This document shows positions 1 through 64,000 of a stretch of 64,000 nt of DNA, piece by piece. The notes under the pieces are model-generated. The model worked only from the letters and a program-made list of their open reading frames with translations, was not told where the DNA came from and searched no databases. Source of the DNA: Hydrolagus affinis. Lineage: Eukaryota. The DNA is taken from the NCBI GenBank assembly GCA_012026655.1, contig JAAILG010000595.1, positions 1-64,000 on the forward strand, read 5' to 3'. The position numbers and the translations under genes are program-made. Positions within the stretch are counted from its first letter, which is position 1, and the number at the start of each line of letters is the position of its first letter.

Positions 1-385
1 GGGATGTGTGGGATGTGGGGGGTGGGGGGGGGAGCAAATTTGCAGATCGCAAGCTAAAATGTTCAAAGATTCAAAGTCCTGGTGTTGAGGCTGGGCTGAT
101 TTTGGAATTTGGAGACGGTTTGTCTTCATTCCACGCTTTGGAATTTTCAACAAATCGTCTTGGGAAGGTTAAAGCAATAAGAGATCACACTGTTTTAGGA
201 GTAAAATTCACTAACATTCACATGGCCCAATGCACGTTTGCTGGTGTTGTAACACTGACGTGCAACCACTCACCCACCATTTGAAAAGAAACTATGTATC
301 CTAAAGTGCTTCACTGTAAAATCTAGTGACTGTGTATTTTGCAGGCGAAATTTGGGGCAGTTAGAGAGGTGATTTCATGGTTATG

Positions 386-604
386 GTTAATAATAATCCC
401 TCCCACACAAAAAACCACAATAATAAGATTCGGCATATCAATTCACAACTGTTTGTGGGGACACTGCTATGCGCAATTGGCTGCCACGTTTCGCCCACAA
501 ATAAACAGTTCACTTTACAGTATATTCAGTGAAGCGCTTTGAGACGTCTAGAATATGTGAAAAACGCTATACTCAAATGCAAGGATTCTTATTCTTATTA
601 TTAT
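386..604 (+). mobile_element. 5'-truncated copy of the young SINE (representative of many truncated copies)
   Basis: Body and tail only. Similar fragments at about 2290-2410(+), 2880-3060(-), 3340-3495(+), 11028-11277(-), 13700-13780(-), 21020-21370(-), 25515-25640(-), 36680-36860(+), 37970-38075(-), 38458-38585(-), 41180-41365(+), 49470-49600(+), 52090-52235(+), 57040-57375(+), 59738-59950(+). Confidence 0.85.
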
Positions 605-831
605 GGTCATCTGGAATTTTACTAAATACTGTACCTATAAACCGGGATTGTGGAATCTCTCTTCTCAGTATAAACATGCCTTTTATCTCAATTACCAAAC
701 AACCCATTACCTTGCGGACTCCGTGTTTTCTTCCGTCCCCTTTGATTGTGGCGGTTACATCTGGTGCAACCTTCAGTTGTTATTCTCCTTTGTTTTTTTT
801 TAATGTTTGCTTTCCCGTTTCCACACGGCAG

Positions 832-959
832 CCAACTCGGTGATAAAGTGGCAGTTTACTTCGTCAACCGGGATGGGGAAACTCTTACAGGAGTGGGCAA
901 GGAGGGTGAAAGTCTGCTGGACGTCGTGATGAAGAACGACTTGGCTATCGATGGGTTCG
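832..959 (+). CDS. FDX1: Adrenodoxin (mitochondrial [2Fe-2S] ferredoxin) coding exon 2
   Basis: Polypyrimidine tract + cAG at 829-831; translates (S)[43 protein letters not shown], matching the adrenodoxin DK-x-x-V-x-F-x-NRDGE...SLLDVV...IDGFG segment; donor G|GTGAGT at 960. Confidence 0.95.
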
Positions 960-1622
960 GTGAGTATGTTTGAACGCACGCGTCTGTAGTTTGGCACGCG
1001 TGAACGTAGCGTTTTCTTTTTAGAGGATGTTTTAAACCAAACCGGCAAACCGAGAATGTCTGCAAGATTGAATTAGTCACTTAAGCTCCAGATAAACTGC
1101 CAAGCCACTTTAAAGCATAACGGACACAGCGCAGTATTCTACAGCGATGGCTCATTAACCACACATTGTTGTAGAGATCAAAGTGTTTCATTAAAACAAA
1201 CACACATGGCAAGTTGTCCGAGTACTCGTGCTTTGTAGACACTGCACTGGAGGTTATTGATTGTTGTTCTGGCTTTTTGATTGTTCAAGTTTTGTGTTGT
1301 TACTGCTTTCAATAAAAACTATTAAAAAAAATTATTGGCAGCGTGAAGCACTTTGAGAAGGCACCCCACCCTCCCCCATGACGGAAAAGGTGCTATATAA
1401 TAACAGTAATAATTATTTATCCTAATAATTCCTGCCTTTGTATGATTATTATTATAATAATCTTATCATTATTATTATTGGAACCTCATCACGTCATTGA
1501 GATATCTCAAAGCCTGTATTTATATGCTATCTAATCTGGGCAATTCATTATTACTCAATTCAAATTTTATACGACTGTCAACTGCACTTATGAATGAGTT
1601 ATGAGTTGTCTTTCTGCCACAG

Positions 1623-1752
1623 GTGCCTGTGAAGGAACTCTATCCTGCTCGACCTGCCATCTAATCTTTGACAAGGAGACCTTTGAGAATCTGGACGAGA
1701 TTATGGATGAGGAGATGGATATGCTGGATTTGGCCTATGGGTTGAGTGATAC
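1623..1752 (+). CDS. FDX1: Adrenodoxin exon 3 (Fe-S binding loop)
   Basis: AG at 1621-1622; [43 protein letters not shown](T) contains C-x5-C-x2-C and the acidic DMLD helix; 130 bp; donor AC|GTAAGC; phases match both neighbours. Absent from the ORF track. Confidence 0.97.
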
Positions 1753-3582
1753 GTAAGCAATGTTTTTGTCATGAAAGGCCCGTTTCTTGAACCATATGTA
1801 GGTTGTGTGCAAACTCCCAGTGCCACTCCTTTGATCTGCAACATTCATTTAAAGGCCCCCGGCGTGTTTCACGTACCTATTGCCAGAGTTAATCGCCTAC
1901 GATTCTGAAACCACTCCCAGACCAGATGTGATCTCTGAGGGAATCATAGAGCTTTTTGTGCTTGAGCTAAAATGATCACAGCTTTATTAGTGATTTTTGT
2001 TTTCCTGTTTCCCCACATTAAAACCCAAATTGGCTTCGTGAAATAGCCGCTATTTCTCCAATTGAAAATCCTGAAAATGTCAGGAATTTCTGTTTGCGGG
2101 AGAGGGATGGGGAGGGGGCAGGGAGAGCAGGTGTGTGGATTAAATTCATAGTTTATTCCCCCGATAGAAAAATGTGATTGCGCGAAAGTGACCAGGGTAT
2201 TTTTCGGGGTTAAAATGGTGGCTTAGTGGCATGAAAACCCACTGTAACATCTAACATCGTTCCATCGTCCATTTCACCAAGATCAATTTTTGCCCGCAAA
2301 ATATACAGTCAATTCACTTTATGGTACATTCTGTGAATCTCTTGGAAGCCTTGAAGACATGATAAAGCGCTGTATCAAATGCAAAGATTAGTTTTATTAT
2401 TATTAATAAATAACCCTTGCAATTCCTCTTTCAATAACCGAGATAACAGCGAACTTAACCCAACTAAGAGCAAATCAACCCCAATTAAGAGTCAAATTGC
2501 TTGGGAACAAGAGATTAAAGAGCATGGACTATATCATTGCAGTGGAGTCAGAAGCCATTGGAATTTGGATTAAATATCTGCAGCTATTTCGTAACCAAGG
2601 TTCATCCTTATCTCTTAAACACGGCTAAAATTGAAATACTGCGGGAGACCTTGAAATTATCTGTGTAGTGTTATTTCAAAGGGGGAATGTTGGCAGCCAG
2701 AGCAAAATACAGGCAGCCGGGAAAGAAGGAGGGTGGGCGGTAGGGAGTGATAAAATGTGTAACACATTTTACAGAAGGTTTACATTCGTTTGTTTCTTGT
2801 TGCACTTTTTAATTGCTTTTCAAGACATCTTACATGTGGGTGAGACACGTATTACTTTGCTAATACTGTAATAATATTAAAAATAATAATCCTCGTGCTT
2901 GATATAGCGGTTTATCCACGTCTTCAAGACGTTTTCAAAGCACTTCACAGGATATACTGTTAAGTGAATTGACTGTATATTTTGTGGGCGAAATGCGCAA
3001 GCAGCCAATTGCGCACAGCAGTGTCTCACAAACAGTCGTGGATTGAAGCGACCAATTTATCTTTGAAGGGGGCCGAGCAGGGAATCGTGCTTGGGATCGA
3101 TAGTTCAATGGAAGAGCAAATTCAATGGGTCCAATCCTTCATTTTTATTGGAATACATTTAAATTTTTATCTCAATCGTTAATTATTACAATAATAATTA
3201 TTATTAAAAATGACAAAAGGCGGAATCTCCCAGGGACACGAATCCGCAGGAACAATCTGTAAACTAGAACGCGAGAAGGACCAAGCCTCTGTTTAAAATA
3301 GAAACTTCCGGGAATGCGGTCTGCCAGATCAGTTGCCGTACTTACAGAATGGGGCGATTTAATCTGGTGGGCAATAAATGGTCAGTGACTTTCGAAACAA
3401 CTTTACAGTATATTCTGGGAAGCGTTGGGAGACCTCTCAACGACATGATAAGGCACAATATCAAATGGCAAGGATTATTATTGTTTTTATTATAATAATT
3501 GTCTAATACTCATCTAACAACACCTCTCACCCCCCCACCCCCCCGCCCCACACCTCACAGTACCAATGCGTCCTTTTTCCAG

Positions 3583-3694
3583 GTCACGCCTGGGTTGCCA
3601 GATCTGCTTGAATAGGTCTATGGAGGGGATGGTCATGAAGGTGCCAAAGGATGTGGCTGACATCAGGAAATCAGTTGGTGCAAACAAGCAGTGA
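3583..3694 (+). CDS. FDX1: Adrenodoxin terminal coding exon 4
   Basis: Acceptor tcctttttccAG|G; SRLGCQICLNRSMEGMVMKVPKDVADIRKSVGANKQ* with the SRLGCQ fourth Cys ligand; TGA at 3692-3694. Confidence 0.96.
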
Positions 3695-3997
3695 GGCCTC
3701 GCCAACCACCTGTGAAGACATACCCCTCAGCTTTGCCCGTTTACCCACCTCTGTAGAATCTCGAAGTCAGCGACACTGTAATGCACTCAAGTAGCCAGAT
3801 CTGAGCTGGATCCCATTTCTGCCGCTGCCAACAGAGACAGCAGTGATGTCAGGCAGTCGGTGCAAGTGATCGACTACACTGAAGTGTATTAGCTGGAAAA
3901 TCTTATTACAATACAGAGTAGAGCCCTCCCTTGTACTGGCTCCCAGACTCACCACCAACCCACCGCCTTCATATTTGGTTAGTAGTGACAAAATCAT

Positions 3998-4097
3998 CAG
4001 TTCTGACGAAGGGTTGTAGACCCGAAACGTTGACTCTTTTTCCTTTCTCCATGGATGCTGCCTGACCTGCTGAGTTGCCCCAGCAACTTCTGTTTTT
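3998..4097 (+). mobile_element. 100-bp Penelope-like-element-derived insertion carrying a minimal hammerhead ribozyme motif, with 13-bp TSD
   Basis: Flanked by the perfect direct repeat GTGACAAAATCAT (3985-3997 and 4098-4110). Contains AGTT-CTGACGA-A-GGGT/tgtag/ACCC-GAAAC-GTT-GACT at 3999-4035, followed by a TGCTG/CAGCA hairpin. Confidence 0.75.
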
Positions 4098-4693
4098 GTG
4101 ACAAAATCATTGTTTGTTATACAATGTGCGGAGCTGGTTTAGTCAGTGACGTTGATTGCTGATGTCTCGATGAAACAAAGGCATTAGATGTTATTCACTA
4201 TGCAGATGTTGGTGCTCGTTAACTTGTCTCTGTGATGATTTGACATTGGTTCTGCAGTTCGGCCGCACATGAGAGTTAACGAAAAAGCATGTGTGCTGTT
4301 GCTCCCCGAGTTTTCTTGTTGGCCTCCCTCTCTTTAAGCCTCTCGCCTGGCTGGTTTGACATCAGTTCAGATCAAGCTGCATAACTATGTGAGCGTTGAC
4401 ATGGAGTGGTCTTTAGTTGGTAAGCAGGGTACTGTACTGTTCAGAACCACATGCAACATGAGCTGTTGTGGTTGTAGTGGGAATCTTCAGTGCTGCAAAC
4501 CAGTGGTGCGTTATCTAGTCAGCCAGCAGGTGGGAGTATGAAACAATACCAGTCACCATTCTCTCTCTGTGTCTGTGCGAATGACCCTGTGCGTTCACTG
4601 CAAATGCTTTTACAACCTCTCATTTTGGTAGATAAACAAAAGTGGAAGATTGAACTCTCTTTCTCTCTCTCTCTCTCCCTCTTTCTCTTTCTC

Positions 4694-4699
4694 ATTAAA
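4694..4699 (+). terminator. Candidate FDX1 polyadenylation signal (ATTAAA)
   Basis: First canonical AATAAA/ATTAAA hexamer I found after the FDX1 stop; GU/U-rich sequence follows at about 4730-4745. Weaker variants AATACA (3910) and GATAAA (4631) occur earlier. Confidence 0.4.
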
Positions 4700-5057
4700 T
4701 ATGTGAAATGGCAACTAACTGCACCGTCTATTATGGTTTGTGATTAATAATTCATTGGAAAAAAATTCTTGACGACGTTAATCATGACTTTGGACTTGGC
4801 TGGCGCCCGTCACATCAGGAGGACGTCGCAAAGTTCCTCGCAGGATTCTCGTCACCAAGTTACTAAGCTTTGGGGGAAATCATTTGCTGCCTAGTTGCTA
4901 CAGGCAATTCATTTTGCGGTGTATCCTGGGAAGCGCTTTGAGACGCCTCGAAGATGTGATAAGGCGCTATATCAAATGCAAGGATTATTAGTTATTAATT
5001 TTACTTGGGTCAATGTGCAAATCAGAAATGTCACATTAATACAACTGTGAAGTTTGT

Positions 5058-5357
5058 GGAGTCCTGTAGCTAGTGGTTAGAGCGCTCGCCTTACAAATGA
5101 GTGACCTGGGTTCGATACCAGGCAGGGTGAAATCTTGGGCAAGTTTCCTTACTCCACATACCTGACAAAAAGCCTGAAAACCCCCCAATAATAAATTGAT
5201 CATTTCAGTCCAAGACTGTTTGTGAGACGCTGCTGTACACAATCGGCTGCTGTATTTCGCCCACATATATACAGTCCATTCACTTTACAGTATATTCTAT
5301 GAAGCGCTTTGAGACTTCTAGAAGATGTGAAAAGTGCGATATCAAACGCAAGGAATG
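5058..5357 (+). mobile_element. Young tRNA-derived SINE, full length (subtype B)
   Basis: Head GGAGTCCTGTAGCT-AGTGGTTAGAGCG (A box) and GTTCGATACC (B box); shared body; L2-like tail GAAGCGCTTTGAGAC...ATCAAAcGCAAGG. Confidence 0.9.
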
Positions 5358-6773
5358 TTTTGCAAGTGATAAAGGATCAACTCTTCTCTTTAATGTGTAA
5401 AAGTACTTGCATTGGATACAGCCCTTTATAATGCCCTAAAACCCTTCACACAATAAGCTGCACGCCCCACTCTGCTGCATCCTGACAACACGTGGGAAGA
5501 AGGTTATTAATCTGGTACCATCGAGAAGGTTACTTTCCGCACATCGGGAACATTAAATCCCAGCTTGTTGGGATTCGGTCAATAAATGAGAAAATTCCCT
5601 TAAACCCACAGCCATCGGTTAAGTCCTCCACCCTCAGGAATCTTTGGGTTTAAGAAATGGACTCTTATTTCCGCTTGTTGGAACTCTCGAGGATAGAACG
5701 AAGTCCGTTGAGTGGAACTCCTTTCCAGCTGCAATCCTTTTTTTAGCAGTTGTACCATCTATGGAAAAAGTTTGAACCCAAGGTACGTCCTGTCGAATGC
5801 CGTGTGCGCTCGCTCGCTGGGATACATGTTTAACATACCAGCACCATCGCAGTCCTTCCAGTTAACAGCCTCGCTGATGGGAAACAGGATAGTCACCGTG
5901 GTGTGAAAGAATGTTGCTGCATCAAATGAGACGAGCGGGAACGTTTTAACGTGACTATCTTTTATTGTATAAGCCCTCCTTGGTAACCAACCACACGCAG
6001 TTGCACAGAAAAGGACGCAAGATGTTCCACAGCCGCCCAACAACGAGTGGCTCTGTGTACATAAACAAGAGGAGGTGATAGCTCCTTACAGCACGAGACA
6101 GGCCCACATCCACTGGCACTTCAGCAGGAGTCGACAAACCAGAATATACTCTCACTAACCGTATGACCAGATACCGAGCGGGGCGCACAATGTGGTTTAG
6201 CGCTTAAAATCCACAATTTATGTAATTTTTCTTCCGAATGTAAGTTCCTACCACAAGCTCGCAGTGCTGTTCCCAGATACTGGGGACTTGAGACTTTCCT
6301 TAGCCCCCCCGCCACCACCCCCATAATATAATGTGTTGAATCGGCAACCAAAGAATTCTTGCGGAAGTTGCTCGCTTCAGATGAGCTTCGTTCCTAAATA
6401 AAGAGTTGAGATTGATTCTCCTCCGTGAAGTGATATCAGGAGTCATCGGCTGATCTGGGACTCGCACAGAAATGAAACATTTCAATCCAGAAAATTCACT
6501 CCAATTTAGAAGGGCATCTAAACGGCCCTTGCAAATTTTATTTGGGTTTGACACAATGCAATGGGACAGCTATACAGTAGAGAGCTCCATCACTACATTG
6601 CTTGGGACCAGCCCCATATAGAAAGGAAAAGCAGTGCATTAAATATCAGGTCATTAAACCAAATAGAATGTACTAGAAATGTCTTCCTTTAGGAGATAGG
6701 ATGGGACTATCGAACCCCAAAATACTAGTTCCCCTCTTTTAAACTCCCCTCATACAGAGTGTCATTCCAACGT

Positions 6774-6774
<1 letters not shown>

Positions 6775-6806
<32 letters not shown>
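6775..6806. repeat. (CA)n microsatellite
   Basis: Direct read. Confidence 0.95.
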
Positions 6807-6808
<2 letters not shown>

Positions 6809-8579
6809 GGAAAGTCTTTCTCTCTCTGTCGTCTCTCACAGTACCAGCCCCATGCTCTCTTTCTCTCTCTCTTCTACTAAACCTCAAACAGTACCTGATG
6901 TACAACTGCAAACTCAATAAAAACAGGCACCAGTTAAAACAGTCAGCCCAAAATCTCAGCGCCTATTTGGTGACCTTGTTTTCTCTAATCTTATCGTGCG
7001 GGGAATGTGGGGCTCACGGCCGCAATTTGTAACAAAAGTACGTGAGTTTCAAGCATATTGTTTTGTTTTTTTCGCAGAGCGTTTTAGTGAATGAGTGCTA
7101 TTGATATATTTAAAAAAATATTGTCAGAGATGCAACTACATATTGTGGGTCGAACGATAACAAAGTCAGTTATAAAGTCACAGAAATTTACAACTCAGGA
7201 GAATGGCCAGTCAAGCCCATCATTGTCCCTGCTGATTCTTTGGAAGATAAATCCAGTCAGTCCCATTTATCCGCCTTTCCTCATGCCAATTACTCCTTTC
7301 TGATATCTAACTCGTTCCCTACTGAATGCTAATATGGATCCTGCCTTGGGTTGCTGTTGTCAGTCAATCAATGATAAAAAAAAAAGAGTTTTCCTGCTCC
7401 TCGTTTCGCACTGACAGTTCTATTTTGGCTTTGGCTCTTTTCAGATTTCAACTCCTGGAAACAGCTGGAGGAATAATCCCGTATAAATTATTGGCTCTCG
7501 CGCTTCAACCGTGTGCCCTACGTTTGGACGGTTTGCGTTTCCTTCGCACGCCCGCCCTGCAAGTGCGAAGACTTGACGGTGATACCAAGCAGAGAGATTC
7601 TCTGTGGGTGAATCAGTTATCGTGTGTCCCCCCACCCCACCAATTCTCTAGCTAGCACACAAGCTCACAATGCTTATGCAGACACCAGTCCTCTGTACAA
7701 ACGATTACATCTGAATTACAAGAAGAAAAAAAATAACGAAACACAGTTCGAACGTGTTACTATTATCCAGCATTACACTGTAATGGCACATTGCATTAAA
7801 TCATCACTTTAAAGCTTTGACCTATTCCTTTTTCAACAAAAAAAACACGTAAATAATTTTAGTGTCTGCCGGGTGTAATCAATAGATATGCGGGTGGGTG
7901 CCCTACAGAATTCTTCGCATTGAGTAATACAGTATGATCAAAGTAATTATTAGTTGGCATTAAAATCAACTGGCAAACAGTTTACAGGTTGAATCAGTAT
8001 CGCACAATGCAGGGGCCTCTGTTGCTCATGCAATGTCAGAACGAAACAATATTTAGAATTTTTCTTTAAAAAAAGTATCGACATCTTCTAGGACCAAAAA
8101 CCGTGTACCTTGGTATATATTTATATCAAAATCCAAACATTCTACACAAAAATACGGAATGTACCAAAGCGACAGGTCACAATGTGAAGGGGTGGGTGGG
8201 TGGGTGGGGGGGGGGCGGGGGTAACCTCTGGAGAAGCAGAGGCAGCCGCAGAGAAATAAGAAAGAAATGAACAGCTCAAGGAATAACATATTGGCTCAAC
8301 GGCAGGCGTTTGAATCAAACAGATAGGTTTAGGGCAGATTGCAAGACGGAGGGCTGGGGGTGTGTGGTGGGGTGGGGGGCAGGTGTGGAGAAGAGGGAGC
8401 GCGTCACTACAGAGTGTGACATGATCACCAGTGATGATATCACACTCCGCATTCCCACCCCACGCCACCTGGCCATAGATGATGATCTGTGGTGGGTGTG
8501 ATGTGCAGGATAAGGATCAATGTGAAACACACACATGCTGAGGTCAGGAAGGTTTGGAGTGGGAAGCCCTGTGGTAATA

Positions 8580-9019
8580 CAGTAAAACTCACGTATCAGT
8601 CGGGAACGCGACAAATAACATGACTTACTTGAAGTCCGAGTTACAGGTAAACTGTATAAATCGTGTAAAATCCGATTTAATCAATAAACTAACTGCGTAA
8701 TTCGGCATAGCTGGTATGTGAGCAGGCGGTAGTGCAGGGGTAATGGAAAATAAGGGGAGCGGTGTTAGAAGTTAGAGGACGATTATTACTACTAATAAAA
8801 ATCCTTGCATTTGATATAGCGTTTTTTCACATCTTCCAGACATCTCAAAGCGCTTCACAGAATATCCTGTAAAACGAATTGGCTGTGTATTTGTGGGTCA
8901 ACGTGAAACTTGCAATGAAATCTAAGTGGTGTTGATAGGACTCAGGGCGGACTTAAGAGCACGTACGACTTTGTCCACTGTACGATTTGAAAAAGGCAAG
9001 ACTCGGGCGGGTTTTACTG
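8580..9019. mobile_element. Tc1/mariner (Tigger/pogo-like) non-autonomous DNA transposon, interrupted by a SINE fragment
   Basis: TA-CAGTAAAAC... / ...GTTTTACTG-TA inverted ends; SINE tail on - strand inside at about 8782-8905. Confidence 0.65.
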
Positions 9020-9190
9020 TATTAAGAGTCCTCGTGCTCATTGACAACCTACATGTGACCATTCCCGCTGGGGCAGTAGCAGTAGTGAGCCATAACCAGA
9101 ACACCGGGTTTTAAAAGTGTGTGGCTGAAACTCGCAATACACATAACTTAATTAAAAACACATTGAAGGATGTGCGGGATTTTACACTTC

Positions 9191-10905
9191 TCAGACGTAC
9201 GATTCCTCTGTGAAAATTAATTGTTCAAAGTCTTCTAATTGGGGGTCAGTGCAGCGGCGGCGGCGCCACTCTTGCCTGCTCCTTATTAACTCGCTCTCCA
9301 CCGCTGCGGCCTCCCTCACGCAGTTCTGGGCCTCGCTGTGAAGGAAGTATTGATGGACCGTGTTTTGGACGGGCGGAGGTAAGATGATGCGGATTCTGTG
9401 CCGTTTGCTGTTCGCGCTTTTGTCCCGGTAATAACCCTGGGGGCAGGCGGACTGGACGGAACAGTCCGGCGACTGTTCGCTGCCCTGGGACGCGGAATCC
9501 GCGGACGAGCCTTTTAGGAAAGCGTCGCCGGGTGTGATGTGTAATCTGCGTGCAGCGGACTGGAGGACTAATGGCGCGTTCTGGCCGTAAAAGACAGTTT
9601 GCGGGATGTGGACTTTCAGTGTCTGCACCGGTCGACCTACTCCATCTTTCTCCTGGGCCGTTGAGGCCTCACAGTCCCCGCCGCTGCCCAGCTCCTGCCC
9701 GCCTGGATCTCCCCCGCGCTGAAGGGTTAGCGCCTTCCCTGGCGCCATATAGAAGGTTATCTTTGTGCGCTTCATGTTCTCGCTGCAGGGCGTCTGCTGT
9801 GTGTCGGGTGAGGCTGGGAAGGTCTGGGACGCTTTGGGACGAGACGTCTCATTCTCCGCCTCCCCGCAGCTCCCTCTGTCTGCTTCCTCCCTGTCGTTCT
9901 GGGCAAACAAAGTCCCTGTTTGGCCCTTTCTGATGTAAGCTACGCTGGTGTAACTTTCCCCGTCCTCCCCTTGGCCTTTGACGTCCATGTCGAACCCTTG
10001 ACCTTCCGGGCAAGACGCTGGGCTCCACGGTTCCCGAGCCTGCTCCGCCTCCAAGTCCGCGTACTTCTCCGCCTCTTCGTCGTACCAATCTACGTCCTCG
10101 AGGCAACGGGCCATCGAGGTGGAGGGAGCTCCGTGCAGCTTGCCGGGAATTTTATTGGGGGAACAAGGTGAGGATACCTGCCCTTTGCCGGAGTTCCCGA
10201 ACACGGTCTCGCTCCGGCCAAACACAGACGAGTCGGAGCAGGAAAAGGCGCTGTCCACCGAGCTGAGTGAGGACTCCGATGGCGACGTGGTGGGAGAAGA
10301 TAGGCTGGAGAGGCTTGATCTGGTGGATAGGTTCATTTTGTACGAACTAGGCTGTATCAGCCTGGGATTGATCTGCGGCGATCTCCAATAAACATATCTG
10401 TTCTTATTAGAGCCAGGTCCTCTCCCATCGTCCAGCAGCCTCTGGCTCTCGATCTGCAGTCTCTTCAGCTGCTGCAAGTAATCGATGTGGCCGTGAGTCA
10501 CGGCAGCGTCACAGCTGAACTGACGGGCCACGGGCTCGTGAGACAAGGCCAGATGGTGGGCCAGGCAGACACTGGGCTCTGACGAGCAGCGATCTCGAGC
10601 GGATCCAATGCTCTGGATCCCGACGAGAGAAGAGACCGAGGAGTACAGAGACTCGCTTTCCAGCTGCTCGGAAAGATCGGTACCGTCGTTGTTCTCCAGA
10701 AGAACATTTTTGCACAAATCATCGTCAAAGAAGCCCTGCCCACTCCACGTATCCTTTGCCTCCTCGTCGGGGTCCAGCAAGGGGTCGTTCAAGCCGCTAA
10801 AGATGTCGTCGCTCTGCTGCCCCTTGTCGACCCTTCTCCTCTCCTGATCGGAGAGCGGGGAATCCATGTCATCGGAGGAATAGTGCCGCTTCAGCAAATC
10901 AACAT
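9191..10905 (-). CDS. ARHGAP20: ARHGAP20-family RhoGAP, terminal exon 15 (Ser-rich low-complexity tail ending ...FTEESYV*)
   Basis: Lies within the 589-aa ORF; acceptor tgttgcAG|AT at 10905 completes phase-1 codon G|AT (Asp) from exon 14; contains DRCSSEPSVCL, ARQFSCDA and SSVDSAFS motifs typical of ARHGAP20 tails. Confidence 0.92.
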
Positions 10906-11428
10906 CTGCAACATCAAGTGAAACCGAGAGAAGGATTAGGACCATACGGACAGAGAACACCAGGCAAGGACAAGATCTTTAGATTGTAAGAACGTAAACG
11001 GGAAAGCAAAATCAATCCTTGAGGATATAATAATAATAATAATCCTTGCATTTGATAAAACGTTTTTCATGTTTTCTAGACGTCTCAAAGCACTTCACAG
11101 AATATACTGTAAAGTGAATTGACTGTACATATGTGGCTGAAACGCGGCAGCCAATTGCGCACAGCAGTGTCCCCACAAACAGTTGTGGATTGAAATGACC
11201 AATTTCTTCTTATTATTTTTTTTGGGTATTATTATCAGACATGCGGAGCAAGGAAATTGGCCCAAGGTTTCGCCGTGTCTGTAATCAACACCTGGAACAA
11301 GTTGCCAGGAAGGGTGGTTAAGGTCAGGACACTGGACTCATTTAAAAAGCACGCTTGATGGGTTAAATGGATAATAAGATTTTTTTTGCTAAAACACAAA
11401 GTAGCAGCGATGAGGAGATTGCACTGAC

Positions 11429-11526
11429 CCAGTGAATCTTCCAGATTCTCCTGCTGAACGTCGGCGGAACCCGCGAAGAGTAAAAGAACTTCATCGCCGA
11501 AGATCCTGGGAGAGTTTTCTATCAGG
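11429..11526 (-). CDS. ARHGAP20: ARHGAP20 exon 14, partial (5' end in assembly gap); end of RhoGAP domain
   Basis: LIENSPRIFGDEVLLLFAGSADVQQENLEDSL-G|GTCAGT; LIEN..IFG is the canonical RhoGAP C-terminal motif; abuts the N run. Confidence 0.9.
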
Positions 11527-11626
11527 NNNNNNNNNNNNNNNNNNNNNNNNNNNNNNNNNNNNNNNNNNNNNNNNNNNNNNNNNNNNNNNNNNNNNNNNNN
11601 NNNNNNNNNNNNNNNNNNNNNNNNNN
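11527..11626. other. Assembly gap (100 N)
   Basis: Run of 100 N; hides the acceptor and first codons of ARHGAP20 exon 14. Confidence 1.
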
Positions 11627-12303
11627 GACATTTCTGTTAATAACAATCCTTGCAGTTAATGTAGTGCCTTATCACGGCAGAATACATTTTAGATCATTAA
11701 TTTGTTTAAAGCAATAGCGCGGACACAGTCACACTACTTACTACGCCGAACATCTACGGTTCAAACTGTACTGTTAGCTCAATCACAACGGCATTATCAT
11801 GTACATGGATCTATGCGGATCCTCCCGAGCTGTGGCAATTACACACACTTATGATTGTTAGTCTAATTGCCCACATAAACACACACGGAGGCCAAGCTTT
11901 TCCGCTGAGTTAAAGTCACCAAAGTTCTCCCCGGGTTGATGTTTTGCGAAGAGACTGTCAAGGATTCTCTGAGCATTGGGCCGACAGGGGCTGGAAGGTG
12001 TTACCTAGAGTGTGGGATTGAGAGCTATTATGCCTATCCTCTGGACTTCTAATCACAGTTAAACACAGGTACTGAATACAATTAAATGCTTCTGAATACA
12101 ACTATCATTGTTCTTCCAAGTGTTTCCGTTGTTGGTCAAACTACTGACTCGACTACAAGACAAACTGTCCAGCGCCTTGGGAAGGTCCTGCCAACATGAA
12201 AGGCACTGTACCAATGTCATTTTGTTGTTGTTGTTGAAAAGAAACATGGTAACAGTACTTTGCGGACACCCTGTAGAATTCAGGGAAAGAGAAAGTACGT
12301 TAC

Positions 12304-12493
12304 CTTTCTTGTGGATTTACTCTCTTCCTCGGGGCCCACAGGCCCGGGCGGCCACAACATGTTGGGGGCTATGCAAAGAGCCAGGTTAAAAGCCGTCATC
12401 TGGTTTTCTTCCGACCTCTTCTCGATGCGGCGGAGAATGGTGAACAAGTGACGAAGGAGGAGACGATTCGCTTCGGGAAGCTCTTCCACGAGT
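12304..12493 (-). CDS. ARHGAP20: ARHGAP20 exon 13 (RhoGAP)
   Basis: 190 bp; LVEELPEANRLLLRHLFTILRRIEKRSEENQMTAFNLALCIAPNMLWPP...STRK; acceptor ttgcAG, donor AAG|GTAACG. Confidence 0.96.
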
Positions 12494-12709
12494 CTGCAAA
12501 AACATCGGGAACGCGTTATTATTCCGGCATCCAGCGCACACCCGGGAAACAGAGAGATCTCTTAAGCTCGCAGCATTTCTCTGCTCGGAATCACACACCC
12601 ATCAACACTACTGTCCGCCTCACGCACACACGTCGATACAGTCAGTCTCGGTCGGACCGATGCATGGGCAGCCACGCAATCACATCCTCAAAAGAGGCTT
12701 TCTCCTCAC

Positions 12710-12819
12710 TTTTTCAAGGCTTGTATCCTTTCCTCTTCGTTCTCGTTCCCTGTTCCTTCCATCCACCTGTCGTACAGCTCCGACGACAGAATGCTACCGG
12801 GGATATTGCGGAGAAAATC
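12710..12819 (-). CDS. ARHGAP20: ARHGAP20 exon 12 (RhoGAP)
   Basis: 110 bp; DFLRNIPGSILSSELYDRWMEGTGNENEEERIQALK(K); AG and GTGAGG boundaries, phases consistent. Confidence 0.95.
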
Positions 12820-12912
12820 CTGCGCAGGGAAAGTAACCTCCTGTCAGAAAATATTTGCAGGCCCACGAAAAACTTCCAGACCACCTTCCTCCCACCACCA
12901 AAAAGATATGTA

Positions 12913-13329
12913 CAGTAAAACCTTTGTTATCAGGCACCCTCGGGACTTGCCCAGAGCCAATTAATCAAACACGCCGGATATTCGAGTGGCAAGTTGCCGA
13001 AAATCCAACCCCCAAACATGAACTTATTTTAAAACATACCATATTAATAATAGATTGAATAATAACAGAATATTGTAGGGATACTTACCAATAAAGCATT
13101 CCAGCACACTCGGTAAAATGATCGTTAAAAAATCATTCCAGCATTCGGTGGGTTTCATAAGTGCGCATTTGCATAGGCATTGCACGCATGCGCAAAGTGA
13201 GCATACTCGCGAGTGTCCCAGACGGCTACGGTATGAGACCTCAGTTGCTGAAATGGTGAATTGTATTGGGAGATACCGGTTGGTTGAGTATGCCGTTTGG
13301 TTGGGTACCGGATACTCGAGGTTTTACTG
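12913..13329. mobile_element. Tc1/mariner (Tigger/pogo-like) MITE
   Basis: About 27-bp imperfect TIRs (CAGTAAAACCTTTGTTATCAGGCACCC vs reverse complement CAGTAAAACCTCGAGTATCCGGTACCC); TA on both sides (12911-12912, 13330-13331); no transposase ORF. Confidence 0.85.
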
Positions 13330-13358
13330 TACAAAGACTGTCGAACAGAATATAATAC

Positions 13359-13520
13359 CGTAATGACAGCAGCTGCCACAAAGACAGATTCTATTTCCAT
13401 GTGCACTTCATTTCCAGAATTCAGCTTCTCCTTCAGCTCCTTGCAGGTCTTGGCATTGGCCGAGCGCCTGAAGATGCCTTTGGTGGTGGGACCTTCGTGA
13501 TATAGAAGCAGTAGCATGTC
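13359..13520 (-). CDS. ARHGAP20: ARHGAP20 exon 11 (RhoGAP, arginine finger)
   Basis: 162 bp; DMLLLLYHEGPTTKGIFRRSANAKTCKELKEKLNSG...VAAAVIT; GIFR catalytic Arg intact; donor ACG|GTATTA. Confidence 0.96.
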
Positions 13521-13868
13521 CTGGAGGAAACCAAAGGCGTCGCGGGTCAGAATGTGTCACTGATTCCACAGCCAGCCAGATTCTTTTTTTTATTTCTGCG
13601 TCTCCCTTACACGGAAACTCTAGAGAAGTGAAATTGCTGGCCCACTCTGGGGGCAAGTGAGGAAGTGATGCTGAAAGCTGGGTTGGGTTACAATAAGCAC
13701 TAATAATAATAATAATCCTTGCATCTGATTTAGCACTTTTCATGTCCCACAAACAGTCGTGGATTAAAACGACCAATTTATCGCAAGACAGGTTTGGGGC
13801 GAAGAAGCCATCTCTTTCTCTTGGCCACCAAACTGAGGATCGTACAGCTTTCTAAAGGGGTCGCTTAC

Positions 13869-14047
13869 CCTGATGGGCTTGGGGAGGGTCCCGTTCTTGC
13901 AGATGGAGGGCAGCGATAGGCCAAAAAGCTTCCTCGGGATTACCGGAGACCCCAACTGAGAGTCGCTGTCCGCGCTAATGTGAGGGCCTCGGCGGAACGC
14001 CCAGTCAATCAATGACTTCTTCTTTTTCAGCGGCCTCGGAAGCGTTA
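13869..14047 (-). CDS. ARHGAP20: ARHGAP20 exon 10
   Basis: 179 bp; (V)TLPRPLKKKKSLIDWAFRRG...KLFGLSLPSICKNGTLPKPIR; SLIxWAFxRG and LFGxxL motifs; donor AGG|GTAAGC. Confidence 0.94.
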
Positions 14048-15313
14048 CTGGAAATGTAGAAAGAAACAAACAAAAGAAAATCAGACTACAGCTAAGGTGT
14101 AATGTGCCAAGCATTTAAAAGTACTGTATCAACAATCCTCAAAGCACTTTGTAAAGTTTCTGTAAAGTGTAGGGATTGGGTAATTGTAATGCCAGGGCAG
14201 GTATAAGAAGAATAACAACAACAGCAACAATAACACATTACATTTGATGGGTGAGAGACATTACGCAACTCGAGTTTGCCACCAACAATGTACATACGCA
14301 CAGCCAATAATAGCCGGCAACTTGCTGCTGGTTGTTGAATAGAGAAACTAATCTTCAAAATGTCATCTGTGTGTGTAAAAACAGATCCCTATCACATTTT
14401 CCACAGAGACTCAAAAACAGGAACAGTCTGCTTGCAATGATGCCATAAATAGCCTGACCTCGATGAAGGAACAACACCAGTGCATCTCAATTAGTGTGGC
14501 AATTAACTAGAGCAACAGGAAATAATAACCCTCCTAATGCAATAACATGTATCTTCTCTCCCAGTAACAACAAAGCAAATTTGTCTCAAAGGACCTTCTT
14601 AATTATACCCCAATGGGACTTCTATATAAATGCAAGTTGTTGTTGGTGTTGTTAGTTGAAGCGCAAGAGGGAACTGGACACTGTAGATATCTAACAAAAT
14701 GAGTAATTTACCGGCCTACGGATGGGGTAACGGAGCTCAGCAAACTAAGTAAGATTGCTCTTTCAAAGAACCAGCTCACAAACAATGGGCCGAAGGGTCC
14801 TCTTCTGTGCTGTCATTTTCTATAAATTTCTAACGAACCAGTGGCAGTAATTTTTTTGGGTGTCAGCTGGTTGTTTGACACATACGGAAGTCCATCACCG
14901 CGCTTAAGGGCAGCCAAACCAAACAGGGAATTCCATGCATCTCACCTACACAAGAAAATGGATAGACAGCGCACTCTCTTTCTCCCTGGAGGGACGCATC
15001 CCGCTTATCTAATTCCGGAGAGTATTAGCGGGCAAAGGCTTGTGGAGCGGTGAAGTGGAACAGCCCTGATCATAAACAAACCATTGCGTGTTAGTGCAAG
15101 GGTGTGGTAGAACTAAATTATCCCACAAGACATCGTTTGTCACACTTGCATCATTGACCGCAGGAAAAAATAAACCTCCACCGAATTGTGGACGAATTAT
15201 TCATGGGCCTAAAAATGTGAAGAGTGCTTCCCGCTGTGCTGGGCTATTGAAACCGTTGAATGCAAACACTTCCCACTCAGTGAATAGTTTGGATTCTTTC
15301 AGTCTGCGCTCAC

Positions 15314-15502
15314 CTCTGGTCACATGCACATCAGCCTGGGGTCTTGGCTTCAAGATGAACTGACATTGCTTGCGTTTTGGCAGCTGCTCAAAGAGGTCGT
15401 CTTGGTGGCTGTCCTGTGACTGCGCGTTGCTGTTAGATCTCTCCACCCGGGCGGCCACATCTCTCAGGCAGTTTGTTATGATGCTGAACGGGTACTCGTG
15501 CC
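15314..15502 (-). CDS. ARHGAP20: ARHGAP20 exon 9 (end of RA domain)
   Basis: 189 bp; (G)HEYPFSIITNCLRD...QCQFILKPRPQADVHVTR; acceptor ttcAG, donor G|GTGAGC. Confidence 0.92.
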
Positions 15503-15859
15503 CTGAAACGGAGAGCAGTTCATTGATCGGTCATTAATTCGGGAACAGAAGTTCAGGAGTAAGTCATTTCAGGCAACTCGAGCCCGCTCCGCCATTCTAC
15601 TAGAACACGTCTGATCTGTACCTCAACTCCCATCGAAAATTACAATGGGCTCCAGTACTTTTGAGGCTAAAAGTTCCAGATTTCCACTATTCTTTGTGTA
15701 AAGGGGACATCAGAGACAAAGCAATAGCCAGTCGGGGAGGATGGTGCCAGGAATTGAGCTTCTCATTTTTATTTACTTCTCAAATGTATTTTTTTTTGGT
15801 GGGGAGCGGGTGAGGTGGTGGGAGAGAGAGAGAGAAATGCACCAGGCAGGATAATTGTT

Positions 15860-16010
15860 TGGAATTTCAAAGGGCAATCTGAGGACAGACGGAACAAGGC
15901 AGATTTCCTTTATCCAGAGGTTAATTAACAACTGAAACCGGTTGCCAGAAAGGGTGGTTGAAGCCGAGACATTGGATTCATTTCAAAAAGTAACTTGAAC
16001 ACAATATGAA
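15860..16010 (+). mobile_element. CR1-clade LINE 3' fragment
   Basis: CCAGAGGTTAATTAAC..TTGCCAGAAAGGGTGGTTGAAGC..GGATTCATTTCAAAAAG..CTTG (FxQRV..WN.LP..VV.A..FK..LD motif). Related pieces at about 7190-7400(-), 11278-11380(+), 14755-14825(+), 15545-15710(-), 28165-28270(-), 29650-29820(+), 55940-56050(+). Confidence 0.65.
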
Positions 16011-16018
16011 GTCACAAT

Positions 16019-16343
16019 ATAATAATAATAATCCTTGCATTTATATAGCGCTTGATATAGCGCTTTTCATGTCTTCTAGATGTCTCACAGCACTTCACAG
16101 AGTATACTGTAAAGTGAATTGGCTGTATACTTGTGGGTGACACATGGCAGCCAATTGAGCACAGCAGCATCCCCACAAACAGTCATGGATTGAAATGACC
16201 AATTTTATTATTATTTTTTGAGGGATTATTATTAGGCGTGTGGAGTAAGGAAACTTGCCCAAGGTTTCGCCCTGACCTGCCTGGATTCGAACACAGGTGT
16301 CACACGTGTAATGCGAGTGCTCTAACCACTGATCTACAGTACT
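16019..16343 (-). mobile_element. Young tRNA-derived SINE, full length (subtype A)
   Basis: Reverse complement of the same family with (TAT)n tail; small internal duplication ATATAGCGCTT x2. Confidence 0.9.
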
Positions 16344-18139
16344 TTGTATGACTTTATTGCTGTTTCTGTCACTGTACAATACTATCAGTTTGTCCCCGAG
16401 TCTCTTTAATGGGGACATATCTTTGCGACGGAGACACATTCTTCAGTTTCATATTCCGTGAATAGCCAATGATAAATGTGAAAGTCCAAAACTTTTGATT
16501 GTCTGAATAAAGACCGAAAAATAACACAACACAACAGTCAACCTTAAGTAAGAATTCCCCTAAACTAGTATGAAATAATAGAAGGAACCTTTACACGTTC
16601 TGAAATGTTGCCTGTAATGAATACAGCCTAAGACACAAATAGACTTTCTATTAAACGGCAGAGATTGCCGTTAGCTTTCCTGCTGGGGGGGAGTGACATA
16701 CCAGTCTATTTGTGGTGTAAGTCTAGCTACACCACTAATCCGGTTTTAAAGTATTTAGACGTGCTGTGGCCAACTTTGGCTTTTTATATCGCTGTGAACT
16801 CAGAGGTTTGGATATCTATTGCCAAGGACACCTGGCTTGTCAGGGTCAAGGATCTGTGTCCTGCCCCATGACCTCGCTTGGACAACATGCCGCTCGTCAT
16901 GTTCCCTTCATCTTTCGCAATTGGTCACACCGACCTCAACCTCAAAACCCAACCACGGCTTGTTGGCATGTTGTTTTTCTTGCTTGTTATGGCTCCCCAG
17001 TTTTAAGAGACATTCACTGTTCCTGGCAATAAATCATTGAAATAATTACTGTAATCCTAGTCCTGCCAATAACAATCCTTGTTTTTTTTTTGTGTGGCGC
17101 CTCATAGTGTCTTCGAGACATCTCAAAGCGCTTCACCGAACGGGTTGTGAAGTGAAATTGACGGGTGTATTTTTTTATGGGGCGGAGGTGTTTTGAGGTG
17201 TTACGAAGGAAAAAAGGTACTGCTGTTTGTTTTTTTGAATGAGGAAAATTTAGAAATTGAAACTCACCACTGTGCAGGAAACGTAAAATTATTAGGTGAG
17301 GTGGCACAGGATGGAGAGACGAGGCACCAAAAATTCCATCCAATCTTAAGACTTTGACCAGACCATTTCTACGTTCAAATTTAAGATCACACAGATTGGC
17401 AAAAAAAAAATCACGGTTAATTTGGAAGCGGGTGGCGCGTCTCTGCATGAGCTAGAATTTGAAGACAGTTACGACAGTCTTCCGGAGCTGAGGAATGTCA
17501 AGACTCCGCACTAGCTCGTGATGTCAAGAACGATGCCGTGACCACCCACCCACAGTCTTGTCAATGATCCTCTCTTGGCATCGATCCAACGAGTGCTTTC
17601 CCATACTCGAAAGTCCTCCATCTGCTGTTCTATAAATATACAGTACAGTCGAGCTCTGGCGAGGTCAAGACCTGGTCACCAACAAGCGACTACGAAGTCG
17701 AGTTGATTTGGTGAGGCATCGGAGTGGAACCTTGGAAAACTGACCATGTGTTGACCTTCGGAGAAATGTGTTCTTCTTCCACAGGACCAGAGAGATCTAC
17801 AGCACAGAAGGAGGCCATCCAATCGATTGTGTCAGTGGCGGCTCTTTCAAGAGCAAACCTGTGAGTCCCATTCAATCCAGTGGCTCTTGTGTGTTTCAAT
17901 TTGGATGAGGACCTTTGAGCTGCAGCATTTCAATGGCTATTATGCCAAAGACATCCTTCCCTCTCTATTAGTTGGGAGCTATTGAAGGGCTTTGAAACGT
18001 CTCGAAAAAGTGCTATGGCGCTATATCAAAGGCACGGATTATTATTATTATCATAATTATTATAAAAATTGTCAAATTTCCTGCCTTCTTTAGGCTCACC
18101 TCTCTGGGTGGCAAACCTCTGGAAACTCGCAGGACTTAC

Positions 18140-18206
18140 CAATGAGTGGGTATGGTGCATCCTCTTTTCCTGAAATCACCCAAAGCTGGTAGTCACCCGC
18201 ACTCCC
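18140..18206 (-). CDS. ARHGAP20: ARHGAP20 exon 8 (RA domain)
   Basis: 67 bp; GSAGDYQLWVISGKEDAPYPLI(G); donor G|GTAAGT. Confidence 0.94.
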
Positions 18207-18573
18207 CTGCTTGTGCTTCAAGGAAGAAAGATAGGTATCAGCTGTAGGGAGGAGGAGGTTGTCTGTCCGCAGCTAAGCACAGACAAGACGCAAGGTGCGC
18301 GCGGGAGGATCTAAACCTCGGTGATCGCAAGAAAAAGGCTACGTTTTCCATTCCATTTTAACGCAGCGTTTTTTCCATTATAATTTGCATTATCCATCAC
18401 AAGCTGTCTCTGCGCATTTCGAATGCTTCAAGCGGTGTAATTGTATATTGTATGTTCTGTGAAGTGCTTTGAGAGCACTATATCAAATGCAAGGATTATT
18501 ATTATTATTATAAAGCAGACAGGGTTAATGTTAGCGCCTCTCGTGAGTGCGTATGAATCTAATGGTAACTCAC

Positions 18574-18651
18574 TCTTGCTTCCAGTTGCTTTGTTGCCAT
18601 TTTAATGACGTTGTCCGCTGTATCTGTGTTGCTCACCGAAAGCGTTAATGT
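18574..18651 (-). CDS. ARHGAP20: ARHGAP20 exon 7 (RA domain)
   Basis: 78 bp, phase 0/0; TLTLSVSNTDTADNVIKMATKQLEAR; long T-rich acceptor, donor GTGAGT. Confidence 0.88.
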
Positions 18652-19135
18652 CTGAGAATGAAAATGAAAATGAAAAACAAACCACTCAACTCACATCAAT
18701 CCAATGCAAAATAATTACTGACAAGGACATGGCTTTGAGGACCGAGGGAGGATATCAATTCAGTGTAACAAATTCCTTTTGATGTTCTGCGCTCAGTAAT
18801 TAAATGGGGCGAAATGCTTATGCTTATTCGAGCGTTGTTGAGTTACCCAGTAAAGCTTGCGGGTTTGAATAACCTGGTCACAGTGAGAACGATCACTTTA
18901 ACTTGTGGAGCTAAATCGCAGATTTCAGTTATCTTTCGCGCTAGAGTTTGCTTACGTAAGAAGACAACATCCTGGGATCAAACGTCTATCTTTAGAAGAT
19001 CACTGTAACATTGTTTATCATTATAAAACTCAGTCAAAGTGCTTAGCACATTCTGAAGGGAAGCAAGGAATATGAAAGGTCCTTTCTGTCGCTCTTTGTA
19101 TCTATAAAATGGAGCAATTAAATGATAATACTTAC

Positions 19136-19220
19136 ACAGGTGCAACTCCTGACTGGCATGACCGTAACTTTCATAAATGTTTTCTTTCGAAGTTCATCCA
19201 TTTTCATTTCTTTGATTTGC
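19136..19220 (-). CDS. ARHGAP20: ARHGAP20 exon 6
   Basis: 85 bp; (W)QIKEMKMDELRKKTFMKVTVMPVRSCTC; acceptor tttacAG, donor GTAAGT; phases fit. Confidence 0.86.
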
Positions 19221-19628
19221 CTGTAAAGAGACCGAACACCAGGAATTTTAACAATAATAATAATCCTTGCATTTGATATAACGCTTTTCATGTCTTGTGT
19301 CTCCACTACAAACCGCATGTCGACCTAGGTATCAGTGATCTACTTGGAACTTGTGGGTAATCTTAAGCACTTTAAAAAATGGTATATCCTTACATTTGAT
19401 TTAGTGTTTCATAATTGACCACACTGTCACTAATGACCTTCTCTATATTATTTCAGATTTGTAAAGCGAAATGCAGCGGATAAGACGACTTGCAGTTTAA
19501 CTACAGGAAATAATACCTATTCCACTGCAATTCTCCAGTTGTGTTGGGTGCGTTTCGTTTATAACATCATTGTTTGTGGGGATGGCAACGAGAGTGCCAC
19601 TGCTTCAAACGTGAATAAAAACACTTAC

Positions 19629-19670
19629 CAGTGCAGAGCTGAAAGCCATTTCTCTCTCACATCCGAAGAA
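19629..19670 (-). CDS. ARHGAP20: ARHGAP20 exon 5 (PH-like C-terminal helix)
   Basis: 42 bp; (S)SSDVREKWLSALH(W); acceptor ctttcAG, donor TG|GTAAGT. Confidence 0.9.
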
Positions 19671-19842
19671 CTGAAAGAGATGCAGTTGAGATCTGATAAG
19701 TAGAAGGAAGATTGCTTTGGACGCCCTATTATAGTACTTGTACTGCACCCTCCAAGGAATGCTAAGGGAACATCAAAAACATCTACGACCACCCACTTAC
19801 CCGCCTGCCCGTCCCGCCCGCTCACTCCCTCACTTCACTCAC

Positions 19843-19992
19843 CTGAATGTCACCACGCAGTTAGTTGTGGGCCATCCAATGACGAAGGAATTTTCAGCTG
19901 TCGTCTTCCTCTCACACACTTCATCGATGCAGAAGGCAATCCACATCTCACACAGTCTGACCTGGTTCTTTGGCTTTAAGCTCGTGGAAGAT
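19843..19992 (-). CDS. ARHGAP20: ARHGAP20 exon 4 (PH-like domain)
   Basis: 150 bp; SSTSLKPKNQVRLCEMWIAFCIDEVCERKTTAENSFVIGWPTTNCVVTF(S); SFVxGWPT motif; donor AG|GTGAGT. Confidence 0.94.
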
Positions 19993-20208
19993 CTGTGTGG
20001 CATCGAGAAAGGGGAACAACGGTGGGAAATGTAAAAGAGTTTCAACAATAACTTGCAGCACTGTTGTTGTGTTCACTTTGATCATTATTAGAACAAACAT
20101 ATTATCACGTGATGCTAATTTTGTCTCCACAATTTCTCTCGACGTAAATGTATAATAACGAAGATATCTTAAGCTACGTGCTATTTAAGGTCTTCATTAT
20201 CTCACAAT

Positions 20209-20522
20209 GGAGTTCCTGTAGCTCAGTGGTTAGAGCACTAGCCTTGCAAGTGAGAGACCTGGGTTTGATTCTAGGCAAGCCGAAACCTTGGGCGAGTTTC
20301 CTTACTCACACGCCTTATAATAAATAATCCCTCGGAAAAAATAATAATAAATTTCTCATTTCAATCCACAGCTGTTTGTGGGACACTGCTGTGCGCTATT
20401 GGCCGCCAAGTTTCGCCTACAAATAAAGTCAATTCACTTTGCAGGATATTCTGTGAAGAGCTTTAAGATGTCTAGAAGACGTGAAAAGCTCTATATCAAA
20501 TGCAAGGATTATTCTTATTCTT
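20209..20522 (+). mobile_element. Young tRNA-derived SINE, full length (subtype B)
   Basis: A box TAGCTCAGTGG, shared body and tail. Confidence 0.9.
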
Positions 20523-21548
20523 ACTTAGGATCAATGACGATTAGTAGTAATAAAAGACCAACAGAAAGCTTCAGTCGCTATTGGCTATTTAAACTATGTG
20601 TGCTAGTTAAAATCTCAGTTAGTATTCCCAGCACTGTATTGAGCAGGAAATCATGCCATTTGCCTGAGTTTATTTACGCATATTCAATGTCAGGAAAGCC
20701 CACCTCGCTCTCTCTAAATATATACATTACATACAAACATGTATATAGTACACAACCTTGGTGTGATTTAAAAGCTACCCTCCCAGCTCCAGTCTATAGT
20801 CCATGTACTACACGTACCCTTTATCAAATGCAAGGATTATTATTGTTAAAGCATTACCTGAATCTAACACGTGATATTGTCTTTGGCTACAACAGTGTTA
20901 CTATAAATTGGTCTCATTCGCACTTCGTTATGAAGGAAATTGTGTGCAATGAACAGATCCAGCTGGTGTTTTCCCTTTTTTGTTCTTTCAGGAACTTTTT
21001 TCAGAATTATTTTAGAAAACAATAATAATAATAATCCTCGCATTTGATATAGTGCTTTTCACGTCTTCTGGATGTCTCAAAGCACTTCACAAAATATACC
21101 GTAAAATGAATTGACTGTATAATTGTGGGCGAATTAATGGATAAGAATTGTCACAAGGATCTGCAGTTAACCCGTAACCCCGAGTAATATAATAATCCTT
21201 GCATTTAATATTATGCCTTATAATTATTATTGTTATAATGACATTGTTGAGACATCTCAAAGTTCTTAGCAGAATATACTGTAAAGTGAATTGACTGTGC
21301 CTTTTGGGCGCAAAACGGGACAGCCATTCACTCAATCTCATAGTCATGGATTGAGTGACCAAATTATTATTTTGTAATCCCGTAAAGTGTCACCCAATCT
21401 GAACTAAATGAGGAACCACAGTGCCTGGTTCAACCAGTTTGAAGCATTATATATCTGCTGACTCGCTGACTTATTTGATCATAACACAGAATCTTAATGG
21501 AAATCACTTGGAACTGACTGAACAGTGCGTATAATACCAAACACTCAC

Positions 21549-21719
21549 TTTAATTTGGCGATCACCAACAGATCACTGAAGAGGAAGAGGTGCCTCTCCT
21601 GCGTCTGCAGTCCCGTTGTGAGCTGAACATGTTCGTCCATTATAAAGGTTGATGTTGAGCTGCTGAAGGCACGGACAAGTGAGTTGCTGTCGGGAGATAT
21701 GGGCGAAAGAGGTCCATCT
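21549..21719 (-). CDS. ARHGAP20: ARHGAP20 exon 3 (start of PH-like domain)
   Basis: 171 bp; (R)DGPLSPISPDSNSLVRAFSSSTSTFIMDEHVQLTTGLQTQERHLFLFSDLLVIAKL(K); GLQxQERHLFLFxD motif; donor AA|GTGAGT. Confidence 0.94.
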
Positions 21720-24341
21720 CTGTGCAGGAAGAGAGACAGTCATTGAATTTTGTCTATAAAGTGCTCCAATGTAAACCCCCCAGTCTTAAAAACATCACAA
21801 TTAAACTCGTTGGCCTCGATGCTGTCTTATCCAAAGGATGGCATCTCCGACAACGTATCAATTCACCCCCCCTACCTCCCCCCCACTCCCAACCTCCCCA
21901 GCAATGGATTGAGAATGTCAGCCCAAAGTGTGAGTACAATGTCCTGACGTGGAGGCTTGCAGCCACAATCCACTGCCTCAAAGGCGAAAATGTTACCAGC
22001 TGAGTCAAGCTGACACTAAATTCCACCTGGTGCAAGACTGATCCGCATTCAAACCGCCAACTCTCTGAACTTCTGAGGCATGAAGAGCCGCGAAATTATT
22101 ATTTTTTTACTGAGTTCCCAATAGACTCGAGACCATGTATTACCTCCAACAAATAAAGTAGCAGATGAAAGCTGGGAAATCCAATGACTGAATGGATTAA
22201 TAACAAGGTAAAGCCATTGAAGTTTTGAAGTTAGCCGAATCTCTGTTCGTTTATCGGCCTGGCGAGCTGCTGTATTTTGGTATTGCAGTTTGAGTTTATG
22301 TACTATGTTGAACTACTTTTTTTTAAATTCAACATACTTGGCGATGGTGCCAGGCGTTGTAAAAGTGAATTATTACCAATCATGGCTCGTGCAGTTTGCC
22401 CGTGCGTCAACCCAGCGGAGAATCTTTGACAGTGAAACGTTGAACCTGCGTTTTAGGTTTGGATAAATTCTGGCTTCTGTAAACAGACCAGGAGTACGAA
22501 AATTCCACTAACGCTCTCATAGCCTAAGCCAAACTGACAACGGCTCATTATGTGGCCGTAAATCACAAGCAGCTGTTTAGACTTTTCAGTCCCAGTTTCC
22601 ACAACGGAGACATTTCAGTGCAGCCACTTGCCAAATAAAGTCAAGAATTCTTTGAGAAAATGTTCAGGACCCAAAGTTTGCTCTGAGTTTCATCAGCAAG
22701 GGACACCAGAGTGGTACTGAGTATGTGCAGGGCATTCCAGGGGATGTGAATCCTGGGATTAATTCATTTCACGGACAGAGGTCAGGTTAATGTAAACCCC
22801 CAACCATCATTCAGAGCAGGATACGTCAATGCATTTCAGCTATCAATTATATTACAAATGCATACGTACACATATACATACATCCACACGCATTATCATT
22901 GATGTACAGCCTACAGGAAGGCAAGCAGGCAGACACACGTTTAGAAATGCACCTTTACACATATATGGTTAAGTAGATGGGTGATTTGCAGGGACCTTTC
23001 AGCAGTCAACTAAAAAATATACAGTCATTTCACTTCAGTGTAAATCCTGTGAAGTGCTTTGAGACGTCCTCTCGGCGTGAAAGCTGCTTAAAATGAATGC
23101 AAGGATTATTATCATTAATAACTAGATAAGGAAGTCTGATTAATGCTTCTCCTTCACTTGAGTTGAGGATGTTAGAACGGACCAACCCTCCGATTGCATG
23201 AAGCCAACAGAATTGGGAACTTTAGTTTTTTGTTGAAATGTGTGGAAAGAGATCGGAGCCCTTGAACCCAGTGTCAATGTGTACAGAGAGTGAATGCCAA
23301 GACAGAAATTGCCAGGCTCTCACAAGGATCCATTGGGTATCTTTAAACGGACGGAGATTCAGATCCATCCAGTAACATTGTACTTCTATTGGTATCATAG
23401 TGGCTTAAAACCTATGGCAGAATAATTTGTTTGCGCACTAATGTAATAACTGCGTGAGAGTTTTATACTGGGCAGAATGCATAAGAACAACATGTCTCCT
23501 AATATTTTCTCCCACGTTTCTCCATGTTGGTGGTGGCAATGTGGGCATTCTCTATAGCTACTAATATTAATATTTCATGAACAGAGGATAAGGATTCAGA
23601 GTGGTCAAGGGCTCGACAATGAGAAGGCCATTCTGCCATGCAGTGCTCTGCCATTGACAGTGTTGAAATTTAATAAGTTTAAATTGGCAAATTTAGTATT
23701 TAATAAAAATGTCACCCGTCTGTTTTAATACCTCCGTGGACTTTTATTTTATCTTGTAGAAACAGCATGATTTTTATGTTTTATGGTGGAAGGTTTGACT
23801 TCCAAACGTTCGAAGTCTCGTGGATTTATGTGAAGAAAAATCCTTTCCAGCATCACTCTATTGACCTTAGTGTTAAGTCAGGCCAATTCTTAATCACTGC
23901 CAAATCCTTGTGCAAGGGAGATTGTCAGCATTCTAAACCATGCTTTTGTTTGCAGTCAGATACACAAACCTACCCTCACATGCCTTGTGCACAGCACAGT
24001 AGGTTTATTCCTGTGATCGCCGCAGGAGAAGCTCTTAATCTCTGCCTTCAGTGAAGTCACAGTGAAGGGTTTGGGGGATAAAGTCGGAGAGTAAAGTACC
24101 TCTCCGAAGTGCAACGTCCTTTTGGACGAGACATCGAATGTCTGCAGACGAGTTTCTCCCAAACCGGCAAAACTTCTCATTCGCGTCGTGGCTGTTTGTG
24201 GGACTTTTGGCTGTTATGCGTATTGATTGCTGAGGTTTGTCTCCAGAATACACAATCACTGCACTTCACAGTAAATCCCGTGAAGCGCTTTGCGGTGCTC
24301 TCCCCCACCTTAAAAGCGCGACATCAAACGTAAAGGATATA

Positions 24342-24739
24342 CAGGTAGACCCCACTTAACGACGTAGTTTGGTTGTTGAAAAGTGTGACTTTAAGCGAAT
24401 CGACGTTACGCAAATATGTTTTTCCCACAAGAATGAATGTAAAAACTGGAGTTAGGTTCTTTGGTACATTTTTCGTCAAAATTTTCTTTAAAAAAAACAT
24501 AAAACTCGCTCCCTGACTGCCTGCCCAACTCACTCACTCGCTGCCGACTGTCTCTCTGTCTCTCGCTGCCGGCCTGGCTCACTCCCAGGTCCTAGCGCCA
24601 TCGTGCCCCCTTTCCACCCGCTGGTAAACGACCTAATAGCGAACATCGCAATGTTAAATGAATATATGTTCCCAAAGTATCAGCAACGTAATAACGAAAA
24701 AAAAAGTTAACCGAGACGATGTTAAACGGGTTCTACCTG
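24342..24739. mobile_element. Tigger-like MITE
   Basis: TA-CAGGTAGACCCCACTTAACGAC... / ...GATGTTAAACGGGTTCTACCTG-TA; inserted at the tail of an older SINE fragment. Confidence 0.82.
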
Positions 24740-25712
24740 TACTGCAAAGCAAATTGACTATAAAATGTACCAAATGCGGGTCATTGACACACACATACGC
24801 ATTGAAGCAGCCATATGCGGGAAAAGGAAAGGAGCTAAATTTGAAACGCTGGAAAGACAACAAGCATCTTTACACAGTATAAACCCCATAATGAGCCATG
24901 TACAAATTGTACGCTAAGTTCTATTTTTGAGATATGGTTTTTAACCAGGAAATTGCGTTGGGACGGAATCCAAGCCATTCAAGCTTCTTGGGAAGCATTT
25001 TTACGATTGACACTGCCAACTATCCTAAGTAGATTAAGAAATATGGAAACGACCCTTCAAGCCACAATTAAGAGCAAAATGTACATTCGAGGAATTTTTT
25101 TTTCCCCAAAGCTCTTAACGTGAAATGCTTCAGTCTACACTGCTACATTGTTCTGTCCAACCAGCAGTGATTGCGATCGCTGACCCCAAACAAATAATGT
25201 TGTAGGTTTGATTGAGAAACTAAACATTTATTTTTTCGATCGCTTTGTAAGTACTGTGTAATGAAAATGCTACAAAGCTTTGAAATGTCTTCCATCTGCT
25301 CATGATCAACAAGGCTATATAAAAAAAAGGTGGACATCGAATGACAAAGCATCCTCATTCAAGACGTTGTCCTGCGTGGAAGAGATCTTTATCAATGCGA
25401 GGTGGTGCTACGTATTGATGTGGTGCAGAAACAGAGCATTGCGTCCGATGAGTTCATGCCACTGTCCCTGAATACCGCGACCTAACAGATAGCTATCTGC
25501 CTGGGTCCTGAAGATAATAATAATCCTTGCCTTTGATATAGCGCTTTTCACATTTTCTAGATGTCTCAAAGCGTTTCACAGAATATACCGTAAAGTGAAT
25601 TGACTGTACGGTTTTTGTGGGTGAAATCCGGCGTCCACAGCCTTTTTGGGGGAAGAGGGAGAGCTCCAGGTTTCCGGAATCCAATCGCCTTTTAAAGAAC
25701 AAAAGCACTCAC

Positions 25713-25798
25713 CTCGATGGGCTTCTTGTTTTGCTCAGAGCTTTGCTAATGGCCATTGTAGGTGCTGAACGTCTCCTCTGTATTGCAGGCTTCATCCT
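25713..25798 (-). CDS. ARHGAP20: ARHGAP20 exon 2
   Basis: 86 bp; RMKPAIQRRRSAPTMAISKALSKTRSPS(R), matching the ARHGAP20 N-terminal MK...RRxSAP...KAL motif; donor AG|GTGAGT. Confidence 0.9.
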
Positions 25799-27353
25799 CT
25801 GTGTGAGATAAGAACACGCGTTTAGTTTTCTCATCGTCGCCTCTTAAAACTTTGACTTTTCTGACTGAGCTCGCAGCAGCGAGTGGCTGAGCTCAATCCC
25901 ACTCCCAACTTAACGCTACTGGCAAACTGCCGCTCGCGAACATTTCTAGGAATACTTCTATTTTCCAGTCCAAATATACCTACGTTTTCAGGGCGATCAT
26001 AAAATAAATTTACGACCGCCATTGCACATTATCTCTGTATATAGTAGAAATGCTTCACACTGTAACAGGAATGTTATTTACCAAGCAGCTAACTCCCATT
26101 TTTAAATTGACCACTGCCAGTGGCTGTTATTTATGAGTGTTTTGCAGGTGTGCGCTCGTGTTTCTCTGGTGGTGATCTTTATGACCTATGCCTTGCACAA
26201 GGAACCAGAATTATCGCAGAGGTTCGTTCCGTACAAACCGTTCAGTCGGTGCTAACAACTGGACAATGGCCTCAGCAGTTCTCCGTAATGTTTTAGTTTA
26301 GTCTAGATCTTGCCCCCATAGTGTGAGTTGACACCGATTCAAAGACATAAAGAGCAAATCGACGGCTGGCTGGCTTAAGGGTCTCCACTTCATAAGTTTA
26401 GGAGCGCTATTCACAACAGTTACAGTGGCGAAAGGTGCATGAAATATTCTATTAACTGCTTTCAAGTATGTCCAGTAAATTACACACAGCATTAAATTAC
26501 AACTGCTACTTCATATAAGTCTGACTATCCAAATTATGATTCTTTTATGAATGTTGAACACCAGATGCTGGTGTTGATACATTACATTCCCCTCTAAAGT
26601 ATAAAGAATTTGCAATAATTTATGATCTGAGCTATACACTTCTGATAAAAAACACACGTACAAGTGTCCTGCAGTGCAAACATTCAGTTATTAATATCAA
26701 TTTAGCCTCCCTTACATTGATGATAATAAAATAGTTTCGATGGTGGATTAAGAAGCATGTCTTCTCCTCAGCTAATTAACCGATACAAAGCCTTAATATT
26801 GCTTTGAAAAGTGGTAAGACTTTTAAAGTAAAGGCTTGCCTGAAGTAATGGGAGAGAAAATGTGGCTGAAACAACTCCAGTGCACATATGTATATGCGTA
26901 CGTTACTTAAATGGAATTCCTACCACAAGTCCCATTGTTCTGTCCACCAGCAGTGATTTCCTCTGAAATGCCTCAGTTCCTTATGTGGGTGTTCTAGGAC
27001 ACTATGGATCTTTAACCTGAGAACAGCTGATTCTGAAACCCCACAGAAGATAGCTCACTAAACAAGCATTCCTTTGGCAACTGCACAGTGCCACTATTGT
27101 ACACACTTTTTTCTCCTACACAAAGATCCCCATTTCTTTTTCATGCTATCTGCGCCCCGCAAACAGAAATCACATGGGAGATGTGCTGGATGTAATATTT
27201 GTGCATCAAGTCCCTGATAAAAACATCTCTGTGTTTACATTACTGAAGTGGGATGGACTATAATCACTTAACAACTACCTCACACTGGCTAGTCCAGTGG
27301 TCCAAATGGCACTGTTTAATTAAGAGAGATTTGAGCTGTGAGATAGTATGGAG

Positions 27354-27666
27354 ATAATAATAATAATCCTTGCATTTGATATAATGCTTTTCACATCTTC
27401 TAGACGTCTCAAAGCGCTTCACAGAATATACTATAAAGTGAATTGACTGTATATTTGTGGGCAGCCAATTGCACACAGCAGTGTCCCACAAACAGTCGTG
27501 GATTGAAATGGCCAATTTTATTATTGTAGGTTTTTTGGGGGATGGATTATTATTAGGCGTGTGGAGTAAGGAAACTTGCCCAAGGTTTCGCCCTGACCTG
27601 CCTGGATTCGAACACAGGTCTCACGTTTGCAAGGCAAGTGCTCTACCCACTGAATTACAGGACTCC
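27354..27666 (-). mobile_element. Young tRNA-derived SINE, full length (subtype A)
   Basis: Close to the copies at 54417 and 63334; intact B box. Confidence 0.9.
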
Positions 27667-30600
27667 ACAGAATGGTTCTGCATCTGTGGTTACTTCACCA
27701 TCTGTGCCTGCAGATTCTTCAGAGCTTGGATCTGGTCTAGGTTCCTATTGGCTGAGTCTTGATAACATATTCATATACGTGATGTAAAAACAAGGCAATA
27801 ATCAAGATGTACAATAGGTATCTTCTTTGCCTCGTTAATTGACTAGTATTAGGAGCTGCTACACTTTTAGGTTCTGGTGCAACTAAGCAACAATTTTGTG
27901 TGGTGGAACTCTCTTACGATCCAATATTATTTGCCAGAGAAACAAACAATCAATTTGAAGTGGGAAGCCTTATAAAAACTTGTGTAAAAAGAACCCAGTA
28001 AACAAACAGTACATTAGTTGTGTTTACATGAAGGTGCCAGAGACCAACTGGTTTGTTGCCTAATTTTCCAGGAGCTTCGCCTTCATGACGCAGTGTTTGT
28101 CAAAACCTCCAAGATCTCAGATGGAGAAGGCTGAGGGCCGGGAATCTTTTTTATGTCAGCATGACCTAGGAACATAGGAGCAGGAGTAGGCCATTCAACC
28201 CTTCGAGATGGTTCCACCATTCTATTAGACCTTGGCTGAACTATACTTTGATCATGGCTGATCTATACAATCTACATAATTTGTGCCATTTGCATCACAC
28301 CCAAAGGAAAAATACTTTGCAGAAACTCATCTCGTGAAGACGCAAACCTTTAACTGTTGGAATTTGGGATGTGGCAATATGGGTAGAATAACTCGATAAT
28401 CTTTGAGTTTAATATAGCGCCTTTCATGTCAGCGGAACGTCTCAAAGCGCTTCATAGCATTTACTGTCGGATATCGCAACTGAGAATTTGAAGGCAAAAG
28501 CGGAAGACAATTTGCACACTGATTTGCTTAATGCATTCAATGATGTTGTTGTTGTTCTCAGTATTTAGCAGAGTTAGCTGGAACTCCACACTTTTAGAAC
28601 CACACCTCAACAAGGAGTTAATGTCATCAGCAGGAAAGGAGAGGATCGGGAAATTTCTTGAGGAAGAATGTCAGCAAAGTTGTCATCTGTTCATTTGATA
28701 GCCCTGCTGTGACTGTGTTGGGTTCCTTATTCAGAACAAAGCGACACATTGAGAATCTAATGTTTGCACAGCAAGTCGATACATATTGTGAAACTCCAAA
28801 TTTCACCATTATCTCAGTATCAGTCACCAATTAACGACAACTAAAAAAATGTATGACAAGTTGAATGGCACTGAGTAAATCAGTGAGCCATGAGCTGGCT
28901 AGTTTGTGTTGACAATCCATTCCAGTTCAACAATCACGACAACAGTTAACAATATAGGTAGCTTTGGCTTCCTTTTACAGAAATCTACAGAAAGATCAGC
29001 ATTAAATATCACAACGCACATTGCTATCCATGTTTACCATCCATTAACAACCCCCAAAAATATAACACAAAGCCCTTTAAAGTTTTTTAAGGCAGTAAGA
29101 ATACATATAAAACATCAGGGGAATGGATGGGCATTTATTCCAATTCTGTAACCACCTCACAACCATTGCAGTCCTTGGAGTAGGAACATGGAAATATTCC
29201 AATACACTGGGCAGTGGGTTCAAGTCAAATGTCAATCCCTCACTCATCGTAATATCAGCTCCACTACAACCTTTATACACTGTAAACAACCATATTTATT
29301 AACCATTGTCCACATGAATAATGGAAAGTCTTCAACCAATTCCAATGGAAAAGGATTGATGTCTCTGGCTTGCCTTCAGCAAGCCAATTCCCAGAGGTTC
29401 TGCCCATCCCAAGCCAAACTCAACAACCAAAAACAATGCAGCATATACGCTAATTTAAGTGGTCATGTAGGGAATTTGCACATTTTGGCGGATGTTTTAA
29501 GCTAACCTAACATTTTCTTCCAAAGCATCTTATAGGAAGTGGTGTCAGCCCTTGGATGTTCTGAGCTGCCCCTATATTTTTGAAGCCATGAGGATCATTT
29601 GTTACACACATAAGCAAGAGTAAATTCGATGCCAATCATGAATATCACTAAAGAGACTAGACGGAAGTTCTTAATAATGAGAAGAAACAAACCTTTCTTT
29701 TCAAACTGTGTTTCACAAAAGGTGGATGTAACATTAAATATTTATGGCAGAACTCATCTACAACATGAAGTGCCCATGCCAACAGGCAGTAAATATTTCA
29801 GAGAGATTAATGAAGGTTTCACAAGTCATTACAATCATCATAAATCATTGCAGGGCATAAATATTAAATAGCTCGCAGTAGATCTAAAAGCGAGTTCAAG
29901 TCAAACGTTTTGAAGGGTGAGAGTGTGGATCTCCACTGCCAGAAGCTGTAGTAAGAGTAAAAGGCATGAAAATCTTAACACGGCACTGAAAAAAAGCAGC
30001 GTTGATTGAGAGGTACAACAGAGGTGCAATCGGGTGACCATCCCAATTCAACATCCACCCGTTACTTTTGTAGTTCATAAGTCTTAAAAGGCTCCACATC
30101 GCGCTTTTAACAAGAAAGCTTTAAACCATTTTGAATCAACATTTAGCAGTGACCTGAGATCAATACTGGATCCAATGTGCCTGTGTTTCATGCCACCTCT
30201 ACTTTAACAACCTAGTTACGTTTGTCATGGAATTATTATTGAGGCAACGCTTCAATTAGCTAAATGTCTCTTTCTGTCCATAGAACGTTGACGCACTAGC
30301 AAGTAGTTTCCACAAACCCTTCCAGAAATCACCCCAATTTGCACTTAAATCTTGGAATGTTTTCCCACAAGGAATTCTACCATCAGTGGAGTCTTGGAGC
30401 CCCTGGTTGGAAAAATTCCCTTCTTTTCCTCCCTCTCCAGGTTCTTTACACTACGATGCTGGCCAAATCAGAGCAAGGGAGTCTCAATAATGTTTTATTT
30501 CTGCTGGCACAGAGCATACAGTTGCTACAAGGCACGGCCCCTTTCTGCATCTGGTGTGCATTAAATGTGCTCCATTAGTTCTTCTTTGTGCCTCATATCC

Positions 30601-31096
30601 GTCACGTCAGTGTCATAATTCTTCAGTCTTGTTAAACAAAAAGTCCATCAGCGAGCTGGAGGACGGGGATTTATCTGCCACAACCTACAGCATCTTCATT
30701 TTGATAGCATTTAGCTATTGTGTTGGAATGCTGTCCAAGCCAAACACATCAGTCTCAAAGCCAAATGCCCCTGACTGAATCGTTTGCAATATCTCTCTTC
30801 AATCTCAAGCAGTTTTGCGAGTTGATACTTGAAACATTTACAATCCCAAAGCACCTTAGAGTAATGGCACGAGCATAAGGTCTGTAATACAGTCACCTTT
30901 ATCCCCCTAACTCCCCCTGGCTCGGCCTCGGGCTCCGCTATCGTGAAGCGTTCAGACGCTGTCTGGCGTGGAGGGCGCTATAATAAATCCAAGTTGTTGT
31001 TGTTATTGTTGTAATGGGTACCCCAATTGGGTCACTTTTTACACAAGCTTCATAAGCTTTGACCCCAAAATACATTTTGTTTCTATTTATCACACT

Positions 31097-31345
31097 GTCG
31101 TGGCTCAGTCGGTCTCACTCTCGCATATGGGACAGAAGGCTGTGAGCCAAGTCTCCCATTGGGACATGAGATCAGACTCCAGCGAAGGGGCTGCGTTGTT
31201 GCAGGTGCTGCCTTTTGGATGCCATATGAAACTCAAGTCCCGTCTGCCTGTCCACCCGGACGTTAAAAGATCCCCAAACAGCTCTGAAACAATGAGAAGG
31301 AAGTTCCTGCCAGTATCACAGTCAACAATTCCCACTCAAATTCCT
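31097..31345 (+). mobile_element. Ancient Deu-domain SINE (head + core)
   Basis: GTGGCTCAGTCGG head, GCAGGTGCTGCCTTTTGGATG and GACGTTAAAAGATCCC core. Related fragments at about 21825-22017(-), 35820-36035(+) and 49625-49890(+). Confidence 0.6.
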
Positions 31346-32934
31346 TAATGAAGTAATCCCATCCCAAATCACTGCCTTTGACCTTTGAGCTGAAAGGGAT
31401 GAAAATGTGGTTCTGTTTGTCACCGACGCGAAGGTCGCAAGTTCAAGCCCTCTCATCACCTGAGGTATTCAAACCAATTTTGGCCAAGATAAGTTTGCTA
31501 AAGATTGAACCTTTCAAGGAGTATAAAGGGCCACTGCAAAAATATGGCAGCTCCCAAGTGCAGATGGGGGAACTGAGTAATACCCTAGTAACAGGGGTCA
31601 ATCTGTGTGTGTCTGTTTTGAAATTACATAAATAAAACATCTAAAAGGAATGCTGACATAAGATAGGAAACTGGAGACTCAAAAAATACTGGAGGGTTCA
31701 AGAGGTTCTGAAACATGCATGGCATTTTGAGGAGGAAGGAACAGATGTTTGAAAGCTTGCCCTTGAGAGCTAAGCAGAGGCTTTTGTGAATGATCAAAAA
31801 AAAAACAATGAAAATCAGTGCGGGAATATTTGTGGGTCATGAGCAGCTTGTCTTTGTAATCTGAAATACCCCCACCACCACCCACCACCAGCGCACATTC
31901 AGGAGTAAGTAGATCAGTCAAGTGGCACTTGGTAGCGTTTACCAGCAAAACTATCTTGGAAAGAGAATGGGCACTTCAAAACTGTATTTTTTTGTTAAAA
32001 AAATCTGGCAGTATTCACATTGCTGCCAGACTTTTCTGGCATCTGCCATGTGTGACTTTCTGATCTCGCTTCGGGAAAGAGTTCCGAAATCCGCGGGGCC
32101 TAACGTGGATCAGTTGTGAGTCAACCGCGATGCTCCGAGGATATAACGGGATTGGCATTTCACTTTACGTATGGAATTGAATGGATTGAACTGAACGTCA
32201 AACTACACATCAGTGTTATTGTTTTCCGGGGCGTGGCGGGCGAGGGGGCAACTTAGCTCCAATCTCTTCGGTTCCGTGTTGCAACCGAGTGAGGGAAATG
32301 GCCGACGCCAATGGGTTCTGCTATACTGGGAACAGAAGAGGAGCTCCTTGTCATTTTGCCTTTGGTAAATCTTCTTTCAAGTGTGTTCCTGTGCATTTGT
32401 AGCTCGCAGTTTTAAATTTAGAAAAGTTCCAAGGATTGAACTATCAAATTTGCTGCCCCCAACAAGGATGTTTTACTGCGTAAGAAAGCATAGTGTGGTG
32501 ACCGGGTATTTTTAGCAGACAAACCTTGGCAATTCTTGCGAGGTGCACTGTTGGGCGAGAAATTCCATCGAGTCGTGATTTACTCTGTTTAGAGATCATT
32601 ACAGAGCGTTCAGGATTATTTGGCAAATTGACGAATTCAGTCTTAACTTTGATGTCAGTTTTCTCAAGTTCTTGAAAGAACCTTACAGAAAACTGTAAGC
32701 GTCAAAATGTAAGAACCTGCCAAATCCTGAATACTTTGAAACGATCTGTAAACAGAGTAAATCTAGATTCAGGAGAAATTTGCCTACGGCTTTCATGCAC
32801 CTAAAAGAACCATCATTGTTCATATTCACGCACAAATACACAATCATTTACACCTTACAGTAAATCCTGTGAAGACCTTCGAGAGGTCCTCCCGAGGTAA
32901 AAGCCTTTGTATCAAATGAAGAAGGTTATCCTAT

Positions 32935-33235
32935 CACTGAACAGATCGACTTCAAGGTCCTCACACTTGTGTTCCAATCCCTTCACTCTCTGGCACCCCA
33001 CTAACTCTCCGACCTCTTCACTCCCCAATCTATCATCTGGTCGCCTCCGCTTCACTGGCACTCTCGCTCGTCCTTTGTACCCTACGCTACCACCATCGGG
33101 GGTCGCGCTTTCAGCCACTGCGCCCCAAAACTCTGGAACACTCACTGTCAATCCCTCCTCTTTGTCCCCTCTCCCCTTTTTCAAGTCATGCCTGAAAACC
33201 TTCCTCTTCGACCAAGCTATGTAAGTGCAAGGTAT
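32935..33235 (+). mobile_element. L2-clade LINE ORF2 3' fragment
   Basis: Translates QIDFKVLTLVFQSLHSLAP...GGRAFS..APKLWN..., the typical L2 ORF2 C-terminus; frameshifted. Confidence 0.75.
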
Positions 33236-33429
33236 TGTTCTTGGTCTTATCCTTAGTATCTTCAGAATGAGCTTCCCTTTGCCTCACTGAATGTGCTTTA
33301 GGATTTAAGATGTTTCCTTCTGTCACAATCTGTGCTCTAACCTCTCAACCCAGACTAAGCTGAGAAAGATAACAACAATTTCCATTTACTGTATATAGAG
33401 CAACTTCATGCCAGACATCATCTTGGGAG

Positions 33430-33778
33430 TGTTTGTTTGATACAGCGCTCATCGCATCTTTGAGGCGTCTCAAAGCGCTTCACAAAATATACTGTAAAGT
33501 GAATTGACTTTATGTGCTGTGGATCAAACTGGCAGCCAATTGTGCCCAGTCATGGATTGAGTGACCAAATTATTATCTTTTTTTAAAGCGGATTCTTAGC
33601 CCCCAGAAAACCAATCTGCCAATCGACTCACAACCAAATTTCTACTTACTGCTAGGTGAACAGAGGCCTGCGGAGTAAGGAAACTTGCCCAACGTTTCAT
33701 CCTGCCCAAGGACTTGAACCCAAGTCTTCTCGCTTGCGAGGCGAGAGCTCCATAACCACTAAGCTACAGGAGACTCCA
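33430..33778 (-). mobile_element. tRNA-derived SINE, diverged full length
   Basis: Tail, body and head all recognisable; about 60-bp internal insertion. Confidence 0.75.
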
Positions 33779-34854
33779 CGTGCATATAGAAAAAATTCTC
33801 CTCTTGCCATGTCGTTGTGTCCTGCTTATTATTTCCAAATGGAAATGCACCTCTCACATTTCTATTTTAGGGCGTAATTAATTGTAGTTTGTTTCAGCTG
33901 TTTGTTTCAGAGGGATTTTGTTTTCAAAGATAACCATAGAAACAGAATGGACTGTTCTAAACACTGTGTACATAAACACAGCACTAACGGAACTGGCAGC
34001 ATCAAAACAGGGATAGAAGTTTCCATTGAGCGACCCAAGGGCTCACCATATGAATAATGATTATTGGACTGGGCTTGTCTGGACCTAGAGAGAGGAACGT
34101 GGCTGAGATGCTCAACGTGTGATGTTAATAATGAGCGTGGGTGGGAGCAAGAATCAGGCGCTGGGGTCAGAGTGAAGAACAAATGAAACACAGCGAGACA
34201 CAACTCTTAATGCTGCAGTAAATTCTGGCTTCATTTGGGAAAGTCACATGCCACTTGGAGTAGAGGTTACCAATGTCAATGGCAATGGGGAGTGGGAGTT
34301 GGGGGTTTCACCGAACCAAACGCGGAAGGAAGAAAGATGTTCTCTCGTCTGAAATAGCCGATTCCGAAAACATTTCAGTGTGTAAGTAGTGTAAGTGTAA
34401 GTGAGACCGCACCAGGTTTTTAAAACTGTGGAGCGATTGCTCGATAACACTCTCTGCGTCTTTTGTGCAATTCTCTCTTAGCTTTACACTTTACCAACCA
34501 CAGAAGACATACTGACATTGTAGTGAAGTCGCAGCCAAAGTGCTTGCTGGACGCTTACCCAGAACGTCCATCTGCATGTCCTTACGTTGCTTTGAACCCT
34601 TGGAACAGCTTAGATGCGCTGCAAGATAAACTTTTGGACGACTTCTGCTGGCCTCAAACCCAAAGGAAAGGAATGCAATTGCTGTTAGATGCTAAGAGAT
34701 AGCTCAGCAGCAGGAAGGCCTGTACTTAGGGGGCATTTTTGGGGGGAGAAAAAGGAGGCAACTTACAGATAAACAAAAATGCAAAGGGAAATAAACAATG
34801 CTGGTCGTCGCAAGTAAATCAAAGCCTGAACTACGTCATTGTTCTTCGATCATT

Positions 34855-35170
34855 TTCTAATTTTCTCCCCTTTTGAAGTATCTCCCCACCTCTGTTCGTG
34901 TTCTCCTAGCTCTTCGTGCTGGGATGGGGCCTCACATACCCCCACCACTGTTGCTCGGTAAACCTTGACAATAAGCATCAGCAGGTCACTCAACTGTGTG
35001 TGTGTGTTTGGGTGCAGGGGTGAATTACAGCCAAGCCTAACTTCTCCTCACCCAGCTGCCACACCAGGAAACTCACCACATAGCCCTGATTTGAGACTCA
35101 GCCTGTATTGGGATTTGAACCAACAAAGCTCTCAGTCCATACACTGCAGTTTTACCCACTATCTCATCGG
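34855..35170 (-). mobile_element. Old SINE-like repeat (possibly LF-SINE-related)
   Basis: Reverse complement has a tRNA-like GGTTCAAATCCC head and a GGGTGAGGAGAAGTTAGGCTTGGCTGT segment ending GGGGAGAAAATT; weak relative at about 46740-46930. Family assignment from memory only. Confidence 0.35.
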
Positions 35171-36894
35171 GGTTGTGCCCTGGAGTCATCATTCCTGATG
35201 GTTGACTGTATCCTCGGAGGTCCTCCTATGACCTCAGCGAGTGTCTCGCTTGTTAACTTCCTCTGAGTCGCTAGACGATAAAGCCTAATCAGCGCCGATG
35301 GATTCTGTGACGAGTTTATCGCGCACTCCCGAAGGTACCCTAATCTCGGTGGCTCCTCACTCCTGTGTGTCATTCTTTTTCCTTCCCTTCGGTGTCAGGA
35401 ATTCTAGAAAGTGAGTGATTCCATTCCTTCGGACCACACTGATCACATCCTGCCATTGTGCCTTAGCTCAAATCTTGCTCCAGAGACCCTCACGACTGTT
35501 CCTGGCACCAATCCTGGGATCATATCATCGCCATTCCTTGTCAGAGGGGGAAGAGGCCCCTTTGATGATGTAAGCCTGTTCTGCTGTTAGTCAATCAGTC
35601 ACATAGTTAGGTGCTGTTTTCGATCATGTCACAGCTTCAGTCCCCACTCATTCACCCCAAAACTCCTAACTTGGGTTACCTGTCTGGGGCAGGGTTTTGC
35701 TGGTCAAACGCTTGGAAGAATTTCGCGATTCTGCATCCAGAATGGAGTTCCCAAACGTGAGACGGGAATTCGAACCAGAGTTCGCTTGTTAAGGAATCCA
35801 TTAAGAAATACTGCAAATTAGATGAGACATTAAATCAAAATCCTGTCTGTCTGTCTGTCCAGGTGAACATTAACGATCCCATGGCACTATTTGAAAGGAG
35901 AAGTGGGGGTTTCTCCTGCTAAACCTTCTATCAATCTCCGCAAATACAAATAAAAAATTACTTCAGGTCTGCTTGTGAGACATTGTAAATTACCTGTCAA
36001 GTTCGTCACAAATACGCAGTCACTACACTTCACTATCCCAAGGGATTATATCGTAAAAATATAAGGAACTTGAGAAGAGCAAGAAATATATCGATCTACA
36101 GATTGATTGCGGACATACATATTAACTCTTATTATACGACTGTTCAAAAGACTATTCAGAAATCATTATTATTTTATGTTATAATCATGATTATTATTAT
36201 TACGGCGCTGACATTTAGAGTGTGTAATGAGTGACCTCTGGACACCACTGAATGTTTGTTGCCTGTACGGGGGGTGGGAATGGGGGAGGTGTTGGGGGGG
36301 GGGAGGGGTGGTGGTGGCAGGAGCCTATGCCTCTGTGGCCCTGGGAACATGTAGTATCTACATTTGTTTAGCCAGTCAGATAAAACCCTTGTGTGTGATT
36401 CTTGGAGACAAATCAAATTCCTGACGGATGTGTGTGATGAGTATTACTATTACTCATTCTCAAAGCTAATCTCTGGTTAAGCAAAGGTATTAACCTTATT
36501 GGTGAAACACTGAGCGACCATGAAAGGGGCAATTCTTCCCATATGCTTGGAGGAGACAAACCCCCTTGTCTAAGACCGTAATGAAAGATAAACCACTTTA
36601 CTGCACTTTTTAGTGCAGGAACACAGACTATAGTACTGTGAAATGGATCGACTGTGTTCTGGGATTGCAAATGCAGGATTCAATGTCCACGACTGTTTGT
36701 GCGACTCTGCTGTGTGCAATTGGCTTCCGCGTTTCGCCCACATATATACATATTTACTGTAAAATTCATTTTGCAATATATTCTGTGAAGCTATTTGGGA
36801 CATCTAGAAGACGTGATAAGGCACTATATCAAATGCAAAGATTATTATTAATATTATTATTCACAAAGCAAACTCCCCCCCAAATACCTATGAA

Positions 36895-37162
36895 GTGAAT
36901 GACCAATTTATCTGCGGGAGGATGTTAATGAGGACTGCCCTTTCTTCTTGAGTAGAGTCATAGGATCATTAATATCCACATGAACAGGTAGATGGGACAT
37001 TGATTTAACGTTGCATCCAAACGATGCACCTCTCATAATGCAAGTACTTCACTGGACCTTCATCCTAGACTGCGAGTTCAATGTCTCCGCAGAAGTGAGT
37101 CTTGAAATGACAGCCAACTGACCCAATGATGTAAGTACTACCAGCTGAGCCAGGCTGACACT
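36895..37162 (-). mobile_element. Ancient Deu-domain SINE (head + core)
   Basis: Reverse complement: AGTGTCAGCCTGGCTCAGCTGGTAGTAC head, GAGGTGCATCGTTTGGATGCAACGTTAAATC and ATTAATGATCCTATGAC core. Confidence 0.65.
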
Positions 37163-38821
37163 CAGCAGATAAACCATGAAGCAAGCCTGAAAACTCATCA
37201 AAGACAACCCTTCGAACCAGCTACAGGCCCAGCTATGGTTCTGAGGTTGAGTGGGGGATTGTTGACACCAGTTTTCACTTGCATTGTGAGAGATTTTTAA
37301 GTTGCAATGTTTTTTGCTTGACAGATTCAGCGGGTTCCAAATGGCAAATTAAATCCGTTAAGGAACAACGCGGGGAGTTTCACATCTACAGTTTGTGCCA
37401 TTTTGCAAATGAAACTGATTTTACAGCTTAGCCGCAAAGCAGATACAAGCCAATGAAAATTTAGTCAAAATTGTCAACTGACTATCAGTACTCAATAGTA
37501 CTTAACTAACATCACAGAATAAAGAACTAACATCACAATAATAATAATTATATAATAAGAATAAGAATAATAAGAATAAGGAACTAACATACAGAGACCA
37601 GTCTTGTAAATAAAAGTCTCTGCATTACCACAAACTTACCACAACGCAAACAATATCAGTTCAGAGTTCATTTATCGGTATCTTGAGCAATGATTTGCAA
37701 GGAGCAAAGATAAATATTTGACTGTAGTTTTCAGAGTTTGACCACACTTAATGGATCTTATGTTTGGAAATGTGAGAACATCCATCACAGAATCTCTGAG
37801 GTCCTCCCACAGAAACTGTCTATGTCATTGGGTTTACAGTAAGAACACCTTTTGTCAAGTAGTACGTTAAAAATCAACTGAGCTAAAGATAAACCAAGAT
37901 AAAAGAGAACACTTTGAGGTACCCGTTATTTTGCATAAATATCCATTCCAATGTAGCAACAATAGATGATACTAATAATAATCCTTGCATTTGATATAGC
38001 GCCTTATCACGTCGTTGAGAGATCTCAAAGCGGGTCACTGAATATACTGTAAAGTGAATTGACTGTATATTTTATGTATGAAATGCTTATATATATATAA
38101 TGTTGGAATACTTACATCCCAAAGTGCTGGACAGTCAAGGGTTTGTATCCGAGTTGGGGGGGGTGAGAATCCAGAAGGGTGGAGTCAAAGGTGGGGTGAG
38201 AGCGGGAGAATTATCAAAGGCACATCTTGTAGTGTGGAAGGGTTCAAGTCGACATGGAGCAAGCCGATGTCTGGGCGCTGGGCAACATTGCTAGCATTCT
38301 GCAGCGAATGCTAGCGATACATTTTTACATTGGTCAGAGCAGAGGCAGAAATGAAATTGCCTTTTCAGGCCCACACATGGGATCTTGCTGGGGCCACCTC
38401 TGGCTCTCAGCCCACTTAACACAGAACAAACAGAGAGAAGCATGTGTGGCCATCAATAAAATAATAATAATCATAATAATCCTTGCACTTGATACAGCGT
38501 CTTGTCAAGTCTTTGAGGACGTCTCAAAGTGCTTCACTGGACATACTGTAAATTGAATTGACTGTACATTTTGTGGGCAAAACACATAAGAGGTGCTCGG
38601 GGAGTTAGCGGGCGGGCGGGCTTCCTAGAACAGTTGGGAACACAATCAAGGACAGCCGTTAGTTTCAGATTCCTCCCCCCCCACCACGCTCCCACTTTGT
38701 TTTACTGAGAAAGTTACCACAGGAGCTGTTTGCTGCACCACAAACTTTTCTGACATAATTTGTTGGGCAGGAATATGTTCTGCTTTCAGTAAACTTGTTA
38801 AACTAGAGGATTTAAAAAAAT

Positions 38822-38827
<6 letters not shown>

Positions 38828-38853
<26 letters not shown>

Positions 38854-38865
38854 GCGCGCGTGCGC
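38828..38865. repeat. (CA)n(CG)n alternating purine-pyrimidine tract
   Basis: Direct read; Z-DNA-prone composition. Confidence 0.9.
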
Positions 38866-40619
38866 CTCACAGGAACAAAATTAAACCATTTCAGCCCCCC
38901 TCAAGCCTGTTCTGCCATTCTATAAATTAATAGTTGATGGTGGAACAGGCTCAAGGGGCTGAATGGACTACAACTGATCCTATGTCCCTTCATTCCTATA
39001 AGCCAGGTATGTCGCTGTGTGCAATACAAAAGTTTGCATTCAGTCGTGTTATAAACAGCATTGAGAGAGCTTCCCAGTCATCTTTCAGTGGCCTGGCTGA
39101 CTTTAACCTGGTGACTTAACAGTGCACCAGCTCAACCCAGTGATGCCAAGTCCTTTGAAGAAAAATAAACCCTTTTTAAATAGCATATTCCATCCCAGCT
39201 GTGCCTTAGAATTTTGCTCAGAATTCAAACAATGGAACTACAGTACTTCTCCCTCTCTCTCTCTCTTTTTCTCTCTCCCCCACCCACCCCCAGCTTATGG
39301 CAAAAAAAAGATTAGCAAGCAATGAGTTGATAAGATCTGATTTGAAATCAAGTTTTTTGGGATGGACTTTTTCGGAAACAAAAGGTCGAACTTATCAACT
39401 CTCAGTGAAATCTTAACGGTTACACATTTTCCCTTGCTGATCCTTTATTTTTCTAACTCCCTCATCATCAGCTGCCCATGGCAGCATCACCTGCCTACGG
39501 CAAGGGGTAATATGTACCAGTTCTGTGTAACCATCTTTTTCCAAGTCCCTGTTTGCAGTGGCAAAGAAGATCGTACCAAAGTTTGCCTTTAGCGGTGAAC
39601 TGTTGAAGCCCGCTGTACCTCCTGGAGGTCAAGTAATATTCAGCCAAAGAACTTGGAATACAACAAAAACAAATGACATTTGTGTAGCGCCTTTCACAAC
39701 AAGAGGACGTCCCAAGGCGCTGGACGAAAGTAACTGCTGAGCTACAAAATAAATAGCAGCCAATGGAATGAGCCATTCACATTAGATTCAAGGCGAACTA
39801 TTTTCCCATAACAAACCACAATGTCAGTTTCAGACATCTCAGAAATGTAGCCCTAACCTCCCACACCCCCCCCACCCACCCCAACCCACTTGCAACCTCT
39901 GCAAACATTAACCCTTCAAGAGCAACTTTGCGCAACATGGGGCGATGCTCCATCAAGCGAAGATGTTTGCGTTCAGTAACACAGGGAAAATTCAAAAGGA
40001 CACTTATTAATGAAGACCAGCTAAGGTAACCAACCCCTGGGAAGAAAATTTCACCTGGGTCTAGAGTTACTCTAATGACTTTATATTTCGGAGCGTACAA
40101 GATTGTGCAAATTCTGTGAATTGTTTAGGTTTTGAAGTCTCGCTTTTCTGAAGGTTTCTTTTAAGAACTAAGGAGACACAACTTCAAAGTTAAAATTAAT
40201 CGAACAGCTTGCCAAATCTTGACCTGCGTGAAATGTAACATCTACAGAGTAACTCCAGACCTAAGTGGAATTCCTGCCCTTCCCTCCTCCCACCCCCCCC
40301 ATTATGCTTGTTATTTGTCAGAAAAGACTTTAAACAGGTGGCGGAAAGGTGCTGTTATTCTGCATTGTACCATTGAACTTATCACTGGAGGAACTGAGTG
40401 TGAGGGGTGATCCGAAAACTCTAAATAAAGACTTTAAGCTTCTTGAGACGTCTAGAAGACGTGAAAAGCACTAAATCAAATGCAAGGATTATTATTATTA
40501 TTATTGAAATGTCTGTAAGGCAACCAGTGACATATTGAACAACAAAACCTTGTTGAATGGTGCGTTGTTAATATTCATTATTATTGAATTATAATTCATT
40601 TATAATGAATAAACAATAA

Positions 40620-40900
40620 TAAAATAATAATCCTTGCATTTGATATAGCATTTCTCGCGTCTCCTAGATGTCTCCAAGCGCTTCACAGAATACACTGCAA
40701 AGTGTATGTCTATTATGGGCGAAATTTGGCAGCCGATCACGCACAGCAACGTCCCACCAAATGTCGTTCATAGACTATTATTTTTTTTCTTGAAGAATTA
40801 TTATCAGGCTCATGGAGTAATGAAACTTGCCCAAGGTTTTGCCCTGACGGGAATCGGACCCAGGTTTTTCGCTTGCGAGGCGGGTGCTTTAACCACAGAA
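40620..40900 (-). mobile_element. tRNA-derived SINE, diverged near-full length
   Basis: Tail to head similarity with the family; a + strand tail fragment lies at about 40440-40505. Confidence 0.8.
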
Positions 40901-41724
40901 ATTCTAAATCATTTGAATGCTTGCAGAAAAACACATTAATACATGTATAGTCCACAGTGTAAGAACAACCGACATCCTTTTTGGTGTAATTTGTGCTCTG
41001 AGCACGTCAACTGCAGCAATAAAATTAGGGTTCATTCACGTCAGATGAGACCAAGCATTGAGATTTTGAAAATAAATATAGCACTGTGTCTCATCGGTGG
41101 GGAGTTTTTTTTGTTGCTAAAAAAAAATCTCATTCACTTATCACAGATTTGAGAATCAGTGCAGAAGTCTGAAACAATAATAATAATAATAATAATCCAC
41201 GACTGGTTGTGAGACACCGCTGTGCGCAATTGGCTGTCGCATTTCACCCGCAAAATACAAAAGTCAGTAACACTTTGCAGTGCACTGTGTTCTGTGAAGT
41301 GCTTTGAGACTTCTCAACGACACGATCAGGGCGCTGCGTCAAGAAGAAGGATTATTATTATCATTATTGCTATGGCGATGGTGAAGATACTCTTGAGAAA
41401 ATGCAAAGCGGGCGGGCGCAGCGTTGAATGGGTTAAATTTTGCGACCAACTTTTTGGTGGATTCCACCAAATGACATAATTTCTACTTGAAGCAGAGACC
41501 ATGTCGCAGGATTAACCTTCCCACAAACCTCCCCGCCCGCCCGCCCGCCTTGTCATCGCCTATCTGGAGATCAGCGCAAATTAAAGAGATTGCAGGAAAA
41601 CCCCTTTTCGCCCATGGGAAACAGCCCTCGCTGGTATCTAAATAAACAGCTGGACTGGTTCAATTCATACTTAATGAACTTCGACACTTTTAATTACTGG
41701 GACAGGAGCTTCTCTCTGCTGGTG

Positions 41725-41795
41725 GTGGAAAGGAGGGAGGGAGGGAGGGGGAGAGGGAGAGGGAGGGAGGGGGAGAGGGAGAGGGAGGGAGGGGA
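41725..41795. repeat. Polypurine (GGGA)n tract
   Basis: About 70 nt of almost pure G/A; potential triplex or G4 structure. Confidence 0.85.
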
Positions 41796-42421
41796 ACTGA
41801 GATCCCCAAAACCAGCCCCTCTGCAAAGTCACCAAATTCATTGAGTTCTAATTTTTTTTTAAGAATCAATGAAAAACAGATGACTGTTTTCCATCCCTCC
41901 TCCTCCCCCCTCCCCAAAAAAAACTGATGCACAAATAATATCAAATAAAATAAAATACAACAGATGAACTACTCTGTTCGAGAGAATAACATGTACTCAC
42001 TACTCAGTGTTCACATGGTTAATTGGAGTTGTTGATGAGTGAGGAGGGAGGGCAGAATATAAATGATCAATCAATCATTAATAGCTAATAATTCATATTG
42101 AGACTAAAACCCTGCACTTTTAGCCCTTTTACCACTTGATGTGCCTGTTACAAACAAACAGCCTCTTGTTAAAAATTTCTTTTTGGGGTGGGGGGGGGAG
42201 TGTAACTGAAAACAACAGTGCAATTCAAATCGCTGAGAGTAAAACAGCCCTAGGTTCTGAGCATGTGTATTGCAGCCACTGACATGGGTTTAATGTTACT
42301 ACAGTGCATACAGTTAACGCGCAAATTAAATGAACCTGGAGCAAAGTCGCTTCTAAAAACCGCACAGTGAAATATGTTTGTCACAACGTTAATATGATCT
42401 GTTGAAACAAAATCAAATTAC

Positions 42422-42538
42422 CTCCGTGGTTGGCAAGTATCTTTTCAAACCAACCTTTTCTGCCACTGGTCTTTTAGATGGTCGGGTTCCACCTTCTGCT
42501 TTTTGTTGCCTCTGACAACTGTTCTGCTGAGGAGTCAT
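42422..42538 (-). CDS. ARHGAP20: ARHGAP20 probable first coding exon
   Basis: MTPQQNSCQRQQKAEGGTRPSKRPVAEKVGLKRYLPTTE resembles the MSPQQ N-terminus of ARHGAP20; phase-0 donor GAG|GTAATT matches the phase-0 start of exon 2. An upstream in-frame ATG (42640) and an alternative donor (after 42455) exist. Confidence 0.65.
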
Positions 42539-44257
42539 GATATTGACTTGATCCTTCACTGTGCATGTTCTCAACTCTTGTTTTCCATTTCCAACAGGAG
42601 AAATGATTTGGGTACAGTATTTGGCTTTTGTGTTCTGCATTAATCCCCGATAGTGATCTGACTGTACACTGTTTGATCTGGAAGTGTGAGAGTTACATGG
42701 TTTTTCTCTCTCTCTCTCTTTCTCTACTGAGCTGGGACTGAGTCCTATTCTGATCTGGGGCTGTTCCTCCTCACTGACTAAATAAGGTCATCCTCATCTA
42801 CCAGTGCCTCACTTCCACTGTAACCCTTTAATGCTGAGGAACTCTTACACTTGATTTACTGCTCCAGTACACCCCACCCCAGCATCACCACCAGACTTTA
42901 CAGAGAGGAATGAATTCCCCCACGAAAATTCATGTTGTCATTTTTTTTTCTCTCTCTCTTTTTTCTTATACAGTACAAGTCAAGCTTTTGCAGATAGAGA
43001 GGCCACAGAAATAACTAATAAAACAAAAACCAAATAAAATTCAAGCAACTTGTGGTGCGACATGAAACCTCATCACACACACACACAGTGTGGGAATCTG
43101 TGCTATGTTTGCAAGTGTTGCAATTTCCAAACCCAAATTATCATGCCTTAGTTGAAGGGATGGATCCATTTCAATTGCTCTGATTTTTCACACGTTGCTG
43201 TTTGTCTCTGAACACTCATGGCTCTGGGGGCTGTGTATTTTCAGTGTCGATTTCCTGATTAAACAGGATCTCAGTGAAAACAGAGCAGGACAATTAAATA
43301 TTCAGGAGTTCTCATGTCTTGTGACATGATGTGATTAGTGTTCTGCCTTGTTGAGGGGAATTGTTTAACAGTTTTTGACAGTGTTAAAAAGCTATTTTAC
43401 CAGCAATCTGAGTCAAGAAAGAGCTCTTTCAGCAATGACAATATGTACATCTTCTTGCAGCAGGCGTCAAGGACTAAAACTGGAGTCCTGTAGTGTAGTG
43501 GTTAGAGCAATGGGACAGAGCAAGTGTCCTTACTCCACATGCCTCCACTTACTAAGTTGTTAGTCAATTGGTGGATCGCTGTTCAGGTGCCAATAATCCC
43601 TTAAACAAAAAGCGAAACAAATACTACAAAAAAATGACATTTGTCAAGCGCCCTTCACTGTGGGAGGACGTCCCAAGTCGCTGGTCAGATAGTATTTCGG
43701 ACCCAAGCTGTAGGGATTGGGGAGATTGGAGGGCAGGGGTCAGTGAATCGACTGTATATTTTGTGGGCGAAACACAGCAGCCAATTGCACACAGCGGTAT
43801 CCCACAAACAGTCGTGAATTGAAGAACTATTATTATTACCCAAACAATTTTCATCTGGTTGTGTTTATTTCTCTTGCAAAACTAAAAAAAAACTGCGCTA
43901 AATCCTAAGTGAGTTTTTAACCTTTGGCGCTTGGCACCTTCCTCCCCAATTCTTGTTATTTGTTGGGAGTCAGTAAGAAGCAGGAGCTACAAACTACAGG
44001 GGAGAGGCAGGCACAGAAGAGATGTCTTCTGATTGGGATGAGGGTCATCAGAATGACCTCTCACCCAGTAAAAATTCTTCCACAGTCAATTCAATTTACA
44101 ATTTATTCTGTGAAGCGTTTTGAAGCGCCTCAATAATATAGCGATATCCTTGAGCTCTGTCAAATTAAATATTCCAAGGTTGTGACACCAGGAGAAAAAA
44201 AACTCTTGTCTTTTGGATTACTTTACAAAAACAACAACTTGCATTTTGTAGAGTCGT

Positions 44258-44530
44258 AGAATCCCGTAGCTCAATGCTTAGAGGACTCGCCTTACAAGCA
44301 AAAGACTTGCAAGTCCAGGCAGGGTGAAACCTTGGGCAAGTTTTGCTTCCTCTACACTCCCTCATAATAATCCCTCAAAAAAACAATAGTAAATTGGTCA
44401 TTTCAATCCATGACTGTTTGTGGGACAGTGCTGTGTGCAATTGGTCAATTCACTTTACAGTATATTCTGCGAAGTGCTTTAAGACGTCTATAAGACGTGA
44501 AAAGCGCGGTATCAAATGCAAGGATATTAT
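44258..44530 (+). mobile_element. tRNA-derived SINE with internal deletions
   Basis: Head CCCGTAGCTCAATGCTTAGAGG..CTCGCCTTACAAGC, body and tail. Confidence 0.85.
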
Positions 44531-45889
44531 GTGAGTGATATTACTATCATATTTCCTGCCTCAAAATGTTAGGAATTTTTATGCAATTGCTCATATACAG
44601 TATCCCATTATTATTTTAATCCTAGCACATGTCCAATCGTGGGACGTGCTCAGGAGTTGACTATACATTATTTTGAGATCCAATCCAATATAGTGCACTC
44701 TGGCTAGGTTATGAAAATGATAGCTCACAGAGAAAATTACTGATAGCAAAGAGCACCAGTCAGCTCAATCATTGGGAAAGTGCTCTCACAGGCAATGTTT
44801 ATTTATTCCTGGAGAATGTTCCATTAACACAATGTTAACAGCAGCATCCTGGCCGGTCTGGGAAGTTTGCTCGTTGCAAATTGTCACCCCGTTTGCCCCT
44901 CGCTTTCACTGACCACGTTCGCCAATCTGACTCCGCATCCTGATGTCGGGAGGGATGGCGCTACTGTATATCACATGCCGGGATTGAAATCACTTATAAA
45001 TAACAGTTGCAATACTTTAACTCAATGCTTTTATGGATTGTGAAGAATGTTGATTGTCCATATTGGGTAAGGTTTTGCACCCGTTTTTAAAGGGTTTAAA
45101 GATTTTTAAATATACTCATTTTAGTTTATTTTAAAATTATAATGGCACAGTTAATTAGACAACAACAACCAAATTATACTTGTACAGCGCCTTTCACGTC
45201 AGAAGGACGTCCCAAGCTGCTGGATAGTCACAGTTCCTCAAATGTTCGGTTATATTTTCTTTACAATGAAGCCCTTTTTAAAAGAACAATCTACACAGTG
45301 TCCTGTTACGCCATGTTTTTCTTTTACAAGTGCTCTGACCAACAACTGAAACATGTAGAGGGTTGAAGATAATGATACGTAATTGTATTCAGTACAAGTA
45401 TTTTTACTGTATTTAGGCAGCCAGAGGATGATCTGTGTGAGTGAATGAGTGTCATCATTTTCATGGCAGATAATGATCCATCGCCATGACAGTTCAACAT
45501 TATTTGTAAGATGGAATGAGGAGGCGAAACTCATCTCTTTTCAGCTCCTCCGTTTGTCTCGTGGCACTGTTTTGTGACGGGATTAAGAAGACTTTGTGGA
45601 CACTCTGTACAATCATTTCAATTGTTCGAGCAACGGACTTCTCTCTCTCTGCGGTGGAGACAGCAGCTTGAGGCTTTTGTTATGACTTGCTCTCACTCTT
45701 TTGGCTTCAAGTTAACAAATGGACAAAGCCACTCGAATCAATTAGAATTGGCCAATTCTAACCGAGGAAAAAATGAAAATGGCCCGAAGTTATCCAAAGC
45801 AAACACCCGTTAAAGAAGATGAAAGCAGAAAAACATCCAAAAGTAGTTCTCTTGCAATCTGCCTGTCCTGGGTCGAACCCTCGCTTAAT

Positions 45890-46197
45890 AATAGTAATAT
45901 TAATCATTGAATTTGACATAGCGCTTTTTACATCTTCTAGATATCTCAAAGCGCTTCACAGAATATACTGTAAAGTGAATTGACTGTATATTTGTGGGCG
46001 AAACGCGGCAGCCAATTGCGCACAGCAGTGTCCCACAAACTGACGTGGCTTGAAATGACCAATTTTATTATTGTGGATTTTTTTTTGAGGGATTATTATT
46101 AGGCGTGTGTGTGGAGTAAGGAAACTTGCCCAAGGTTTTGCCCTGACCTGGTCACAGGTCTCACGCTTGTAAGGCGAGTGCTCTAAAACCACTGAGC
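45890..46197 (-). mobile_element. Young tRNA-derived SINE (subtype A, B box deleted)
   Basis: Family body and tail near consensus. Confidence 0.88.
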
Positions 46198-47124
46198 GAG
46201 AGCAAGTCAACACTAGAGAATATAATAGGAAAGATGTTGGGTGGGAGGGTGGGGCCTAGGATTTCGACTGTTAGTGCTCACAGACTTTGTAAAGGCTGTG
46301 CTCACAAAAACATTACGAACTCTTTAAAAGTTTCAAAAGGCCAGTCTGATGGTTTCAAGTGAAGAGAAGTGTTTGGAATGAGTCTGATGCAGAACTCCTG
46401 AGAGCTAACTATCGTTAAGTTAGTTGGCTTGGCTCTAAAGCACTTTCGAGCGAGGCTGTTCCTGAATAAAACTCTCATGCACTTTCACTTGAGTCCAAGT
46501 TATTAAAAAAAAGTCTACATGAAATAATTGTTCCGTGAGTAATAGAGTTTGCGATTTGTCTGGGTCTAACATGTTAATCATGGAGATGTCCTGTTATTTC
46601 ACCTTTTGCTTTGGAAGAAGTAGAGTGAGAAGTATTTTGATCAGACTTCACTACTCAAGGTCATCAAGACTGATGTATTCGTTAAGTAATGTTAACATCA
46701 GGCCAGTCAATAAAAAAACGCTTCTTACTTATTATTTTGTCTCCTTATTTTCTCCTCTCCGTGGAAGTCCCATTGCTTGCGAAGGATCTAATTCCACAGA
46801 CACCCACCCGTGAGCGTTTATGAGGGAGGTTTTGACCAAGAGCGTCAGCAGACTGTGAAACCACCGCGGGGCGTGAGATCAAAGTCCCATCCCATCCTCA
46901 GCGGGGAAGAACTGGATAGTAATCAGTTATTGTAACATACCATTGGATCAAAACTATGTAGCTCAATGTACTTTCGATGGTGTTAACTTGAATGTTAACT
47001 TTAATCTGGGCAATATTATATTTGATGGCAAATTGTACAAGCAAAAGTTGATTTTACAATATTCAACCATTCTATTTCTCTACGTATGGTCTCATGCATC
47101 ATGTGTTTGCTGGGTGCATATCTT

Positions 47125-47397
47125 GTTTGTAGCTCTGCCCCCACACTCTGGAACTCCATCCCGCAGTCCCTTCACCTCGCTTCCTCCCTTGCCTCCTTCA
47201 AGGCCGGTCTCAAGAACCCTCCTCTTCAATCGAGCCTTCTGCTGCCCTCCCAACTCTCTCCCTCCCCTCTTAACTCTCTCCCTCCCCTCTCCCCTATCCT
47301 GCCCCTCTCCCTTGCTCGGGTCCCGACCTGACAGTTCAGCGCCTTGGGGCGTCCTCCTGACGTGAAAGGCGCTCGATAAATGTAATTTTGTTGTTGC
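47125..47397 (+). mobile_element. L2-clade LINE 3' end
   Basis: SSAPTLWNSIPQSLHLASSLASFKAGLK, C-rich UTR, tail CAGCGCCTTGGGGCGTCC..GTGAAAGGCGCT..TAAATG(TTG)n. Confidence 0.8.
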
Positions 47398-48269
47398 TGT
47401 TTAAACTTTTTAGTCAAACCAAAAACTGCATCTTGCCAATTTGCGTGAAAGCCTGTTACAGTGCAGGTACAATCAAGTTTATTGAAATGATCCGTTGTTT
47501 ACAAATCATCATTTTTTTGGGAGGTGGGGGGGATGGTGTCAGCTGGGTGTCTGATACATGCGGAAACCATTTGCCCCGCCTGAGAGAGTCTCCTAGCCAA
47601 ACTCGGGAGAGAGTTCCACATGTGTACTTACGTTTTGCATTAAGTCACATCCACTTTTCACTAAAGCGTTTCAAAATTTGCGTAAGGTAACCTAATTGAA
47701 ACAGAGTGTGAACCATCCTGTTCCACACACGAAAAAATAAAAGAGAGGCCAGTGTAAAAGATGTAGAGCTGAGTGCCGAGATGAAAGGCATGTCTCTACA
47801 CTGCTCGAGTGCATGACAGAAACTTGTAACGTAGCACAAAAAGCAACAGCACAGCCATAGGAATTCCACTAAGCAGAGGCCTCCCACTCAGTTGTTTTCG
47901 CAACTGAAGGCTTTTCCTCTTTCTTACTCACAGCATCAATTGCACACCATGGTGTCAGCTATAGCCGTGGTGAAAACACAGCGAACGTCAATGTACAAAA
48001 AGAAAATGTTTTTCGAACAGGAACAGGAACCGCATGGGGTACGGGTGGATACTCTGAAACGGCCCATTCATCAATGTCGGCAGCTGCTATTATTATGGGC
48101 TCTAATCACTGCCTCCTCATACTGATAAGTCCTGAGTTATTTGTGGAGCCGTGAGCATAGTTGGCCGATGAAAGGTTGTTTTGCAGCCATCTACAACGGC
48201 ACAAATACTATGTTAGCTTTTCTGAACAGAGCGAAAGGCCCAGTCTGCTAGTTCTCTGGTCAAATCCAC

Positions 48270-48560
48270 TTCAACAACAACAGCAACACTGCATTTATAG
48301 AGCGCCATTCACGTTTTGAGGATGTCCCAAGGCGCTGAACAGTCAGGGGTCAGTAGCCCGGCATGGAGGGGTCGAGGTGGGGGCAGGGTTGGGGTAAGGG
48401 AGGGCAGAGAGGTAGGAGAGTGCGGCTGAAGCCACGGTCAAAAAGGAGGGTCTTGAGTCAGGCCTTGAAGGAGGCAACGGAGGGAGAGAGGCAAGGGATT
48501 GTGGGATGGAGCTCCAAAGAGTTTGGGCAGTGAGGCCGAAAGCCCCGCCACCGATGGAAG
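48270..48560 (-). mobile_element. L2-clade LINE 3' end
   Basis: Reverse-complement relative of 47125-47397. Confidence 0.75.
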
Positions 48561-48837
48561 TAGTACGTCACAGAGAGGAAAATAATGCAGCTGATACAAT
48601 CTCAGTTTTTTTTTTGTTCACGAATCCTTCTGGGCTGCGTAACACTCACAGTTTGTGATCAAAGGCAAAGAGCTGATGAGGTCCTATTGTGCAGAAACTA
48701 ATGTCAAAATAGATGTTATCCTCCATGTGTGTTGAGATACTTAGGATCACCACTCTTTGGCACCATCAGAATATACAATCTTTATAGATAGGACATTGGT
48801 TCCTGCTCCCATCCCCGGACTTCTCTCTTTCTCATTG

Positions 48838-49172
48838 AGAACTCCTGTAGCTCAGTGGTTAGAGCATTTGCCTCACAAGCGTGAGACCTGTGTTCGAATC
48901 CAGGCAGGTCAGGGCAAAACCTTGGGCAAGTTTCCTTATTCCACAAGCCAAATAATAATCCCTCCAAAAACAAAACCACAATAATAAAATTGGTCATTGC
49001 AATCCACGACAGTTTTTGGGACACTGCTGTGTGCAATTGGCTGCCGCGTTTCACCCACAAATATACAGTCAATTCACTTTACAGTATTCTGTGAAGCGCT
49101 TTGAGGCATTCAAAAGATGTGAAAAGCGCTGTATCAAATGCATGGATTAGTATTACTTTTATTATTATTATT
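48838..49172 (+). mobile_element. Young tRNA-derived SINE, full length (subtype A)
   Basis: Intact A box TAGCTCAGTGG and B box GTTCGAATCC; (TAT)n tail. Confidence 0.9.
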
Positions 49173-51109
49173 GAAATATTTACTTTGATTTACTGGCAAA
49201 AGCTAATATCATCAGTTCAATATCTCAGACAATCGCATTAAAAGGAACTACCAAAATATGCCTGGTCACCAGGTTGCCGCTGACTTCGCTTCCTGCCTGT
49301 TGCACGCAGAAAGTGTACGGTGGAAGTGTACCATGCCTCCAGTAAGCGTGGGACCACAGGACACCTGTTGAAGCTAGTCCACACTCTAGTGAGCAGTTTA
49401 ACAGCAGGCCTTGCCCTGTGTGTTGTTGCCTGGATTTTAGAATAATGATAGACTTATATTGTCTTTGTGCGTGCACTAATTGATGCCGGTTAATCACCCA
49501 CAAATATACAGTCAATTCACTTTACAGTATATTCTATAAAGCGCTTTGAGACGTCTAGAAGACGTGAAAAAGCATTGCATCAAATGCAAGGATTATTATT
49601 GTTAGCATCTAACTGGATAGATTTGTCGTCTCAGTTTGAGAATTAAAGATCCCATTGCACTATTCGAAAAGAGGAGTTTCTCCCTATATTCCTGCCAACA
49701 ATTCCCCCACAACCACCACCAAAAAAAAATTGGTCACTCACAGCTGATTGTGGAGTGAAAAGAACATTGCCACAAAATTGACTGCGTTGTGCTTCTACAA
49801 GACACAGTCAATTAACAGTGAGTCCTGTGAAGCACTTTGAGACATCCTCTTGACACGAAAGCCACTACATCAAAGGCAAAGATTCTTCTTTTTCTTCTTA
49901 CTCTAAACAGATTTCACAGGGTTTTCAGCCAACATGAATGAGACATTCTTCGGTCATTTATTATTGTAGGAATTTGGTTCGTAATAAGCTTTTGGAGTCG
50001 AGGGCAGAAACAATCTCCTCCCACGAAAATGACGTCAAGCATCGCAAGGAAAGCTCGGGTTTTACGATCCCTGGGTCGTAGAGTTCATGTTTCAAGACTG
50101 TCTATATCTCAAATCTGACAGTCTCAGTTGCAATGATCTACAGCCAGCACTCTAAAGGGTTGCTGAGCAAAAGATCTGGACTGATAGAATCAGTTCTTTC
50201 CATGCAACTTTCAATCCTCCAGCAGAGAAAGACAAGATCTTGGTTTAATATTTGACAGCAATTTTTTTTAAAAAACAATTTTTCACTCCATTGTTTTGAG
50301 CAAGTTTATACAAGCCTTTCATTGGTTAGACTCCACGCAGTTGCCCCCAACACACACCCTGGGGTCCCCAAGCCTTGGCTTTTGCCAACCTGCGCCTAAT
50401 ATATTCCTGGAATTATGTTAACAGAATGCGAACCCTTCTGGGGAGAGAGTGAGAGCATTTCATTCCAACAATCTATGAGTGAGATTTACGTGTGTAGTTG
50501 GGTTGCATGGAATTCTCAGTTTGATGTGGTCACTCTTAAGCACGGTGATGGGTTTCCGCATGTGTCAGACACGTGGAACAGCAATGAATGGCTGAGGAAA
50601 AAAGGTTTATTTTCCAATGTTATTCGGGCGTCCAGCCCACTGATCAAGAATAGATTTGTTTCCTATCCCTCTTTGGGATGATGGGGTAAAATACAGGTAA
50701 ACGCTGAGATGTGATCGATAAAGAATGAAATCAGTGCAAATGACACCTCATGTGTCTGTCAAGAATCGAGTACATTTTCCAACCAGTCAGCTTGTAGCAT
50801 TCAGATGAACTACTGTATGAAAAAGAGACAATTGCAATAACTTGGTGAAAAATGTGGCATAACCCGCATGACTGTTCCATGTACTGATGTAATTTGATGG
50901 TTTATTCCTCAGTAAATGCCCTGCCTCAGAAACCATTTATCCAGATTTATTTGCTTATCCAGTAAGTGATTCCATCGCTGCCTCTGCCTTTGTGGGAACA
51001 GAATCCCTCAGAAATATACCACTGCTGTAACTTCCAGACACATTTTATAATTATGCTGTTTGCTTGCTGCCAAACAGCAGGAGATCAGAACAAGGAACGT
51101 TTAATGCGA

Positions 51110-51142
51110 GAGTCAGTCAGTCAGTCAGTCAGTCAGTCAGTC
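51110..51142. repeat. (AGTC)n tetranucleotide microsatellite
   Basis: Direct read, about 8 units. Confidence 0.95.
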
Positions 51143-53319
51143 AAAATCTGGAGATATTGAACATTGGAAGAAGTGAAACGGTGAAAAGGGCTGCGTTTCA
51201 TACTGCGCTCGTTCTCTTGTGAAAACTTCCACAAGCAGCGGCTCAGGAAATGCCACGAATTTCACCCCTGTAGTAAACAAATTTGGGTTGTACCTAGAAT
51301 TATTTTTAAACACCATTTTGCCCTCTAATGTGAGGGGCACCTCCTTTGTTGGCAACCGGTTCACTTGATAAGGTAATTCATTGCTTACACGCGAGGAAAT
51401 AGTGCACATGGCGGCTTGAAGCCAACACCTTCTTAAAGTAACTAAAGATGTAAAACACGACCAATTATTGGACTGTCATGAAATAATACCAGCCTTTGGT
51501 CTTTGCTGTAGCAGAGTATATACATTGACGTTAAAGTGCTCCAAATCACTCGTTGGTTTGAAGAGCTTATTGCATACAACAGAAACAACTTGGATTTATA
51601 TCGCACCCTTCACACATGGTAGCGTTCTGCAGTGTTTGAATGGGGCATAAGGAAAGGGCTCAGGGAAGCAGAGACAATCTGTAGCGATCTGCTTCCAGTA
51701 AACGTTCAAGGTTGCTCTATCCCTGATACTGGGACACAGAGTTTGCTGGATATTATTTACCCATCCACGCAGTGCGAATGACCTTTCACACGTACGAAAA
51801 TAACTCGCAAACAAAGAGCTAAATAATTTGGGAATGCGATTACAAAGGCAAAGGCGATCGGATTTTCTTTTTGGTCATCCGGGTGTCTTACACGTTCGGA
51901 CGGAGAATTCAATGGACCATGTCCAGCTCACAGGATCAAAATAGAGGTTTGAATAAACAAGCCTCTTTGGCCTATTTGATATCTTTCCAGAAATACTCTC
52001 CCCCCCTGCTGCTACCATCCACAATGCAGCTTTCTCATTATAGCTATTTCTTATAAACAAATCGTTTGTCTCTAGCCACCCTTCCTGGTAACCCAATTGG
52101 CTGCCATGTTTCGCCCACAAATTCGCCCACAGTCAATTCACTTTACAGTATATTCTGTTACGTGCTTTGATACATCGATACGACATGAAAAGCGCTATAT
52201 CAAATGCAAGGATTACTACAGTATTATTATTATTCCACCTGCTCATTGCTGTCTGTGCACAGAAATTCAAGTGTCCCAAAAATGGCCCTAATTACTGTGA
52301 CCTTTTTGTTATTGTGTGTCCAATGAATGGAAATTGCTCTCACAATGGAGACTGTTGGAGAATTTTCTTACTTTCTTCACTTGCCTGAGAAAACGCAGGG
52401 CTGGGATTTACATTGTGCTTTGATCCTCAGTGTGGTTACACTGGCCAGCAAACTGTTATCAACGCAGCCTCTATAGGAAAGGGTTAATCAGGACCAGGCT
52501 AGGAGCTGGGTAAGCCGACATTCTAAGTATTTAATAATTATGCAGCAATTCAGATGACTAATGATAGGAAGTACAGTGGGTGTGGGGGTGGGGGGGGGGG
52601 CGGGGGGGTAGTGGGGTTGAGGGGGGAGGGTGGTGGGGAGAGTTCACTTTGGCAACTAACTGAAGCAAATGAAAAACAGTCCCACCCAATCCTACTTCCA
52701 TTGAGAATTCAGGATTTTTATTGTATCCTGAAACCCATATGAGTATGTGCCATAGAAAACAGCGCACAATATCCCCATCAATCTATCAGCACTCACATCC
52801 ACAACTGTATAAATACTGACTATACATGTAAACAGGCTGAGCAGTGGAACGGTGAACGGTGAGCAGTCAGTGGGAAACGAAGGTGTGTTTACACAGTTTT
52901 TAAGTTAAAGGAAATGTTAGAGTACAGTGTTTTTTTTAAAACGTACAACCCACCTTACTTTCACAAGAATGCATTCCTCTGTAATTTTACTTTTATCAAC
53001 CAGAGCTGTGTCTTGTGAGTGCATAACATTCCCCTGGTTCTGTTTTCTTAGGGTAAATTGAGTTTCAGCCTCATTTTCGACTAGACGGAATGCAACTTAG
53101 AGTGAAACTCTTATAACTCGTCTCCCCAAGCTAAATAGCTCGAATGACTACTAATCAGAGTTGACTAGTTATCCAAAGTACAGTATCTCGAAAGCGCAAA
53201 GTACTTGACTAGCTGTCAAATTATTATTATTATAAATTGAGTAAGTGCCTGGTTTATGTGGGATTGATGACTTATCCTGTTGTGAGTTACCAGCGTTTCA
53301 CCACAATAATAAATAGAAA

Positions 53320-53802
53320 TAATAATTCTTGCCATTTGATAAAGGGGCTTTAAAGTCAAAAACAATTGATAGAGAATTGCCACCATACTGTTCATTTGTG
53401 GGCAACTTAGTAGCCAATTTACAAGCAGAAACGACGTAGAATGAATGAGCAATTTATCCTTGATACCAGAGGAAAATGTTCCATTTCAAATAGGACCATG
53501 GGATCATTACCTTCTTCCACAAGGGACCTCAAATTAGCATCACAATCGAACGATGTTACCTCCTATAATGCAGCGATTTTGCCAGCATTGAACTAGAATT
53601 TTGCCCAACAAATATACGGTCAATTCACTTTACAGTATATTCTGTAAAGCACTTTGAGACGTCTTGAAGGCATGAAAAGGCACTTCATCAAATGCAAGGA
53701 TTGTTATCGTTATAGAATGCTAGCCAGAGTTCTGTTGGGCTACTTCAGCTCACAAGCTTCGAAAGCAGAAATGAGAGTGCTAACAACTGAGTCAGGCTGA
53801 CA
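53320..53802 (-). mobile_element. Ancient Deu-domain SINE interrupted by a younger SINE tail (53600-53712, +)
   Basis: Tail and core on the left, head (GAGAGTGCTAACAACTGAGTCAGGCTGACA) on the right; the insert is flanked by TAGAAT on both sides. Confidence 0.6.
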
Positions 53803-54416
53803 ACATTCAGTGGAAAGTTGACATCACTCGGCTGTAGATCATTGGCAGACAATAGAAATGGCTGGGAACAACAGCCCAGGGAAGCAATGTGACTGACTGA
53901 AAAACAGAGAGAGGGAGAGAGAAGTGATCTGTGTTGAGGATTAGTCCTTTATCAGCACTTATCATTGACATGTTCTTATTGAAGAGCCAATACTACTGAC
54001 ACTAGTTAATGATGGGAAAATGCCTGGCATTTGGGACCTTTGACGATACCGCTCCTTACAGAGTCCTGAAGCGAGTGTGTGAAAATAAATCAGAGAATTT
54101 TTCTTCTGACTCCCTCCCCCGCCCAACTGATTGCCAAGTGGCCTCTATACTTGTGCCTTCCCCGATAGCCCAGCCAACAACAGCAACAACAAATTGTATC
54201 TGTTCTTGATTCGTCTTATCAAAAGGATGTCCCAAACCAATATTGAGCATCTTTCATTTATTATGAAATTCTCCAGCTACAAAATTTATATGAGATGTGA
54301 TTACCATATCAGATTAAAGTTCCAGTCACTGTACTTTGTTATGCTAACTCTGGAGCTTAGGTTAGTTGATTATAGTAAGTGCTCGGAGATGCTACTCTGC
54401 GTGGAGGGTGTTATAT

Positions 54417-54730
54417 AATAATAATAATAATAATAATCCTTGCATTTGATATAGCGCTTTTCACATCTTATCGATGTTCTCAAAGCGCTTCACAGAATAT
54501 ACTATAAAGTGAATTGACTGTATATTTGTGGGCGAAACACGGTAGCCAATTGCGCACAGCAGTGTCCCACAAACAGTCGTGGATTGAAATGACCAATTTT
54601 ATTATTGTGTTTTTGGAGGGATTATTATTAGGCGTGTGTGTGTGGAGTAAGGAAACTTGCCCAAGGTTTCGCCCTGACCTGCCTGGATTCGAACACTGGT
54701 CTCACGCTTGTAAGGCGAGTGCTCTAACCG
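54417..54730 (-). mobile_element. Young tRNA-derived SINE, near full length (subtype A)
   Basis: Long (TAA)n run then reverse-complement body and head, 5'-truncated by about 20 nt. Confidence 0.9.
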
Positions 54731-57700
54731 CTGTTGCATATGGAAGTTGGCATTGTTGCTGCAGCGGTAAGGGTTGAAGGGGCTAAAAGGAAAGGGTGGT
54801 ATTTAAAAGAGCGGGTGAGAATTCAAGGGAAGTGAGGAGTAGAATACTGCTGTGTCAGGCCTGCTTTGTTCTGCTTTGCTCTTTTGATCTCTTTGGTATA
54901 AATTAATTAAAAAAAACATTGTGTTGCACGTCAACGACCTTTACATCAACCAACGCATAGAGAAAGAAATACGAGGTGCTGAGTGAATGATAGGTTTGTC
55001 AAAGCAAATGAACAACTCTAAGCCCTATTTTAAAAATCATAGTCTTTTTATTCAATTCAACAATGTACCACGTGGAACCCACACAAAAGGTTGATTTCCT
55101 TGTGACGACATTTTAATTTTTCACACATATCGGCAGTCTTTTTGGCTGGTAATCTTCACGTTTTTAAGCTAATGACCTGATTCATTCTGAAACGCAGCTA
55201 GCTAGCTGTGTTGTGGTTGAGTCAAACACCTGCAGATCACAATTGATTGACCAACAGAGATCTTTTACACTGTGACTAAACTCCTTAATTTCTATAAAGA
55301 TGCGTTTCGGCAATGCAAGGCCACACTCACAATATACTGTACGTATTCTTGGTGCAAAGTGAACTGTCCTTTCACCTTTCAGATCTGGCTTTGAGTCTGG
55401 CCTATGTTGAAACATGAATTTACAGCTTCAATTTAATTACTAATACCATAAAGTTGAATATTAAAATAAAGGGGGAAATCGAGTTCTCTTGAGCATCTGG
55501 GAGCGAGAGCACAGAATGAAAAATATACCGTAAGTATGTATCATTAAAATATGAGAGCGTTGGAAACACCTCATAGTCCAACAGACAATAAGTTAAGACA
55601 TAGAGTTGGAAGGAAGATAGCATAAATAACATGGAACTAATTCTTATTAATAGGACACGCTTGGGAATTATAAATGAAACATGACGCTGGTACTAAGCAA
55701 GGTAGTTAAGCTATTGGAAGCAATTCAAAATTGCGTTAAAAACTAGACTGTGATTTATGAATAGGTCAAGGCCATAGGAACATTTTGTGGAGGATGTGAT
55801 GTGGATGGTCCTGATGTAACAACGGAAGTAACAAAGTGTAGAACCAGTTGCAGTACTGCCCACCAATAAGAACTCAGGTGTTGCAATGTTCCCAACAGCC
55901 ATCAGTAAAACTCAAAGCACCTATCAGGGAAAAGAGAGGTACGGGAGAGGTGATTAAAAGTGTGATGGAGGCGAAAGGTGGACGATAGTCACCATCGCTA
56001 ACGGGGCACAGCTGTGGGCCAAATGGCCTGTGTACGTGCTGTAATGCCATGAAATGCACTACACCAATGTAATCTCTTGTGGTTTGTGTTTTTCTCCCCG
56101 TATTTCGCGTGAATCCTGTGGACCGTTCTTGGTGCTGGAAGCCGTTTGGGAATCTGTTGCTGATGAGACCTCTGCCACAGGTTGCTGCTGTTCATAAGCC
56201 CGATGCTTAGCCGCGAATAGGTGAAAATGTAAAAAGGCTAAGTGTACAATGCTGATTGAAAGTAAGGGCTCCATGCGTAGCATTGTTTTGTTTGTTGAGC
56301 TGACTTTACCGACTGATGATCCTATCATCAACAAATCCTATCATCAACATAGCTTGATCCAGCCTCACTAACAGGACACAGTTGTCATGCTGTGTGTAGT
56401 CTTGCTCATTGCAGTTGCACATGGACATTAATGGCCCCATATTTACATCCTGTAAAAAAAAGCTTCCTGGACAGTTCTCCAAATATAAGGGGGAAAAAAA
56501 CCTCTCACGTAAATAAGGACAGATTTGTCATTGTTTAGCACAACACAGAATAGACTGGGATTTGGAATAGACCCATGTTAACCAGAGAGCAGATACATTT
56601 GCCAATCTCGGCGATAAGGTACAATGATAACATGCGTTCATTTCAGACCAAAATAATTGTGACTGTGATACTGGATTTGGTGGAATGTGTGCTCAAACGC
56701 TATTTCTCTTCGATGAATGATCTGCCATCTGCTAGATTGAAAACTATTTATAAAGAGATCAAATAGTGGAAATGGAATGACAGCTGTTTCCTGGCTGCAG
56801 GCAGATGGTCACGAATGGGAGTTTGGACTTCCCCTGAATTGCCCACCAGTATTTTCAGTATTTTCCATGTTCCTTTATAGAAAACGTAGTGTTTACATAC
56901 AATGGTCCCAGCTTACTGCACACAGTTTCGATGGTGATTGATTCCTGCAATATAAGGAACCTATTTAAATATCCTGAATTCTGCCACAAATCAAGAAATA
57001 TTCCATTGAGAAATAACGGGAAATATATTATAGATTGACGTTTTGTCCACAAAATATACAGTCACTACACTTTGCAGTATATTCTGCAATACACTGTAGT
57101 ATTCAGTAGTAGCCAGGTACATAAAAAAATCACTCAATCCACAACAATTTGCTGTGACTTAACACTGCTGTGGGTAATGGCTGCCATGTTTCACCTACAA
57201 AATATACAGTCACATATATACTTTACAGTATATTCTGCGAAGCACTTTGAGACATCTGGAAGACGTGATCAGGCACTATATCAAATGCAAGGATTATTCT
57301 TATTTATTCAGTGAAGTACTTTGAGAATGTCTCGAAGACGTGATAATGCGCGATAGGATTGTTAATATTATTATTAACATGGACGTACATTACCTAGACT
57401 AGTGTGAATGTTTGAAGGGACTGTCCCCCCCTTGGGCCACTTCCAGCCCGCGGGCCATGTGCTGACCACTCGAATCTGTCCGGGGTGTGGAGGTAGGTGA
57501 TAGGATTATAAAGCAAGGACCCACTGCTAGGAAGAGAGCCAGGAACAGGCAGGAGTGGTGAGGATTCACTCCTTACTCAGGCAATTTGACCTCCTGGCTG
57601 TTCATTGCTATAAAAAGTCCCCAAAGCAATTCATTTTAGGCCATTTGTCTTCATTACGAGTTGTAAATATATCCGATGGAGCTGTTAAGCCACTAATCTC

Positions 57701-58219
57701 AAGTTTTCAAAGACTCTGCGGTGAGAAACGCTGCCAGGGCACCTGCCTGCAGCCAGGGCTGAACCCACAATTATCCCAGGCTGCAAATAACCCGGCACGG
57801 CAACGACTCCCGTGCAAATGTTTCTTATTAACACGGCCAGAGCGATGGAGGTAATAGGCAAACGAGGAGGTGGGGTGCAAGGATGAGAGCTGGGGAGCAA
57901 GGGGGAGGGAGGAGAGAGAGCTGCTGTGAGAGGTATGAGACAGCACAAAGAGAGATGGGAAGGTTTTTTTTAATTGATGAACGAGGTTTAGCCTGGTCAC
58001 CGCCATTAACCAGATTAGACCTAATACATTCTGCTCAGGCCCCAATCTGTCCCCCGTCCCCAGTAACATAACCTCTTCTCGGCTCCAAATTAGCGGATGA
58101 TAATGCAGATCTAAACCGTGCCTTCATGACCACCCGAGCAGGTCAGGCGACTCGATCGCCTCTCCATAGGGACGGTGCCTCCATGAATGGCCTCTCTCAC
58201 ACACACATTGGAGTCACAT

Positions 58220-58400
58220 TGAGTCCTGTAGCTCAGTGGTTAGAGCACTCACCTTCCAAGTGAGAGACCTGGGTTCGATTCCAGGCAGGGCGACACCTCG
58301 GGCAAGTTTCCTTACTCCACACACCCGATAATAATCTCTCCCCAAAAGAAAAATTATCGGTCATTTCAATTGGTCACAGACTATTTTTGGGACACTGGGT
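58220..58400 (+). mobile_element. tRNA-derived SINE, 5' half (subtype B)
   Basis: GAGTCCTGTAGCTCAGTGGTTAGAGC...GGGTTCGATTCCAGGCAGGG head; body truncated. Confidence 0.85.
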
Positions 58401-59159
58401 TCCACTCAATATTATCACTCAATATTACTACAGATACTAAGTGTTAGAAATTATTTGACATTCACACACAGATCATGTATACTAATGTAATTTGTTGTTG
58501 TTGTATATTTAAGCCACCGCACATCAAAGTCCGCTGGTGTTTATATCAGTACTTCCTAAGATGACTTAAGAAACAGTTATTTCACAGCATTGTTCTTTGA
58601 ACATTCCCCCCACCCCACCCCCCACCCCCCTTGGGACTCCATTTCAGATCATTTCATAAGCGACTGAAAGATTCAGCGCAGTCGACCTCACCGACATTGT
58701 CAGAGACTGGAAATATGTCCGATGGAGACTGGGCAAATCTAGCGAAATAAAAGGGAATTGTTATTGAGGATATTATGGAATGAAAAAAATTCTATCTGAT
58801 CCACCCTTTTCGTACATTTTCCATCAGGGGGGTAATGGGAGCACAGCGGGGGAGATGGAGAGGGTGGGGGGGTGGGGAAAGGAGAGGTCACCACATACAT
58901 AAATACATCCCATACACCCACTTAACGCAGTTTTAATGAGTGTTCACACCCAGAATTTTTAAATTATTTTCCAGAAATATAAGCCACCCTGCAGGGAACC
59001 AGAGTTTTATTGTTGCTTTCTGCTGCAGAAAAACAACTTTGCTTCCAATAATTTGACTTCAATCGGAAAGATGAAACTACACAGCCCCTCACAAGCCATC
59101 TCCACCCACTCCAAAAAAAGTAGGATCTTCTCCCTACTTAGTAACATATCATATAAATA

Positions 59160-59560
59160 ATGAATAATAATCCTATCCATTGATATAGCGCCTTATTTTG
59201 TTGTTGAAGCATCTCAAAGCGCTTTGTGTAGATGTGTATACTTGTTGGTGAACATGGCAGCTAATTTCATGCGGCAATTTCCCACAAAAAGCCACAAAGT
59301 GAGTAACCAGTTTTAATGTAGGGGAATGTTGGCCAGCAAACCTAGGAGTAACTCCCTTCCCTTTTCAAACATTACCATGGGATCCTTAACATCTAGCTGA
59401 AGGATTTCGGTTTTGACAGTTCGTCCAATGTACAGCACCAGTGACAATGCAGCACTCTATCACAAAACCCCCCGGGAGTGCCAGCCTAGACTACGATCTT
59501 AAAGACCCTAATTGGGTTTGAACCCAAAGATCTCTGACTCCAACCATGCACCCTACTGTA
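59160..59560 (-). mobile_element. Ancient Deu-domain SINE (SacSINE1/AmnSINE1-like), near full length
   Basis: Reverse complement contains a tRNA-like head, GTGCTGCATTGTC..GGTGCTG and GTTAAGGATCCCATGG..GAAAAGGGAAGGGAGTT (Deu core as recalled), plus the same L2-like tail as the young SINE. Confidence 0.7.
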
Positions 59561-61492
59561 ACCATCACACCATTGAGTTGATTCTTAAATGAGTACGGCC
59601 TCAAACATTCTTCCTAGTAATTCCATTTCCAGTCATTCATTCATATTTCTTGTTTATAAAGGAATATTTTCTAGCCTCTGTCATGAAATAGCCCTTTAGC
59701 ACCCTGACTCAACCTCTGTCCATCTGTTGGTATCTGAAATAATAATAATCTGTCAAAAAAACACAATACTCTAATGAAACTGTTCATTTCAATCCCCGAC
59801 TGTTTGTGGGACACTGCTGTGCGCAATCGGCTGCCGCGTTTCGCCCACAAATATACAGTCAATTCACTTTACAGTATATTCTGTGTAGCGCTTTGAGACG
59901 TCGATGAGATGTGAAAACCCCCATATCAAATACAAGGATTATTATTATAAAATATTGTTCTGGGCTTATTTTAAGGGGAAACTTACCATTTAGGGGGCAT
60001 GACTTTGAATGCTACATTTTGAATGTAGCCCACCATTTTTCTTTGGAGAAAATATTTTATCTAGAAATCAGCTTTGGCCATGATTGTCTCGATCACTGAT
60101 GTGACAAGGCCAGGACTCTAGATCAAAGGAATGCCTCTGAAGCCACACTACACTTCCCCCATCAGACCTCATACAATTTGAGCCCCTTATCTCACAAGTT
60201 CTCCATGCAAAAAAAAATGTACTGTGAATCAGCAGACTCCCTGCTCTGAAGTGCTATCTCATATCTGCAGTCAGGGGAAGTGAGCAATCAGCATTTTTCA
60301 TGTGAGTTAATACAATATCTTATCGAGTTCAATTGATCAGCACTATTTCAAACAGCGTTTGGCTGTTTTGAAAGCTTTTCTCTGCCGAGCGCATGTTTTT
60401 GTTGAGGTCGGTGTGGAATAATTAGTAGTGAGTGTGGAGTATTCTTTTCCTTCCTGCATATATTAAAACCGTTTGCCTTTCTTTTGTAAACTCGCTGAAC
60501 CTCATTTTTCAGCTGCAATTTTTTTTGCAGAATATCTCAGTTTCTGTTAACAGTTCAGCATTAAAACCAAACAAATACACAAATGTGTTGCTTCACTGTA
60601 GAATTTCCGAGACCTTAGAAGGTGTGTATTACAGTATTTAGGTGACATGGAAAGATTATTCCGTAGCTACGGGTCATTAACCCCTCTTAAGATGGTTAAA
60701 ACATGTTGGACTCCTAAGTTGTGATACTTCTTCATGGGGTTGCTGAACCAATTATTCCTATTGGCTCGGAAAGCTCCACTCCACAAGTAATTTCACGTCA
60801 AACGAGAACTTCCATTGATCATTGCGATGTAAGGTTGGTTATCAAATAAGCTTCCCTTTGTCACACAAATTGGGGAATCCTTATGGTAACTAGAAGTAGA
60901 TCAAATCAACCTGTGACAAGTCCACTCCAACAGTGTTCCAGAGGCATGTTCCCGAGCATCAAAGAGAATTCGAATAGGATCATTTGTTAAGAAATCCCAT
61001 TGACAGACACCACAAATTAGACCCTTGTTATAAACGTTATATTCTCGATTTCTCCCCATTAATCTTCCGCTATTACTCTGGAAAGGTGCAGAGCACTCAG
61101 TACATAAACAGCGCACTTTATGTTAAAGATTTAAAACCACATGAAACCATCACGGGGAGATTACAATAAACAAAGGAAACTGAAGTTAAAAGGAAAATCT
61201 GCTGTGATTGATGTAACGGTGTGAGGAAGATGATATTCTTCAGCCTCTGGCAAATCTTCTGACATCTACAGATCATATTTGTCAGGCAAATATTTGGACA
61301 GCTGCCACAGTGAAGCATGCAGGCGGACATTAGAAAATACGGTACAGTTATCAGGAAGTAACAAAATATGAGAATTTTACTTTACGTTTTAACTTATGCT
61401 TATTTCACAGACATTGAGATGAAGTACTGCGGCTTTGAAAATTCAGTTATCCACTTAAAGAGTGTTGACCAGACTCTGAGAGGATGGGTCGT

Positions 61493-61812
61493 GGAGTCCT
61501 GTAGCTCAGTGGTTAGAGCCCTCGCCTTGTAAGCGAGAGAACTGCGTTCGATTCCTGGCCAGGGTGAAACCTTGAGCAAGTTTCCTTACTCCACACACCT
61601 GAAAATAATCCCTTGGAAAAAAAAGATAATAAATTGGTTATTAAAATCCACGACTGTTTATGGGACGCTGCTTTGCGCAATTGGCTGCCGTGTTTCACTC
61701 ACAAATATACAGTCAATTTACTTTACAGTATATTTTGTGAAGTGCTTTGAGACATCTAGAAGATGTGAAAAGCACTATATCGAATGTGAGGATTATCAGT
61801 ATTATCATTATA
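61493..61812 (+). mobile_element. Young tRNA-derived SINE, full length (subtype B)
   Basis: Intact A and B boxes, body and tail. Confidence 0.9.
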
Positions 61813-63333
61813 ATGGTGCAACTGAGGGACAAGGAAGAATATGTTTGTCATAAATTTAGACCAATTTGAGATAGTAAAGTCAGACTGCTCGGATGGTAAC
61901 TTTCCCATCTCAGGCTGAGAAAATCCCTGGTTCTAACCCCATGGCAGGATCTGAGCAGGTAACTCTAGGACGACACTAGTGCCGAGGGGAGCGTCTCATT
62001 GTTGGAAGGCCTTTGTACCAGATCCCATTTGTCTATTGCATAGTTTGGGTGGATATTAAATATTCCCCACAGATCTGTTTCTGTTTGGCAGAAGAGACAG
62101 AAGCTATCCCATCCCCCCTCCAAGTGAATATTCACCCTCCAAAATTCCAAACTCCACACAAAAATAAGTCGTCCGTCCCATTGCTGTTTATGGAATGTCA
62201 CTGGTGCAGAGTAACTGCTCCTTTTGCTTACAAAGTGGCCAGTCAGACTATTGTAAAGTGTTTTGAGCCGTTGTACTGTATTGTCAGAGGTACCATCTTT
62301 CAGTTGAAGCATCAATACAAGCTCTCGTCTGCCTGTATCGGTGGGGCTGATAGATCCCACCACAACTTTGAAGAGTACGAGGGAATTTCTCGCAGTTTCC
62401 TGGCCAGTAATCCTTTCAGGTAAATCGACCATTTGTTTGTTGGATGTTTGTCGGATGTTGTTGCTGGAATTGATTGACTGTTGCATTTGCTGACACGCAC
62501 AGCACCAAAAACAACAATTTACATTCACGTAGCACTTTCGCATCATGAGGGCATTTCAAAGCGAAACGCTTTTGCGTAAGAAACGCAGTCGCTATGGCTT
62601 GACAGAGATCGCCTTCCTTTGAGATGTTTCAAAGTTTGCGGGCACCGTGTCAAAACGCATGGATCACACCATAAAAAGGAATCTGCAACGGAGAGCCAAT
62701 TGACTGCCCGTGCTAGGAATGGGCTGTTCGTATCGATGCATTCCTGTGGTACAGTCCTTTAGATCTGTCAAGCAATTTGGAATCTGTTTGTAGAACTGAA
62801 CATGTGGTTTGCACATCGCAAGAGCATGACACCAGTTTTGAAGGTCCTAGGTTTTCAGATAGCGTGAGATGCCTTCGCTTCCTGTTATTGTTTGCATGAG
62901 TTACATAATGATTCGAAAGTTGGGTCCTGTCCCTCCAACCCCAAGATTATGCCTCTGGCTGGCCTACACATGTGCACACCAGTCACAGCGAAGGAAATCA
63001 TTAAAACTCCTTTCATCTCGCTATAAACAAGATACATTTGATGTACCGAATCGTCACGGCAACTGTTGGGAGGGTTGAGACGGATGGGAAACGAGAGGGC
63101 AGGGCGAGCGCTACAAAACAGTAAGTAACACTAAGTGGTTCATTTCCTTGAACGTTTAAACAGAGAAAGTAATGCGGGCACCTTATCTGATCAGCACATT
63201 GGGGGGGAAAAAATTGCATTGAGGAAAAAAAAGATTTGTCAGGGATATAAACCATAAATGCTTGTATAGAAATGTCACAGAGTATGCACAGAAACCTGTA
63301 CTATGTTCAGCCATGGCTTCAGACCATTACAGT

Positions 63334-63655
63334 GGAGCTCCTGTAGCTCGGTGGTGAGAGTGCTCGCCTTACAAGCGTGAGACCTGTGATCGAATCCAGG
63401 CAGGTCAGGGCGAAACCTTGGGCAAGTTTCCTTACTCCACACACACACCTAATAATAATCCCTCAAAAAAAACCACAATAATGAAATTGGTCATTTCAAT
63501 CCACGACTGTTTGTGGGACACTGCTGTGCTCAATTGGCTGCCACATTTCTCCTACAAATATGCAGTCAATTCACTTTACGGTACATTCTGTGAAGCGCTT
63601 TGAGACGTGAAAAGTGCTCCATCAATTGTTAGGACTATTATTATTATTATTATTT
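63334..63655 (+). mobile_element. Young tRNA-derived SINE, full length (subtype A)
   Basis: Head, body and (TAT)n tail; another tail fragment at about 63848-63975. Confidence 0.9.
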
Positions 63656-64000
63656 TCAGTACCATTTTTAACACTCATAATGAAATCCATAGATATGTGA
63701 TGCAGTAATTAGCACTTCACATACCACATTCTCCCCCTCCCCCACACCCCCACTCATCAATTTGGCTTAGGTTAAGATACTTCTGCTCAGCAAGAGCTAG
63801 CCTGTTTGTGACACTCTGAAGCACCTATATGGGTTCACACTTAACCTTGCGTTTCGCCCACAAAACATACAGTCAATTCACTTTACAGTATATTTCTGTG
63901 AAGTGCTTTGAGACATCTTGAAGGCCTGAAACGACGCTGTATCAAATAAAGAGATAGGTTGATTATTATATAATATATTATCAGAGATAGCTTTCGCTGG

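Follow-up and report, generated by a model that had tools for sequence, protein, structure and literature searches.

The 64-kb window, by which we mean the whole stretch of DNA that was analysed, contains in the 3' UTR of an FDX1-type ferredoxin gene a short end-piece of a Penelope-like retroelement (PLE), and the hammerhead motif carried by this piece is likely a near-silent passenger in the host mRNA. We base this reading on the observed family membership of the unit, the ORF of a parent element, the target-site duplications (TSDs), the two classes of 3' ends, the 5' boundary, the position inside the mRNA of a close relative and the even RNA depth across the site. The feature is an ordinary transposon stub, like other stubs of PLE pLTRs.

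The 100-bp insertion and its hammerhead motif

The inserted unit (3998-4097, + strand) corresponds to positions +1 to +100 of the pLTR end of the retroelement family and belongs to its short 3' end class. It is bracketed by two exact copies of the 13-mer GTGACAAAATCAT, the left TSD at 3985-3997 and the right TSD at 4098-4110 (+ strand), which are the only two occurrences of this sequence in the window. Within 3695-4640, the 13-mer is the longest direct repeat at a spacing of 50-200 nt, and a length of 13 was reached in 0 of 100 shuffles. The 13-bp TSD that an initial annotation had described around the unit is therefore present and above chance. The right TSD begins with GT (4098-4099), and the family sequence continues with the same two bases, giving a 2-nt microhomology at the 3' junction. 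The unit differs from the family majority at a single position, G4077. No tandem copy of the unit was detected at the locus by the repeat search or by the hammerhead descriptor, which matched once in the window, and folding of the whole unit gave nothing unusual (z -0.57). We rejected its identification as a tandem non-LTR retrozyme, as the window holds one hammerhead-bearing unit and no repeat of it.

A minimal type-I hammerhead motif lies at 3999-4035 (+ strand), at the beginning of the unit. It was defined by a descriptor search built on the features given in the available part of PMC4209133; the descriptor was run on both strands of the window, and chance was estimated from 150 simulated 64-kb windows. 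The sole match on either strand is at 4003, and the simulated windows gave a single match in total. All parts are on the + strand. Stem I pairs 3999-4002 with 4032-4035 (A-U, G-C, U-A and U.G), the core CTGACGA spans 4003-4009 and is followed by an extra A at 4010, and stem II pairs 4011-4014 with 4020-4023 and can be extended by U4015.G4019. The GAAA box is at 4024-4027, and the triplet GTT (GUU in the RNA) at 4029-4031 places the predicted cut at 4031/4032. The motif thus has the minimal hammerhead (min-HHR) core CUGANGA...GAAA...NUH with stems I and II, together with the finer features of this class: the unpaired A4010 between positions 9 and 10.1, the pair G4011-C4023 (G10.1-C11.1) and the palindromic C4028/G4029 (15.2-16.2). 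The coordinates given by the initial annotation for the hammerhead parts hold, except that stem III had been read as AACGTT. The outer letters of AACGTT are the core A14 and the H17 residue, so that the loopless palindromic stem III usable in a dimer shrinks to ACGU at 4027-4030 (+ strand). Recognition by Rfam covariance models, which had been put forward as a check, did not follow: no hammerhead was reported at E<=10 in window positions 1-10000.

We considered whether the GUU triplet reflects decay of the window copy and rejected this idea, since GUU is the state of the whole family. Genome-wide, 2472 core matches have GUU (a looser core pattern, with 0 matches for its reversed control) and 50 have GUC or GUA (42 GUC and 8 GUA). 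Two successive subfamilies both have GUU, not GUC, at the cleavage triplet, which indicates that the family spread with this triplet. The stem changes seen among copies are one-sided and keep the pairing: 9 of 59 copies have C at 4002, and the other subfamily has C-G as a fifth stem II pair; for both observations, the sampling patterns fix part of stem II.

The host gene and the position of the element in its mRNA

Three exons of the host gene were delimited on the + strand, exon 1 being outside the window. The exon at 832-959, assigned from sequence, sense RNA depth and splice sites inspected by eye, ends in ...DGFG, the exon at 1623-1752 encodes the 2Fe-2S cysteines (adrenodoxin E 1e-16, ferredoxin-2 E 2e-4), and the last exon at 3583-4700 combines the coding end with the ~1 kb of 3' UTR that holds the element. 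Exon 1623-1752 is joined to 3583 by 34 spliced reads in RNA of a close relative, B, and the exons together specify an adrenodoxin-type ferredoxin; Pfam searches with single exons gave a weak Fer2 match. The neighbour of the ferredoxin gene, in tail-to-tail arrangement, is a RhoGAP gene on the minus strand (9191-13556 and extending further; Pfam E 4e-7). It may be ARHGAP20-like, given the FDX1-ARHGAP20 synteny.

A second FDX1-type paralog is encoded on another contig, C31068 (2603-2728 and about 4300-4420), and by alignment count its 2Fe-2S exon is slightly nearer to bovine adrenodoxin (34 versus 31 of 42). In zebrafish, one of two paralogs alone is confined to steroidogenic tissue, according to the available part of PMC4769370. 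With two FDX1-type paralogs in the genome, the label 'steroidogenic' for the host gene is unproven.

The stop codon TGA is at 3692-3694 and the unit starts 304 nt downstream, and no AATAAA or ATTAAA occurs between the stop and 4694; both points had been made in the initial annotation and are borne out by the sequence. RNA data came from three runs (X2, X3 and X4) of one sample of relative B, tissue unspecified, which differs from the window by 17 fixed changes in about 970 unique bases (about 1.7%). Sense depth shows no gap between the last coding exon and about 4650, and it is zero from 4670. As the reads are cut at the 4650-4699 repeat, we place the transcript end at about 4650-4720, where GATAAA at 4631 and ATTAAA at 4694 are the candidate poly(A) signals. 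No RNA joint skipping the element was seen in the relative B reads. The transcript therefore extends well beyond 4097. As had been proposed, the 3' UTR of the FDX1-type gene includes the unit in sense orientation; judged from relative B RNA, it is located downstream of the stop codon and upstream of the poly(A) site.

The base at 4077 made it possible to follow the window insertion among its relatives. The family has T at this position in 59 of 59 sampled copies, and G was found in 2 of 29 other loci of a separate listing. In X2, 45 sense reads are non-T at 4077 versus 6 antisense reads, a number that matches the FDX1 depth and indicates that the same insertion is present in the 3' UTR of relative B; the 10 non-T reads of X4 do not exceed what other copies contribute as background and were given no weight. 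In a second relative, A, a contig covering 3468-4023 runs 26 nt into the element, and the 5' junction is thus present. It follows that the insertion is older than a split of about 2%, which is too recent for selection to show. No empty allele was seen.

These data bear on the idea that the cassette has been co-opted, in the manner of the Clec2 ribozymes, and is kept for dose-dependent de-tailing of the ferredoxin mRNA. We regard this as extremely unlikely. Its position class is that of the Clec2 ribozyme, which lowered the output of a reporter by 80% (PMC2950038, in excerpt), the insertion is found in three lineages (window, A and B) about 2% apart, and no fixed core change is visible in the relative B reads. 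However, at about 1.7% divergence the chance of zero changes in 100 bp is about 0.17, and the intactness of the core consequently shows no conservation. Moreover, with 2472 cores spread over 1.11 Gb, chance would place about 67 in 3' UTRs if these are taken to total 30 Mb, so that some insertion into a 3' UTR is unsurprising at this copy number, and the regulatory significance that had been attached to the position is not supported. Exonic PLE-derived copies already favour 3' UTRs, and in Xenopus the exon-overlapping copies of PLE-derived retrozymes tend to lie there (bioRxiv 10.64898/2026.07.22.740005, in the part available). The 7.9-kb contig of the paralog contains no copy of the family, and RNA depth across the site is even (see later in the text).

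A Penelope-like family and its parent element

The unit belongs to a family of thousands of copies. We counted 881 exact matches to its 32-nt core in the genome and 2172 exact matches to a 35-nt motif of its 3' part, the reversed control giving 0 in both cases; mean identity to the window unit is 95% over 59 sampled copies. Longer copies extend 5' through a pyrimidine-rich 3' UTR into the C-terminus of a GIY-YIG protein. One near-full-length, frameshifted copy (L091; contig C11589, about 1700-4900, minus strand) has the organization of a Neptune-type Penelope element: a partial pLTR, an ATG at ~+174, an ORF with DKG, RT, linker and VY...YIG endonuclease, and then the hammerhead pLTR and the tail. 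In this copy and in two others (L024 and L040), the hammerhead motif is part of an RT/GIY-YIG element's pLTR. The RT matches Pfam RVT_1 with E 1.5e-6, below Pfam's cut-off. No GIY-YIG family was reported by Pfam in the parent pieces; the C-terminal GIY-YIG was assigned by eye from VY...YIG and HFN...GLN, which we take to be the wording of the endonuclease motif.

The linker CQRRRCNTC of L091 is CX4CX2C and fits the pattern CX2-5CxxC, which is absent in Penelope/Poseidon according to the available part of PMC8557442. This argues for Neptune rather than Penelope/Poseidon, and the parent element, placed by its motifs, is likely a Neptune-type PLE. L091 is broken, as is L092, the other long copy examined, and an intact autonomous element was not found among them. 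Thus the Penelope-type retrotransposed origin suggested at the outset is upheld by the copy number, by the RT/GIY-YIG parent and by TSDs across the family. As a separate observation, one family copy (L031) is split mid-unit by about 49 bp of unrelated sequence.

How the family copies arise

From the first 100 of the 2172 matches to the 3' motif, we analysed 90 loci with 93 anchor matches, 1 of them unresolved, and 83 insertions; the sampling anchor ends at +101, and copies with earlier 3' ends are outside the sample. The 3' ends form two equal classes about 35 nt apart, at +101-112 (46/92) and at +131-150 (46/92). In PLEs, the tail is the stretch between two internal RT start sites (PMC11167929), and a tail of 30-40 bp is also described in PMC8557442 (in excerpt); our two classes match such a tail. 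Insertions are inverted in 41 of 83 cases and simple in 42. A short and a long arm are paired in all 36 classifiable inverted insertions (5 could not be classified), which likely reflects the use of one RT start site per DNA strand. A TSD of 8-16 bp flanks 20 of the 39 scorable simple insertions, versus 0 of 116 mismatched controls. The family thus displays the layout of EN+ PLEs, with a partial-tandem pLTR, an inverted 5'-truncated arm, a 30-40 bp tail and a TSD.

The 5' ends are sharply positioned. They fall at -1..+12 in 47 of the 66 insertions that reach +12 and at -15..-2 in 0 of 19 (Fisher p 8e-9, the bins for 5' ends and for arm length having been set after the data were viewed). Two sources for these ends were rejected. 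Cleavage by the hammerhead would place them near +35, and only 3 of 83 are at +30..+38. A CCCCAG 3' splice site as the boundary is contradicted by the TSD or fold-back letters at the junctions and by the lack of a common upstream exon. We infer instead that the hard boundary at about +1, immediately ahead of hammerhead stem I, reflects run-off of the RT at the end of its template, likely the transcription start. The sequence CCAGTTC at +1 presumably fits the initiator consensus. pLTRs have been reported to contain the transcription start (PMC8557442 and PMC3846280, both in excerpt). The window copy, with its extent from +1 to +100/102 and its 13-bp TSD, is the commonest kind among the sampled insertions.

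The sharpness of the 5' boundary near +1 and the prevalence of very short copies would also fit an origin of the stubs from a non-autonomous master of their own, SINE-like or retrozyme-like and about 140 nt long, and not from run-off on the RNA of the full element. Short and long copies, however, have sequence and variants in common, 19 of 83 insertions extend 5' beyond -16, some of them into the ORF, and the arms of one inverted insertion can differ in passing +1 (L104, L115 and L126). No tandem array is found at the locus either, and we consider a separate master unlikely.

With run-off on the element RNA as the preferred origin, the insertion in the ferredoxin gene could have proceeded as follows. 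The GIY-YIG endonuclease of the element would have made a 13-nt staggered cut at the target, and the RT would have started copying at the nearer of the two internal start sites (about +101), helped by the 2-nt microhomology. It would then have run to the template's 5' end at about +1, likely the element transcription start, and the hammerhead would have been carried along because it occupies the first 37 nt of the element RNA. Most ferredoxin transcripts would escape cleavage, as the hammerhead in them lacks both a stem III and a partner copy, has GUU as its triplet and is predicted to misfold.

In five other copies (L002, L009, L010, L029 and L142), short fold-back letters (CCTTCGT-like) precede CAGTT. 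This suggests that the 3' end of the cDNA snapped back on a CAG-AA-CTG mini-hairpin and primed itself.

Evidence bearing on cleavage

RNA of relative B passes through the element evenly. Summed sense depth is 77.9 upstream and 71.1 downstream, about 9% lower; the value at 4077, 76 non-T reads, is an upper bound to which other copies contribute. Relative to the predicted cut, 3943 lies 88 nt upstream and 4077 lies 46 nt downstream; in X2 these positions are covered by 55 and 45 reads. Toward the true 3' end, X2 depth drops to 30, 18 and 4 in successive bins, whereas no such taper occurs at the element. No step, taper or pile-up of read beginnings or ends was seen at 4031/4032 in the relative B depths. 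Judged from the shape of the depth in one sample, most of the sequenced FDX1 molecules appear to be intact across 4031. It should be kept in mind that steady-state RNA represents survivors alone, and that if cleaved molecules decayed fast, levels would fall with no ends to be seen.

Folding predictions point in the same direction. The minimum free energy structure of the monomer pairs the core with the cleavage strand, and the probability of stem I in the full UTR is 0.06-0.08. The predicted catalytic dimer is at +7.1 kcal/mol relative to two monomers, with an ensemble Kd of about 110 uM. However, these nearest-neighbour energies leave out the tertiary contacts of the core and the natural GUC copies L187 and L209 show the same predicted misfold, which makes the folding argument weak. 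Trans partners do exist, since both strands of other family copies give rise to RNA in the same relative B cells.

Tests published for related ribozymes are in agreement. Cleavage of a single min-HHR was undetectable, and dimeric or trimeric constructs cleaved weakly in vitro (PMC4209133, in excerpt). The Anolis PLE hammerhead cuts with protein only and is dispensable for insertion (PMC11167929). The NUH class of sites includes GUU, GUC and GUA being described as the fastest (PMC3138052, in excerpt).

A rather unlikely alternative is that the hammerhead cuts slowly or conditionally, so that a fraction of the FDX1 transcripts is cleaved and the mRNA is modestly lowered with no selected regulatory role; cleavage could be constitutive, or depend on the element protein as in Anolis or on many partner RNAs. 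The core is intact and in sense, with the stop codon before it and the poly(A) site after it, GUU counts among the accepted NUH sites, a PLE protein does bring about cutting in Anolis, family RNAs are abundant in the same cells, and the lower summed depth downstream goes in the expected direction. Yet this depth difference is opposite in X2 (58.5 to 48.8) and X3 (12.5 to 16.0), and the absence of a taper or end pile-up at 4031, the very weak predicted dimer, the weak cleavage of dimeric and trimeric constructs and the lack of an intact parent among the copies examined all argue against it. A particular form of this scheme, a protein-assisted or trans-dimer switch in which Penelope de-repression (in the germline or under stress) would trigger the cut at 4031/4032 and de-tail the ferredoxin mRNA, seems very improbable. 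If true, it would tie the electron supply of mitochondrial P450 and Fe-S systems to transposon activity, and dozens of other mRNAs with sense copies would be affected likewise.

Altogether, the de-tailing and dose-dependent control envisaged in the initial annotation find no support in the even depth at 4031/4032, in a GUU triplet that is standard for the family or in a trans dimer predicted to be very weak, and the other possibility that it had named, an inactive lone minimal monomer, fits the evidence best.

Comparison with known systems

PLE minimal hammerheads have already been published (PMC4209133, in excerpt), and PLE-derived 3' UTR copies are already described in a preprint (bioRxiv 10.64898/2026.07.22.740005, available part). 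A literature search that covered few subscription papers found no prior report of a hammerhead in an FDX1 mRNA.

The motif resembles the min-HHRs of metazoan PLEs, as given in the available part of PMC4209133, in its core, the unpaired nucleotide between 9 and 10.1, the G10.1-C11.1 pair and the palindromic 15.2-16.2 positions, as well as in its 4-bp stem I, its pLTR location and its occurrence mostly as single dispersed copies of truncated elements. It differs in having a stem II of 4-5 bp, whereas the Schistosoma families have 7-8, in the use of GUU in both subfamilies and in the presence of the window copy in a host 3' UTR. With EN+ Neptune-type PLEs (PMC8557442 and PMC3846280, in excerpt), the family has in common the C-terminal GIY-YIG, the CX2-5CxxC linker, the partial-tandem pLTR, the inverted 5'-truncated arm, the optional 30-40 bp tail and the TSDs. 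In contrast to these elements, the copy in the window is a stub of 100 non-coding bp that lacks the tail, and the clade is assigned from motifs only.

The Anolis Poseidon element PAc (PMC11167929) is comparable in its two internal RT start sites, which give the tail, and in the location of its hammerhead near the ORF start. In PAc, the uncleaved RNA is the insertion substrate and the cut site coincides with neither starts nor ends of RNA-seq reads; here, too, no RNA-seq ends are found at this site. However, PAc belongs to the Poseidon clade and has its ATG inside the hammerhead, whereas L091 has its ATG some 174 nt downstream of +1.

Clec2 3' UTR hammerheads (PMC2950038 and PMC6765202, in excerpt) likewise lie between stop codon and poly(A) signal, and they are discontinuous full ribozymes, conserved across mammals and active in reporters. 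The window hammerhead, by contrast, is minimal, young and one among thousands, with no RNA sign of cutting, and it cannot form a complete fold in cis, stem III being loopless and the transcript containing no second copy. The non-LTR retrozymes of the bioRxiv preprint (10.64898/2026.07.22.740005, in excerpt) are also PLE-derived, carry type-I hammerheads and have exonic copies that tend to be in 3' UTRs; they are tandem repeats with at least 2 hammerheads, whereas we found a solo stub flanked by TSDs.

The locus provides a natural in-cell test, in which an intact PLE minimal hammerhead lies in sense orientation in the 3' UTR of an expressed housekeeping-type gene and reads pass over it evenly. 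This fits the published view that such motifs are inactive alone and unnecessary for insertion, the role of the hammerhead being called unclear (PMC8557442, in excerpt), and makes the locus a ready-made reporter construct for this question. If an element protein could switch on cleavage, the thousands of stubs would constitute a latent route by which a transposon degrades host mRNAs.

Finally, at 5060-5360 the window contains a SINE of an abundant kind, with a tRNA head and an (ATT)n tail, which is also found in at least a dozen other places; its head matches the Rfam tRNA model with E 0.003 at 5060-5130. Elsewhere, this SINE is the insertion target of several Penelope stubs.
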